DNA of 60,044 nucleotides, counting the filler. It is 4 parts of 4 records of this genome, joined end to end, with 100 filler letters (N's around TTAATTAATTAA, not from the genome) between each part and the next. Parts side by side here need not be neighbours in the genome. Positions count along the whole stretch, not along the records: positions 1 to 22,415 come from DRR723986_621; 3 more parts are not named here. One strand, 5' to 3'. This document shows positions 1-60,044 of the stretch, piece by piece. Each line of letters begins with the position of its first letter. The stretch's first letter is position 1. A program made the position numbers and the translations under genes. The notes beneath the pieces are model-generated. The model ran no database searches. It was not told the DNA's origin and was given only the letters and a program-made list of their open reading frames with translations.

Positions 1-104
1 GATTGCTTTTCCCTCTTTACTGGTAGAAAACAAAGCAGAGCAAAAATTCCAAATACAATAAACACCCTAAACTTTATCTATTTATTGAACTGATACGTTC
101 CATC

Positions 105-146
105 TCGTAAATCGTAAATCGTAAATCCCAAATCCTAAATCCCAAA
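105..146. repeat. 7-nt tandem repeat, 6 units (TCGTAAA x3, TCCCAAA, TCCTAAA, TCCCAAA)
   Basis: Read directly; abuts the dacB stop codon at 147-149. Confidence 0.9.
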
Positions 147-1439
147 TCAAATCATATCTCTCAGCATCAGCATGACCTTCTCCATTTCCCTTCTCACTTC
201 AGAAGCTTTCCAAGGATAATTGGAATTCATAAAAGCAAAGCAAAAATAACGACCGCTTTTGCCTTTAATAAGTCCTACCAGACTGTGATTATTACTCATC
301 GTACCAGTCTTAGCAAAAACATAGGGCTGCTCAGCTTTGTAACTGTTTTCCAAGGTTCCTGCTTTTCCTCCAGCGGGTAGAAGTTCCAACAGCTGTTGGT
401 CAGGTAGCATTCTATAGATTTTTTCAAAAAGTGCCACCATGGTTCTGGGCGTGAAAAGATCATGACGGCTTAGCCCTGATCCATCTACCCATTGAGGTTG
501 ATCGGGAAGATCAAAGAGATAGGTTTTGAGCATGTATTCAATTGCCCTTTCTGTATCCAATCGCTGGAAAAGTCTATCCGAAACCATCAACATGAGTTGC
601 TCTGCAAGAAAATTATCACTTTCCAGCATCATTTCTTTTAGAATAGGGAAAAGAGCTGCCCCACGCAATTCCTGATGGATCAGGGGTAAACTATCCGGCT
701 GATAGATCCATTGTTTTCCAGTTGCATCAGAAGCGAGCTTCATTAATAGCTCAGGAGTGTAAATAAAAGGAATGAATTCCTCTCTAGCCCTGAAATTATT
801 AGGGTTATAGTAGAATTTATTACTGTGGAAGTCCCGCTCTAATTCCCGAATTGTGCGATTCGTAGGGAATACTTGCTGCTGAAAACTAGGAGGGAAGACG
901 GAAGGGGCATTGCCTACTTTTTTCACCTGAAGCAAATTTCCATAGATCGGCAAAGAACTTCGCTCCGCTGAGTAATTGTAATAATAATCATCCCATTGCC
1001 AGCCATAGCCAAAAGCAGGGGACATCATATTTGCATCAGAGAAGATGACCTTATCGAAGGGAGCTATAAGTCTGGCTATTCCGGGATCATCAAACTTTTT
1101 GTATTTCCAGCTTGGATCTCCCGAACCCCAAATCTTTATGGTATTCCCTTCAGTTACGTAGCGCAAAGTCTGAGTACTGTCATTCAGGATAATCAGTGAG
1201 GAAAATAAGGTAAAAAGTTTGGTGGTCGAAGCTGGGATAAAGCGTTGATGACTGTTTTTCTCATAAAGTACTACCTGCGAATCCAAATCGTACAGCATAA
1301 ATCCGCTGAGATGTCCATTGAAAAAACTGCCTTCTCCTAACGCTGATTCCAGTTTTAAGTACTGATCGCGGGTGAGCTGCGCAAAAAGGCTTGAATTGAA
1401 TGATACTATAAGGAGTATTAGAGTAAAGAGTTTACGCAT
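147..1439 (-). CDS. dacB: D-alanyl-D-alanine carboxypeptidase/endopeptidase (PBP4, peptidase S13)
   Basis: PASTTK (SxxK), SDN, KTGT and DGSGLS motifs; start moved to ATG 1439 (MRKLFTL signal peptide) because the longer ORF overlaps the DUF423 gene. Confidence 0.88.
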   Translation of the reverse strand: MRKLFTLILLIVSFNSSLFAQLTRDQYLKLESALGEGSFFNGHLSGFMLYDLDSQVVLYEKNSHQRFIPASTTKLFTLFSSLIILNDSTQTLRYVTEGNTIKIWGSGDPSWKYKKFDDPGIARLIAPFDKVIFSDANMMSPAFGYGWQWDDYYYNYSAERSSLPIYGNLLQVKKVGNAPSVFPPSFQQQVFPTNRTIRELERDFHSNKFYYNPNNFRAREEFIPFIYTPELLMKLASDATGKQWIYQPDSLPLIHQELRGAALFPILKEMMLESDNFLAEQLMLMVSDRLFQRLDTERAIEYMLKTYLFDLPDQPQWVDGSGLSRHDLFTPRTMVALFEKIYRMLPDQQLLELLPAGGKAGTLENSYKAEQPYVFAKTGTMSNNHSLVGLIKGKSGRYFCFAFMNSNYPWKASEVRREMEKVMLMLRDMI

Positions 1440-1441
1440 AC

Positions 1442-1819
1442 TTAGTTTTTTGAGGCGGCTACAACTACTAAAATCCACCCACCTATAAATGCAACACCAC
1501 CGAGTGGGGTAATTGCTCCTAGCCAGGTAATTCCAGTAAGAGAAAGAACATAAAGAGAACCTGAGAAAATCAAAATTCCCACAGCCATTAAGACAGCGGC
1601 TAAGCTTAGTTTCTTCCACTCAGGTTTTACCAGAGCTAGTATGCCAATCAAAAAAATAGCGAGCGAGTGATAGAAGTGATATTTCACTGCTGTTTCAAAA
1701 GTTTCAGTTCTCCCGGTTTCAGCCAGAATTTCTTTCAGCCCATGTGCGCCAAAAGCTCCTATTCCCACAGCTAGCATCCCGAAAATAGCTCCTGTTTGTA
1801 TAATTTGTTTTCCTGTCAT
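1442..1819 (-). CDS. DUF423 (YgdD/TMEM256) membrane protein
   Basis: GAFGAHGL, FSGSLY and GAITPLGG family motifs. Confidence 0.9.
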   Translation of the reverse strand: MTGKQIIQTGAIFGMLAVGIGAFGAHGLKEILAETGRTETFETAVKYHFYHSLAIFLIGILALVKPEWKKLSLAAVLMAVGILIFSGSLYVLSLTGITWLGAITPLGGVAFIGGWILVVVAASKN

Positions 1820-1824
1820 TCTAA

Positions 1825-1864
1825 TTCTTCAAATTCTAAATTCAATGTTCATTATTCGAAATTA
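1825..1864. repeat. Degenerate 7-nt periodic repeat (TTC at 1834, 1841, 1848, 1855)
   Basis: Read directly, just upstream of the DUF423 start. Confidence 0.6.
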
Positions 1865-2080
1865 AAGCATTACAAGCAAGAATAGAGCATTCCTGACGCA
1901 TTTAGAATTAATTACTAAGTCTAGATAAGGTATTTACTGCGTTTATTGATCAACAGATTACTTTAGAGATTTCAAGATTTCTTTGAGACCTATTATTTGG
2001 ATTATGAATATCCGCTTTTCTACCAATAAGGTGGGAAAAGCTAGGTAGGATATGTTAAACTTTAGAATTGAGGCCGCTTC

Positions 2081-2134
2081 AGCCTGTCCCGTTAGTGCGG
2101 GAGTCTTAGGACACCTGCCCTGAGCGTAGCCGAA
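2081..2134. repeat. REP-like short palindromes (AGCCTGTCCCG-N6-CGGGA; CCTGCCCTGAGCGTAGCCGAAG)
   Basis: GC-rich motifs in AT-rich intergenic DNA; the first recurs at 17289-17312. Confidence 0.6.
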
Positions 2135-2365
2135 GTTTCGGTCTTCAAACCTGAAAAGAAAAGAATCTAAGGTGACTTGGATGATTGCAGTTAATTAAAA
2201 TTAGGATAAATTCTGTTGAATTATGCCACAAAAAGTTTCTTTAAAATCGGGTAAATTGTCGTTGGCCATAGTTTATGCTAGTGAATTAGATTGTTAAATT
2301 TTATCTAAAATCTTTGAGTTTTTTGCTGATGTCATAAAAAAACAAAGAATATAAGGTTAAATGTT

Positions 2366-2373
2366 TAAGTTTG
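2366..2373 (+). promoter_or_regulatory. Bacteroidota -7 promoter element (TAAGTTTG) for wza-wzc
   Basis: Exact TAnnTTTG consensus ending 35 nt before ATG 2409. Confidence 0.6.
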
Positions 2374-2408
2374 CGCAGTTTTTGAGACAAAAAATTAAAA
2401 ATCTATAT

Positions 2409-3218
2409 ATGAAGAAATTCTTAAAGGGGTTATCCTATTCCCTGCTTTTTTTCATGGCCTTTGGCTGTATTTCAAATGAGAAAATCATTTATCTTCAAAA
2501 CCAGGAAGGGAACACTGTAATTGAAGATGGAGAGTTGATTACCTATGAAATTCCCGATTACAAGCTTCAGTATAACGATATTATAGATGTTAATATCCAA
2601 ACAGTGGATGATTTGCTTCAATTTGGTTTTAATAATAAGCCCCCTCAGATGAATCAGCAAATGGGCAACGTCTCTGCACAAAGCGGTGGCGATATCTATT
2701 ATATGACTGGTTATTCTGTGGATCAAAAAGGGAATATCCGACTTCCTGTTGTTGGAGATATTCAGGTCAAGGATAAAACATTAGAAGAGGCCAGGATAGT
2801 AATTGAGGAGAGCATGCGGACATTTGTCAAAAGTGAACTTTACGTTAAAGTTAAATTGGGAGGTGTACGATATTCAGCATTGGGCGAATTTAGACGTCCG
2901 GGTAAATTCACCGTACTTCAGGACAGAATGACCATTTTTGAAGCGATTGCCAATGCTGGCGATTTGACAACTGTCGCTAAAAGAGATGAGATTTTATTGA
3001 TTAGACAGTATCCCGAAGGGACTAGGTTGCATAGGATTAATCTATTGGATAGGCAAATTGTGGCTTCTCCATTTTATTTTATTCAGCCAAATGATCAGCT
3101 CTATGTAGAGCCGATGAAAGTGCGAGAAACTGGTACGGGTGAAAATACAGCCCAAACCTTAGCTTTAGTATTTGCAGGTATTTCTTCTGTAGCCCTAATC
3201 TTAAATTTACTCAAATAA
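2409..3218 (+). CDS. wza: Polysaccharide export lipoprotein (Wza/OPX, SLBB domain)
   Basis: Lipobox AFGC, Poly_export motif VDQKGNIRLPVVG, SLBB motif TIFEAIANAGDL; directly upstream of wzc. Confidence 0.9.
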   Translation: MKKFLKGLSYSLLFFMAFGCISNEKIIYLQNQEGNTVIEDGELITYEIPDYKLQYNDIIDVNIQTVDDLLQFGFNNKPPQMNQQMGNVSAQSGGDIYYMTGYSVDQKGNIRLPVVGDIQVKDKTLEEARIVIEESMRTFVKSELYVKVKLGGVRYSALGEFRRPGKFTVLQDRMTIFEAIANAGDLTTVAKRDEILLIRQYPEGTRLHRINLLDRQIVASPFYFIQPNDQLYVEPMKVRETGTGENTAQTLALVFAGISSVALILNLLK

Positions 3219-3224
3219 GTATAT

Positions 3225-5678
3225 ATGTACCCGAATACCCCAAATCCTTCCAATTCTGGGCAAAATCCTTTTATGGTACAAAAAGAGGATGAAATTGATT
3301 TAAAAGTACTTTTATTCAATTACCTGCAATATTGGGTGTTGATAGTAGCCTGTATGTTTATAGGTGTACTGGGAGCCTTTCTTTTTAATAGATATGCTAC
3401 CAATATTTTTAAAGTGGAGTCCAGCATACTTGTGGAGGATGAAGAGCCTGCCTTGGGTATGGATTTATTTGAATCCTCAGGTTTAGGAATGCTTGGAGGC
3501 AAGAGTAATATTGAAAATGAAATCGGAATTCTGAAGTCATTTTCCTTGGCAGAAGAGGCAGTATCAGAGCTTAACCTCAATGTTCGGTATTATGAGGAGG
3601 GATTTGTGACTACAACCCAAATTTATGGAAAATTACCAATTTTGGTTACTGTGGATTGGAAGCAGCCACAACTAGTAGGAGGCAGATTTAGATTGGAGGT
3701 AATCAATGAGGATTCCTTTGAACTCTCCGTTGAAAATGATGAGTTTAAAATCTATTACCCCCATGATCCTTATTATAAAGAATTATTAGAAGATCCTGTT
3801 TCTTTAGAGAAATCTGTTTTCACCTTTGGTGAGGAGATACAAGGAGAATATTTTTCATTTACAGTTAACCAGATAGCGGCCCTTCCAGGTGATATTATTC
3901 AATTTAATTTAGTAGATACACCTTCCCTTGCTCTATTTTACAGAGAGGAGTTAGCTGTAACCCCTATTAATAAGCAAGCTTCTATTCTTTCTTTAAGCTT
4001 AGAGACTCCAGTTAGACGATTAGGCGAGGATTACATCAATAAGTTGATGGAAATGTACTTGGCGCGGGAGTTAAATGAAAAGAATAAAGCTTCGGAAAAC
4101 ACCGTAAAATTTATTGATGAGCAACTTTCTGGAATTTCTGATTCTCTGAGGTATTCAGAAAATAAGCTTCAGAAATATAGGACAGAAAATAAGGTTTTTA
4201 ATCTTTCCGAAGAAGGCTCTGTGATTTTTGAGAGAATGCAGGAGTTGGAGAAGCAAAAGGGGCAAACAGAACTAAGTTTAAAATACTATAATACCCTTAG
4301 GGATTATTTAGTCACCAATCAAACAGGTGATATGGTCGCTCCATCTGTAATGGGAGTAACTGATCCCTTATTAAATTCTCTGGTTCAAGCTTATAGTGAA
4401 TTACAGGCAGAGCAGAATCGATTATCTGCAAATTTCACTGAATTAAATCCTACTGTAAGAGAAAATACCACCAGAATTCAAAATATTAAAAAACAGCTTC
4501 AGGAAAATGTTAACTCTGCAATTAGCAATACAGAGAATACCATTGCTGATCTAAATAGTCAGATTCGTATGTTGGAAGTAGATGTGAACTCCCTTCCTGA
4601 AACAGAACGAAATCTAATAGGAATTCAACGACAGTTTACAATAAACGAGAATATTTACATTTACCTTCTTGAAAAGAAGGCTGAGGCAGAAATTACTAAA
4701 GCGGCTAATATGCCCAAGAATAGTATATTAGATTATGCTAAATCAGGACAAGAACCTGTTGCTCCAAAGCGTTCTCTTAATTTGCTGATTGGATTGATTT
4801 TAGGACTAATTCTTCCAATAGGCTTTATTACAATTAAGGACTTTTTAAATACTAAGATTGAGGATCCTAAGGAATTGGAAAATCAAATAAAGGTACCTTT
4901 GATAGGGATGATCGGGAGAAATAGTTCTGAGGATAACATTCCTGTAATGAATAATCCTAGATCAACTGTTACAGAGTCTTTCCGTTCCTTAAGGGCAGAT
5001 ATGTCCTATTTAAGTCCGCATAGAGATAATTTGACAATTCTATTCACCTCATCGATCTCAGGAGAGGGGAAAACCTTTGTATCTATAAATGTGGCTTCAG
5101 TATATGCCTTAATGGGCAAGAAGACTTTATTAATTGGTTTGGATCTTAGAAAACCAAAAATTGCTGAGGATTTTGGATTGGCAAATGATAAAGGGATGAG
5201 TACTTGTCTAAGCTCTGATATATCTTGGAGAGATGTAGTCAAATCCACTGGTCATAAGGATATGGATGTAATCTTATCCGGACCTATACCACCAAACCCA
5301 GCAGAATTGTTGCTTCAGGATAAGTTTGGGGAAATAATCAAGGAAATTAAAGCCCAGTATGATGTAGTTATTTTTGACTGTCCTCCTGTTGGGCTAGTTT
5401 CGGAAACTAAAGAACTGTTTGGCTTTGCTGATATTAGTTTCTACGTGTTCCGTCAAGGCTACTCAATGAAAGGAAATACCCAGATTTTGAATAATCTAGT
5501 AGAAAAAGGAGGGGTCTCAAAGATTTATGGCATCTTGAATGATGTGCATATTGATAAGGGCTACGGTTATGGATATGGTTATGGCTATGGCTATGGCTAT
5601 GGCTATGGAAATAATTCCTATGGATACCATGAAGAGGTTCAGCTTCCTTGGTGGAAGCGGGCATTGAGAAGGAAGTAG
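3225..5678 (+). CDS. wzc: Polysaccharide co-polymerase / tyrosine autokinase
   Basis: Two TM segments, Walker A SGEGKT, DLRKP, FDCPP and a C-terminal GY cluster. Confidence 0.95.
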   Translation: MYPNTPNPSNSGQNPFMVQKEDEIDLKVLLFNYLQYWVLIVACMFIGVLGAFLFNRYATNIFKVESSILVEDEEPALGMDLFESSGLGMLGGKSNIENEIGILKSFSLAEEAVSELNLNVRYYEEGFVTTTQIYGKLPILVTVDWKQPQLVGGRFRLEVINEDSFELSVENDEFKIYYPHDPYYKELLEDPVSLEKSVFTFGEEIQGEYFSFTVNQIAALPGDIIQFNLVDTPSLALFYREELAVTPINKQASILSLSLETPVRRLGEDYINKLMEMYLARELNEKNKASENTVKFIDEQLSGISDSLRYSENKLQKYRTENKVFNLSEEGSVIFERMQELEKQKGQTELSLKYYNTLRDYLVTNQTGDMVAPSVMGVTDPLLNSLVQAYSELQAEQNRLSANFTELNPTVRENTTRIQNIKKQLQENVNSAISNTENTIADLNSQIRMLEVDVNSLPETERNLIGIQRQFTINENIYIYLLEKKAEAEITKAANMPKNSILDYAKSGQEPVAPKRSLNLLIGLILGLILPIGFITIKDFLNTKIEDPKELENQIKVPLIGMIGRNSSEDNIPVMNNPRSTVTESFRSLRADMSYLSPHRDNLTILFTSSISGEGKTFVSINVASVYALMGKKTLLIGLDLRKPKIAEDFGLANDKGMSTCLSSDISWRDVVKSTGHKDMDVILSGPIPPNPAELLLQDKFGEIIKEIKAQYDVVIFDCPPVGLVSETKELFGFADISFYVFRQGYSMKGNTQILNNLVEKGGVSKIYGILNDVHIDKGYGYGYGYGYGYGYGYGNNSYGYHEEVQLPWWKRALRRK

Positions 5679-5700
5679 CCCTAATTCAAAATATTATCTA

Positions 5701-5732
5701 AAAATCGCAGACCAAAGCCTGCGATTTTTTTT
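5701..5732 (+). terminator. Rho-independent terminator after wzc
   Basis: AAAATCGCAG-loop-CTGCGATTTT stem followed by a T tract. Confidence 0.8.
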
Positions 5733-5744
5733 ACTTTTAACGAA

Positions 5745-6038
5745 TTCAAGTTGTCCTGGTTCAAGTTGTCCTTCTTCTCCAGAAGCAGGACTTTTATATA
5801 ACTAAAAGAAAGCCGAAACCTTAATTATCCCCCAACCTTAAATCTAGACCCTTCGCCCAACTTCATCATTCTTCATTCGATTTTCTTCATTAAAACTTCC
5901 ACCAAGGTCTGTGTCCTCACAGACTATTATCCTTATCGGTTAGGAGATGCCATAGCGGATATACGGTTTTTAAATGTAGTCTTAGCTGTTAAGAAAATTG
6001 GCTATCTCGCGAAGGATTGAGCGAGATCCGCCAATTTT
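5745..6038. repeat. Cluster of REP-like hairpins left of the IS110
   Basis: GTCCTTCTTCTCCAGAAGCAGGAC 5768-5791, GGTCTGTG-TCCT-CACAGACT 5906-5925, long hairpin 5994-6038. Confidence 0.65.
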
Positions 6039-6300
6039 TATTCAAAGACAATTCTCAAAAATCAAATCGGTCCACAGCCATTCAACCTTTCTACTCTTTT
6101 TTCCTATTCGAAGTATAGGCTCGGGCCAAGGCTTTTGGATACTTTTAGTCTCAAAAGTTTTAGAGAAATAAACTTGCTCTTTTGCATTCATCAGAATTGA
6201 GAAATTGCGTTGAATAAATTTCTTTATCGTAGGTCACCTAACCGTTTCCATCTTTTGCCTGCCCGTATTCTAAGGTTAAAGCAAGAAGAACTTCAGTTTA

Positions 6301-7296
6301 TTATGCAGCATATCTTAAGGTATCCACATAATTGGAATTTCTGTTGACAACAGCAAAAGCCCTAGCCAGAAGTTTGTTTCTTATGATGTTAAGCGTACCC
6401 ATTTTGCTTTTTCCTTCACCGATCCTCTTCTGGTAGTAATTCTTCATTTCTGTACTGTGTTGAATAGCTGTGCCTGCACACAGGGTCAAAAGTGTTTTAA
6501 TCCTCTTATTTGCCAACTTACTCGTTTTCGTCCTTCCGTTAAATATACCAGACTGGTTTGGGAACGGTGCTGTTCCTGCGTAACTGGCAAACTTCCTCCA
6601 GTTACTGAACAACGTAAAACCCTTCGTCAAAACGATAAGAGCAAGAGCAGTTTGCGGCCCTATACCTTTAACAGAGTTAATCAGCTTATATTGATTCAGC
6701 AAAAGTTCTTCTTTATGTAAATGTTTATCTATTTCCCTTTCAACTGTTTCGATCTGCTTGTCCAAGCAAGCGATCACTGTGGCATGGGATTTTTGATAGA
6801 CTTTTAATTTGTTCTTGGAGACGATAGTTTCATATTCATTGAGGCGAGTTGTGAATGCCGCTCTATCTTTTACAAGCCGCTCTCTGTAATTAAAGAGCTT
6901 TTTTAAATCTTGAATGGTCTGGGATGGAAGAACAGTGGGTATAATCTTCTCTTGCTTTTCGTAGAGATATTCAGCTATATCCTTTGAATCTGCCTTATCT
7001 GACTTGCCTCTTCTTATCCCTAAGGATCGCTTTAATTCCAGTCCTGAGATAATATGAAATGGGAGTGATTGCTTCTCGAAAAACAAAGCAAGTTCTGAAG
7101 AATAAATTCCTGTAGATTCGAACCCGAAAAGCAATTCTTCAGCGAGAACCAATCCGGAATTATCCATAACCCATTCCACCAGCTCCTGATAACCCTGTTC
7201 ATTATTATCGAAGATAGCATGGCATTGGTTGATTTTCAGATAAGCATCAAGGGTAGATTTACTTACATCGATTCCGATAAGTGATTTGAATTTCAT
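6301..7296 (-). CDS. IS110-family transposase/recombinase
   Basis: DEDD RuvC-like residues (GIDVSK, FESTG, KSDKAD), Transposase_20 motif SVKGIGPQTA, and QSG serine. Confidence 0.95.
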   Translation of the reverse strand: MKFKSLIGIDVSKSTLDAYLKINQCHAIFDNNEQGYQELVEWVMDNSGLVLAEELLFGFESTGIYSSELALFFEKQSLPFHIISGLELKRSLGIRRGKSDKADSKDIAEYLYEKQEKIIPTVLPSQTIQDLKKLFNYRERLVKDRAAFTTRLNEYETIVSKNKLKVYQKSHATVIACLDKQIETVEREIDKHLHKEELLLNQYKLINSVKGIGPQTALALIVLTKGFTLFSNWRKFASYAGTAPFPNQSGIFNGRTKTSKLANKRIKTLLTLCAGTAIQHSTEMKNYYQKRIGEGKSKMGTLNIIRNKLLARAFAVVNRNSNYVDTLRYAA

Positions 7297-7321
7297 AATT
7301 TAGATGTTGTAGTTTAACAAA

Positions 7322-7505
7322 TGAGAGTTGCGGAAACTAAAACCTTTACAAGGCCTTAAAGCCTAAAATTCTAACTGGTTATTGGCAACTCAATAAAGAA
7401 TGGGGACTGATACGGGCAAGAGGCCACTAACCTACGCCGTGGTAAAGTTCACCCCATTCTTTTTTAATTTATTGAATATCTGAGTCACTTATAAATCAGA
7501 AGTAT
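7322..7505 (-). ncRNA. Putative IS110 bridge RNA (5' hairpin, target-binding loop, donor-binding loop)
   Basis: Stems 7479-7483/7496-7500; 7395-7405/7452-7462 with inner 7421-7423/7431-7433; 7325-7331/7385-7391 with inner 7351-7354/7361-7364. Loop segments match flanks and element ends. Confidence 0.78.
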
Positions 7506-7594
7506 CTTAAACCAAAATTTCCTTAATAATTACTATCTGTAAACCTAAAGGCCGCGGCGGGGCTCCGGGCTTTCGTCTCCGCATGAGGATTCCG

Positions 7595-8048
7595 GGCCAG
7601 CGCTGCTGGGCGAAAATATTCGAATAAAGCCTAGGGTTGAAACTAGGCTATTGAAAAGCGGAGCCAAATCCTGGCCAATTTGTCGACGTTTTTATGAGGC
7701 TTCTTCCTGCTCCTGTTGTCCTGCTTCTCCAGAAGATGGACAGGATCTCCTAGTTGGTGCAAGTCTTCTTGACTTGTACCTATGTCAATGCAGTCTTCAG
7801 ACTGTCAAACAACAAACTTAATTATTTCCAATCCTGAATCCATATCATAGGATTTGCAATCCAACATGTATTTTTATTATCATCTTATGCCATAGTCCAA
7901 TTAATTTCTCGTTTCCATCTTGCTGGCACTGGAGCCTGGTTTCCAACTAATGTTCTTAGGCCAGCGCTGTTGAATTAAATAATTCTAAACCCAGGGTTGC
8001 GTCGTGCCTCCTTACCCTGGGCTAAAATATTGCCGCCCCATTCAGGGC
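7595..8048. repeat. Cluster of REP-like hairpins right of the IS110
   Basis: GTCCTGCTTCTCCAGAAGATGGAC 7718-7741, GGTGCAAGTC-TTCTT-GACTTGTACC 7756-7780, CAGTC-TTCA-GACTG 7791-7804, CCCAGGG...CCCTGGG 7990-8021, GCCCCATTCAGGGC 8035-8048. Confidence 0.65.
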
Positions 8049-8427
8049 TATTTCTCAGAATCAAAATGCGCAACTGATCTATCGTTTTTATGGTACTTTT
8101 CCATAATTGCATATATCACCGAGGTAGGGGCAAATCAACATTCGTCCGATTTAGAAAACGATGATTTAACCTCTACGAAGGTTATTTTGTGTGTCGGGAG
8201 AAAATGACAAGTTCCGCACCATTATCTATTCATACACATAATGGGGGCCATCTCCACAGTAAATACCTGAAAAAAGTTCAGTAAACCAAGCTCATATAGT
8301 ATGGCTACCTTTTTGATAAGTTGTGATTTCTTGCAAATAGTCTGACACTTCAAAATACAGTATTTTGTATATAAAAATACTGTTGAAAATTAGGATGAAA
8401 AATGAGTACAAAAACTACTCACTTCTG

Positions 8428-8435
8428 TATATTTG
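8428..8435 (+). promoter_or_regulatory. Bacteroidota -7 promoter element (TATATTTG) upstream of the manC operon
   Basis: Exact TAnnTTTG consensus; implies a leader of about 255 nt. Confidence 0.5.
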
Positions 8436-8698
8436 CAATCAAAATGGCTTAAAAAAGTACTCAAAATTTTAATTTTGGTATTATTTGATTCGATTTTTTT
8501 AAAATTCTGTAATTGAATTGCTTTAAGGGAACTTCTAGTGATTCGGCTGCTAAGAACTATTATCGGGTGACATATAAAGTTATATAGCTTTATTATTAGT
8601 TCAATAATGGGACTGAAAGGGCGAAGCTGTGAGAATTTTATGGGATAATATTCATTATCAACTTATTAATACATTCTAATTAATCAAAGTTTTATTTA

Positions 8699-9697
8699 AT
8701 GGTAATTTTTAACGTCATCCTTTCCGGAGGAGTAGGCTCCAGACTTTGGCCTCTCTCCCGCAAATCTCAACCCAAGCAGTATTTACCAATTTTTGAAGGG
8801 GAAACGCTTTTTCAAAAGACCATAAGCAGAAATGCCGTTTTTTGTGATGAGGTAATGGTGGTAGGTAATTGTGATAATTACGAATTGTCAAGAAAGGACC
8901 TCACTTCCGCTGGGATATCTACTTATGTAGAGATTATCGAGGCTTGCCCTAGAAATACAGCAGCAGCTATTGCTTTTGCAGCCTTTGCAGCTCAGCCCGA
9001 GGATATTTTATTTGTTACACCTTCTGATCATCTGATAGAGTCTGGAAATAACTACCAGCTGGCAGTAGATAGAGCTATTCAACTGGCAAAAAATGGTTTT
9101 ATAGTTACCTTTGGACTGAAGCCAACCAAACCTGAAACAGGTTTTGGCTACATAGAGGCAGAAGGAGAAGAGGTAAAAGGATTTCGTGAAAAACCGAATT
9201 TGGAAACAGCTGAGGGATTTTTGAAAAGTGGAAACTTTTACTGGAATTCAGGAATGTTCTGTTTTCAGGCAGGAGTATACCTAGAGGAATTGAAAGCCTT
9301 TGAACCTGAAGTCTATGCTTCTTCAAAAATAGCATTTGATGGAGCGAAGGAAGGTAAACTGGATTTTGAACTATCCATGAACATCCCTTCCATTTCAGTG
9401 GATTATGCTGTCATGGAAAATACCAAAAAAATCAAAGTTGTTCCCTCAGAATTTGCTTGGTCAGATATGGGTTCTTTTGAATCTATTTATGATCACTTCA
9501 AAAAGCAAGGACATACTGTAGACTCCAAAGGCAATATGGTAATAGGAACGGATCTCCATACTGAATTTTTAGGCATGAAAAATACCATGTTGATTCAAAC
9601 AGCAGATGCTATTTTAGTTCTCAAGAAGGATAATGCACAGGATGTGAAGAAGGTGTTTGAGAAATTGGAGAGGGAGAGACCGGACTTGGTTTCATGA
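8699..9697 (+). CDS. manC: Mannose-1-phosphate guanylyltransferase
   Basis: GGVGSRLWPLSR, RNTAAAI, PSDH, FREKP, WNSGMF and WSDMG motifs. Confidence 0.95.
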   Translation: MVIFNVILSGGVGSRLWPLSRKSQPKQYLPIFEGETLFQKTISRNAVFCDEVMVVGNCDNYELSRKDLTSAGISTYVEIIEACPRNTAAAIAFAAFAAQPEDILFVTPSDHLIESGNNYQLAVDRAIQLAKNGFIVTFGLKPTKPETGFGYIEAEGEEVKGFREKPNLETAEGFLKSGNFYWNSGMFCFQAGVYLEELKAFEPEVYASSKIAFDGAKEGKLDFELSMNIPSISVDYAVMENTKKIKVVPSEFAWSDMGSFESIYDHFKKQGHTVDSKGNMVIGTDLHTEFLGMKNTMLIQTADAILVLKKDNAQDVKKVFEKLERERPDLVS

Positions 9698-9698
9698 G

Positions 9699-9727
9699 GT
9701 TAAAGGTTCATTGTTAAAACGTTAAAC
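9699..9727. repeat. GTTAAAN 7/8-nt tandem repeat, 4 units
   Basis: gttaaag gttcatt gttaaaac gttaaac fills the gap between manC and the four-helix-bundle gene. Confidence 0.85.
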
Positions 9728-10111
9728 GTGGCAAGCGTTTCATCTTTTGAGGATTTAGAAATATGGAAATTGGCACGTGAGCTTTGTCAGAAGGTTCGTC
9801 TTTTATCTAGAAAAGAACAATTTTCAAAGGATTTCAGGTTTTGTGGACAAATTAATTCAGCCGCTGGATCAGTGATGGATAATATTGCAGAAGGCTTTGA
9901 AAGAGATGGTAATAAAGAGTTTATCAATTTTCTATACATCGCTAAAGGCTCCAATGGGGAGGTAAGGTCTCAATCATTTTGAGCGTTGGATGCAAATTTC
10001 ATTAGCGATATAGAACAAAAAGACATTTTAAGGTTGACAGAAACTTTGAAATATAAAATACAGGGATTAATCCAGATTCTCAAAAACAGTGGAGGAAAGG
10101 GGTACAAGTGA
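9728..10111 (+). pseudogene. Four-helix-bundle protein (23S-IVS/Avd-like, TIGR02436 type) with one in-frame TGA at 9980-9982
   Basis: FEDLEIWK, SVMDNIAEGFER, FINFLYIAKGSNGEVRSQ; the frame continues ALDANFISD...GKGYK to TGA 10109-10111. Confidence 0.82.
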
Positions 10112-10124
10112 TGGTTTTAGATAC

Positions 10125-10214
10125 GTTTAAAGTTAAACGTTCAACGTTAATCAGACGCTTAATTATCGCTTAACGATTTAACACTTAACGATTTAACACT
10201 TAACGAATTAACAC
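10125..10214. repeat. GTTAAAC units followed by inverted (TTAACGAT-TTAACAC) x3
   Basis: GTT at 10125, 10132, 10139, 10146; 15-nt higher-order unit at 10170-10214. Confidence 0.9.
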
Positions 10215-10262
10215 TTCAACCTCCCTTCACAACGAATTGCACAATACTGAAAATTAATTACA

Positions 10263-11267
10263 GTGAACAAAAACACAAAAATATATATCGCTGGACACAG
10301 AGGAATGGTCGGTTCGGCTATTTGGAGAGCCTTGGAGGCAAAAGGATTTAGCAATTTGATTGGTAAAACTTCTGCCGAACTTGACCTTAGAAGTCAGGAT
10401 GCGGTCGCGGATTTTTTTGACATCGAGAGGCCTGAAGTAGTAATTGATGCTGCGGCACGGGTAGGAGGTATATTGGCAAATAATAATTATCCCTATCAGT
10501 TTCTGATGGAGAATATGCAGATTCAGAACAATCTGATTGATTATTCTCTTAAAGCAGAGGTTGAGAAATTTATATTCTTAGGTTCTTCTTGTATCTATCC
10601 AAAGTTGGCTCCACAGCCATTGAAGGAAGAGTATCTATTAACTGGCTCCTTGGAGCCTACCAATGAGTGGTACGCAATAGCTAAGATTACCGGCGTCAAG
10701 GCATGTGAGGCAATAAGAAAGGAATTTGGAAAGGATTACATCTCCCTGATGCCTACTAACCTATACGGTACCCACGACAACTTTGACTTGAATACCTCCC
10801 ATGTACTGCCTGCCATGATCCGAAAATTTCATGAGGCGAAACAGTCTTCAGTTAACAGTGAACATTTAACAGTTAACAAAGATGAGCAGAAAAATTTGTC
10901 CAATGATTTACCTGTAACACTATGGGGAAGTGGAACACCTATGCGAGAATTCTTATTTGTAGAAGACTTGGCCGATGCGGTAGTTTTTGCCCTAGAGAAT
11001 AAGTTTCAGGATAATCTTTATAACGTAGGAACTGGCATTGATTTGACCATAAAAGAATTGGCAGAGCTTATCCAAAAAACGGTAGGACATACAGGAGAAA
11101 TCATCTGGGATTCAACTAAGCCTGACGGTACTCCTAGGAAATTAATGGATGTCTCCAAAATGACTAATGCAGGCTGGAAAGCCAAGGTAGGTTTGGAAGA
11201 AGGGATTAGAAGAACTTACGAGTGGTTCCTGGAGAATCAGGAAAACTTTAAAGAAGTGAAATTATAG
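10263..11267 (+). CDS. fcl: GDP-L-fucose synthase
   Basis: IAGHRGMVGSA, LGSSCIYP, YAIAK, PTNLYG and PDGTPRK motifs. Confidence 0.95.
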   Translation: MNKNTKIYIAGHRGMVGSAIWRALEAKGFSNLIGKTSAELDLRSQDAVADFFDIERPEVVIDAAARVGGILANNNYPYQFLMENMQIQNNLIDYSLKAEVEKFIFLGSSCIYPKLAPQPLKEEYLLTGSLEPTNEWYAIAKITGVKACEAIRKEFGKDYISLMPTNLYGTHDNFDLNTSHVLPAMIRKFHEAKQSSVNSEHLTVNKDEQKNLSNDLPVTLWGSGTPMREFLFVEDLADAVVFALENKFQDNLYNVGTGIDLTIKELAELIQKTVGHTGEIIWDSTKPDGTPRKLMDVSKMTNAGWKAKVGLEEGIRRTYEWFLENQENFKEVKL

Positions 11268-11339
11268 TTAGAAGTTAAGATGTTAAAAGTTAAGCCGATT
11301 TCGCTTAACATTTAACGATTAACAATTAACATTTAACAA
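11267..11339. repeat. GTTAA units then inverted TTAAC units (hairpin-forming heptamer array)
   Basis: 4 GTTA units, spacer CCGATTTCGC, 5 TTAAC units; fills the fcl-gmd gap. Confidence 0.9.
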
Positions 11340-11345
11340 TAAAAC

Positions 11346-12560
11346 ATGAAAACAGCACTCATAACCGGAGTCACCGGACAAGACGGCTCTTACTTAGCCG
11401 AACTACTTTTAGAAAAAGGGTACATGGTCCATGGTATTAAGCGTAGAGCTTCATCCTTTAATACCCAAAGAATTGATCACCTTTACCAGGATCAACATGA
11501 GAATCATGTGAACTTCAAATTGCATTACGGTGACTTGACAGATTCTATGAATATCATCCGAATTATCCAGGAAGTTCAGCCGGATGAGATTTATAATTTG
11601 GGAGCAATGAGTCATGTAAAAGTTTCCTTTGATTCACCGGAATATGTAGCCAATGTGGATGGGATAGGTACATTAAGAATTTTGGAAGCTGTAAGGATTT
11701 TAGGTTTAGAAAAGAAAACCAGAATTTACCAGGCTTCTACTTCTGAGTTATACGGTGGGATGCCAGAAAACAAAAATGCAGCTGGTTTCTATGACGAAAG
11801 CTCTCCTTTTTATCCTCGATCACCTTATGGTGCTGCTAAAATCTACGGTTTTTGGATTACCAAGAATTATAGAGAAGCATATAATATGTTTGCATGCAAT
11901 GGAATTCTTTTCAACCATGAGTCACCTAGAAGAGGGGAGACTTTTGTGACAAGAAAGATTACAATGGCTACAGCTGCCATCGCAATGGGCTTACAGGATT
12001 GCTTGTACTTAGGTAATTTGGAGGCACTAAGAGACTGGGGCCATGCCAAAGACTATGTGAAAGCAATGTGGCTGATTCTTCAGCAAGAGAAACCTGAAGA
12101 TTTTGTGATTGCTACTGGTGTTACCACTAAAGTTCGTGACTTTGTTCAAATGTCTTTCGAACATGTAGGTTTCAAAATCCGATGGGAAGGAGAGGGAGTT
12201 AACGAGGTAGGTGTACTTGACTCTGTCGATGAACAGAAATATTTTTATGCTACTGGACAAAAGTTGACTGTTAATAGTTCAGAGTTAAATGTTAAAAGTT
12301 CAGGTTCTGATTTAACTTTTAACAAATTAACATTTAACATCGGGGACACTTTGATAAAAGTGGATCCGACCTACTTCCGCCCAACCGAAGTGGACCTACT
12401 CTTAGGCGATCCCACAAAATCCAAAACCCAATTAGGATGGAAGCCCGAATATGATTTAGCTGGTTTGGTAGAAGATATGATGGTCTCTGATATAAAATTA
12501 ATGCAAAAGGATTTGCATTTAGTTGAAGGTGGTCATGAGGTTTATAGACAGGCAGAGTAG
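11346..12560 (+). CDS. gmd: GDP-mannose 4,6-dehydratase
   Basis: [37 protein letters not shown] and RDWGHAKDY motifs. Confidence 0.96.
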
Positions 12561-12565
12561 GATAT

Positions 12566-14323
12566 ATGTCCTTTGAAGTTTCTTTTACTTCATTTATTAT
12601 AGTATCCTTAGTGGTGGTTCTATACAAAAATTGGATAAGACCATCACTTGCATTCTTAGCTTCAGTTTTTATACTTGTAATCGCGGGTATAATCACAATT
12701 GAGCATTTCCTAGAAGGCTTAGCTAATAAGCAAATTATAATAATTTTTTTACTTATTGTTTTGACAGCAGGAATCCAGAAAAATCTGGGAAAAGACTTCT
12801 TTTATAGACTATTTAGTCAAAAGCTTAGTGCTCATCAATTTAGAATTCGAATGATGGTACTGGTTTCAGGACTTTCCAGTGTTTTAAATAATACACCTGT
12901 TGTAGCCTTTATGATACCCTTTGTAAAGGATTGGGCAGATTCTAATAGGATTTCTACTTCTAAGTTTCTGATACCACTCTCTTTCGCTACAATTTTGGGA
13001 GGAATGATTACAGTAATCGGTACTTCTACAAATTTGGTTTTGAATGGACTAATAGTACAATCAGGCCTGGAAAGCTTGGAATATCAGGATTTTCTATTTC
13101 TCGGTCTAATTGTAGCTGTTGTAGGGTTAATCTATTTATCTCTTTTCTCGGAAGCTTTGCTTCCTAGTCATAAAGGAAGCAAGGAGGAAATGATAGGCCA
13201 TTTAAATGAGTACCTAGTAGAAACCAGAGTTAATAGTGTATCCCCACTAATTGGAAAGACAATTGAGGAAGCAGGGTTAAGACATTTGAAAGAACTATTT
13301 TTGGTTGAAATAAAAAGAGGAGAAAGGAGTATTTCAGCTGTTTCTTCTGATAGACTTATTCATGCAGAGGATATTCTGTTTTTTGCAGGAAATACCAAGG
13401 CAATATTGAATTTGATCAATGAGAAGAATGGACTGGAACTTCCAGAAGAAAGCCACATATATTCCAACGGGTTTAGTGCCTTATCTGAAGCAGTTATCCC
13501 CTCAGGAAGTGATTTAATTGGGCAATCAATTAAATATTCTGGTTTTCGAGACAGATTTAAAGCTTCGATTATTTCTGTTTACAGAAAAGGAGAGAAGGTT
13601 ACTGGGAATTTGGGGCAGATTCAGTTTAAAGCGGGTGATTTATTACTATTGTTGGGATCTAAAGATATTGATGTCAAATTGTCAAATAGGGATATTCTCT
13701 TATTGTCAAAAACTGGTGAAATTTCAGAAAAAGTAACCATTCGAAGTACGCTTCCTAGTATCCTATCAGGATTAATATTGCTATTGGGAGTATTTGGCAT
13801 TATTGATCTTTTCCTTGCTGCCTTTATTGGAATTATCATAATGGTAATTATGAAGGTACTTTCAGTTAAGAATATTAAAAGCGCTGTAGATTTGGATTTA
13901 TTGGTAATTCTAATTTCTGCCTTAGCAGTTGGAGTGGCCATTCAAACTTCTGGCACTGCTAATTTTGTAGTAGATCATATTAATAGGATTTTGATAGGAA
14001 CTACTCCTATGATTTCTATTTCCGTTTTATTTATTCTGACTTTAGGACTAACATCTTTGATCACCAATGCAGCAGCCGTTTCCATTATGTTTCCGATTGC
14101 TTATGAAATGGGTTTGCAATCAGGACTTCCTTTAACACCATTCTTTGTGGTAATTGCTTTTGCGGCGTCGGCCGATTTTATGACTCCAATAGGTTATCAA
14201 ACTAATTTGATGGTAATGGGTCCAGGAAATTACAGATTTAAGGACTACACTAGAATCGGTTTTCCATTAACAGTTTTATATTCTATTACCACCTTAGTAT
14301 TTATTAACTACTATTATTTATAA
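12566..14323 (+). CDS. SLC13/DASS-family permease with two TrkA-C domains (probable sulfate importer)
   Basis: NNTPVV, GTSTNL and TPIGYQTN motifs; adjacent to cysC. Substrate is inferred from context. Confidence 0.82.
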   Translation: MSFEVSFTSFIIVSLVVVLYKNWIRPSLAFLASVFILVIAGIITIEHFLEGLANKQIIIIFLLIVLTAGIQKNLGKDFFYRLFSQKLSAHQFRIRMMVLVSGLSSVLNNTPVVAFMIPFVKDWADSNRISTSKFLIPLSFATILGGMITVIGTSTNLVLNGLIVQSGLESLEYQDFLFLGLIVAVVGLIYLSLFSEALLPSHKGSKEEMIGHLNEYLVETRVNSVSPLIGKTIEEAGLRHLKELFLVEIKRGERSISAVSSDRLIHAEDILFFAGNTKAILNLINEKNGLELPEESHIYSNGFSALSEAVIPSGSDLIGQSIKYSGFRDRFKASIISVYRKGEKVTGNLGQIQFKAGDLLLLLGSKDIDVKLSNRDILLLSKTGEISEKVTIRSTLPSILSGLILLLGVFGIIDLFLAAFIGIIIMVIMKVLSVKNIKSAVDLDLLVILISALAVGVAIQTSGTANFVVDHINRILIGTTPMISISVLFILTLGLTSLITNAAAVSIMFPIAYEMGLQSGLPLTPFFVVIAFAASADFMTPIGYQTNLMVMGPGNYRFKDYTRIGFPLTVLYSITTLVFINYYYL

Positions 14324-14324
14324 G

Positions 14325-14918
14325 ATGGAAAATCATATACATCCTACAGTATTTAAAGTATCTGGTATTCAGCGGAAAAAACGTTTAAACCAAACTCCAA
14401 AACTAATTTGGTTTACAGGTCTTTCAGGTTCAGGTAAGTCAACTTTGGCAAATGCAGTTGAGTCGCAGCTTTTTGAAGATGGTTATATGACTTATTTATT
14501 AGATGGAGATAATATTCGAACAGGATTAAATAAGGATCTAGGATTTACAAATAAAGATAGAATCGAAAACATCCGAAGGATAGCTGAAGTCGCTAAACTG
14601 CTTATGGATGCTGGTCTTTTAGTTGTTTCTGCTTTTATTTCACCCTTTCGTGAGGAAAGAGAAATGATAGCAGAATTGGTAGGTAAAGAAAATTTTCTGG
14701 AAGTATTCGTCGATTGTCCATTAGAAGTTTGCGAACAAAGAGATGTAAAGGGATTATATGCAAAAGCTAGAAAAGGAATTATTAAGAACTTTACAGGTAT
14801 AGATTCTCCTTATGAGCATCCCATAAATCCTGCCGTGCATATTCACTCAGATAGGGAAGAGCTTGCAGATTCAGTTAAAAAAGTAATTAATACTATATCG
14901 GCCAATATTAGCCATTAA
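14325..14918 (+). CDS. cysC: Adenylyl-sulfate kinase
   Basis: WFTGLSGSGKST, LDGDNIR, RDVKGLY and FTGIDSPYE motifs. Confidence 0.95.
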   Translation: MENHIHPTVFKVSGIQRKKRLNQTPKLIWFTGLSGSGKSTLANAVESQLFEDGYMTYLLDGDNIRTGLNKDLGFTNKDRIENIRRIAEVAKLLMDAGLLVVSAFISPFREEREMIAELVGKENFLEVFVDCPLEVCEQRDVKGLYAKARKGIIKNFTGIDSPYEHPINPAVHIHSDREELADSVKKVINTISANISH

Positions 14919-14944
14919 TACCTCAAAATCAGAATATATTTTAT

Positions 14945-15850
14945 ATGGGACAATATTATCTATCACACTTAAAAGAACTTGAGGCAGAAGCCATATTTAT
15001 CATCCGTGAAGTTGTTTCTCAATTTGAGAGACCTGCACTTTTATTTTCCGGAGGGAAAGATAGTATCCTCCTTGCTCATTTGGCCAAAAAGGCCTTTTAT
15101 CCGGCGAAGATCCCTTTTCCTTTGATCCACATTGATACAGGCCATAATTTTCGGGAAACTCTCGAATTCCGTGATTCCCTAGTAAAAGAATTGGGTGTTC
15201 AATTAGTAGTTGGGGCTGTTCAGGAAAGTATAGATAAAGGAAGAGTTAGGGAAGAAACAGGAGTGAATGCAAGCAGAAATGCCTTGCAAACTGTTACCCT
15301 ATTAGATACGCTAGAGTCTCTAAAAATTGATGCAGCTATGGGTGGGGCAAGAAGAGACGAGGAAAAAGCTAGAGCTAAAGAGAGATTCTTCTCACACAGA
15401 GATGAATTTGGTCAGTGGGATCCTAAAAACCAAAGACCTGAACTTTGGAATCTATTCAATGGTAGAAAGCATCAGGGTGAGCATTTTAGAATTTTTCCTA
15501 TCTCAAACTGGACTGAAATGGATGTTTGGCAATATATAAAAGCCGAAAATATAGACTTGCCATCATTGTATTTTTCCCATGAAAGAGAATGTGTGGTTAG
15601 AGATGAAGTGATTTTGGCAAAGTCAGATTATTTGCCATTAAAGCCAGGCGAAGAAATTCAAAAATTGATTGTTCGCTATAGAACCTGTGGTGACATGCCT
15701 ATAACGGGAGCTGTACTTTCAGAAGCTAACACACTAGATCTAATTATTGAGGAAGTTGCAGCTACCAGAACTACTGAGCGTGGCACCAGAGCAGATGATA
15801 AAAGAGGGGAGACGGCTATGGAAGATAGAAAAAAGGCGGGGTATTTTTGA
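14945..15850 (+). CDS. cysD: Sulfate adenylyltransferase subunit 2
   Basis: FSGGKDS, GGARRDEEKARAKER, WDPKNQRPELW and MEDRKKAGYF motifs. Confidence 0.96.
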   Translation: MGQYYLSHLKELEAEAIFIIREVVSQFERPALLFSGGKDSILLAHLAKKAFYPAKIPFPLIHIDTGHNFRETLEFRDSLVKELGVQLVVGAVQESIDKGRVREETGVNASRNALQTVTLLDTLESLKIDAAMGGARRDEEKARAKERFFSHRDEFGQWDPKNQRPELWNLFNGRKHQGEHFRIFPISNWTEMDVWQYIKAENIDLPSLYFSHERECVVRDEVILAKSDYLPLKPGEEIQKLIVRYRTCGDMPITGAVLSEANTLDLIIEEVAATRTTERGTRADDKRGETAMEDRKKAGYF

Positions 15851-15856
15851 TCTATT

Positions 15857-15947
15857 GTACCAAGTGCAATGTACAAAGTACCAAGTGTTCAGAATTCTAT
15901 AAAGAATTAATTCAACCTTTAACTTTTTAACCTTTAACATTTAACAA
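15857..15947. repeat. Two different heptamer arrays (GTACCAA-type 15857-15891; TTTAAC-type 15911-15947)
   Basis: Read directly in the cysD-cysN gap. Confidence 0.8.
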
Positions 15948-15953
15948 ATTAAA

Positions 15954-17213
15954 ATGTCCATACAAGAAAATAATCAATTACTAAGATTTACCACTGCAGG
16001 TTCTGTAGATGATGGAAAAAGTACTTTAATAGGAAGATTATTGTACGATTCAAAGTCAATATTTGAAGACCAAATTGAGGCAGTTAAAACTTCCTCTGAA
16101 AAAAAGGGCTTTGACTACGTTGACCTGTCACTCCTCACAGATGGGTTAAAATCCGAACGAGAGCAAGGTATTACTATAGACGTAGCCTATAGATATTTTG
16201 CAACCCCGAAACGTAAATTCATAATCGCGGATACTCCAGGCCATACTCAGTATACTAGAAATATGGTGACTGGAGCTTCTACTGCTAACTTAGCTATAAT
16301 TTTAGTGGATGCTAGGAAAGGCTTGCTAGAGCAGACATACAGACATTCATTTATTGCTTCTTTGTTGAAAATTCCTCATGTGGTTGTCTGCGTGAACAAA
16401 ATGGATTTAGTGGATTACTCTGAAGAAGTTTACAATAAGATTGTTGCGGACTATGAAGCCTTCTCTAGCAAGTTGGATATCAAGGATGTACAGTTTGTTC
16501 CTATTTCTGCTTTAAAAGGCGATAATGTTGTTGATCGATCTGTAAAGATGGATTGGTATGAAGGGTCAACATTATTGTATCATCTTGAACATGTACACAT
16601 AGCTTCCGATTTTAATCATATTGATTGTAGGTTCCCTGTTCAAATGGTGATTCGTCCTCATACCTTAGATTTCCAAGATTTTAGAGGATATGCAGGAAGA
16701 ATTGATGGAGGTATTTTCAAAGCAGGCGATGAGGTAAAAGTTTTGCCATCTGGTTTTACTAGCAAAATCAAATCAATTGAGCTCAATGGAGAGTCTATTT
16801 CTGAAGCTTATGCTCCTATGTCTGTGACTATGACATTAGAAGATGAAATAGATATCAGTAGGGGCGATATGATTGTTAGACCAAATAACCAACCAGCTGT
16901 TGAGCAGGATTTGGAAGTAATGGTTTGCTGGATGAACCAAAAATCACTCCAAAACAGATCCAAATTGATCGTTAAGCATACCACAAAGGAATGTCAGGCT
17001 ATGGTAAAAGATATTCAGTATAAGGTTGATGTGAATACCTTGCATAGGATTGAGAATATTGAAGAAATTGGAATGAATGAGATTGCCCGAGTATCCATAC
17101 GTACTGCGCAGCCTATATTCTTTGATTCCTATAGAAAAAACAGAATGACAGGATCTGTAATACTAATCGACCCTAATTCGAATGAAACAGTTGGTGCTGG
17201 AATGATTATTTAA
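15954..17213 (+). CDS. cysN: Sulfate adenylyltransferase subunit 1 (GTPase)
   Basis: GSVDDGKST, EREQGITID, DTPGH and NKMD motifs. Confidence 0.96.
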   Translation: MSIQENNQLLRFTTAGSVDDGKSTLIGRLLYDSKSIFEDQIEAVKTSSEKKGFDYVDLSLLTDGLKSEREQGITIDVAYRYFATPKRKFIIADTPGHTQYTRNMVTGASTANLAIILVDARKGLLEQTYRHSFIASLLKIPHVVVCVNKMDLVDYSEEVYNKIVADYEAFSSKLDIKDVQFVPISALKGDNVVDRSVKMDWYEGSTLLYHLEHVHIASDFNHIDCRFPVQMVIRPHTLDFQDFRGYAGRIDGGIFKAGDEVKVLPSGFTSKIKSIELNGESISEAYAPMSVTMTLEDEIDISRGDMIVRPNNQPAVEQDLEVMVCWMNQKSLQNRSKLIVKHTTKECQAMVKDIQYKVDVNTLHRIENIEEIGMNEIARVSIRTAQPIFFDSYRKNRMTGSVILIDPNSNETVGAGMII

Positions 17214-17246
17214 GATCAAAGATCCAAGATTTTAGAATCAAGACAA
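17212..17246. repeat. AAGATCN heptamer array, 5 degenerate units
   Basis: aagatca aagatcc aagattt tagaatc aagacaa, starting within the cysN stop codon. Confidence 0.7.
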
Positions 17247-17266
17247 ACAATTAACTAAAACCAACT

Positions 17267-17319
17267 CCCCCTTTGATAAAGGGGGCAGAGCCTGTCCCGA
17301 AGTATTTCGGGAGGGATTT
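17267..17319. repeat. Two adjacent or nested REP-like palindromes
   Basis: CCCCCTTT-GAT-AAAGGGGG 17267-17285 and TCCCGAA-GTAT-TTCGGGA 17295-17312. Confidence 0.7.
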
Positions 17320-17331
17320 AAAAATAAGATT

Positions 17332-18096
17332 TTGAATAATATTAATATACAAGACCTCACCTCGCTAGCCAAAGAAGCCTCTTTAGCTGCTGGTAAAGCC
17401 ATTTTAGAAATTTATAATTCAGCTGTTTTTGGTATAGAAATGAAAGGAGATAATTCTCCTTTGACTTTAGCCGATCAGGCTGCCCACAAGGTGATTGTTA
17501 GCTTTTTAGAAAAGACTGACTTACCTATTTTATCCGAGGAGGGAAGGGATATCCCTTATGAAGAGAGAAAGGACTGGGAGTATTTCTGGATGGTTGATCC
17601 ATTAGACGGTACAAAAGAATTTATTAAGAAGAATGGTGAGTTCACAGTTAATATAGCCTTGATTCATAAGGGCAAAGCTATTATGGGAGTAGTCTATGCT
17701 CCTGTATTAGAATGGCTTTATTGGGGAAATTGGGAAGAAGGTGCCTGGAAGCAAGAATCAAATTCAGATCCAGTTAAGTTAGAGAAAGCTAATTCGCAGG
17801 AAATTAAAACCGTAGTAGCAAGTAGATCCCATCTGAGTAAGGAAACCCAAGCCTTTATTGATCAATATCCAGGAGCAGAAGTAATCTCCATGGGTTCCTC
17901 TTTAAAATTTATGTTGGTAGCCGAAGGAAAAGCTCAAATTTATCCTCGGTTTGCTCCTACTATGGAATGGGATACAGCTGCTGCTCAAGGCGTGATTGAA
18001 GCAATTGGAGGAAGCGTGGAGATATACCCAGAATTAATTCCTTTAAAATATAATAGAGAAAATATGTTGAATAGTTGGTTCATTGTACATAATTGA
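17332..18096 (+). CDS. cysQ: 3'(2'),5'-bisphosphate nucleotidase
   Basis: SPLTLAD, LSEE, VDPLDGTKEF and MEWDTAA motifs; TTG start. Confidence 0.93.
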   Translation: MNNINIQDLTSLAKEASLAAGKAILEIYNSAVFGIEMKGDNSPLTLADQAAHKVIVSFLEKTDLPILSEEGRDIPYEERKDWEYFWMVDPLDGTKEFIKKNGEFTVNIALIHKGKAIMGVVYAPVLEWLYWGNWEEGAWKQESNSDPVKLEKANSQEIKTVVASRSHLSKETQAFIDQYPGAEVISMGSSLKFMLVAEGKAQIYPRFAPTMEWDTAAAQGVIEAIGGSVEIYPELIPLKYNRENMLNSWFIVHN

Positions 18097-19420
18097 AATT
18101 ATTTTGAAAACTATTTTAAAAAATAGTAAATCTCCTATTGACGAAAACACAAAGGAAGTTGTAAAGAAATCAAAAAGTACAATCATAGTAAAAATTATTG
18201 GTTTAATTGCAGGTTTTTTAGTAAGTGTGTTTTTAGGTAGGACCTTAGGAGTTGAAGGCTTAGGTGTATTAAATCTGTCTTTAAAGATAATAGCTACTGT
18301 CATGGTTTTAAGTTTGTTAGGTTTGAATACAGTTGTTTTAAAAAATGTTTCAATTTCATTTGAAAATAAACAATTTGATAATGTGGCTAATCATTTATTT
18401 TCTGCTCTTTTTATTGTTATCCCGTTTACTATTTTATTATCAATTGGGATTTTATTATCTTCAAACTGGCTTAGTTTTTCGATATTTAAAACAGAAAAAT
18501 TATATTATCCATTAGTAATTTCATCAGGCGCTTTGATATTTCAGGTATTGGCAAGAATATATTCAGCAGGAATCAATGGATTTAGAAAAATTTGGCAAAG
18601 TAATTTAACCAATGAAACACTTAGTTTTTGCGTTATTCTTTGTGGGCTTATTGTTTTTCATTATGGTGGAATACCTATAAATTTGATTAATGTTAGTTTA
18701 CTTTTCGCTTTTAGTAGATTTTGTGTATTTCTCACTGTATTTATCTATTGGAATCAAATATTTATTTTTAGAGGTAAAAGAAAATTTGTGGGAAGGGAAA
18801 TGTTAATAGTTGGATTACCATTACTTCTAGTTTCAGCTAGTTCTCTAATTTCCAATAATACTGATTCCATTATGTTAGGGTGGTTGAGTTCTGCAAATGA
18901 AGTTGGTATTTACGTGGTAGCATCGAAATTAGGCTTAATGACTTCATTTTTTCACATAATTACGGTATCTACACTTTCTCCAAAGATTGCTTCCCTTTTT
19001 GGTTTGGGAGAATTGAAAAAGATGGAAATAATGGTACAAAAAGTCACATTGTTTTTGCTTTTAATAGCAATTTTAAGTACAATATTTTTCGCTATATTTG
19101 GAAAAAGTATACTAAGTTTTTGGGGAGACGAATTTGTTCAAGCATATATCCCACTTTTAATAATATCTATAGGTCAATTATTTAATATAGGGACAGGAGC
19201 TACTGGTATAATATTAATGATGACTGGATTTGAAAAAATTATTGGAAAAATAACTCTTAGTTTTGCTTTATTTAATATTTTATTAAATTTTATTCTTGTT
19301 CCAAAATTTGGAGCTATTGGTGCAGCTATTGCAACATCAATTTCATTGATATTTGAAAATATATTAAAATATCATTTTGTTAGATCAAAACTTTCAATAA
19401 GTACTATCAAAGGGATTTAA
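18083..19420 (+). CDS. wzx: Wzx-type flippase
   Basis: Multi-TM MOP-family pattern (LGRTLG, DSIMLG, VGIY, FGAIGAAIAT); exact start uncertain. Confidence 0.85.
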   Translation: MYIIEIILKTILKNSKSPIDENTKEVVKKSKSTIIVKIIGLIAGFLVSVFLGRTLGVEGLGVLNLSLKIIATVMVLSLLGLNTVVLKNVSISFENKQFDNVANHLFSALFIVIPFTILLSIGILLSSNWLSFSIFKTEKLYYPLVISSGALIFQVLARIYSAGINGFRKIWQSNLTNETLSFCVILCGLIVFHYGGIPINLINVSLLFAFSRFCVFLTVFIYWNQIFIFRGKRKFVGREMLIVGLPLLLVSASSLISNNTDSIMLGWLSSANEVGIYVVASKLGLMTSFFHIITVSTLSPKIASLFGLGELKKMEIMVQKVTLFLLLIAILSTIFFAIFGKSILSFWGDEFVQAYIPLLIISIGQLFNIGTGATGIILMMTGFEKIIGKITLSFALFNILLNFILVPKFGAIGAAIATSISLIFENILKYHFVRSKLSISTIKGI

Positions 19421-19425
19421 TAATT

Positions 19426-20379
19426 GTGAGACAAATTACACCCATATTTATAATTTCACTTCCTCGAAGTGGCTCTACATTGCTTCAACGATTGTTGATA
19501 AATCATTCCAAAATCAGTTCTATTTCTGAACCCTGGATTTTGCTTCCTCTTTTAAATTTGTATAATTTAGATAAAAAGGGAAATGCAATTTATAATGATT
19601 CATTTTCTTCAAAGGCTGTATATGAATTAATTAATAGATTATCTAATAAAGAATATTCTTATTTTGAATATGTAAATAAGCTAGTCACTTCAATTTATTC
19701 TAATCTTTCAGGCCCTGATTCAATTTATTTTATTGATAAAACTCCTCGATATTATCATATTATCAAGGATATTCATCATGTTTTTCCAAATGCTAAATTT
19801 ATCTTTCTTACAAGACACCCTCTTGGTGTTATTAATTCGGTTATGAAAACTTGGTTTTATGGTACTTTTCCAAAAACACAAGATCATTCTTTTGACATTG
19901 ACCATGGTTTTCAAGCGCTATTTCAAGGTTATGAATTATTAAAGGATAGGAGTATTCTTGTCAGGTACGAGGACCTTATTAATAATTCTGATATAGAATT
20001 AAACAAGATTTTCGATTATTTAAATCTTCCTTATCTTAAAAGTGATGATATTAATTTATTTTCTAATAAGTTGGAAGGTGGATTTGGAGATAAAACTGGT
20101 AAGAAGAAATATACTAATATTGATTCAAAGTCAATCAAAGGTTGGGAAATATATTTTAATTCATTTTTTGGTAGTTCTATAGCAAATAAAATCTATAATA
20201 AATTTTCTGTTGAAGAAAGATTTTTTTTTAATTTTAATAAACCTATTTTTAAGTTCCCATGGTATAAATTCGGTTTATTTATTTATTTCGATTATTATTT
20301 TTCTATTCTTATTTCCAAAACTAGTATATGGTATTATTTCGTTAGCATAAAAGACTACGTTAAATCCTTTCTAAAATAA
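19426..20379 (+). CDS. Sulfotransferase
   Basis: 5'-PSB motif PRSGSTLL, DKTP, 3'-PB-like RHPLGVINS and VRYEDL. Confidence 0.88.
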   Translation: MRQITPIFIISLPRSGSTLLQRLLINHSKISSISEPWILLPLLNLYNLDKKGNAIYNDSFSSKAVYELINRLSNKEYSYFEYVNKLVTSIYSNLSGPDSIYFIDKTPRYYHIIKDIHHVFPNAKFIFLTRHPLGVINSVMKTWFYGTFPKTQDHSFDIDHGFQALFQGYELLKDRSILVRYEDLINNSDIELNKIFDYLNLPYLKSDDINLFSNKLEGGFGDKTGKKKYTNIDSKSIKGWEIYFNSFFGSSIANKIYNKFSVEERFFFNFNKPIFKFPWYKFGLFIYFDYYFSILISKTSIWYYFVSIKDYVKSFLK

Positions 20380-20381
20380 AC

Positions 20382-21575
20382 ATGAATTATATTATAAATA
20401 AGAGACTATTTAATGTATTATTTTATCTATTAATTTTATCTATTCCACTAACTAGTATACAGTTAACTTCTTTATCTATATCTCCCAATACCTTATTGAT
20501 TTTAGTATTTTCAATACTTCTTTTCATTAATTTTATTCTAAATGGATTTACGATTTCTTCTCTTGCTTTAAAAATTTCTGTAATTTCATTTCTGTATTTT
20601 TTTGTTTTATTATTCCGATTTGATATTTATTTTTCTGATTTTTCTGTGATTACTTCGTATTTAATTAAATATTTGGCATTTATTTCTATCTTTATTTATT
20701 TTAATTATAATGATCACTATAAAACTTTAATTATCTTGTTAATAATTAATCTATTTATAGTCAGTATTGGTTTTGGTCTCATACAATATGGAATTATAGA
20801 TCCAGTTCGAACTCAAAATGCGAGAGCTGGATTTGAGGAGTTTAGAACAACAGGGATTCTTAGTAATTTTGGTGATATTACTATTATAAATTCAATTGTT
20901 TTTCTTTTAATTTTATTTCCTAAATTGTTTAAGAATAATTTTCTTTATTTATTTTTTATTTTATTAACTATTTTTGAAACTTTTATTGTTTTGTTTTTTT
21001 CACAAAGTAGAAATTTACTTTTGTCTCTAATTATGGCTTTATTGTTTAAATTTTTTATATTATTCTTAAGGATTAAAAATATATTTTTAAAAATATTTGT
21101 ATATATATTGTTACTGTTTGTGGCTACAGTTTTACTCTTATATATTCCATTAGATGTTATTGGTAATTCTGATTTTTATGATACTGGCCGTATTACTCAA
21201 TATTCTCGTGCTTTCGATCAATTTTTTAGTAATCCAATAATTGGAAATGGTTTTGGTTACTATCAATATATTTATAATTCTGATTGGGATGTACATAATT
21301 TGTTTATTAATTCGCTTCAAAATACTGGTTTTATAGGTTTGGTTTTTCTATTTATGATTTCAATCTATCCTTTTATTAAATTATTGAAATATTTAATTAA
21401 TAGGTACAAATTTTTAAATGATTCCTTAAATTTAAATTACTTGGAATTCTATTTGATTTCCTTTTTTATTGTTCTTTTAGCAGTTCAATTTTTTCCTGGT
21501 CATAATTCAATTGTATTTTGGTCATATTTAGGGATGTTTGTCTCTATTTCATTAAAGAATAAATATGTTATTTAG
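20382..21575 (+). CDS. Wzy polymerase / O-antigen ligase-like membrane protein
   Basis: Many TM segments with SQSR, PIIGNGFG and HN motifs. Confidence 0.8.
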   Translation: MNYIINKRLFNVLFYLLILSIPLTSIQLTSLSISPNTLLILVFSILLFINFILNGFTISSLALKISVISFLYFFVLLFRFDIYFSDFSVITSYLIKYLAFISIFIYFNYNDHYKTLIILLIINLFIVSIGFGLIQYGIIDPVRTQNARAGFEEFRTTGILSNFGDITIINSIVFLLILFPKLFKNNFLYLFFILLTIFETFIVLFFSQSRNLLLSLIMALLFKFFILFLRIKNIFLKIFVYILLLFVATVLLLYIPLDVIGNSDFYDTGRITQYSRAFDQFFSNPIIGNGFGYYQYIYNSDWDVHNLFINSLQNTGFIGLVFLFMISIYPFIKLLKYLINRYKFLNDSLNLNYLEFYLISFFIVLLAVQFFPGHNSIVFWSYLGMFVSISLKNKYVI

Positions 21576-22386
21576 TTTAATTACCGTAACCTATAATGCT
21601 GAATCTAGTATCCGTAAGACTTTGGATAGTGTAACAAATCAATCATATAATGATTTTGAATTAATTATTATTGATGGTAATTCTAATGATAACACTTTAG
21701 AAATTATTAAGTCATATAGAGATTTGGTTTCTATTGTAATTAGTGAACCAGATTCTGGTATTTATGATGCTATGAATAAAGGGATTCGGTTAGCAAAAGG
21801 TGATTGGCTTTTCTTTCTAAATTCTGGTGATTATTTTTATAATTTTGATGTTCTGTCTAAATTAAGTAGTGAAATAAATCTTAATAAAAATCAAAATTTT
21901 CAACTTTTTTATGGTAAATCTATATTGTTTAGTGATCTTTTAAATATTTCTCTTATCAAAGGTAGGGAAATATCTATTAAAGATATGTATTTTGATATGC
22001 CAATTATTCACCAATCTATATTTTTTTCGAGGCAATCTTTTTTAACTATAAAAGAATTTGATATTTCTTTTAAAAGAAGTGCAGATCATAATTGGTTAGT
22101 ACAATTTTTTATTTCTGGAGGTAAGGCTAAATTCATAGATCAAATTATTTCTTATTATGAAATTGAAAGTTTTTCTTCCAATTCTATATGGATTCGTAAA
22201 TATGAGAAGCTTAAGATTTCATTAAAATATTTTAATATTAGAGTTAAATCTATAGCTATAATAAAATTTAGTTATTATATTATTCGTGCGTTTTTGTTTA
22301 ATTTTTTTGTTCCAAGAAATTTTAAAAATCATATATCTAGGAAAAGGTTTAATAATAAAAAAAAACTTACCAAAGCTAATTTATAA
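21565..22386 (+). CDS. GT2 glycosyltransferase (WcaE-like)
   Basis: IIIDGNSND, SEPDSGIYDAMNKG and FLNSGD motifs. Confidence 0.9.
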   Translation: MLFSLITVTYNAESSIRKTLDSVTNQSYNDFELIIIDGNSNDNTLEIIKSYRDLVSIVISEPDSGIYDAMNKGIRLAKGDWLFFLNSGDYFYNFDVLSKLSSEINLNKNQNFQLFYGKSILFSDLLNISLIKGREISIKDMYFDMPIIHQSIFFSRQSFLTIKEFDISFKRSADHNWLVQFFISGGKAKFIDQIISYYEIESFSSNSIWIRKYEKLKISLKYFNIRVKSIAIIKFSYYIIRAFLFNFFVPRNFKNHISRKRFNNKKKLTKANL

Positions 22387-22415
22387 ATATTAAAATGTCT
22401 AAGGTTTTATTGATG

Positions 22416-22515
22416 NNNNNNNNNNNNNNNNNNNNNNNNNNNNNNNNNNNNNNNNNNNNTTAATTAATTAANNNNNNNNNNNNNNNNNNNNNNNNNNNNN
22501 NNNNNNNNNNNNNNN
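22416..22515. other. Artificial contig linker
   Basis: N-run, TTAATTAATTAA (stops in six frames), N-run; composition changes across it. Confidence 0.97.
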
Positions 22516-22545
22516 CCGTAGGTTCGAATCCTACCACCCCAGCCA
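22516..22545 (+). tRNA. 3' fragment of a tRNA, probably tRNA-Gln
   Basis: T-arm GTAGG-TTCGAAT-CCTAC plus acceptor strand ending CCA; anticodon not visible. Confidence 0.75.
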
Positions 22546-22658
22546 CTTTTTCCTGAAATAGAAATGACGATGCGCCAAGGTGCTGGCATGCCCATGGGTT
22601 TGGTAACAGGGCGATGCACAGCCATATCTGCGCCACATCCGCCACAGGCGGTGCGCCC

Positions 22659-22688
22659 CTCTGTGCCCCTCTGTGCCACTCTGTGCCG
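22659..22688. repeat. 10-nt tandem repeat CTCTGTGCCN x3
   Basis: Read directly. Confidence 0.8.
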
Positions 22689-22698
22689 ATGCGAGGCG

Positions 22699-24024
22699 TT
22701 ATTGGCTTAGGGCTATCTCCAGCGCGCGGCCCAGTTTTTCAACCAGCTCTGCGATTTCGGCATCGCTGATGATAAAGGGCGGCGCCAAAAGCACATGATC
22801 GCCCTGCACCCCATCGATCGTGCCGCCCATCGGGTAGCAAATCAGCCCCTGGGCAAAGGCTGCGGCCTTGATCTTGGCGTGCAGTTTGCGGCTGGGCGCA
22901 AAGGGCGCTTTGGTGTTGCGGTCGGCCACCAGTTCTAGCCCGCGAAACAGGCCACGCCCGCGAATATCTCCCACATGCGGATGCTGGCCGAAGGCCGCTT
23001 CCAAGGCAGATTGCAACGCCGCACCCTTTTGGCGCACCTGCGCTAGCAGATTGTTGTCTTCGATCTCGCTGAGCACCGCATTGGCGGCGGCGGCGGCCAT
23101 AGCGTGGCCCATATAGGTATGACCATGCTGGAAAAACCCACTGCCCTTGGCGATAGCATCATAGATATGGCCCTGCACCAACAAGGCGCCAATGGGCTGA
23201 TAGCCCGCACCCAGCCCTTTGGCGATGGTGATCATATCGGGCGCCACGCCATCCTCGGCGCAGGCAAATAAATGCCCTGTGCGCCCCATGCCGCACATCA
23301 CCTCGTCAAAGATCAGCAGCACGCCATGGGTGTCGCAAATATCACGGATGCGCTGCAAATAGCCCGGCACCGCGGGCACAGCGCCGGCTGTGGCGCCCAC
23401 CACGGGCTCGGCCACAAAGGCCATAACGGTATCGGGGCCCAGGCGCTGAATTTCGGCCTCTAGTTCGTTTGCCACGCGTTGCCCATAGGCGTGCAGGCTT
23501 TCGCCCGGTTCCTGGCCGCGATAGGCGTAACAGGGCGCGATATGGCTGGTTTCGGTAAGCAGCGGCGCAAATTGCGCGCGGCGCCATTCATTGCCGCCCG
23601 CCGCCAGCGCCCCCAATGTATTGCCATGATAGCTTTGGCGCCGCGCAATCACCCGGTGGCGCTGGGGCTGGCCGATTTCCATGAAATACTGCCGCGCCAA
23701 TTTCAGCGCCGCCTCTACCGCCTCGGACCCGCCCGACACGAAATAGGCCCGCGAAATACCCGCAGGCGCCGCGGCACACAGCCGATCTGCCAGCTGCTCG
23801 GCCGGTTGCGAGGTGAAAAACCCCGTATGCGCAAAGGCCAGCTGATCAAGCTGCGCATGCAACGCCGCGCGCACCCGGGCGTTGGAATGGCCCAAGCAAC
23901 TGACCGCCGCACCGCCCGAGGCATCGAGATAGCGTTTGCCATCGGCATCGATCAGGTAACACCCCTGCCCCGCAACCGCCACAGGCATGGCACCAGCGGT
24001 AGAGCGACCAAAGACATGAGACAT
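22699..24024 (-). CDS. Class III PLP-dependent aminotransferase
   Basis: SGGSEAVE, SYHG, AEPVVG, FDEVMCG, AKGLGAGY and HGHTY motifs; start MSHVF after GGAG. Confidence 0.92.
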   Translation of the reverse strand: MSHVFGRSTAGAMPVAVAGQGCYLIDADGKRYLDASGGAAVSCLGHSNARVRAALHAQLDQLAFAHTGFFTSQPAEQLADRLCAAAPAGISRAYFVSGGSEAVEAALKLARQYFMEIGQPQRHRVIARRQSYHGNTLGALAAGGNEWRRAQFAPLLTETSHIAPCYAYRGQEPGESLHAYGQRVANELEAEIQRLGPDTVMAFVAEPVVGATAGAVPAVPGYLQRIRDICDTHGVLLIFDEVMCGMGRTGHLFACAEDGVAPDMITIAKGLGAGYQPIGALLVQGHIYDAIAKGSGFFQHGHTYMGHAMAAAAANAVLSEIEDNNLLAQVRQKGAALQSALEAAFGQHPHVGDIRGRGLFRGLELVADRNTKAPFAPSRKLHAKIKAAAFAQGLICYPMGGTIDGVQGDHVLLAPPFIISDAEIAELVEKLGRALEIALSQ

Positions 24025-24034
24025 CTGCAGCTCC

Positions 24035-26626
24035 TTAAAAGGCGGGCACGGTTTGGCGCCGCCGTTGTGCAAAGATGACCAGCCCCAACAACAGCAAGGC
24101 CGGGATATAGAATATTTCCTTTGCCGGGCGCGAAACCGGCAGTTCCACCCGCGCCATCACCACGGGCTGATCGCCGTAGAAATCGAAATTCTGGAAGGTT
24201 TCGAAAAACGGCGTGCCCACGAACGGCTCGAGCAAGGCGCCGGTATCGGGGTCGTCCAAATCCAGGCCCGCATCCCGCAGGCGCACCACCGGATCTGCGC
24301 CCGCCCCCAGCACCACCGGCACGGTTTGGCGCAACAGCTTGTCGGGCTTGTCGAAATCTGGCCCCTCAACCACCACACGCAGCTCTTGGCCCGGGGGCAG
24401 CAGCGCCAGTTCGGCCACGGCCTGTGGGCCGCTGAAATAGGCATAGGGCGCAATGGCGCGATCCAGCCAAAAGCCGGGGCGCAGCAAGGTCAGCGCCACC
24501 AGCAACAGCGCCAGGCTTTCCCACCACCGGCTGGGGGCCAGAAAATAGCGCTGGGTGGCCGCCGCAAAAAGCAGCATGGCGATGGCCGCCACAATGGCGA
24601 TGAACACCGCGCGCAGCGGGCCCACATCGATCAGCAGCAATTCGGTGTTGAAGATAAACAAAAACGGCAGCAGCGCGGTGCGAATATCATAGGCAAAGCC
24701 CTGAATGCCGGTTTTGATCGGGTCGCCCTGCGATATGGCCGCCGCGGCAAAGGCTGCCAACCCCACGGGCGGCGTGTCATCGGCCAAGATACCAAAGTAG
24801 AACACAAATAAATGCACTGCGACCAAAGGCACCACCAGCCCCGATTGCGCCCCCACCTGCACAATCACCGGCGCCATCAGCGACGAGACGACAATGTAAT
24901 TGGCCGTTGTGGGCAGGCCCATGCCCAAAATCAGGCTCATGACCGCCACCAAAACCAGCATGGCCATCAGGTTGCCGCCCGATAAAAACTCGACGAATTC
25001 GCCGATCACCTGATGCGCACCGGTCAGCGATACGGTGCCCACAATCACCCCCGCAGCCCCCGTGGCCACGCCAATGCCAATCATGTTGCGTGCGCCTGCA
25101 ATCATGCCTTGGAAAAACTCTGCCCCACCGCGGGCAAACCCGGCCCGCCAGGCAGGCTGGCCCCGCAGCGCCTGTTTCAGCGGGTGTTGCGTGAGCACGA
25201 TCACAATCATCACGCTGGTGGCCCAAAAGGCCGACAGGCTGGGCGACAGCCGTTCAACCATGATGTTCCACACCAAAACCACGATGGGCAAAAGAAAATG
25301 CAACCCCGTCACCGCCACGCTGCCCGGGCGGGGCAATGGCTGGTCTGGGTCCAGATCGGCGGGCAGATCGGGGAATTTTGCGGCAATGGCAATCAGCACC
25401 ATATACGCCAGCCCCACCACCAGCGCGCCGGGCACCGGCAACAGCCCCTGCGCCCAGCCCAGCGCAAATTTCACCCCAAAGGCCAGTGCTGCCATGGCCA
25501 AAAAGCCAAACAGCGCGCCTGTGAGGCGGCGCAACAGCCCATGGCGGGCGGGCACACGGGCCACGCCCTGCAGCCCCAGCTTCAGCGCCTCAAGATGCAC
25601 GATGTAAATCAGCGCCAGATAGGAAATGGCGGCGGGCAAGATCGCATGTTTGATCAATTCGGGGTAGCTGACGCCGGTGAATTCCGAAATCAAGAACGCC
25701 GCAGCCCCCATCACCGGCGGGGTCAATTGCCCGTTGGTAGAGGATGCCACCTCGACCGCGCCGGCACGCTCGGGGCTAAAGCCTGTGCGCTTCATCAAGG
25801 GAATGGTAAAGGTGCCGGTTGTCACCACATTGGCGATGGACGAGCCAGAATAAAGCCCCGATGCAGCCGACGCCACCACAGCCGCCTTGGCAGGCCCCCC
25901 GCGCAAATGGCCCAAGCCGGCAAAGGCCAGCTGCACAAAGTAATTTCCAGCCCCCGCTTTTTCCAAAAACGCGCCAAAAAGCACGAATAAAAAGATCATC
26001 GAGGCGGCAACGCCCAGCGCCACACCAAACACACCCTCGGTTTGCATCCAGTAATGCCAAAGCGCCTTGCCAAACGAGGCGCCTTTCCACTGAATAGCCT
26101 CGGGCAGCAGGGGGCTGTGGCCAAAAAAGACATACAGAACAAAGACCGAGGCCACGATCACCAGCGGCAGGCCCAAGGCGCGATAAACCGCAATGCCCAG
26201 GCTAATCATCCCCATCACAGACACCACCAGATCGGCGGTGGTGGGCAGGCCCGCCCGGTCGGCGATGGCTGATTTGTTGATCAACAAATATAAACAGCTG
26301 GCCGCCCCCATAAGCGCCAAGGCCCAATCAAACGCGGGCACGCGCGCCCGCTGAGTGGGGCTGTTTTTGAACAGGGGAAAGGCAAGCATCGCCAAGACCA
26401 GCGCAAAGGCCAGGTGGATTTGGCGCATTTCCTGGTTGTTAAACACCAGGTTCACGCCCAGGTGTTGGCTTAGCCAAAAGGGCACCGCCGAGGCCATATA
26501 AAGCTGAAAGGCCGACCAGCTGAACGCCAGGGTCAAAAACACCCGCGCCACCCAACCATGGGGCGTGCGGGCGCCGGTTTCGACCGTTGCCACCAGTTCT
26601 TCTGCCGCGCTTTGTGCCTTGGCCAT
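24035..26626 (-). CDS. TRAP transporter 4TM/12TM fused permease
   Basis: GGPAKAAV, PPVMGAAAF, GMGLPTTANY and DDTPPV motifs. Confidence 0.93.
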   Translation of the reverse strand: MAKAQSAAEELVATVETGARTPHGWVARVFLTLAFSWSAFQLYMASAVPFWLSQHLGVNLVFNNQEMRQIHLAFALVLAMLAFPLFKNSPTQRARVPAFDWALALMGAASCLYLLINKSAIADRAGLPTTADLVVSVMGMISLGIAVYRALGLPLVIVASVFVLYVFFGHSPLLPEAIQWKGASFGKALWHYWMQTEGVFGVALGVAASMIFLFVLFGAFLEKAGAGNYFVQLAFAGLGHLRGGPAKAAVVASAASGLYSGSSIANVVTTGTFTIPLMKRTGFSPERAGAVEVASSTNGQLTPPVMGAAAFLISEFTGVSYPELIKHAILPAAISYLALIYIVHLEALKLGLQGVARVPARHGLLRRLTGALFGFLAMAALAFGVKFALGWAQGLLPVPGALVVGLAYMVLIAIAAKFPDLPADLDPDQPLPRPGSVAVTGLHFLLPIVVLVWNIMVERLSPSLSAFWATSVMIVIVLTQHPLKQALRGQPAWRAGFARGGAEFFQGMIAGARNMIGIGVATGAAGVIVGTVSLTGAHQVIGEFVEFLSGGNLMAMLVLVAVMSLILGMGLPTTANYIVVSSLMAPVIVQVGAQSGLVVPLVAVHLFVFYFGILADDTPPVGLAAFAAAAISQGDPIKTGIQGFAYDIRTALLPFLFIFNTELLLIDVGPLRAVFIAIVAAIAMLLFAAATQRYFLAPSRWWESLALLLVALTLLRPGFWLDRAIAPYAYFSGPQAVAELALLPPGQELRVVVEGPDFDKPDKLLRQTVPVVLGAGADPVVRLRDAGLDLDDPDTGALLEPFVGTPFFETFQNFDFYGDQPVVMARVELPVSRPAKEIFYIPALLLLGLVIFAQRRRQTVPAF

Positions 26627-26642
26627 AAAGCCCCCTTTCCAA

Positions 26643-26670
26643 AAGGCCCCGCGGATATGCCGCGGGGCCT
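26643..26670 (-). terminator. Hairpin between the TAXI receptor and permease genes
   Basis: AGGCCCCGCGG-ATATG-CCGCGGGGCCT followed by TTT on the minus strand. Confidence 0.6.
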
Positions 26671-26694
26671 GTCAGTGTTGCCAAATGGCCCGGC

Positions 26695-27654
26695 TTATTT
26701 CCAGCCGCGTTCTTGGTAGTATTTCATCGCCCCGTCATGCAAAGGCGCCGACAGGCCATCGGAAATCATTTCCGCCTCTTTCAAGGCCGAAAACGCGGGG
26801 TGCAGTTTTTTGAAATCTTCAAAGTTGTCAAACACCGCTTTGACAATGGTGTAGACCACTTTTTCCGACACATCGGCTGAGGTGACAAAGGTTGCCCCCA
26901 CGCCAAAGGTGGTGGTGTCGCCATCAGTGCCCTTATAGGTGCCGCCCGGAATGGTGGCGACGCGGTAAAACGGGTTTTCGGCCACCAGTTTGTCAATGGG
27001 CGCGCCTGTCACCGATACCAGCGATACGTCACAGGTGGTGGCGGCCTCGGTGATGGCGGCGGCGGGGTGGCCGATGGTGTAGATCATTGCATCGATCTTG
27101 CCATCGCACAGCGCCTGCGCCATTTCGCTGCCCTTCAATTCGGCGGCCAGGGCAAAATCGCTCATCTGCATGCCAAAGGCATCCATCACCACTTCCATCG
27201 TGGCGCGCTGGCCCGAGCCGGGGTTGCCCACGTTCACTTTCTGGCCTTTCAGCGCCTCAAAGCTGTCGATGCCGCTGCCATTGCGCACCACCAGCGTAAA
27301 CGGCTCGGGGTGCACCGAGAACACCGCGCGTAGGCCCTCGAACGCGCCTTGATCGGCAAATTTCGACGTGCCGTTATAGGCGTGATACTGCCAATCCGAT
27401 TGCGCCACGCCAAATTCCAGCTCGCCGGCGCGCACGGTGTTGATGTTATACACCGACCCACCCGTAGATTCGACCGAGCAGCGGATGCCATGCTCTTTGC
27501 GGTCTTTGTTGACCAGACGGCAAATTGCGCCGCCCGTGGGGTAATACACGCCCGTCACACCGCCGGTGCCGATCGAGACAAATTGCTGCTGGGCAAAGGC
27601 CGGTGCTGCGGCCAGGGCGAATGCGGCGCCAATGGCAAAGCTTGTCAGTTTCAT
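26695..27654 (-). CDS. TAXI-family TRAP solute-binding protein
   Basis: Signal peptide, [20 protein letters not shown] and PLHDGA motifs. Confidence 0.93.
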
Positions 27655-27799
27655 CGTGGTCCTCTCTGCTGATTATGGGTTGGTAACTAAGACTATAATG
27701 CAAACGTGATATTTTCTGGCATAAAACAATGCAAATGTTTTATTTTGCGCATAGCGGCCCATATGGCATAAGTGCCAAGCCATGGCCAAAGGGGGCGAG

Positions 27800-28660
27800 A
27801 TGAGCACAGAAGACGCGCTGCAACAGCAGCTGGCCGCCGTGGCGCGCGATGCCCCGCCCAAATTGGCCAGCTTTGCGCTATGGCTGATCGATCACTTGCC
27901 CAAAGTCGCCTTCAGCTCGATCCGGGGGGTGGCGGCACAGGCGGGCACCAACCCAAATACCGTCACCCGGCTGGCGCAAAGGCTGGGCTTTAGCGGCTTT
28001 GACGCCTTTCGCGCCGAGGTGCGCCAGGCCCTGGCCCCCAGCACCGCCCCCTATGGCCAACGCGCCCAAGCGCTGCGCAACCGCCCCGGCACCGAAATCT
28101 GGGATGAGGCGCTGCAAACCAACCTGGAAAACCTGACCAGCTTTTTCCAACCCGCAGGGCTGGCCCGGCTAGAGCACTGTATCGACCCGCTGCTATCGGC
28201 GCGGCGGGTGCATGCGGTGGGGGTGCGCAGCTGCCTTAGCGTGGCGCATTACCTGGCCTATGCAGGCGCCATGGCCTTTGACAATTTTGCCGAATTTCCC
28301 GCCATGCCCGGCGCGATCATGGATCAAATGTCAACCACCACACCCGATGACATCGTGGTGGCGATCACCTATGCCCATTATTCCGCCGAAGTGGTGCGCG
28401 CCTGCCAAGTGGCCCGCCTGCGCGGCGCGCGGGTGCTGGCCATCACCGACAGCCACGCCAGCCCCATTGCCGAAGACGCCTGGCAAGTGTTGAAAATTCC
28501 CATGAACGGCCCGCAGCTGATGCCCTCGCTGAGCACGGCATTTGTGGCGGTCGAGCTGTTGCTGGCCGCGATGGCTGCGCGCTCGGACAGGGCGGCGGAA
28601 AACATCGCAAAACACGAGGCCCGCATCCGCGATTATGGCGGCTATATCGCGCTGAAATAG
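27800..28660 (+). CDS. MurR/RpiR-family regulator
   Basis: HTH (TVTRLAQRLGFSGF) plus SIS domain (LAITDSHASP); alternative start at 27782. Confidence 0.9.
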   Translation: MSTEDALQQQLAAVARDAPPKLASFALWLIDHLPKVAFSSIRGVAAQAGTNPNTVTRLAQRLGFSGFDAFRAEVRQALAPSTAPYGQRAQALRNRPGTEIWDEALQTNLENLTSFFQPAGLARLEHCIDPLLSARRVHAVGVRSCLSVAHYLAYAGAMAFDNFAEFPAMPGAIMDQMSTTTPDDIVVAITYAHYSAEVVRACQVARLRGARVLAITDSHASPIAEDAWQVLKIPMNGPQLMPSLSTAFVAVELLLAAMAARSDRAAENIAKHEARIRDYGGYIALK

Positions 28661-28689
28661 CCGCCCCCAACCTTGGGCTGCGCCCGCCG

Positions 28690-29082
28690 CTAGCCCTGCT
28701 GCAGGGCAAACCCCTCGTCCAGCCAGCCGGTGATACCACCCGCCATCAGCTTTACCGCGCGCCCCAGCCGCGCCAGCCGCAATGCCGCGCGGGCAGCGCC
28801 GTTGCAATGCGGGCCCGCGCAATAGGTGACAAACAAGGTATCAGCAGGCCAATCTTGCATTTTATGGGCGGTTATTTTGCCATGCGGCAGGTTGATCGCA
28901 CCGGGCACATGGCCGGCGGCAAACAGCGCCGGGCTGCGCACATCGAGCAGCACAAAATCAGCCCCCTGCGCAAGCGAGGCATGCACATCCCAGCAATCGG
29001 TTTCAAAAGCGAATTCAGCCTCGAAATGCGCCACGGCAAGGGCGCTGGGGGCTGCGGGAATTTCACTGACAGGTGTGGACAT
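28690..29082 (-). CDS. Rhodanese-domain protein
   Basis: LLDVRS, GHVPGAINLP, YCAGPHCNGA and GGITGW motifs. Confidence 0.9.
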   Translation of the reverse strand: MSTPVSEIPAAPSALAVAHFEAEFAFETDCWDVHASLAQGADFVLLDVRSPALFAAGHVPGAINLPHGKITAHKMQDWPADTLFVTYCAGPHCNGAARAALRLARLGRAVKLMAGGITGWLDEGFALQQG

Positions 29083-29165
29083 GGCAAACCCCTTAGGTGC
29101 TGCGAAACGTGTTAAAGATGCAAATGTGCATAGCGTCGGTTCTATATTACACGGCCTTGGCGCGA

Positions 29166-30473
29166 TCAGTGCACAAATTGCAGCGTGTCAAAGCTGCGGC
29201 GCCATTCTGCCACCTGTGGGGCAATACTGGCATCAAACAGGCCTTTGGCAATCCATGCCGCCAGCTGCGGGGCGTCTTTTTCGGTCATGCCCCAGCGCAC
29301 CAATTCGGGCGTGCCAATGCGCAAGCCGTTCAAATCGCCCGCCACCTCGGCCACGGGCAGGCCAATGCCACAGGCCAAAAACCCCGCCCGCCGCAGCTGT
29401 TTCGAGGCCGCCTGCCCCCCGCCATAGGCCGCGGCCAGCACGGCAAACTGATGCGACTGCGTGTGCCCATGCGCCCCGTTGAAAACCGGCACCCCTTGGC
29501 CCTGCAATTCAGCCGCCAAAGCCTGTGACATGGCAATCATCGCGCGGGCGTAGGCTGCGCCATGATCGCGCCAATCCAGCATGGTGACAGCCAAAGCAGC
29601 GGTTTTGGCCGCGTCAAAATTGGCGGTCATGCCGGGAAAGGCGATATGATCCAGCGCTTGGGCTATATCGGCATCATTGGTCACAATCAGCCCGCCTGCC
29701 GGGCCACCCAAGCTTTTGTAGGTGCTCATGGTCATGAAATGCGCGCCCTCGGCCAGGGGGTTTTTCCAGGCGCCCCCTGCGATGATGCCGCATTGATGGG
29801 CGGCATCAAACATCACCTTGGCGCCTACCTCGTCGGCTATGGCGCGGATCTCGGCCACCGGGTGCTCGAACAGGTTCAAGCTGCCGCCCACGGTGATCAG
29901 TTTTGGCCGCTCGGCCAGGGCCAGCTGGCGCAGCGCTGCCAGATCTACGCTATAGCCCGCCATATCCATCGGCGCGAGCACGCTGCGCAAGCCATAAAGC
30001 CCGGCACAGCCCGCGCTGTGGTGGGTGACATGCCCACCAATCGCCGCAGGCGGCGCGATAATGGTATCACCGGGGTTGCAGGTGGCCATAAAGCCATAAA
30101 GATTGGCCAATGCCCCAGATGGCACCCGGCATTCTGCATATTTGGCCTGAAACACCTGCGCACAAAGCGCCGCGGCGATCACTTCGATCTCTTCGATGGC
30201 CTCTAGGCCCATCTCGTATTTATCACCCGGATAGCCCAGCGATGGCCGCGAGCCGATGCCCGAGGCCAAAAGCGCCTCGGCCTTGGGGTTCATGACATTG
30301 GTGGCAGGGTTTAGATTGAAACAGGCGCGTTCGTGGATCTCGCGGTTTGCCTCGGCCAAACCCGCCAGTTGCGCCATCAGCGCCGCTGAGGGGGCAGCCT
30401 GTGCCTGTTCAGCGATGGTTTGCACCAAATCTTCGCTTTGGGCTGGAACCCAATCTCTGCGCGCCAATACCAT
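29166..30473 (-). CDS. Serine hydroxymethyltransferase-like PLP enzyme
   Basis: GYPGDKYEMG, GGHVTH, DAAH, STYKSLGGPAGG and GLRIGT motifs. Confidence 0.85.
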   Translation of the reverse strand: MVLARRDWVPAQSEDLVQTIAEQAQAAPSAALMAQLAGLAEANREIHERACFNLNPATNVMNPKAEALLASGIGSRPSLGYPGDKYEMGLEAIEEIEVIAAALCAQVFQAKYAECRVPSGALANLYGFMATCNPGDTIIAPPAAIGGHVTHHSAGCAGLYGLRSVLAPMDMAGYSVDLAALRQLALAERPKLITVGGSLNLFEHPVAEIRAIADEVGAKVMFDAAHQCGIIAGGAWKNPLAEGAHFMTMSTYKSLGGPAGGLIVTNDADIAQALDHIAFPGMTANFDAAKTAALAVTMLDWRDHGAAYARAMIAMSQALAAELQGQGVPVFNGAHGHTQSHQFAVLAAAYGGGQAASKQLRRAGFLACGIGLPVAEVAGDLNGLRIGTPELVRWGMTEKDAPQLAAWIAKGLFDASIAPQVAEWRRSFDTLQFVH

Positions 30474-30556
30474 TTTGCCCAAGCCCCCCTGTTGTGGCCC
30501 GCAGTGTGGCAAGATGCACATAAATTGCAAGCAGCAAGGCAGCCTGTGGCGGGCGC

Positions 30557-31738
30557 TTAATCGGGTTCGGAAAACGCCTCTTGCGCGCGCAATAGCGGGT
30601 GGAAAAGATATTGAAACACTGTGCGCTGGCCGGCATCCAGTTCCACATCGGCCTGCATGCCGGGGCGGATGGCCACCTCGCCATCGGGGCCGCGCAGGCT
30701 GTGCCCATCCAGCGCCACGATGATTTCGTAATAGGGCTTTGGCTCGGCCTGGCCCTCGTCAACCACCGTGTCGGCACTTAGGTGCGTGACCCGCCCCGAC
30801 AGGCTGCCGTAATCGCGATAATCAAAGGCGGTCAGCTTGATATTGGCAGGCATGCCCACATAGACCGGGCCAATATCGGCCGGGGCGATGCGGCCTGCCA
30901 CCACGGGCGTGTCATCTAGCGGAATGATTTCCAAAATCGGTCCACCGGGCGCCACAACGCCGCCTGCGGTTTCCACCACGATGCGGTTCACCACCCCGGC
31001 AACTGGCGCGCGCAATTGCGTGCGCTCGACCTGCGCCGCGCGCACGCGGATTTGCTGGCGCACCTGGTTCAGCTCGCCCTGCAATTCAGACAGGGCCTGC
31101 ACCCGCTGGGCCTGAAAACCGGTGCGCAGCTCGGTGATTTTTTGGCTGATTTCCAACACCGCCTGCCGGGCGCGGATCAAATCGGTTTCGGGCACAGCAT
31201 TGCGCGCGGCCATCGGTTCTAGCAAGGCCAGCTCGTCGGCGCGGGCGGCCTCGATCTGGGCCAGCAAGGCCAGCGTTTCTTGGTGCTGGGCCAGGCGCGC
31301 GGCAAAAAGCGCGGCCTCGGTTTGCGCCGCATCGGGCGCGCGGGCGGCCAGATCTGCGGGAATTTCAAGGGGCGTGGTGCGGCTGGTATCAGCCTCGGCC
31401 ATCAGCCGCAAAATCTGCATTTCCAACAGCGCCTCGCGCCCGCGCAATTCGTCAAACGCGCTGCGATAGGCGGTATCATCGAGCTGCGCCAAGGGCTGGC
31501 CCCTGGCCACCATATCGCCCTCGGCCACAAAAATTTGCCGCAATATCCCGCCTTCAAGGTTTTGGATGGTCTGGGTGGCTGTGCGCGGCTCGACCCGGCC
31601 CATGCCCCGCACAACCGCATTGATAGGGGCATAATAAGACCACAGCAAAAAGCCCGCGATCAGCGCAATCACCAGATAAATCACCACCCGCGGGCGCGAT
31701 TTTGGGGCCTGATAGGCCAAATGCACAGCCGTGCTCAT
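30557..31738 (-). CDS. HlyD-family T1SS membrane fusion protein
   Basis: IQNLEGG, RAPVAG and IRPGM motifs; ATGA overlap with the ABC gene. Confidence 0.92.
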   Translation of the reverse strand: MSTAVHLAYQAPKSRPRVVIYLVIALIAGFLLWSYYAPINAVVRGMGRVEPRTATQTIQNLEGGILRQIFVAEGDMVARGQPLAQLDDTAYRSAFDELRGREALLEMQILRLMAEADTSRTTPLEIPADLAARAPDAAQTEAALFAARLAQHQETLALLAQIEAARADELALLEPMAARNAVPETDLIRARQAVLEISQKITELRTGFQAQRVQALSELQGELNQVRQQIRVRAAQVERTQLRAPVAGVVNRIVVETAGGVVAPGGPILEIIPLDDTPVVAGRIAPADIGPVYVGMPANIKLTAFDYRDYGSLSGRVTHLSADTVVDEGQAEPKPYYEIIVALDGHSLRGPDGEVAIRPGMQADVELDAGQRTVFQYLFHPLLRAQEAFSEPD

Positions 31739-33894
31739 GCGCGCGCCTCGCTGGGTTTGGCGGCCGTGGCAGGGGCGGTGAACCGCGCCAATACCTCGTC
31801 TTTCGGGCCCGCCGCCAACAGCCGCCCTTCGGCCAGCACAACGACCTCGTCCACCACATCCATCAGGGCCAGGCGATGGGTGGCAATGATGCAGCCGCGC
31901 CCCTGCAGCCATGTGGCAAAGCGTTTCACAAAGGCGGTTTCGGCGCGCGTATCCATTGCGGCGGTGGGTTCATCCAAAATCACCAGCGCTGGGTCTTGCA
32001 GATAAAGCCGCGCCAGCCCCACAGCGGCGCGCTGCCCCACCGAAAGCCCCTCGCCGCCATCGTGAATGGGCAGATCCAGCCCCAGCGTGGTGGTCGAAAC
32101 CACCCGGCCAAGCCCGGCAAATTCCAGCGCCTCGATCAGCTGCGCATCGCTGAAATGAGCCGAGCCCACAGACAGGTTTTCGCGCAGCGTGCCTTTGAAT
32201 AGGCGCGGATCTTGGGGCAAAAACGCAATCGCGCGGCGGCGATCGTCGGGGTCGATCTGGCGCGCCTCGACGCCGTCGATCACATAGGTGCCCTGCAACG
32301 GCTCGTATAGGCCCGCCAAAATGCGCAGCAGCAATGATTTACCCGAGCCGTTTTCGCCCAGCAGCGCCACATGCCGCCCGGGCTTTATTTCCAGCTGCGG
32401 CAAGACCAGCTGCACGCCTTCCACACCGGGATAGGCGGTGCGAATATCGCGCAGCATCAGATGGCCCTGAATAGTGGTGCGGCGGATAAAGCTGCGCTCG
32501 GCCGGGCGTTCAACCGCAGCTGTTGCGATACCCTCGAGCGCCTCAAGCGAGGCCTTGGTGTTTTGCCAGCGCGAAATGATCGACGACAGCTGCACCACTG
32601 GCGCCAGGGTGCGGCTGGTCAGGATCGACACGGCAATAATGCCCCCAACCGACAACAGCCCGCCAAAAAACATGTAAACACCACCAGTAACCACGGAAAT
32701 ATAGGTCAGCATCTGCAGCGCGCCGGCTGCAAAAGACAAGGTGGCCGACAAGCGGCGATGTTCTGATGATTTCAGCGCATTCAGCACCGCCACCTCTTCC
32801 CAATTGCGCTGAAACCAATGGGCGGCATTGTGGCTGCGCAGCATTTCCATGCCGTAACTGGCCTCGGTCAATATGCGCAAGGCCGCGGTATTGGCGCCCA
32901 GCATGTCTTTGGACAGCCGCCGCATACGCGCCTGAAACACCAGCCCCAAACACACCATCAGCACCGCGCCCAGGGCCACGATGGCCACCAATGGGCCGCT
33001 GATGGCAAAGATCACCAGCATAAACACCAGCACAAAGGGCAAATCTGTGACAACCCCCACCGCCGAGACGGCAAAAAACTCTTTCACCGATGAAAATTCG
33101 CGCATGGTATTCACCAAGGCGCCGGGCGGCATCGGGCGGCGATCAAGACGCATGTCGATCAGGCGCTGAAACAGGTCGCGGTTGACCGCGATTTCAATAT
33201 CGCGCCCCGCCCGATCGATCAGCATGGCGCGCGAGACGCGCAGGAAAAACTCCATCACAATGGCCGCCGCCGCACCGCTGGCCAGCACCCATAGCGTGGC
33301 CTCGTTTTGGTTGGGCACCACCCGGTCGTAGACCTGCAGCGCAAAAAGCGACACGGTGATGGCTAAGATATTGGCAAAAGCCGAGGCCAAAACCACATCG
33401 AAAATACGCGCCTTGATAACACCGAAATGCCCCCAAAACCAATGCCTGCGGGCGGTTGTGCCGGCGTGCTTTTCTGTCAGCGCCTCGGTTTCGGGAATAA
33501 AATACACCACCTCGCCCGACGAGATCGCGGCCAGATCCATGCGGCTTATGGGCTGCGGCGCGCTGTCTTTGGCCGGGTCTTGCACCGCGAATTGATCGCC
33601 CTTGGCATCGACGCTGTGCACAAACACCACACCGCCCCCCTTTTGCACCAACAGGCAGGGCGGCACGATCTGCGCCACGCGCTGGCCCTTGAGGTGGCGC
33701 AGCTGCAGGCCAAACCGCGCAATCGCGCGCGGCAGCAGCGCCATGGGCAGCCCATCGCCATCGCCCTGCGGCAAGCCCACCCACAGATCGGCGGCCACCA
33801 GGGCCCGGCCCAAATGGTGCAAATAGGCCAGCGTGGCCGCTTCCAGGCCGGGCGTGGCTGCAGCGGCGGCGGGCGGTGGGGTTTGATCGGTCAT
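31735..33894 (-). CDS. T1SS ABC permease/ATPase (LapB-like)
   Basis: QVYDRVVP, GENGSGKS, LSVGQR and LDEPT motifs. Confidence 0.93.
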   Translation of the reverse strand: MTDQTPPPAAAAATPGLEAATLAYLHHLGRALVAADLWVGLPQGDGDGLPMALLPRAIARFGLQLRHLKGQRVAQIVPPCLLVQKGGGVVFVHSVDAKGDQFAVQDPAKDSAPQPISRMDLAAISSGEVVYFIPETEALTEKHAGTTARRHWFWGHFGVIKARIFDVVLASAFANILAITVSLFALQVYDRVVPNQNEATLWVLASGAAAAIVMEFFLRVSRAMLIDRAGRDIEIAVNRDLFQRLIDMRLDRRPMPPGALVNTMREFSSVKEFFAVSAVGVVTDLPFVLVFMLVIFAISGPLVAIVALGAVLMVCLGLVFQARMRRLSKDMLGANTAALRILTEASYGMEMLRSHNAAHWFQRNWEEVAVLNALKSSEHRRLSATLSFAAGALQMLTYISVVTGGVYMFFGGLLSVGGIIAVSILTSRTLAPVVQLSSIISRWQNTKASLEALEGIATAAVERPAERSFIRRTTIQGHLMLRDIRTAYPGVEGVQLVLPQLEIKPGRHVALLGENGSGKSLLLRILAGLYEPLQGTYVIDGVEARQIDPDDRRRAIAFLPQDPRLFKGTLRENLSVGSAHFSDAQLIEALEFAGLGRVVSTTTLGLDLPIHDGGEGLSVGQRAAVGLARLYLQDPALVILDEPTAAMDTRAETAFVKRFATWLQGRGCIIATHRLALMDVVDEVVVLAEGRLLAAGPKDEVLARFTAPATAAKPSEARA

Positions 33895-35255
33895 TGCGTT
33901 TCGAATTCCACAGGCGAGAGCGCCCCATAAAGGCGTGCCGCCGACAGGCAATTGCGCCCGATCGCAGCCCGCGCCTCGGATATGGCAATGATATTGGCGG
34001 TGCGTTCCACCTCGAGGCGCACCGCCTCGCTGCTTTGCGCAGCACCAGTGGCAAAACGGTCTTCAAACAGCGCCAGCGAGCGCTTGTTCGTGGCAATCAG
34101 CGCGGCATAATCGCCCAGGCTGGCGGCCTGCGCCTGGCTGTCCATACGCAGCCGCATAACATCGCGCCCGAGATCTTGGGCCAATTGGCCAAAGGCCTTG
34201 GCCGCCGCCTGTGTGCGCTGTTTCGCAGCCTCGATCCGCAGCCGCGCGCCGCCCCCGGCAATGGTGCCCCCCTCGAGCGTGATTTGCGCGGTTTCGGTGG
34301 TTTGGCCCTTGCCATTGCCCACCGCCTGCGCCTGCCCCATGATCCGGGGAAACAGCGCTTTTTCAGTGGCTTGCTCATCGATCCGGGCCAGTTCTATGGC
34401 CATGCGCGCGCGCATCAAGGCGGGTGCATAGGGCGCATCGGGCAAAATATGGCAACTCTCGACCAGCCGTTTCAGCCCCGGCACAGCCCGCGCAAAGGGC
34501 TGTTCTGTGGCCTGCGCCACCTCGGCCTGGGCCTGGGCCAGCAACGCACGCTGGCGAATGGTTTCGCGGCGGTTTTCCTGGCGCGAGACATCGACAAACA
34601 GCGCATCGCCCTGCCCGGCCACACCGGCCTTTAGCCTGTCATCCTCGCGCGCGGCGATCTTTGCCAAACGCCCCTCAAGCGCGTTGCGCGCGGCGATTAT
34701 ATCGGTTGCGGCCACGGCAGCCAAATAGGCCTCGGCGGCTTGCAGCACGGTTTCGTTGCGCGCATCCCAAAAATCCAGCTCGGTCATCACCCGGGCAATA
34801 TCGGCCCGTTTGCGGCGCGTGGCGGTTTGGCTGAAATCATAGATCATCTGGCTGACCGAGATCCCCACACCCGAGGCCACACCGCCAAAACCGGCGGTGG
34901 CCACAGGGCGCACGCTGGGCAGCCAGGCGGCATTTTCGGCCGCGCTATCGGCAAGTGCTGCGCGCAGTTCAAACACCTTGGGCGAGCGGGCAATGGCCAC
35001 CGCATCGGCCCGCTGCGCCAATGCCCCCAAATCTGTGCCGTCACGCAGCGCCCGCCGCCAATCGGCCTTATAGGCGCCACCCATCACGTAATCTGCGGAA
35101 ATTTCTGTCTGCTCGGGCGGCACAGCCTGGTTTTTCGCACCGGGCAACGCCAGCGGCGCCATACAGGCCGACATGGCCAAAGCCACCACAAAACTGGCCA
35201 AAACACGGGCATAACGCCCCTGCGCCAAAGGCAAATTGCGCACCTGCATCACCAC
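33891..35255 (-). CDS. TolC-family outer membrane protein
   Basis: Lipobox-like MSAC, OEP-like segments (WLP, QMIYDF); first gene of the T1SS operon; start uncertain. Confidence 0.8.
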   Translation of the reverse strand: MVMQVRNLPLAQGRYARVLASFVVALAMSACMAPLALPGAKNQAVPPEQTEISADYVMGGAYKADWRRALRDGTDLGALAQRADAVAIARSPKVFELRAALADSAAENAAWLPSVRPVATAGFGGVASGVGISVSQMIYDFSQTATRRKRADIARVMTELDFWDARNETVLQAAEAYLAAVAATDIIAARNALEGRLAKIAAREDDRLKAGVAGQGDALFVDVSRQENRRETIRQRALLAQAQAEVAQATEQPFARAVPGLKRLVESCHILPDAPYAPALMRARMAIELARIDEQATEKALFPRIMGQAQAVGNGKGQTTETAQITLEGGTIAGGGARLRIEAAKQRTQAAAKAFGQLAQDLGRDVMRLRMDSQAQAASLGDYAALIATNKRSLALFEDRFATGAAQSSEAVRLEVERTANIIAISEARAAIGRNCLSAARLYGALSPVEFETQ

Positions 35256-35395
35256 TTAAACCTGCTCTTACCAAACCCCACCCGTTCTAGGCCTGAACGG
35301 CCACGCAGGTGATTTATTAAGCAAACCTTACCAAATTTGGCCCCAAAGAGCCAGATGTTTCTGCCCCACCACGATTGAAGGGGGAAAAAGAGAAA

Positions 35396-35420
35396 CAGCG
35401 GCCCCGGGTTGGGGCCGCTG
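35396..35420 (-). terminator. Terminator after the adhesin gene
   Basis: CAGCGGCCCC-loop-GGGGCCGCTG followed by a T-rich tail on the minus strand. Confidence 0.75.
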
Positions 35421-35437
35421 CGCATTGGGTTAACCGA

Positions 35438-37732
35438 TTACGTCAGGTTTACGGTGATATCGTCATCGATGATCAGCGTCGCATCGCCGCCAACCTGTTG
35501 ATAGATGTCGTATACTTTATTCTCGATCGAGATGTCTTTGCCGGTATCCTCAAAACCGCTGGCATTCACAGTATCACCAGTATCACCAGCTTCACCAATG
35601 ATAATCAGCGTGTTATTGGCATCTGTCAGCGCAATTAGATCAGAGGCATTCAACGTTACCGTCTGTGCGTTGCCCCCATCTTCCATGTCGATATATTCAA
35701 CAGGGGCATTTGCGAAGGCGGCGGAAATATCGGTGATGTTGCCAAAATTCAGCGTCAGGCCATCATCGCTTAGCAAGATGATACTATCGTTGAATTCGTT
35801 AGAATAAACTCCTGCAACCACATTTGACGAGGTGCCACCGTTTTCCAACGCAGTAATTTCTGCTGCTGTTAGGCTGGCACGGCTGGTATCTGTGCCAGCT
35901 GACGCACCATTACTGTCGGTATCGCGGTAATCCGCCACGCCGTCGTCGTCGGTGTCAGTTGACAGCTCGTATTTATCCCAGATCCGGTCGTTATCGGTGT
36001 CGATGTCGAGCCAGTTCGCGATCCCGTCACCGTCGATATCATCGGCCCCAGCATATGTACCCGTCACCGTCACCACTTGGCTGGCAATCAAGGCGTTGCC
36101 CGTACCGTTGTTCAAGCCCGTCGTGATGGTAACACCGGATTCGAAATCAAGGCCTGGCAATGGGTTGGTAACTTTATTTTCGTTCCTCATGTCATAGTTG
36201 TCGATAATGTCTTGAATATCATCGAGAATATTCTCACGCCCGCCGGCCTTGAGATCGACCAGCAGTGCAACGGTGCCCAAGGCAACATCAATGACCAGCT
36301 CCGGTCGCCCTTCACCTGCAAAGGCAGCCCAAACATTTGGCCGTTGGAAAGTTTCTCCAGGTGCCAGATTCCCTGAATCGAACTTGGTATTCAATCCGAT
36401 CCCCGTCAGGTCAGAGCCATTCGCTTGGATGAAGTAAGAACCTTCGTTGAAATCAACAATAACTGTATCGTTGATCTTGATAAACAAACCATCATCGAAT
36501 TGGTCGATTCGGATACTGAACGTGACGTCCGTAACCTGCTCTGTCGCAACAGTGTTAAAGTCATAGGTGACCGATGACTGTGTTCCCAGACCAGCGTCAT
36601 TGCCAGACTCTCCCAGAGTTGTGGAAACAAAATTGATCTGGTCGCCCGAACCATTATCAACAGTGACGTAGCCCGTAGATGGCGTACCTATGTTGACGCC
36701 ACTGGCAGCCGTTGTCTGGGCTGTGACATCCACGGTCGATTCCCGCTGCGCCTCATCCGTGTCCGAAATCCCGTCTTTATCATCATCGTCATCAAGTGTA
36801 TCCCGCGTGCCATCCCCATCGGTATCGGTAAAGCTGGTCACCTGCGCCGCGAAGCTTCGGTTGCCCGCCTTATCTTGCTGCGTTGCAACCAGCTCAGCCC
36901 CATCCGCAATCGGGCTGGCGGCCACAAAGCTCCATGTGCCATCTGTCCACACAGTGGCCGTGCCAACCAAGGTGCTGAGCCCACCCTCTAGCATATTTAC
37001 CGTAACCACCGCGCCGGCCTCGCCCGTGCCGCTAACGGTATTGGCCTGATCGGTGATGCCCGGGTTGATCGTGGGTGTCAGCACGCGCGTATCAATCGCC
37101 ACCGTATCATTGGCACCCGTATCGCCCGTGTTACCCGCCACATCGGTGTAGGCGCCGGTTAATTCCACACTGCCCGTGCCCTCGATATCGTCGGTGGCCG
37201 TGAATGTGCCCGTCCAGGTAATGCCCCCATTGCTACTGCTTACCGAAGCAATCGTGCCATTGGTGATGGTCAGATCGTTCACATCGAACTCAGTAACCGC
37301 CTCGGTAAAGGTGATCGTCACATCCGAGGTGTTCGCCCCATCGTTCAGATCCGTCGCCGCGATGTCAACCGTGGCGGTCGGCGCGGCTGTGTCAAAGGCC
37401 TGAACATAATCCGCCGGGGCCGTGGCCGTATTGCCCGCCGCATCGGTCACGCCCGTGGTGCTGGTCGCCACGGTGATATCGCCGGCGCTGTTGGCGGTTG
37501 GTGTCACCACCAGCCTGTATACCGTGCTGTTGACCGCCGTAAACGTGCCCTTCGTGCCATTCGTAACCGTCAGATTATCTGCGCTGAACCCGGTCACCGC
37601 CTCGCTGAAGGTGAAGGTAAAGGTCACATCCCCCGTCGCCGTGTTCGCCGTGTCATCGCTGATCGTGACCGTCGGCGCCGTGCCGTCAATCGCCGGCACC
37701 GTCGTCGGGTCAGACACATTGCCCGCCGCATC
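35438..37732 (-). CDS. T1SS-secreted Ig-like repeat adhesin, 5' truncated by the contig end
   Basis: Thr-rich Ig repeats (TFTFSEAV, DAAGN, DTAAP), acidic DTDGDG repeats and a C-terminus resembling a T1SS signal. Confidence 0.85.
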   Translation of the reverse strand, partial: DAAGNVSDPTTVPAIDGTAPTVTISDDTANTATGDVTFTFTFSEAVTGFSADNLTVTNGTKGTFTAVNSTVYRLVVTPTANSAGDITVATSTTGVTDAAGNTATAPADYVQAFDTAAPTATVDIAATDLNDGANTSDVTITFTEAVTEFDVNDLTITNGTIASVSSSNGGITWTGTFTATDDIEGTGSVELTGAYTDVAGNTGDTGANDTVAIDTRVLTPTINPGITDQANTVSGTGEAGAVVTVNMLEGGLSTLVGTATVWTDGTWSFVAASPIADGAELVATQQDKAGNRSFAAQVTSFTDTDGDGTRDTLDDDDDKDGISDTDEAQRESTVDVTAQTTAASGVNIGTPSTGYVTVDNGSGDQINFVSTTLGESGNDAGLGTQSSVTYDFNTVATEQVTDVTFSIRIDQFDDGLFIKINDTVIVDFNEGSYFIQANGSDLTGIGLNTKFDSGNLAPGETFQRPNVWAAFAGEGRPELVIDVALGTVALLVDLKAGGRENILDDIQDIIDNYDMRNENKVTNPLPGLDFESGVTITTGLNNGTGNALIASQVVTVTGTYAGADDIDGDGIANWLDIDTDNDRIWDKYELSTDTDDDGVADYRDTDSNGASAGTDTSRASLTAAEITALENGGTSSNVVAGVYSNEFNDSIILLSDDGLTLNFGNITDISAAFANAPVEYIDMEDGGNAQTVTLNASDLIALTDANNTLIIIGEAGDTGDTVNASGFEDTGKDISIENKVYDIYQQVGGDATLIIDDDITVNLT

Positions 37733-37832
37733 NNNNNNNNNNNNNNNNNNNNNNNNNNNNNNNNNNNNNNNNNNNNTTAATTAATTAANNNNNNNNNNNN
37801 NNNNNNNNNNNNNNNNNNNNNNNNNNNNNNNN
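37733..37832. other. Artificial contig linker
   Basis: N-run, TTAATTAATTAA, N-run. Confidence 0.97.
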
Positions 37833-37906
37833 TCATCATCCATCAGGATGACCATTTTGCCCGCGCGAATATCGTCGAGCAGGTCAGGTACGCTACTGAG
37901 CGCCAT
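37833..37906 (-). CDS. ribB: N-terminus of 3,4-dihydroxy-2-butanone-4-phosphate synthase (RibB/RibBA), truncated
   Basis: Manual translation MALSSVPDLLDDIRAGKMVILMDD; not in the ORF track. Confidence 0.8.
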
Positions 37907-37923
37907 AGTCGTTGTCCCTGGGC

Positions 37924-39105
37924 TTACAGCATTTCAATGGCGACGGCGGTTGCTTCACCGCCACCGATACACAGCGCGGCGACGCCACGCTGCTTGCCGT
38001 ACCGCTTCAGCGCGTACATCAAGCTGACGATAATCCGCGAACCGGTCGATCCGATGGGGTGCCCCTGGGCGCAGGCGCCGCCGTGCACATTAACTTTCGC
38101 GTGGTCCAGGCCGAGGTCCTGGATGGCCAGCATGGTGACCATGGCGAACGCCTCGTTGATTTCAAACAGGTCGACGTCGCCCGCTTGCCAGCCGGTTTTG
38201 GCGAACAGTTTGTGCATGGCACCGATCGGCGCCAGGGTGAATTCTCCCGGCGCCTGGCTGTGGCGGCTGTGGGCGACAATTCTTGCCATTGGCGACAGGC
38301 CGCGGCGCTGGGCCTCAGAGCCGCTCATCAGCAGGAGGGCACTGGCACCATCGGAAATCGAGCTGGAATTGGCGGCGGTGATGCTGCCGTCTTTGGCGAA
38401 AGCGGGGCGCAGATTGGGGATCTTGTCGAGCGCGGCCTTGTGCGGTTGCTCGTCGTCTGTCACCACCGTCTCGCCCTTGCGGGTGACGACGGTGACCGCT
38501 GCGGTTTCCGCTGTCAGCGAGCCGTTATCGATGGCCTGCTTGGCACGGGTGAGCGACTCGATTGCGAATGCGTCCATCTGCTCCCGGGTCAGGCCGCGCT
38601 GGTTGGCGGTTTCCTGGGCGAAGCTGCCCATGGCACGGCCGGTGTAGGCATCCTCGAGACCGTCAATGAACATGTGGTCGTAGAGGCTGCTGTGGCCGGT
38701 TCGCACACCGCCGCGAGCGCCCTGTACCAGGTGCGGCGCGTTGCTCATGCTTTCCATGCCGCCGCTGACAACAATCTTGTTGCTGCCCGCCACGATGCTG
38801 TCGTAGCCAAAGATCGTGGCCTGCATGCCGCTGCCGCAGGCCTTGTTGAGGGTGACCGCGCCGGTTGACTCGGGAATGCCGGCACCGATGGCGGCCTGAC
38901 GTGCGGGGCACTGCTTGAGGCCCGCGGGCAGAACGCAGCCCATGAACACCTCATCGATGTCAGCGCCGGCAACGCCGCTGCGCTCCACTGTCGCGCGGAT
39001 TGCGGTGGAGGCCAGCTCCGGAGCGGTGACCGCGGCAAGACTGCCTTGCAGGCCACCCATCGGGGTGCGCGCCCCGTCGATGATAACTACTGTTTCCTGG
39101 CTCAT
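37924..39105 (-). CDS. Acetyl-CoA C-acyltransferase (thiolase)
   Basis: NKACGSG, EINEAF, GHPIG and LCIGGG motifs. Confidence 0.95.
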   Translation of the reverse strand: MSQETVVIIDGARTPMGGLQGSLAAVTAPELASTAIRATVERSGVAGADIDEVFMGCVLPAGLKQCPARQAAIGAGIPESTGAVTLNKACGSGMQATIFGYDSIVAGSNKIVVSGGMESMSNAPHLVQGARGGVRTGHSSLYDHMFIDGLEDAYTGRAMGSFAQETANQRGLTREQMDAFAIESLTRAKQAIDNGSLTAETAAVTVVTRKGETVVTDDEQPHKAALDKIPNLRPAFAKDGSITAANSSSISDGASALLLMSGSEAQRRGLSPMARIVAHSRHSQAPGEFTLAPIGAMHKLFAKTGWQAGDVDLFEINEAFAMVTMLAIQDLGLDHAKVNVHGGACAQGHPIGSTGSRIIVSLMYALKRYGKQRGVAALCIGGGEATAVAIEML

Positions 39106-39217
39106 GATCTGGTATCCGTATCCGGGTGTGCCGTGGCCGCCGTGCCGGCGTTGCCGGTGTGGGGCGGTGAAAAAGGGCGGTCATTTAGCCATAGACGACT
39201 GCCATTCTCAACACGGC

Positions 39218-40210
39218 TCACCCGTCCGACGGCGCAAACAGCTTGCCCCTGACGGCCTCGCGATACTGCAGGGGTGTCATCCCGGAGTGGCTCCGGAACT
39301 GGCGTGCGAAATAGCCGCCGTCCTGCAGTCCCACCTGCCAGCCGATCTCGCCCACCCCCAGGTTGCTGTGGCGCAGCAGTTCCCGCGCCTCGTTCATGCG
39401 CAGGGTGCGCAGGTAGCCCAGGGGCGTCATCCCGGTTGCCTGGCGAAAGCGGCGATTCAGGCTGCGGGTGCTGAGCCCCAGGCGTTGCGCCAGTGCGGCG
39501 ACTTCCACCCGTGTACTGAAGTGCTCCTGCAGCCATTGTTGGGCTTCCAGAACCAGTTCGTCGTGGTGCGACGTGCGCGGTTCGTCCTGCCAGGCAGCCT
39601 CCCGGAAGGGCTGCCGAATCTCGGGTGAAAACTGGTTCTCCACCGCCCGGGCGATCCGGCTGCCGAACCACTCCTCCACCAGGTGCACCATCAGGTCGGC
39701 GATCGAGTTGACGCTGCCGACGCAGTAGATGGACCCGCTCTGGGTGATCAGGTGGCGGGTCTTCAACTTGACCGCCGGGTAGCGCTGCTGGAATCGCTCG
39801 AAGTAGTGCCAGTGGGTGGTGGCGGGGCGCCCGTCCAGCAAACCGGCCTCGGCCAGCAGGTAGCTGCCGGTGCCAACGCTGCAGATCCTGGTGCCCGCCG
39901 CGTGGCGCTCCCGCAGCAACTCCCCCAGTTCGGGACTGCGCTGCAGGGTGGGCAGGGGGTTGCGCCAGATGGCCGGCAACAGCAGCAGGTCCAGCGAGCC
40001 GAGTTCTTCCCATGAGCGGTCCGGTTTCAGCTGCAGGCCGCTGGCCAGGCGGAGCAGCCGTCGGTCGGGGCCGGCCAGCAGGAATTTCAGCTGCGGCTCA
40101 GCGCGGCGCTGCACGCTGGCCAGCTGGCTGGCCGCCTGCAGGATTTCCATCGGCAAGGTCACGCTGGTAGCCAGGGCATCGGGGTAGAGCAGGGCGGCGG
40201 CAGTGAGCAC
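39218..40210 (-). CDS. GlxA-family AraC regulator
   Basis: DJ-1-like domain (GLLDGRPATTHW) plus AraC HTH; GTG start inferred. Confidence 0.88.
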   Translation of the reverse strand: MLTAAALLYPDALATSVTLPMEILQAASQLASVQRRAEPQLKFLLAGPDRRLLRLASGLQLKPDRSWEELGSLDLLLLPAIWRNPLPTLQRSPELGELLRERHAAGTRICSVGTGSYLLAEAGLLDGRPATTHWHYFERFQQRYPAVKLKTRHLITQSGSIYCVGSVNSIADLMVHLVEEWFGSRIARAVENQFSPEIRQPFREAAWQDEPRTSHHDELVLEAQQWLQEHFSTRVEVAALAQRLGLSTRSLNRRFRQATGMTPLGYLRTLRMNEARELLRHSNLGVGEIGWQVGLQDGGYFARQFRSHSGMTPLQYREAVRGKLFAPSDG

Positions 40211-40337
40211 GGGTAGTTTCCGGGTCAGGGAAATGGCCAAAATACCATAAATAGGGGCTGAAATGGCATATTGTTCTGGGAACCGCTGGCCTAGACTGGC
40301 GCCATCTGATCTTTCATCTGCCGGAGCGGCAATCCTG

Positions 40338-42197
<1,860 letters not shown>

Positions 42198-42257
42198 GGG
42201 ATGCCCGGCACGCGTGGCGTGCTACATTGGCGCTTGTCATAGCCCTGGAACCCGTGC

Positions 42258-43106
42258 GTGTCGCCCGATACCCTCACTCTTCGCCTGCCGGGTCTGCCAG
42301 ACCCCTTGCAGCTGGCTGTGCACGATGCCCGCGATCGGGTCGTGTCCGCCACGTTACGCCGGGACGGTATCTGGGAACCCTTTGAAACGGCGCTGGTAGC
42401 GGCAAGTCTTGGATCCGGCGACGTGTTCGTCGATGTCGGTGCCAACCTCGGCTATTTCTCCCTGCTCGCCGCAGCGCGAGTCGGCCCCACCGGGCAGGTG
42501 ATTGCCTTTGAGCCGGATCCGCTGAACTGCAGCCGGTTCCGTACCAGCCTCGCGCTCAACCGGCTCGAGGATCGAGTCGTGCTGGAAGAGGCCGCGCTGG
42601 CGGCTGACGAGGGCAGCGGTGAACTCTTTCTCAGCGAGGAAAACCTCGGTGATCACCAGGTCTACCCCGGCGAGGAATCCCGGGCTCGCGTCAGTATCCG
42701 TCTGCTGCGCGGTGACGCTTACCTGGGGCCACGGGTGGCGCGCATCGACCTGGTGAAGATCGATACCCAGGGCAGCGAATGCCGGGTGCTGGAAGGCCTG
42801 TTTCCGCTGCTGGCCCAGCAGCAGCCTGTCCCCCGCCTGCTGGTAGAGTTGACCCCGTTCTCTCTGCGCCAGGCCGGTGACAGTGGCCGGGGGCTGATTG
42901 AGACACTTGCCGGTCTGGGCGCGCCGTTCTGGATTGTTGATCACATCGAGCACCGCCTGGTGCCGAGTAGCGCCGCGGAGCTGGCGGCCTGGAGCGACGG
43001 GGTGGACGCTTGCACGGGTGACCAGGGTTTCATGAATATTTTCGTCGGCGCTGCACCGGACACCTGGGCTGCCGATGCGGCCGGCCGCTACGTCCCGCCC
43101 GCTTAA
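42258..43106 (+). CDS. FkbM-family methyltransferase
   Basis: DVGANLGYFS, AFEP and KIDTQGSE motifs. Confidence 0.9.
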   Translation: MSPDTLTLRLPGLPDPLQLAVHDARDRVVSATLRRDGIWEPFETALVAASLGSGDVFVDVGANLGYFSLLAAARVGPTGQVIAFEPDPLNCSRFRTSLALNRLEDRVVLEEAALAADEGSGELFLSEENLGDHQVYPGEESRARVSIRLLRGDAYLGPRVARIDLVKIDTQGSECRVLEGLFPLLAQQQPVPRLLVELTPFSLRQAGDSGRGLIETLAGLGAPFWIVDHIEHRLVPSSAAELAAWSDGVDACTGDQGFMNIFVGAAPDTWAADAAGRYVPPA

Positions 43107-43151
43107 AATTGCTGCTATCATCTGGCGCTGGTTTTTTGCGGGTTTTACCTG

Positions 43152-43709
43152 ATGTCGGACACCCTGGAGTTTCTCCTCAGTCGCAATTCCGCGCCGCGGT
43201 TGACCGCGCCCGCGCCCTCGGTCGAGGAGCGGGAGCTGATGTTTCGTGCGGCGCTGCGGGCCCCGGATCATGCCTGGCTCACACCCTGGCGGTTTATCAC
43301 GATCGAGGATGAACGTCGTACAGACTTCGGTGAGGTGCTGGCGCAGGCCCTGCAAAAGCGCCAGCCAGATGCTGACGCCGCCGCCCTGGACAAGGCGCGG
43401 GCAGCGCCGCTAAGGGCGCCGCTGCTCATTGCGGTGCTCGCCCATATCAAACCCCATCCCAAGGTCCCCCCGGTGGAGCAACGCCTGTCGGCGGCGTGTG
43501 CCGCCCACTCCCTGCTGCTGGCCGCCGAGGCCCTGGGTTATGCAGGGATCTGGCGTACCGGTGATGCGGCTTTCGACGAGGAGGTGCGCAAATCCCTCGG
43601 CGTACTTGGGAATGAAGAAATTATTGGCTTCCTGTACATTGGCACCCGCGATGGTGGCGCCAAGCCACTGCCCAACCGCGAGCCGCAGCAGTTTACGTCG
43701 GCCTGGTAG
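43152..43709 (+). CDS. Nitroreductase (YdjA-like)
   Basis: RAPDH, PWRF, WRTG and GFLYIGT motifs. Confidence 0.9.
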   Translation: MSDTLEFLLSRNSAPRLTAPAPSVEERELMFRAALRAPDHAWLTPWRFITIEDERRTDFGEVLAQALQKRQPDADAAALDKARAAPLRAPLLIAVLAHIKPHPKVPPVEQRLSAACAAHSLLLAAEALGYAGIWRTGDAAFDEEVRKSLGVLGNEEIIGFLYIGTRDGGAKPLPNREPQQFTSAW

Positions 43710-43732
43710 ATCAACCACAGCGAGAGAAAACA

Positions 43733-44548
43733 ATGGCACCCAGTTTTGAAACCCTGCAGGTAGAACTTGAGCACCATGTTGCTACCGTCAGCCTGAACCG
43801 TCCTGACAAGGCCAACTCGATGAACGTCGCGATGTGGGGCGAGTTGCAACAGTGTTTTGAATGGGCCGACCGTGAGCCGGACGTTCGTGCGGTGATCCTG
43901 GCAGGGAATGGCAAGCATTTCTGTGCCGGGCTGGACCTCGATATGTTTGCCGGCGGCCTGCACAGCGACTCGGAAGATCCCGCGCGGCGTGCCGAATCCT
44001 TTCGCCTCAATGTGCTGCGCCTTCAGGATAATCTCACCGCGATCGAGAAGTGCCGCAAGCCGGTGCTGGCGGCAATCCACAAGACCTGTATCGGTGGCGG
44101 CGTCGACCTGACCTGCTGCTGCGACATGCGCTATGCCTCTGAGGACGCCTATTTCTCCATACGTGAGATTGATATCGGCATGACCGCCGATGTCGGCACT
44201 TTGCAGCGCCTGCCGAAACTGATTCCCGACGGGGTCGCGCGGGAGCTGGCGTATACCGGACGCAATATGGGTGCACAGGAGGCCAGGGAGGTCGGTTTCA
44301 TCAACCGCGTGTTCGAGGACCGCGAGACCATGCTGCGGGAAGTGACTGCCATCGCGCAGCAGATCGCCGCCAAGTCGCCAATTTCGATTCGCGGCACCAA
44401 GGAGATGATCCTCTATACCCGAGACCATTCGGTGCAGGATGGCCTGAATTACATCGCGACCTGGAATGCCGGCATGATGAGCCAGCAGGATCTGATGGCA
44501 GGCCTCACCGCCCAGGCCCAGAAAAAAGACGCGACCTACGAGGACTGA
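43733..44548 (+). CDS. Crotonase / enoyl-CoA hydratase family (dienoyl-CoA isomerase-like)
   Basis: FCAGLDL, CIGGG and ADVGTLQRLP motifs. Confidence 0.9.
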   Translation: MAPSFETLQVELEHHVATVSLNRPDKANSMNVAMWGELQQCFEWADREPDVRAVILAGNGKHFCAGLDLDMFAGGLHSDSEDPARRAESFRLNVLRLQDNLTAIEKCRKPVLAAIHKTCIGGGVDLTCCCDMRYASEDAYFSIREIDIGMTADVGTLQRLPKLIPDGVARELAYTGRNMGAQEAREVGFINRVFEDRETMLREVTAIAQQIAAKSPISIRGTKEMILYTRDHSVQDGLNYIATWNAGMMSQQDLMAGLTAQAQKKDATYED

Positions 44549-44593
44549 GCCGGGGTTTACCGGGCCGACTGCCACAAGGATCGAGCGACTTTG

Positions 44594-45526
44594 ATGTCAT
44601 TACTGAAACGCCTGAACAGGCCCTGGCTGCACTTTCTGCTGCTGGGCTTCATCCTGTTTCGCGCCCAGGCTGCGCTGTTCCCGGAACCTCTGCCCATGGT
44701 TGGGCCTTTGGGCGAGACCCGCATCGAAGGCCTGCGTGAGCAGTGGTTCGCGACCACCGGCCGGCTGCCCTCGGAATCCCAGATGGCGCACATGATCCAG
44801 GCGGAGCTGGACCGCGACATGCTGTTCCAGCATGCGCTGTCGTATGACCTGCATCTGTACGACACCGTGGTCTACCAGCGCCTGTTGCGCAATATGCAGT
44901 TCCTGCAGCTGGCGGAAGGCAAGAGTGACGAGGAGGCGTACCAGCAGGCCCTGGACATGCGCCTGCACCTCGGCGATGAGGTGATCAAGCGGCGTATGGT
45001 CCAGGTGATGGAGCAACTGCTACTCGCCGCCGAGCCGCCGCCGGAACCCTCCGCGGACGCGGTGCGTGCCGCTTTCGAGGCGCGGCGGGAAGAGCTGCGC
45101 CGGCCGCCGCGTTATTCGCTGGAACACCTGTACTTCAGCCGGGAGCGGGAGCCGGAAATCGCTGCGATCATTGCCCGCATCGACAGGGAGAAGCTGGAGC
45201 CATCCGAGGCGCGCCAGTTCAGCTCGCCGTTCCTGCCCGGTTACCGGTTCCAGCAGCAAACGCCGGCGCAGCTGGCCCGCCACTTCGGTGCGGCATTCGT
45301 TAACAACCTGGAGCAGGCCCGAGCCGAGCCGGGTGCCTGGACTGGTCCGCTGCGCTCGACCTACGGCATGCACTACGTGTGGGTTGATGCGATCGAGCCG
45401 GCTCGCGACGCGACCCTGGACGAGGTCGAACAACAGCTGCGCCGGGATCTGGAATCCCAGGCCCGCCGCGACGCGCTGGCCGCTGCAGTGACCGAACTCC
45501 GTCAATCCTATGAGGTGATCCTGTGA
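44594..45526 (+). CDS. Parvulin-like peptidyl-prolyl isomerase domain protein
   Basis: PWLHFLLLG anchor, ARHFG and WTGPLRSTYGMH motifs. Confidence 0.8.
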   Translation: MSLLKRLNRPWLHFLLLGFILFRAQAALFPEPLPMVGPLGETRIEGLREQWFATTGRLPSESQMAHMIQAELDRDMLFQHALSYDLHLYDTVVYQRLLRNMQFLQLAEGKSDEEAYQQALDMRLHLGDEVIKRRMVQVMEQLLLAAEPPPEPSADAVRAAFEARREELRRPPRYSLEHLYFSREREPEIAAIIARIDREKLEPSEARQFSSPFLPGYRFQQQTPAQLARHFGAAFVNNLEQARAEPGAWTGPLRSTYGMHYVWVDAIEPARDATLDEVEQQLRRDLESQARRDALAAAVTELRQSYEVIL

Positions 45527-46521
45527 TGCTGTTGCGCTGGATACTGCTGGGACTTTCGGTACTGCTGTTCAGTCTGCCGGTGCAGGCGCACCGTTTCGCG
45601 CCGTCCCTGCTCAAAGTCACGGAGCTGGGCCAGGGGCAGTTCAATCTGGTGTGGAAAACGCCGGTGCAGGCAACCACCAGTATCCCCCTGCAGCCGGAGT
45701 GGCCGGAGGCCTGTGAGGTCAGCAGCGCCAATCCGCCGCAGGTGGAGGGTACCGGGCGGGTGTTCAGCTGGCAGCTCCAGTGTGACCTGGGCCCCGCCGG
45801 CCTGGTCGGCCAGCGGCTTGCAATTAGCGGGCTGGGCGCCAACCAGGCCTCGGCAATGGTGATGGTTAAGCTGCTGGATGGGCGGCAGTACCAGGAAGTC
45901 CTGAATGCCGACCAGGGTGAATTCCTGGTGCCCGAGGAGCCCGGGGCAGGGGAAGTGATGACGGACTATTCCCTGCTGGGAATGGAGCATATCTGGGGCG
46001 GTATTGATCACCTGCTGTTCGTGTTCGGTCTGCTGCTGCTGGTCGGTGGCGGCGCGCGATTGCTTTGGACGATTACCGCCTTTACGGTCGGCCACAGTAT
46101 TACCCTGTCGCTGGTAACCCTGGGTTATTTCGATTACCCGGTGGCTCTGGTCGAGTTCACCATCGCGCTGAGCATCTTCATTCTGGCGGTTGAACTCACC
46201 CGTACCGCCAAACACGATGCGCTGTGGCGCAATCCCTGGTGGCTGGCGGGCGGTTTTGGCCTGTTGCACGGCATGGGCTTTGCCGGCGCGCTGGCGGAGA
46301 CGGGGCTGCCCCAGGACAATGTGCCGCTGGCGCTGCTGTTCTTCAATGTGGGAATTGAGGTAGGGCAGATCGCGTTCATTCTGGCGGTCTACGCCCTGTG
46401 GCTACTGATCCGGCGGCCGCTGGCGCCATGGCAGGAGCGGCTGCTGCCGATCCCGGTTTATGTGCTCGGCAGTCTGTCCGCCATGTGGTGTATTGAGCGG
46501 GGCCTGGAAGTCCTGGCCTGA
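45523..46521 (+). CDS. HupE/UreJ-family membrane protein
   Basis: GMEHIWGGIDHLLF, FTVGHSITL, GLLHGMGFA and FNVGIE motifs. Confidence 0.9.
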   Translation: MMLLRWILLGLSVLLFSLPVQAHRFAPSLLKVTELGQGQFNLVWKTPVQATTSIPLQPEWPEACEVSSANPPQVEGTGRVFSWQLQCDLGPAGLVGQRLAISGLGANQASAMVMVKLLDGRQYQEVLNADQGEFLVPEEPGAGEVMTDYSLLGMEHIWGGIDHLLFVFGLLLLVGGGARLLWTITAFTVGHSITLSLVTLGYFDYPVALVEFTIALSIFILAVELTRTAKHDALWRNPWWLAGGFGLLHGMGFAGALAETGLPQDNVPLALLFFNVGIEVGQIAFILAVYALWLLIRRPLAPWQERLLPIPVYVLGSLSAMWCIERGLEVLA

Positions 46522-46552
46522 AGCGCCACCCTCGCGGGTGGCGGTGGGTCAA

Positions 46553-47347
46553 TCAGGGGTTGCCGGGCCAGTTCTTCATCTCGATGAAGGGGTGGAACGC
46601 CAGGGCGACGCCTTCCTCGATGTAATCCTCGTTCTCGAGAATACTGCGCCGGCGTACATAGCGGCCGCTGGTGGAGCGGGTGTCGATGGCGTCGGTGGCA
46701 TCTAGCCCCCCCCGGCTGATGAACACGCGCTGCAGTTCCATGTCGTAAATGCTCACCTGCAAGGATGCCACTGCGGCCTGCATGTTCCAGTCAAAGTCGG
46801 CACTGACGCCGCTGCCCGGGCCCTGCAGTGAAGGCTTGCGAGACACGCCGTCCCACTTGGCCAGGTGCTTGAGGCCGCCACTGAAAGCGACTTCCAGTTC
46901 CACCAGGTCGGTGAACACGAAAGCGTCGAGGTTGCTTTCTTCCTGCAGGCGATCGCGGACGCTGACCATGATCTGGGAAAACGTCTTCATATTGACCTTG
47001 CCGGTCGTCGGATCCACCGGGTCACCGAAGGCGCGAACGGCATTATTCCAGTGTTGCTTGAATTCCCTCTGTGGCAGTACCTTATAGCCGTGCTCCTTGA
47101 GATAGGTGCTGACGTGGCCGTCGATACGGGCCTCCTCTCGCTCCAGGTAATTGCGGGAGGGTGCGCCGAGATTGATGTGGGGAATAACAATCGTCTTGAT
47201 CTTGTTCTGTGCCAGGCGATCCCCATCAAGCTCGAAGGGAAACACGGTGGGATTGTAGCTGGCGCCCGTACTGCAGGCCGCAAGCACGGCGGCAGACGCA
47301 AGGAGCAGCGACAGTCGGTAAAGGATTGGGCGCATTATGAAGTCCAC
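46553..47347 (-). CDS. Hypothetical lipoprotein
   Basis: Lipobox LAAC; start may be 47335. Confidence 0.7.
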   Translation of the reverse strand: MDFIMRPILYRLSLLLASAAVLAACSTGASYNPTVFPFELDGDRLAQNKIKTIVIPHINLGAPSRNYLEREEARIDGHVSTYLKEHGYKVLPQREFKQHWNNAVRAFGDPVDPTTGKVNMKTFSQIMVSVRDRLQEESNLDAFVFTDLVELEVAFSGGLKHLAKWDGVSRKPSLQGPGSGVSADFDWNMQAAVASLQVSIYDMELQRVFISRGGLDATDAIDTRSTSGRYVRRRSILENEDYIEEGVALAFHPFIEMKNWPGNP

Positions 47348-47400
47348 TTGCTGGTGAAGCTGGGCATGGTATCAAAATCCGCGAGGAGTCACAGGGGTCT

Positions 47401-48171
47401 ATGAGTATCACATTGCACGATAGTGTGGCCGGCGACGGGCCGGACGTGGTGTTGTTGCACGGGCTGTTTGGCATGGGGGGCAACCTGGGGTCCTTATCCC
47501 GCAGTTTGCAGAATCGCTACCGGGTGCACAGTGTCGATTTGCCCGACCATGGCCGTTCCGACTGGTTGGAATCCGCCACTATCCCGGCCTACGCTGGCGC
47601 GGTGCTCGACTGGATGAACAGCCGCCACCTCGATGAAGTAACCCTGGTCGGTCACTCTCTGGGGGGCAAGGTGGCGATGCAACTGGCCCTGGATGAGCCG
47701 GCGCGGGTCGAGCGCCTGGTGGTGGCGGACATCGCCCCGGTACCGTATCCGCCCTCGCACGAGGCGGTGTTCGAGGGGCTGCATGCCGTAGCCTCAGAGG
47801 GCTGTCATTCGCGCACCGAGGCTGCTGCGGTGCTCAAGCGGCACCTGCAGGAAGAGATGGTTATCCAGTTCCTGTTGCTGAGCCTGAAGCGGGATGATGA
47901 CGGGATCTATCGTTGGCGTTTCAATCGCAAGGGCTTGCTGGAGGGCTATGACGCTTTGCGGGACGCGCCAACAGCAGAGATGGCCTACGATGAACGCGCC
48001 CTGTTCATTGCCGGCGAGCTGTCCAACTACGTCCTGCCCGATCATGAACCCGCTATCATGGGCCTGTTTCCCCAGGCCAGCATCACCCGGATGCCCGGCT
48101 GCGGTCACTGGCTGCACGCAGAGCAGCCAGCCAGATTCAATACCCTGGTAGGGCAGTTTCTCGACGACTAG
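47401..48171 (+). CDS. Alpha/beta hydrolase (YbfF-like esterase)
   Basis: LHGLFG, GHSLGGK, DIAP and GHWLHAE motifs. Confidence 0.9.
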   Translation: MSITLHDSVAGDGPDVVLLHGLFGMGGNLGSLSRSLQNRYRVHSVDLPDHGRSDWLESATIPAYAGAVLDWMNSRHLDEVTLVGHSLGGKVAMQLALDEPARVERLVVADIAPVPYPPSHEAVFEGLHAVASEGCHSRTEAAAVLKRHLQEEMVIQFLLLSLKRDDDGIYRWRFNRKGLLEGYDALRDAPTAEMAYDERALFIAGELSNYVLPDHEPAIMGLFPQASITRMPGCGHWLHAEQPARFNTLVGQFLDD

Positions 48172-48797
48172 GCCGGCTCCAGCATGCGCAGCAGCAGGTC
48201 GACTTGCTGGTCGATGGACTCGCGGCTGGCAAGGTCAGTACCGGTCGCAGCCAAGGTGATGGGGGCCACCAGCAGGTTATAGGTCAAGGCCCCGGAGATC
48301 AGGTGCAGTATGTGCAGCGGCGGCCCCGAGCGCATCAGTCCGGCGGCCTGGCACTGGCATATGAAGTCTTCGCCCAGCAGGTAGTCGGTCCTCAGGAAGT
48401 GCTCGATCAGCCAACTGCGTCGCTCACTGTCGATGGCGGCCTCGTGGAACATGAACCAGAGCCACTCCGGGTTCTCCCGGGTGTATTCCACGACCGCGGT
48501 GAAGGCGGGGCGCAGCGACTCCGGGGCTGCCGACCCGGAAGATTCCTGCATGAAATGCGCCAGACGCTCATTGCGCCCGGTCAGCAGCCGGGTTGCCGCG
48601 GCCTGCCACAGCAGCTCCTTGCTCGGGAAGTGATACTGCACCAGGGCTTTCTTCACCCCGGCGCTTTCGCCGATAGCTGCCAGCGAAGCCGCTTCGAAGC
48701 CGGCACGGGCAAATTCGGCAATCGCAGACTGCAGGATTTTGTTCTGGGTGTCGGCCTTCTGGCGTTGCCGTGTGTTGGTATCGGCAGGCTGGGTCAT
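48168..48797 (-). CDS. TetR-family regulator
   Basis: HTH AGVKKALVQYHFPSKE; start MTQP after GAGGAG. Confidence 0.88.
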   Translation of the reverse strand: MTQPADTNTRQRQKADTQNKILQSAIAEFARAGFEAASLAAIGESAGVKKALVQYHFPSKELLWQAAATRLLTGRNERLAHFMQESSGSAAPESLRPAFTAVVEYTRENPEWLWFMFHEAAIDSERRSWLIEHFLRTDYLLGEDFICQCQAAGLMRSGPPLHILHLISGALTYNLLVAPITLAATGTDLASRESIDQQVDLLLRMLEPA

Positions 48798-48920
48798 AGG
48801 GCTCTCCTCGCGAAGGGGCGTGACCATACACTCGACCAGCGACATTGTAAATTCGAATGGGAGTGGTTCCGGCTGACGGATGGCTTTATCCTGCAGGGCA
48901 GTTTTTCATTGGAGTCAGCC

Positions 48921-49337
48921 GTGGACAGTTTGGATATCCCCCGGGGCTATAAGCAGCTTGCGGGAGTTAGCCCCGCCGAGGATCACATCGGTCCCTTCTA
49001 CTACCGGCGCGTGGACGATGGTCTGCTGCTGGGTTTCCGGGTGGCTCCGCACAGCTGCAACGGTATCGGTACGGCCCACGGTGGTGTGTTGATGGCCTTC
49101 GCCGATTACGCCAGTACCATGATCGCTTTGAGCGGCGTGTCGGAAAATTGCGCCACGATCAGTTTCAGCAGCGACTTCATGGCTGCCGCACGGCAGGGCG
49201 ACTGGGTGGAAGGCCGTGGCGAGGTACTAAAGCGCACCCGCTCGACGACCTTCGTGCGCGGTGAGCTCAGGGTAGGCGATGAACGCGTTCTGGTATTCCA
49301 GAGCGTGCTGCGCCGACTGCCGAAGCAGGGGAGCTGA
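48921..49337 (+). CDS. PaaI-family thioesterase
   Basis: NGIGTAHGGVLMAFAD motif; C-terminal part of the 48204 ORF, start inferred. Confidence 0.82.
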   Translation: MDSLDIPRGYKQLAGVSPAEDHIGPFYYRRVDDGLLLGFRVAPHSCNGIGTAHGGVLMAFADYASTMIALSGVSENCATISFSSDFMAAARQGDWVEGRGEVLKRTRSTTFVRGELRVGDERVLVFQSVLRRLPKQGS

Positions 49338-49345
49338 GCCGGGAC

Positions 49346-49672
49346 ATGTACCTGAGTTTGGGCGAACTGCTGGTCTTGTTTGGCTTTGGAGGGCTGTGCC
49401 TGTATTTCCTCAGCGCTATCCGGGTGCGTGAGCTGGCGGTTCAGGCCGTGAACCGGGCCAGCCGTGAGGATGACTTCCAACTCCTCGACCAGAGCGTGCA
49501 TATCCAGAGAATGTCCCTGAGCAGGGACCGCACCGGGCGCTGGCGTATCTGGCGCCAGTACCGCTTCGACTACAGCTTTGACGGGGTGGAGCGCCAGCAG
49601 GGCCACGTGATCATGCTGGGCAAGCTGCTGCAGGCTGTGGTCGTCGCCGAGCCCGACCGGGTGCTGCACTGA
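49346..49672 (+). CDS. DUF3301-like small membrane protein
   Basis: N-terminal TM, QLLDQSV and YRFDYSFDG motifs. Confidence 0.75.
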   Translation: MYLSLGELLVLFGFGGLCLYFLSAIRVRELAVQAVNRASREDDFQLLDQSVHIQRMSLSRDRTGRWRIWRQYRFDYSFDGVERQQGHVIMLGKLLQAVVVAEPDRVLH

Positions 49673-49690
49673 CCAGCACCCCGGGCGCTC

Positions 49691-51139
49691 CTATTTCTTG
49701 ATCTGCGATTCCAGCATATTCGCCACCTTCTCCCCGTAGGGCGGCAGGGTTCCCGCCAGCTTGGCCAGGTCGACCCAGCCCTGGCGGTAGACGCCGCGCG
49801 CGTGGCTGAAGGTGCGGAAGCCATCACGACCGCGATAGTTGCCGGTTCCGCTGTGTCCCACGCCGCCGAAGGGCAGGTCATCGCAGGCCACGTGCATGGC
49901 AACGGCGTTAATGGACGTGCCGCCGGCGATGGTCTCCGCCAGTACCCGGTCCTGTTCCTGCTTGTCTTTACCGTAGTAATACAGCGCCAGCGGCCGCGGG
50001 CGGGCATTGACGTAGCTGATCGGTTCGCGGATGTCGCTGTAGCTCTTCACGTTGAGCACGGCACCAAAGATCTCGTCCTGCATGCAGGCCAGGTCATCCT
50101 CTGGCTCAACCAGCAGGTGAAGGGCAATTTTGTGCGCCTGCCCATCGGAGAATTCCTCGCCTGCCGGACACAGGGGGATGATCCGTGTGCCGCGCTCCCG
50201 GGCTTCCTCGATGTAGCCGCGGACGCGGTTAAAATGCCGTTCGTTGATGCAGGATACAAAGTCCGGGTTGTTTTGCACGGTGGGGTACTGCTCGGCAATG
50301 ACCTCCCGGCAGCGGTTGATAAACGCCTCCAGCCGGTTCTGGGGAACGAAGCAGTAGTCCGGGCTGATACACAGTTGGCCACCGTTCATCGCCTTGCCGG
50401 TAATGATGCTCTCTGCAGCCTGGTGAATATCGCAGTCGTTGCCGATGATGACCGGCGACTTGCCGCCGAGTTCCAGGGTCACCGGCACCATGTTCTCCGC
50501 GGCGGCACGCAGCACCAGGCGGCCGATACTGGTTGCCCCGGTGAAGATCAGGTGGTCCAGGGGCAGGGCGCTGAAGGCGGCGCCGACCTCGGGGCCGCCG
50601 GTGACCACGGCGATCTCGGATTCTTCAAAATAGCGGGCGAACAGCGCCTGCATCAGTTCGGCGGTGGCGGGGGTAAACTCTGAGGGCTTGATCATCGCCC
50701 GATTGCCCGCTCCCAGCACATCCGCCAGCGGGCTGAAGATCATGTTTACCGGTACGTTCCAGGGGGTCATGATCCCAACCACACCCTTGGGCTGGTAATG
50801 CACCTGCGCCCGGGCGCCCAGGAAGTTCATCGGCATGAAGGGCGTGCGTCGCTCGGGCTTCATCCATTTCTTCAGGTTCTTGTGCACAAACTTCAGGCTG
50901 CCCACCGAGTTCATAACGTCGGTCATCAGGGTGACGTAGCGGGAGCGGCAGCCGAAGTCCTCGTTCACCGCGTCACAAATTGCTGCCTTGTTGTCGACCA
51001 GCAGGGCGATACAGCGATCAATCCGGTCATGGCGGGTGGCGAGGGCGACCGGGCCCTCGGCGCGAAATGCCAGGCGCTGGTTTTCCAGAATGGCAGTCAG
51101 TTCAGCCGAGGCAGCTGCCCCGGGGTTGGGTGCGTTCAT
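49691..51139 (-). CDS. Aldehyde dehydrogenase (coniferyl-aldehyde type)
   Basis: PWN, KPSE, FTG, LELGGK, GQLC, DEIFG and PFGGVG motifs. Confidence 0.92.
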
Positions 51140-51152
51140 GTTCGGGCTCCTG

Positions 51153-52853
51153 TCATGCCTTTGCGGTTTGCGGCCTGGCCTTGCGGCCTCGCGCTGCGGA
51201 TGTTGGCTTGCCGGCGCTGGCCCCGTGGAGTCTGACCCCGGCATCCTCGAGCAGCAGGTCGGCGCACTTTTCGGCGATCATGATCGTCGGTGCGTTGGTG
51301 TTACCGGAGGGGATGGCGGGCATGATTGACGCGTCGGCCACCCGCAGCCCCTCGATGCCCCTGACCCGCAGGCGTTCATCGACCACCGCGAGCTCATCCT
51401 GGCCCATCTTGCAGGTGCCTACCGGGTGGTACACGGATTCCGCGTGGGCGCGGATATAAGCCAGGATCTCCTCATCGGAGACCGCGTCACTGCCCGGCAT
51501 GGATTCCTCACCGCGGTAGTTGTCCAGTGCCGGTGCCTGGAAGAACTGGCGTACCGTGCGCAGTGCGTCGATCATCACCTCGCGGTCTCGTTCGGTAGCC
51601 AGGTAATTGGCCCGGATAGCCGGTGCCTCTTCAGGATTCGGTGAGCGCACGTGGACACTCCCTCGACTCTCTGGCCTCAGGTTACAGACGGTGGCCGTGC
51701 TGCCGGGCCTGGTCTTGAGATTGCCCTTTTCATCAGGTTCCCCGGCTGCAGGTGCGAAGTGTATCTGGGCATTGGGCCGCTCGCTTTCGCCGCCACAGCG
51801 GAAGAAAACCCCGACCTGTGACGCGGGGTGAGCCAGCAGGCCAGCGCGACTGGAACCGAAGCGCAGGATATTCCGGGCCAGGCTGAGCGGGCGGGACTCC
51901 TCAAAAAAGGTCCGGGTTCCGTGCAGGCCCTGGATCACATTGACGGTGAGATGGTCCTGCAGGTTCTCTCCGACACCGGGCAGCGAGTGGTTGGCCTGGA
52001 TACCTGCGGCCTGCAACTGCTCCTCATTGCCGATGCCCGATAGCTCCAGCAGTTGCGGAGAATTGATCACCCCGCCGCAGAGAATGACTTCCCTGCGGGC
52101 CGTTGCCCGGGCCTGGCCGGCATCCGTCTGGTAAAGGATACCGGTGGCACGCTTGTCCTCCAGCAGGACCTTGCGCGCCAGTGCACCGGTGAGCACGGTG
52201 AGGTTGGGTCGCTGTTCACAGAGCTTGAGATAAGTGCGGGCGGTACTCTGGCGCAGGCCACGGCGAATGTTCAGCTGGTAATAACCCGCGCCCTCCTGGC
52301 TGGCCCCGTTGAAGTCTTCATTGAAGGGCAGCCCGCGCTGGATGCAGGCCTGGATGAACAGGTCAGCCAGCTCCATCTTGTCGCTGTTGGCAACTTCTTC
52401 CACCCACAGCGGCCCGCCGAAACCGTGGTAATCGTTGCCACCCTGGGCCCGGTGCTCGGCGCGCTTGAAGTAGGGCAGGACCTCGTCATAGGACCAGCCC
52501 GGGTTGCCTTGCGCGGACCAGTTGTCATAGTCCTCCCGCTGTCCCCTGATATAGACCATGCCATTGATGGAGCTGGTTCCGCCCAGCACCTTGCCCCGTG
52601 GCCATGAAATGCGACGGCCATCCATATTCGGCTCCGGCTCGGTTTCGTAGCACCAGTTGACGGCGGGGTTCTTCATCAGAAAGGCGAAACCCAGGGGAAC
52701 GTGAATCATTGGGTGCTTGTCGCGCTCACCGGCCTCCAGCAGGAGCACCCGGCGGCTCGCTTCTCGCGACAGGTGATAGGCGAGGGCGCAGCCGGCTGAT
52801 CCGGCACCAACAATGATGTAGTCGTATTCCGTGTTGTCGCTGATCGTTTTCAC
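51153..52853 (-). CDS. GMC oxidoreductase (choline dehydrogenase-like)
   Basis: [21 protein letters not shown] and GNTNAP motifs. Confidence 0.93.
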
Positions 52854-53043
52854 GGTCGGCAGTGTCCCTTGCGCTGTAATGGAGGGCCATCATTGTGGAC
52901 GGGGATACCCGGGTCAAGCGGCTTGCAGGCACAGGCGGGTTAAAAGCCGGGCAATACTAAATTAGGAAACCCGCTCCCCTGCCACGGTGATAGCGCGATT
53001 GTGCTTCCGGGGGCTTAAGTAACATCCCTCGGCTGCCCCCTTT

Positions 53044-53256
53044 TTTTCCACAGATTCTGTGGATAAGTCAGTGGGTAATTTGTTTGCGCGTCGACCAAGT
53101 ACACTGACAGCCAGACATGTTACGAATTGGTTAAAATTCGTACAAACACATATTATCTATATAAAACAACAACTTATGTATTTTACTTCAGGTGAACAAT
53201 GCAAAGCTGGAGCTAAACTCGTGAAACTTTTGTGACGCTGGCGATGATGTGTATAA
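53044..53256. promoter_or_regulatory. DnaA-box cluster with IHF-like site (DARS-like)
   Basis: TTTTCCACA 53044, TGTGGATAA 53058, AGTGGGTAA 53070, TGTGTATAA 53248; IHF-like AAACAACAACTTA 53164-53176. Confidence 0.65.
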
Positions 53257-53447
53257 CCTTTCCGGAAGTGCTACCACGGGTAACTTCAATGAATTTACGG
53301 GAACACTTCCCCGTGCCCGACCGGTAACAAATTGTTGGCAGATTTCTGCAGATACTTTTTTTGCAGGGCGAACCGCATTGTCAAGATTTTTTTCCGGTGT
53401 TACCGGCTAGCGGAGCGATGGCACCCTGAAGCCGTCTGGATGGCGGT

Positions 53448-53810
53448 TCAATCCCGGTGGCCTCGGTAAATGCAGCCACTGGTGCACGTCTCGCGGATCT
53501 CGACCGCGCTCAGTTGGGGTAGCTCGGGTACCAGTCGGTCCCAGATCCAGCGGGCGAGGTTTTCGCTTGTGGGGTTTTCCAGGCCCTCAATATCGTTCAG
53601 GTAGTAGTGGTCGAGTTGAGCGAGCAGTGGCTTGAAGGCCGCCTTGAGATCGGCGAAATCCATGACCCAGCCTGACGGCTCTTCCGCTGGCCCGCTGACC
53701 GACAGCCTGACCTGGAAGGAATGCCCGTGTAGCCTGGCGCATTTATGGCCGTCTGGCACATTGGGTAGGCGGTGAGCTGCCTCGAAATGAAATTCCTTGT
53801 AAATTTCCAT
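53448..53810 (-). CDS. queD: 6-carboxy-5,6,7,8-tetrahydropterin synthase
   Basis: [24 protein letters not shown] and ETC motifs. Confidence 0.95.
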
Positions 53811-53937
53811 GCGTTACGGGATCCCGGAATGGCTTGTGGACCCCGCCTGCTGGCGGTGGTCCGGAGGTGCAATTTTACTACCAAAAACAGGGTTTTTTCA
53901 GTGCCGAAAAATTTTGCCGCAATTGCTGGCGGAACGT

Positions 53938-53971
53938 TTGACAGTGTTTTTTTTATCTCTATAATGCGCGG
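53938..53971 (+). promoter_or_regulatory. Sigma70 stable-RNA promoter
   Basis: TTGACA-16 nt-TATAAT with GC-rich discriminator GCGCGG, just upstream of a tRNA. Confidence 0.9.
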
Positions 53972-53983
53972 TCTCGGTTCTGG

Positions 53984-54012
53984 GGGTGATTAGCTCAGCT
54001 GGGAGAGCATCT
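53984..54012 (+). tRNA. 5' fragment of a tRNA, probably tRNA-Val
   Basis: GGGTGATTAGCTCAGCTGGGAGAGCATCT, acceptor and D-arm typical of gammaproteobacterial tRNA-Val; truncated. Confidence 0.8.
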
Positions 54013-54112
54013 NNNNNNNNNNNNNNNNNNNNNNNNNNNNNNNNNNNNNNNNNNNNTTAATTAATTAANNNNNNNNNNNNNNNNNNNNNNNNNNNNNNNN
54101 NNNNNNNNNNNN
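54013..54112. other. Artificial contig linker
   Basis: N-run, TTAATTAATTAA, N-run. Confidence 0.97.
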
Positions 54113-54576
54113 GGCCAGATACACAGAGTTCAGGACACTCCCCGCGCTACGCCTCTAGTAAGTAGCAATTTCTATTGTTTATCAGCAAGATGAGCCGTAT
54201 CTACAACTTGCGGGACGGCAATTTTCAAATCAGCCTCCGGGCACCAACTCGTATTCCCCCTGTTCTCGATTTTTCACGGGTCAATCCTAGGAATCGAACG
54301 ATCTTCCGGACAGCTGCCGTTGGTGCACAGTGCAGCATTGGTCAAAATGGGCTCACAGCGGCCTTGCGGCGGTGCGGCGCGCGGGTCGTGGCCTTGCAGG
54401 CCCTTGCGTGGGCAACTGGATGGCTGGTGCCAGCCCCGAGCGGACCCATGGACCTCGGTGCGAATCTGCAATAGCTGACCTTCGCCACGCAGGTCGCGAA
54501 CTCACACAATGCGGGACTTAGAGTGCATTCGGTGCAACTGCGCCAATGTCCGCAAAGGAGAGTTCAGCACCAGCGG

Positions 54577-55407
54577 CTACACTCGCATTCGTTGTTTCTT
54601 GCGCCATGCAGCGGGGGTCACTCCGTAGATTTTTCGAAACTGGCGGATGAAATGGGTCGTGTCCTGCCATCCGATGTGTGGAGCAATTTGATCGACGGGC
54701 ATGTCGGTGTGTTGCAAAAGCTGCGCGGCCTTGGCGACGCGGGCAGACGTGATCCAAGTGCCGACTGTAAAACCGGTTTCGGATTTGACGACAGCCGCGA
54801 CATGAGGCGCGGTGCGTCCAACCGCCGAAGCCACATCGATAAGGGAAATGGGGGAAAGGCTGTGTCGTTGGATGTATCGCAGCGCTGTAGCGACCAGTGG
54901 TGAGCGTTGCCCATCCTTATCTGCATTTGGCATCGCCCGTGAGACCTCTGACAGGATCAGAGTAATCAGGCTGCGTTGCACCTCTGCGGTCAGCTCATTT
55001 TGCCCTTCTGCCTCTCGCGCTAAAGCCTCGAACCAGCGCTGCAAGCGCGCCTGTGCAACCTCCTCCAAATGGACGACTGGGGACGCCCCGAGGCGCACTT
55101 CAGAAAATGGCCGCATGATCGCCTGCGCCTCGTCAAAGCCAAAGCTCCCAGCGGAAAATCCCAGAAGCCAATAATCGAGATCCTCGCCAGCCAGGGGGCG
55201 ATGCGGCACACCGGCAGGAACAATCGTCACGCTTCCTGCCAAAGAAAGTGTTTCGTATTTCTGCTCCATCGTGAACCAACCGGCACGGGTAAACATCAAC
55301 CCGTGATCGGCGTGCACGGCGACGGGTGTCGGGTGTGTGCTGACGCCCATTTCGTGAATCACATAGCAAGAGGGATGTGGCGGTTCGAGCCGCTGAAGGT
55401 CTGTCAC
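54577..55407 (-). CDS. AraC-family regulator with cupin-like N-domain
   Basis: IVPAGVPH; C-terminal HFIRQFRKIYGVTPAAWR. Confidence 0.9.
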   Translation of the reverse strand: MTDLQRLEPPHPSCYVIHEMGVSTHPTPVAVHADHGLMFTRAGWFTMEQKYETLSLAGSVTIVPAGVPHRPLAGEDLDYWLLGFSAGSFGFDEAQAIMRPFSEVRLGASPVVHLEEVAQARLQRWFEALAREAEGQNELTAEVQRSLITLILSEVSRAMPNADKDGQRSPLVATALRYIQRHSLSPISLIDVASAVGRTAPHVAAVVKSETGFTVGTWITSARVAKAAQLLQHTDMPVDQIAPHIGWQDTTHFIRQFRKIYGVTPAAWRKKQRMRV

Positions 55408-55525
55408 ACAAAATTCCGAATAATCATAAGATCAGCCGATAGTACCCGAATCCACGCTCTCAAGCAACGACGCCAGCGGGCCTATGTTGAGGCCAACGAA
55501 ACCTTCAGCATGACTGGATCGAGAC

Positions 55526-56470
55526 ATGGCAAACCTGCACTACGACCTCATCATAATCGGTGGCGGACCCGCCGGACAATCCGCCGCTTTGATTGCCGGA
55601 CGCACCCGTATGAAAACCGCATTCATAAACGCCGAAAATCCTCGAAATTTTGTGACCACGGCCTCGCACGGGTTTTTGACCCGCGATGGCGCCCACCCAA
55701 GCGAGCTGTTGGCGGTGGCCAAGGAGCAGCTGCGCAAATATCCAACGGTCAATTACATCGCCGACAGCGTTTCTGATGTCGCGCGTTTGGCCGACGGGTT
55801 TTCCGCGACGACTGCGCAGGGTGCAACAATAACTGCGACGCGCATGCTCATTGCGACGGGCCACCGGGACCACCTCGACCAATTGGACTTACCCGGCATC
55901 GCGGACGTATACGGCAAGTCGGTTTATCCATGCCCGTTCTGCGATGGATACGAGCATGCCGACGAGGCGCTGGCCATCTTTGGCCACGGCGCAATCGAGC
56001 ACTTTGTGCCGATGATGCAGATTTGGTCGCGAAATATGATCGTGTTCACCAACGGCAATTCGCTCGACGCCAATGTAAAGGCAGAATTGCGGACCAAGGG
56101 TGTTCCGGTTGAAGAGGGCAAGGTCGCGAACCTGAGGTCGACAGGCGGCACGCTAACCCATGTCGTTTTGGATGATGGGCGCGAGATAGCGCGGCAAAGT
56201 GGGTTCGTCGTCGAGGAATTCTCGTCGCCCGCGACCGATTTTGCCGAACGTTTGGGGGTTATCGCGCAAGAAGAGAACGATTGGGGCATGCCCGAGCTTG
56301 CAGGTGCGTCAGGCACAACGAACATCCCAGGTCTCTACGTAGTCGGGGATGCGCGGATGGGTTTTGCGGGCATCGCGGCGGCGGCCTCGGAAGGCGGGTT
56401 CTGCGTAGAGATGATGGCCCACGAGGTTGCGATGGAACGTTGGGCGGCACTGCCGGAGGGATCACAATGA
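55526..56470 (+). CDS. Thioredoxin-reductase-like FAD oxidoreductase
   Basis: IIGGGPAG, IATG, CPFCDG and TNIPGLYVVGD motifs. Confidence 0.9.
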   Translation: MANLHYDLIIIGGGPAGQSAALIAGRTRMKTAFINAENPRNFVTTASHGFLTRDGAHPSELLAVAKEQLRKYPTVNYIADSVSDVARLADGFSATTAQGATITATRMLIATGHRDHLDQLDLPGIADVYGKSVYPCPFCDGYEHADEALAIFGHGAIEHFVPMMQIWSRNMIVFTNGNSLDANVKAELRTKGVPVEEGKVANLRSTGGTLTHVVLDDGREIARQSGFVVEEFSSPATDFAERLGVIAQEENDWGMPELAGASGTTNIPGLYVVGDARMGFAGIAAAASEGGFCVEMMAHEVAMERWAALPEGSQ

Positions 56471-57087
56471 AGGATAAGACCAAGGCGCTGTGGGAAAAGC
56501 AGGATCAGCATAAGGGCGACCGTTGGCGGCTGTTTCAGGCGGTGAGCGCAGCGCTGCCCGCCCGCCGAGTGCTTTATGCAGGCAGCTACGTCGATGTTGC
56601 GCCCTCGTTCGTTTACGACGACGTCACCTATGCGGACATGGACAAGCGGGCGGCGGCGTTTTTTGCCGATGCCCAGGGTGTGCGGCAGATCATTTGCGAC
56701 CACGGTGGCAACGTCGACGGGCGGTTCGTGTTCGCGCATGGAGACTATCGGTCCTTGGATTTAGAGCCGAATAGCTTTGATCTGCTGATCTCTCTTTATG
56801 CGGGGTTCATATCAGAGCCTTGCGGCCGTTTCTTGCGTATCGGAGGGCATTTGCTGGTGAATTCAAGCCATGGCGACGCAGCTCTTGCCGCGCTCGACCC
56901 ACGATTCAAGCTGGTGGCGGTCGTCACGTCGGCAAACGGAAGCTACCGGGTCACCGATCAGAACCTCGACAGCTACATGGTGCCGAAGAAACCACAGACG
57001 ATAACGGTGGAAAGCCTTAAGGCATCTCATCGCGGCATTGCCTATACCAAATCCCCATTTGCCTACGTGTTCGAAAGGGTGCTGTGA
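56467..57087 (+). CDS. Probable class I SAM-dependent methyltransferase
   Basis: VLYAGS, YADMD, GDY, SFDLLISL and LRIGG motifs; ATGA overlap with the upstream gene. Confidence 0.7.
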   Translation: MKDKTKALWEKQDQHKGDRWRLFQAVSAALPARRVLYAGSYVDVAPSFVYDDVTYADMDKRAAAFFADAQGVRQIICDHGGNVDGRFVFAHGDYRSLDLEPNSFDLLISLYAGFISEPCGRFLRIGGHLLVNSSHGDAALAALDPRFKLVAVVTSANGSYRVTDQNLDSYMVPKKPQTITVESLKASHRGIAYTKSPFAYVFERVL

Positions 57088-57530
57088 TGTGCGCTCGAAG
57101 AGCCAACGGCGAAAGCCGCCGTTGGCCGCGTCGCAGAAAATATGCAAAGGGGGCTCTCTGCCGTCGTTCACCGCAGTCTACACGAAGGTCCGCTGTCGGG
57201 AAACGGGCCAAACTTTGCAAAGTTCACTATCTGCGCATCGCCGCCGTTGATGCCGAGCGCAGCAAAGGCTGGTCGGGAAATTTCAGAGTATTGGGCTGTG
57301 AATGTCGGCTTTCGCTGGTCTGAGGTGGAGTCCGAGCAGGTGCCGCGAATTCACACTTTCCGCCCGAGGTGACGGGCGTCGCTCACGGCCCCAATCCGCA
57401 ATAACCACTGGACTTCTGTGCGTGGCGGAGCGGTACTGACCGCGTGATATGAAGTATGTCGCCCGGGCGGTCCGGGCTCCACTCAGTACAGGGCGAAGGA
57501 CAGGCCTTTGCCCGCAGAGTGGAGAAACCG

Positions 57531-57794
57531 ATGACTGTATCAAGCCCAACACCGCAACAGACCAACGGATCAAAACCGGTTACCAGGAAACCGACACGCC
57601 AGGTGCAATTGCGAAAGCTGTTGAGCCGCAAGTCCGGCGCAACAGTCGCGCAGATCCAGAAGGCTTTTGGCTGGCAGCCCCACACAGTGCGGGCCGCGAT
57701 ATCCTCGCAGCGTAAAGCAGGCTGCGTGATCGCCCGCAGTGATACCGACACCGGATCGGTGTATCGAATTGTCGACGAAGGTTGTGATCCATGA
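57531..57794 (+). CDS. DUF3489-like winged-helix protein
   Basis: GATVAQI, GWQPHTVRAAIS and YRI motifs. Confidence 0.85.
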   Translation: MTVSSPTPQQTNGSKPVTRKPTRQVQLRKLLSRKSGATVAQIQKAFGWQPHTVRAAISSQRKAGCVIARSDTDTGSVYRIVDEGCDP

Positions 57795-58200
57795 ACCCCG
57801 GTAGCTCAGATAAGCTGGCAAACCAGATGGCGGAGATCGAAGCGCTCGATCGAGCTGAATGCCTGGATCGTTGGAGAGTGATGTTTGGTCGGCTACCGCC
57901 CAAATATCTCTCGCCGCAGTTCATGAGGCGTGTGCTGATCTGGGAGATGCAGAACAGAGCGCTGGGCGGTGTCTCGGCCAAAACCACCCGCCGCCTGAAG
58001 CAGACCGCTGCCGGAAAATCAGTACCGGCCAGCGCCACACCGGGATCGCATCTGGTTCGGGAATGGAATGGGCGTACCTATCAGGTTGAAGTGATCGACG
58101 GCGGCTACGTCATGGATGGCAAATCCTGGCGCTCGCTGTCGGCTATCGCTAAACACATCACGGGTGCGCACTGGTCCGGTCCGCGCTTCTTCGGGGTGCA

Positions 58201-58204
<4 letters not shown>
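57791..58204 (+). CDS. DUF2924 protein
   Basis: PGSHLVREWNG and SLSAIAKHITGAHWSGPRFFG motifs. Confidence 0.9.
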
Positions 58205-59832
<1,628 letters not shown>

Positions 59833-60014
59833 ACCGAGATGTCCCGCAATTCTCCAAACTCGTACCGTCGGAATCGCAAACAGAGATTGCGGCCAGAAAT
59901 CGGCCTCCCGTGTGTGCACACTCGAGTCTCTCAAAGGAACCCTTCGTGCCAAGCCACGGAAAACACGGCACTATCTGCACCGAATCAAGACTAGTCTGAA
60001 TATGGGTAAGTACT

Positions 60015-60044
60015 TGGCTGGGGTGGTAGGATTCGAACCTACGA
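60015..60044 (-). tRNA. 3' fragment of a tRNA, probably tRNA-Gln (or its att duplicate)
   Basis: Reverse complement TCGTAGGTTCGAATCCTACCACCCCAGCCA. Confidence 0.75.

Follow-up and report, generated by a model that had tools for sequence, protein, structure and literature searches.

Previous studies of the IS110 group describe insertion sequences with a long left end and a short right end, and by covariance models 85.7% of the elements of this group are expected to have a bridge RNA (Durrant et al. 2024, PMC11208160). In the case of IS621, as that report presents it, identical CT flanks lie at both ends of the element and are read by all four guides. The structural account of IS621 (Hiraizumi et al. 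2024, PMC11208158) lists the catalytic residues of the transposase and describes a handshake, in which bases adjoining the right target guide bind donor positions 6-7 once the strands have been exchanged; handshake bases that pair with the cognate target block the exchange, according to the same account.

An intact IS110-group insertion sequence of an Algoriphagus-like bacterium occupies positions 6265..7551 on the minus strand of the window, by which we mean the whole 60,044-nt stretch of DNA analysed; all features given below lie on the minus strand unless a plus sign is shown. These positions include both copies of a shared C; with that base taken once the element measures 1,286 bp, and it is very probably an intact bridge-RNA-guided recombinase system of the IS621 kind. 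Its recombinase gene (6301..7296) is an intact, uninterrupted ORF of 331 amino acids, identified by Pfam, NCBIfam and alignment to solved transposases. The protein contains the Pfam domains DEDD_Tnp_IS110 (PF01548, residues 7-153) and Transposase_20 (PF02371, residues 204-289) and scores 161 bits against the NCBIfam model NF033542, "IS110 family RNA-guided transposase", which has a cut-off of 140. Residues 6-318 align to the ISCro4 transposase (9t56) with an E-value of 2.4e-15, the best match to the sequence of a solved structure, and to the IS621 transposase (8wt6) with an E-value of 1.7e-12. In the alignment, Asp10, Glu60, Asp100 and Asp103 occupy the catalytic DEDD columns of IS621, and Ser249, the candidate nucleophile, occupies the column of the catalytic Ser. 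The N-terminal DEDD RuvC-like domain and the C-terminal Tnp domain with its candidate Ser nucleophile are those by which the IS110 family is recognized.

The non-coding left end, which encodes the predicted bridge RNA, is 255 nt long (7297..7550), against 35 nt for the non-coding right end (6266..6300), and this follows the IS110-group pattern. Because the empty sites described below join 7552 to 6264 via a single C, the ends of the element fall at 7550/7551 and 6265/6266. The only duplicated base is this C (7551 and 6265), which is preceded by G on the target side and by A on the donor side. At the left end the core position pair is GC (7551..7552), whose G is position 8 of the target itself, and at the right end it is AC (6265..6266), whose A is donor position 8; the C of each pair is the shared base, and no CT core of the IS621 type is present. 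The final TTAGAAT-A of the right end supplies donor positions 1-8, and the joined ends read TTAGAAT-AC-CTTTA. All relatives of the element start with CCTTTAG and finish with TAGAAT followed by NC. An earlier sequence-only reading had placed the ends near 6268 and 7551, and the true ends lie no more than 3 nt from these positions; the donor junction that it proposed, TTAGAA|CCTTTA, is ruled out by the empty sites and gives way to TTAGAAT-AC-CTTTA. Its remark that no core dinucleotide is duplicated stands as far as two bases are concerned, yet a single C is duplicated. No second copy of the element exists in the window, which has no repeats of 40 nt or more, and a distant blastn search of a plasmid collection returned no match to it.

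Relatives were collected in several ways. Scanning one genome per species with the protein yielded 32 loci, mostly in Algoriphagus, Cyclobacterium and Echinicola, with more distant ones in Saprospiraceae and Flavobacteriaceae, and a metagenome scan gave 37 further loci. At the DNA level the RNA region has matches in 29 of the 401 genomes in the family of G001, a genome that carries a multi-copy relative, and the conserved scaffold pattern of the target loop was found at 77 places in 103 sources.

The predicted RNA contains two units, each built of a stem, an internal loop and a hairpin. The target-binding unit (7398..7459) has an outer stem formed by GAAUGGGG (7459-7452) and CCCCAUUC (7405-7398) and an inner hairpin at 7421-7433, and the donor-binding unit (7325..7391) has an outer stem formed by GAGUUGC (7391-7385) and GCAACUC (7331-7325) and an inner hairpin at 7351-7364. 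Folded alone, 7395-7462 reaches -26.2 kcal/mol (z -3.24, with none of 200 shuffles as good) and 7322-7394 reaches -18.9 kcal/mol (z -2.57, with one of 200 as good). We aligned 55 distinct RNA regions with MAFFT, ran RNAalifold and counted a four-helix model on the alignment. RNAalifold recovers the outer stem of the target loop and both inner hairpins in the 55 relatives. Under the four-helix model, 88.7% of the cells are paired compared with 74.3% in shuffles, 21 of the 24 pairs have changes on both sides, and none of 500 shuffles, which ignore relatedness, attains even one of the five measures. With the partner strand shifted by 1-3 columns, the pairing falls to 34-55%. The outer stem of the target loop is paired in 94.2% of the cells, both bases having changed in 8 of 10 pairs, and its inner hairpin in 100%, with changes on both sides in 3 of 3 pairs; the inner hairpin of the donor loop is paired in 94.5%, and its outer stem, in which distant rows are misaligned by MAFFT, in 70.9%, with all seven pairs changed on both sides. 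The two units claimed in the sequence-only reading are therefore borne out by their separate folds, which beat the shuffles, and by compensatory changes in the four helices of the predicted RNA. The 5' hairpin that it also claimed is not supported: the fold of 7470-7512 (-4.9 kcal/mol, z -0.07) is matched by 85 of 200 shuffles. The fold of the whole left end as one molecule (z -1.9 and -2.7) is uninformative; in it the guide segments pair with each other, and the outer stem of the target loop is its sole part that agrees with the comparative model. Rfam 15, searched over 5500-8500 with E-values up to 1, returned nothing in the left end and only weak unrelated matches elsewhere. We also observed that a G-rich hairpin module, consisting of two G6 runs and then a TTGTGGATAA-like motif, is conserved in the left ends of many relatives, where it follows the -7 box and precedes the target loop (L018, L042, L043, L048-L053, L058 and L076); the window's element has no such module.

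Both strands of the second loop match the ends of the element. The left donor guide UUAGAAU (7368..7374) equals donor positions 1-7 at all seven bases, as had been noted from the right end TTAGAAT (6273-6267). The right donor guide UAAAG-GU (7342..7348) complements the A-C-CTTTA that spans the joined ends; the complementarity of UAAAGG (7348-7343) to CCTTTA (7551-7546) is confirmed, and together with the core the guide pairs with seven of seven contiguous bases (ACCTTTA). An 8-nt match, AACCTTTA, proposed earlier for the circularised junction is withdrawn, as it assumed the wrong junction and the real joined ends give seven contiguous bases. Among relatives, the variable bases of the left donor guide (TT, AT or GT before AGAA; GAAT or GAAAT) are those of the right end in every one of the 24 distinct donor sets, and in some clades the right donor guide is 2 nt longer (GA, GT) and matches the left end there, which is not the case in the window's clade. 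Opposite donor positions 8-9 (AC) the left donor guide of the window's clade has UU, a mismatch that a U.G wobble could soften at position 9.

The first loop was compared with the flanks of the insertion. The left target guide UACCACGGC (7436..7444) has the sense of the target top strand and covers the left target half (7552..7559) and the shared C. Its ACCACGG (7443-7437) matches the left flank GCCGCGG (7558-7552) at 5 of 7 positions, exactly as the sequence-only reading had it, and with the core the guide matches its own flank CGCCGCGGC at 6 of 9. In the right target guide UGCCCGUAU (7410..7418), UGCCC pairs with GGGCA of the target and G pairs with the shared C; the claimed complementarity of the whole segment (7418-7410) to the right junction ATACGGGCA (6268-6260) is exact at 9 of 9 positions. 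The complementary 9-mer occurs at just these two places in the 60-kb window, with a chance expectation of 0.5, and the match alone is weak because at least two hits were obtained in 9 of 100 shuffles. The 3' UAU of this guide (7412-7410) matches ATA of the right end and not the target, which makes it a handshake guide, with U pairing donor A8 and AU pairing donor A6-T7, and leaves the target without "TA". The preferred target predicted from the guides is thus (U)ACCACGG-C-GGGCA; the ACCACGG...GGGCA part of the target proposed earlier holds, whereas its "TA" belongs to the right end of the element. A search of the window for the predicted 13-mer with up to three mismatches gave 41 hits against 21 expected, an excess judged uninformative because nearly all hits lie in the GC-rich contigs beyond 22.5 kb.

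Empty sites were found in two related genomes. In G513, both flanks of the window's element are joined through one C at two sites in tandem, which read ...GCCACGG-C-GGGCAGG... (more fully ...CCCCGCCACGG-C-GGGCAGGCAAAAGATGG...) and agree with the guide-predicted ACCACGG-C-GGGCA at 12 of 13 positions. G001 has three unoccupied copies of the target of its own element, whose guides read GCCACGGC and, complemented, C-TGGCA; two of the sites read ...GCCACGG-C-TGGCAGG... and one has an extra C. The latter (L033, G001:C1:35667-35690) reads …CCACGG-CC-TGGCAGG… and could be repeat variation or the scar of an imprecise excision. The 8-nt guide core ACCACGGC of the window's element agrees with the empty site in G513 (GCCACGGC) at 7 of 8 positions. 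Four sequencing runs (X1-X4) contain contigs with the element that differ at no more than 11 positions over 6257-7561, a comparison that concerns presence only. The flanks of these copies diverge at 6257 and at 7561 (X1, X3) or 7554 (X2), which indicates other insertion sites that share about 8-10 target bases per side, and the right target half GGGCAGGC (6257..6264) is common to the insertion sites of the near-identical copies. The left flank of the 99%-identical copy in X2 reads TACCACGG-C and matches the left guide at 9 of 9 positions. The flanks of the window's own copy are covered by no X1-X4 contig, and no joint was reported in these runs, one odd X3 record excepted. The sequencing runs listed with the element include no RNA run, and X1-X4 gave neither RNA evidence nor a circle junction. 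Within the RNA region, the sole difference of the near-identical copies is at 7350, where all four runs have C for A (+); this turns a U of the RNA into G, at the margin of the donor loop's inner hairpin.

The guides change together with the flanks, which is the opposite of the outcome named as refuting the sequence-only reading. We assembled 35 distinct insertion events with both junctions readable, which comprise 30 distinct guide pairs. The left target guide matches its own flank at 5.80 of 7 positions on average and other flanks at 2.85 (sum 174; permutation mean 88, maximum 127), and for the variable part of the right target guide the averages are 4.47 of 6 with its own flank and 2.14 with other flanks (sum 134; permutation mean 67, maximum 98). 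None of 20,000 permutations, in which relatedness is ignored, attains the observed sum for either guide, and across the 30 guide pairs and the empty sites the two strands of the first loop follow both halves of the insertion site. Some rows fit poorly (L050 at 2 of 7, L053 at 3 of 7), and the right junctions of L073 and L074 were probably mis-set by the anchor. The shared C is guide position 8 in some elements and 9 in others, and L001, L010 and L017 have one additional base between the left-half match and the C; this 1-nt shift in the register of the left guide and the extra base in three relatives show that the pairing rules are less tidy than the model. The comparative data, namely guide/flank covariation and the empty sites, are the strongest evidence against chance.

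Position 8 was scored in 31 of the 35 events, with L020, L073, L074 and L098 left out as the anchor found no shared C in them. Target and donor have the same base at this position in 5 of 31 events, on which count a two-base core common to donor and target was rejected. The right guide's base equals that of the donor in 30 of 31 events and that of the target in 6, while the left guide's base equals that of the target in 23 and that of the donor in 3. The handshake AU agrees with donor AT in 27 of 31 events. These position-8 counts set the clade apart from the rule of identical CT flanks in IS621. The left target guide may read position 8 on the target and a 3-nt handshake segment of the right guide may read it on the donor, as the base counts suggest. 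Our tentative proposal, to which we give a little less than an even chance, is that in this Cyclobacteriaceae clade only the C must match between donor and target, position 8 being read separately and the natural cores mostly differing. If this were true of the chemistry, the recombinases of the clade would have a looser core rule than IS621.

Bacteroidota promoters have the consensus TAnnTTTG at -7 and TTTG near -33, as given in PMC7366714. The left end of the element starts with C-CTT-TAGGTTTA, in which TAGGTTTA (7540..7547) is a predicted -7 box with one mismatch to TAnnTTTG; in most relatives the box reads TAGGTTTG or TAGATTTG. The right end contains a -33-like CTTG (6282..6285), whose conserved TTG is located 20 nt upstream of the -7 box only once the ends are joined, and in the integrated state the flank has no TTG at the 20-nt distance. 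Joining the ends would therefore assemble a predicted promoter of the Bacteroidota -33/-7 type. The departures of the window's element from the consensus are A for the final G in the -7 box and CTTG instead of TTTG at -33. Joined ends were reconstructed with one C for 35 distinct pairs of right and left ends; TAnnTTT[G/A] is present in 29 of them, and TTG lies exactly 20 nt upstream of it in 28. Our literature search found no paper combining "TAnnTTTG" and "IS110".

Taken together, these features suggest the following course for the element, in which transcription, the circle, promoter activity and the chemistry of strand exchange are modelled on IS621. The element would excise as a circle with the junction TTAGAAT-AC-CTTTAGG, which would place a promoter with a -33 TTG and a -7 TAnnTTTG ahead of the RNA and the recombinase gene. 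The 255-nt left end would yield an RNA of about 200 nt with two internal loops. In the target loop, UACCACGGC (7444-7436), having the sense of the left target half and C, would pair with the target bottom strand, and UAU of the right guide, which matches ATA of the right end, would form a handshake that receives the donor strand after exchange. In the donor loop, UUAGAAU would correspond to the last 7 nt before the AC of the right end, and UAAAG-GU would pair with AC-CTTTA across the joined ends. The DEDD/Ser recombinase would then exchange strands at the shared C between the junction and sites like ACCACGG-C-GGGCA, which belong to a repeat family of Algoriphagus genomes.

The same matches could arise in a recombinase guided by its protein alone, in which they would be sub-terminal repeats recognized by the protein or a site preference, and the left end would be a regulatory 5' leader. 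The fold of the whole left end, which pairs the guide segments together, and the fact that no transcript was observed can be cited for such a leader, yet the flanks lie outside the element and the loop bases nevertheless change with them across 30 guide pairs, while the stems are kept by compensatory changes and the loops are free to vary. The strand logic also speaks for an RNA, since it fits the RNA-DNA pairing solved for IS621 as described in PMC11208158, where the 5' strand of the loop has the same sense and the 3' strand is complementary, and NCBIfam assigns the protein to an RNA-guided IS110 equivalog. We consider guidance by protein very improbable.

A second alternative accepts the guide RNA and holds that the element, while well built, is an inactive relic in its genome, for which its single copy in the window, the match of only 5 of 7 between the left guide and its own flank, the mismatch in the -7 box and the lack of a circle junction among the X1-X4 contigs can be cited. 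A relic is harder to reconcile with an uninterrupted ORF in which all catalytic residues are present, with the presence in other samples of copies that are 99% identical or more and occupy two or more different flanking contexts, and with a related species that has at least nine identical copies; we regard it as improbable, and the element has probably been mobile recently. The reading that we prefer, an intact IS110 element with a bridge RNA, agrees with the sequence-only reading and is carried by the protein family, the catalytic residues, the covariation of structure and guides, the empty sites and the near-identical copies elsewhere. The order of the guides (LTG, RTG, LDG, RDG) and the strand logic of IS621, both claimed earlier, also hold for the left-end RNA.

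The surroundings of the element are repetitive. Its flanks, 7552-8150 and 5690-6264, belong to repeat families across Algoriphagus; among 123 genomes of this genus, 78 have matches to the former and 69 to the latter, and the target site sits within the repeat unit. The repeats form tandem arrays; for example, copies recur about every 530 bp in G515, and G513 has two units at a distance of 657 bp. Within the repeated left flank, 7990-8049 (+) has a weak match to the Rfam family Acido-Lenti-1 RNA (26 bits against a gathering score of 37, E-value 0.004). Polysaccharide-type genes are located at 3225-5678 and 8699-9697, and the element is in a 3-kb gap of this region; 18000-22400 is very AT-rich (GC 0.2-0.3) with back-to-back ORFs, and together with the neighboring polysaccharide-type genes it looks like a surface-polysaccharide gene cluster. 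The GC content of the window is ~0.37 over 1-18 kb, 0.22 over 18-22.4 kb and ~0.6 after 22.5 kb; the stretch thus looks like a string of several contigs, and the GC-rich contigs may come from another organism than the Algoriphagus-like first contig that bears the element. The segments 22416-22515, 37733-37832 and 54013-54112 each consist of two runs of 44 N with 12 bases between them.

The element at 6265-7551 is a clean, fresh example of the known two-loop bridge RNA system and no new system, and it leaves the understanding of the mechanism unchanged; its clade and the predicted RNA may already be included in the supplementary lists of Durrant et al. 2024. What the element contributes is a well-documented natural case from Bacteroidota, complete with guides, ends, an empty site and further places of insertion, and accompanied by about 30 relatives whose guides differ. 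Its small departures from the E. coli model, namely a one-base shared core, a three-base segment keyed to the donor and a predicted split promoter of the phylum's type, could inform the choice of orthologues for genome engineering in Bacteroidota, and if the looser core rule is true, the recombinases of the clade with their predicted native split promoter would be candidates for programmable insertion there.

Compared with IS621 of E. coli, as far as PMC11208160 and PMC11208158 describe it, the window's element likewise combines DEDD RuvC-like and Ser Tnp domains, and its recombinase is ~25% identical to that of IS621 by eye from the alignment. Both elements have a long left end and a short right end, an RNA in the left end with the target loop before the donor loop, and the same strand logic, in which LTG and LDG are of top-strand sense and RTG and RDG are complementary to that strand. 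They also share the 7+2 nt left guide, the two-base AU handshake for donor A6-T7, and a target in a genomic repeat, and the promoter predicted for the window's element is divided between its two ends like that of IS621. On the same description of IS621, there are differences at the core, which is a shared CT in IS621 and a single shared C in the window's element, and at position 8, where target and donor differ in 26 of 31 events, unlike in IS621. The right target guide has 5 nt in the window's element and 4 in IS621, the left donor guide of the window's clade has no core match, unlike that of IS621, and the split promoter, of the sigma-70 type in IS621, has the Bacteroidota -33/-7 form in the prediction for the window's element. 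The ISCro4 transposase (PDB 9t56) belongs to the same family and was compared by protein alone. The IS1111-group elements with a seekRNA or bridge RNA, as PMC11208160 presents them, use the same recombinase family and the same RNA-guided principle; they have the RNA downstream of the gene and long sub-terminal inverted repeats, whereas the window's element has its RNA upstream of the gene and a right end of just 35 nt.
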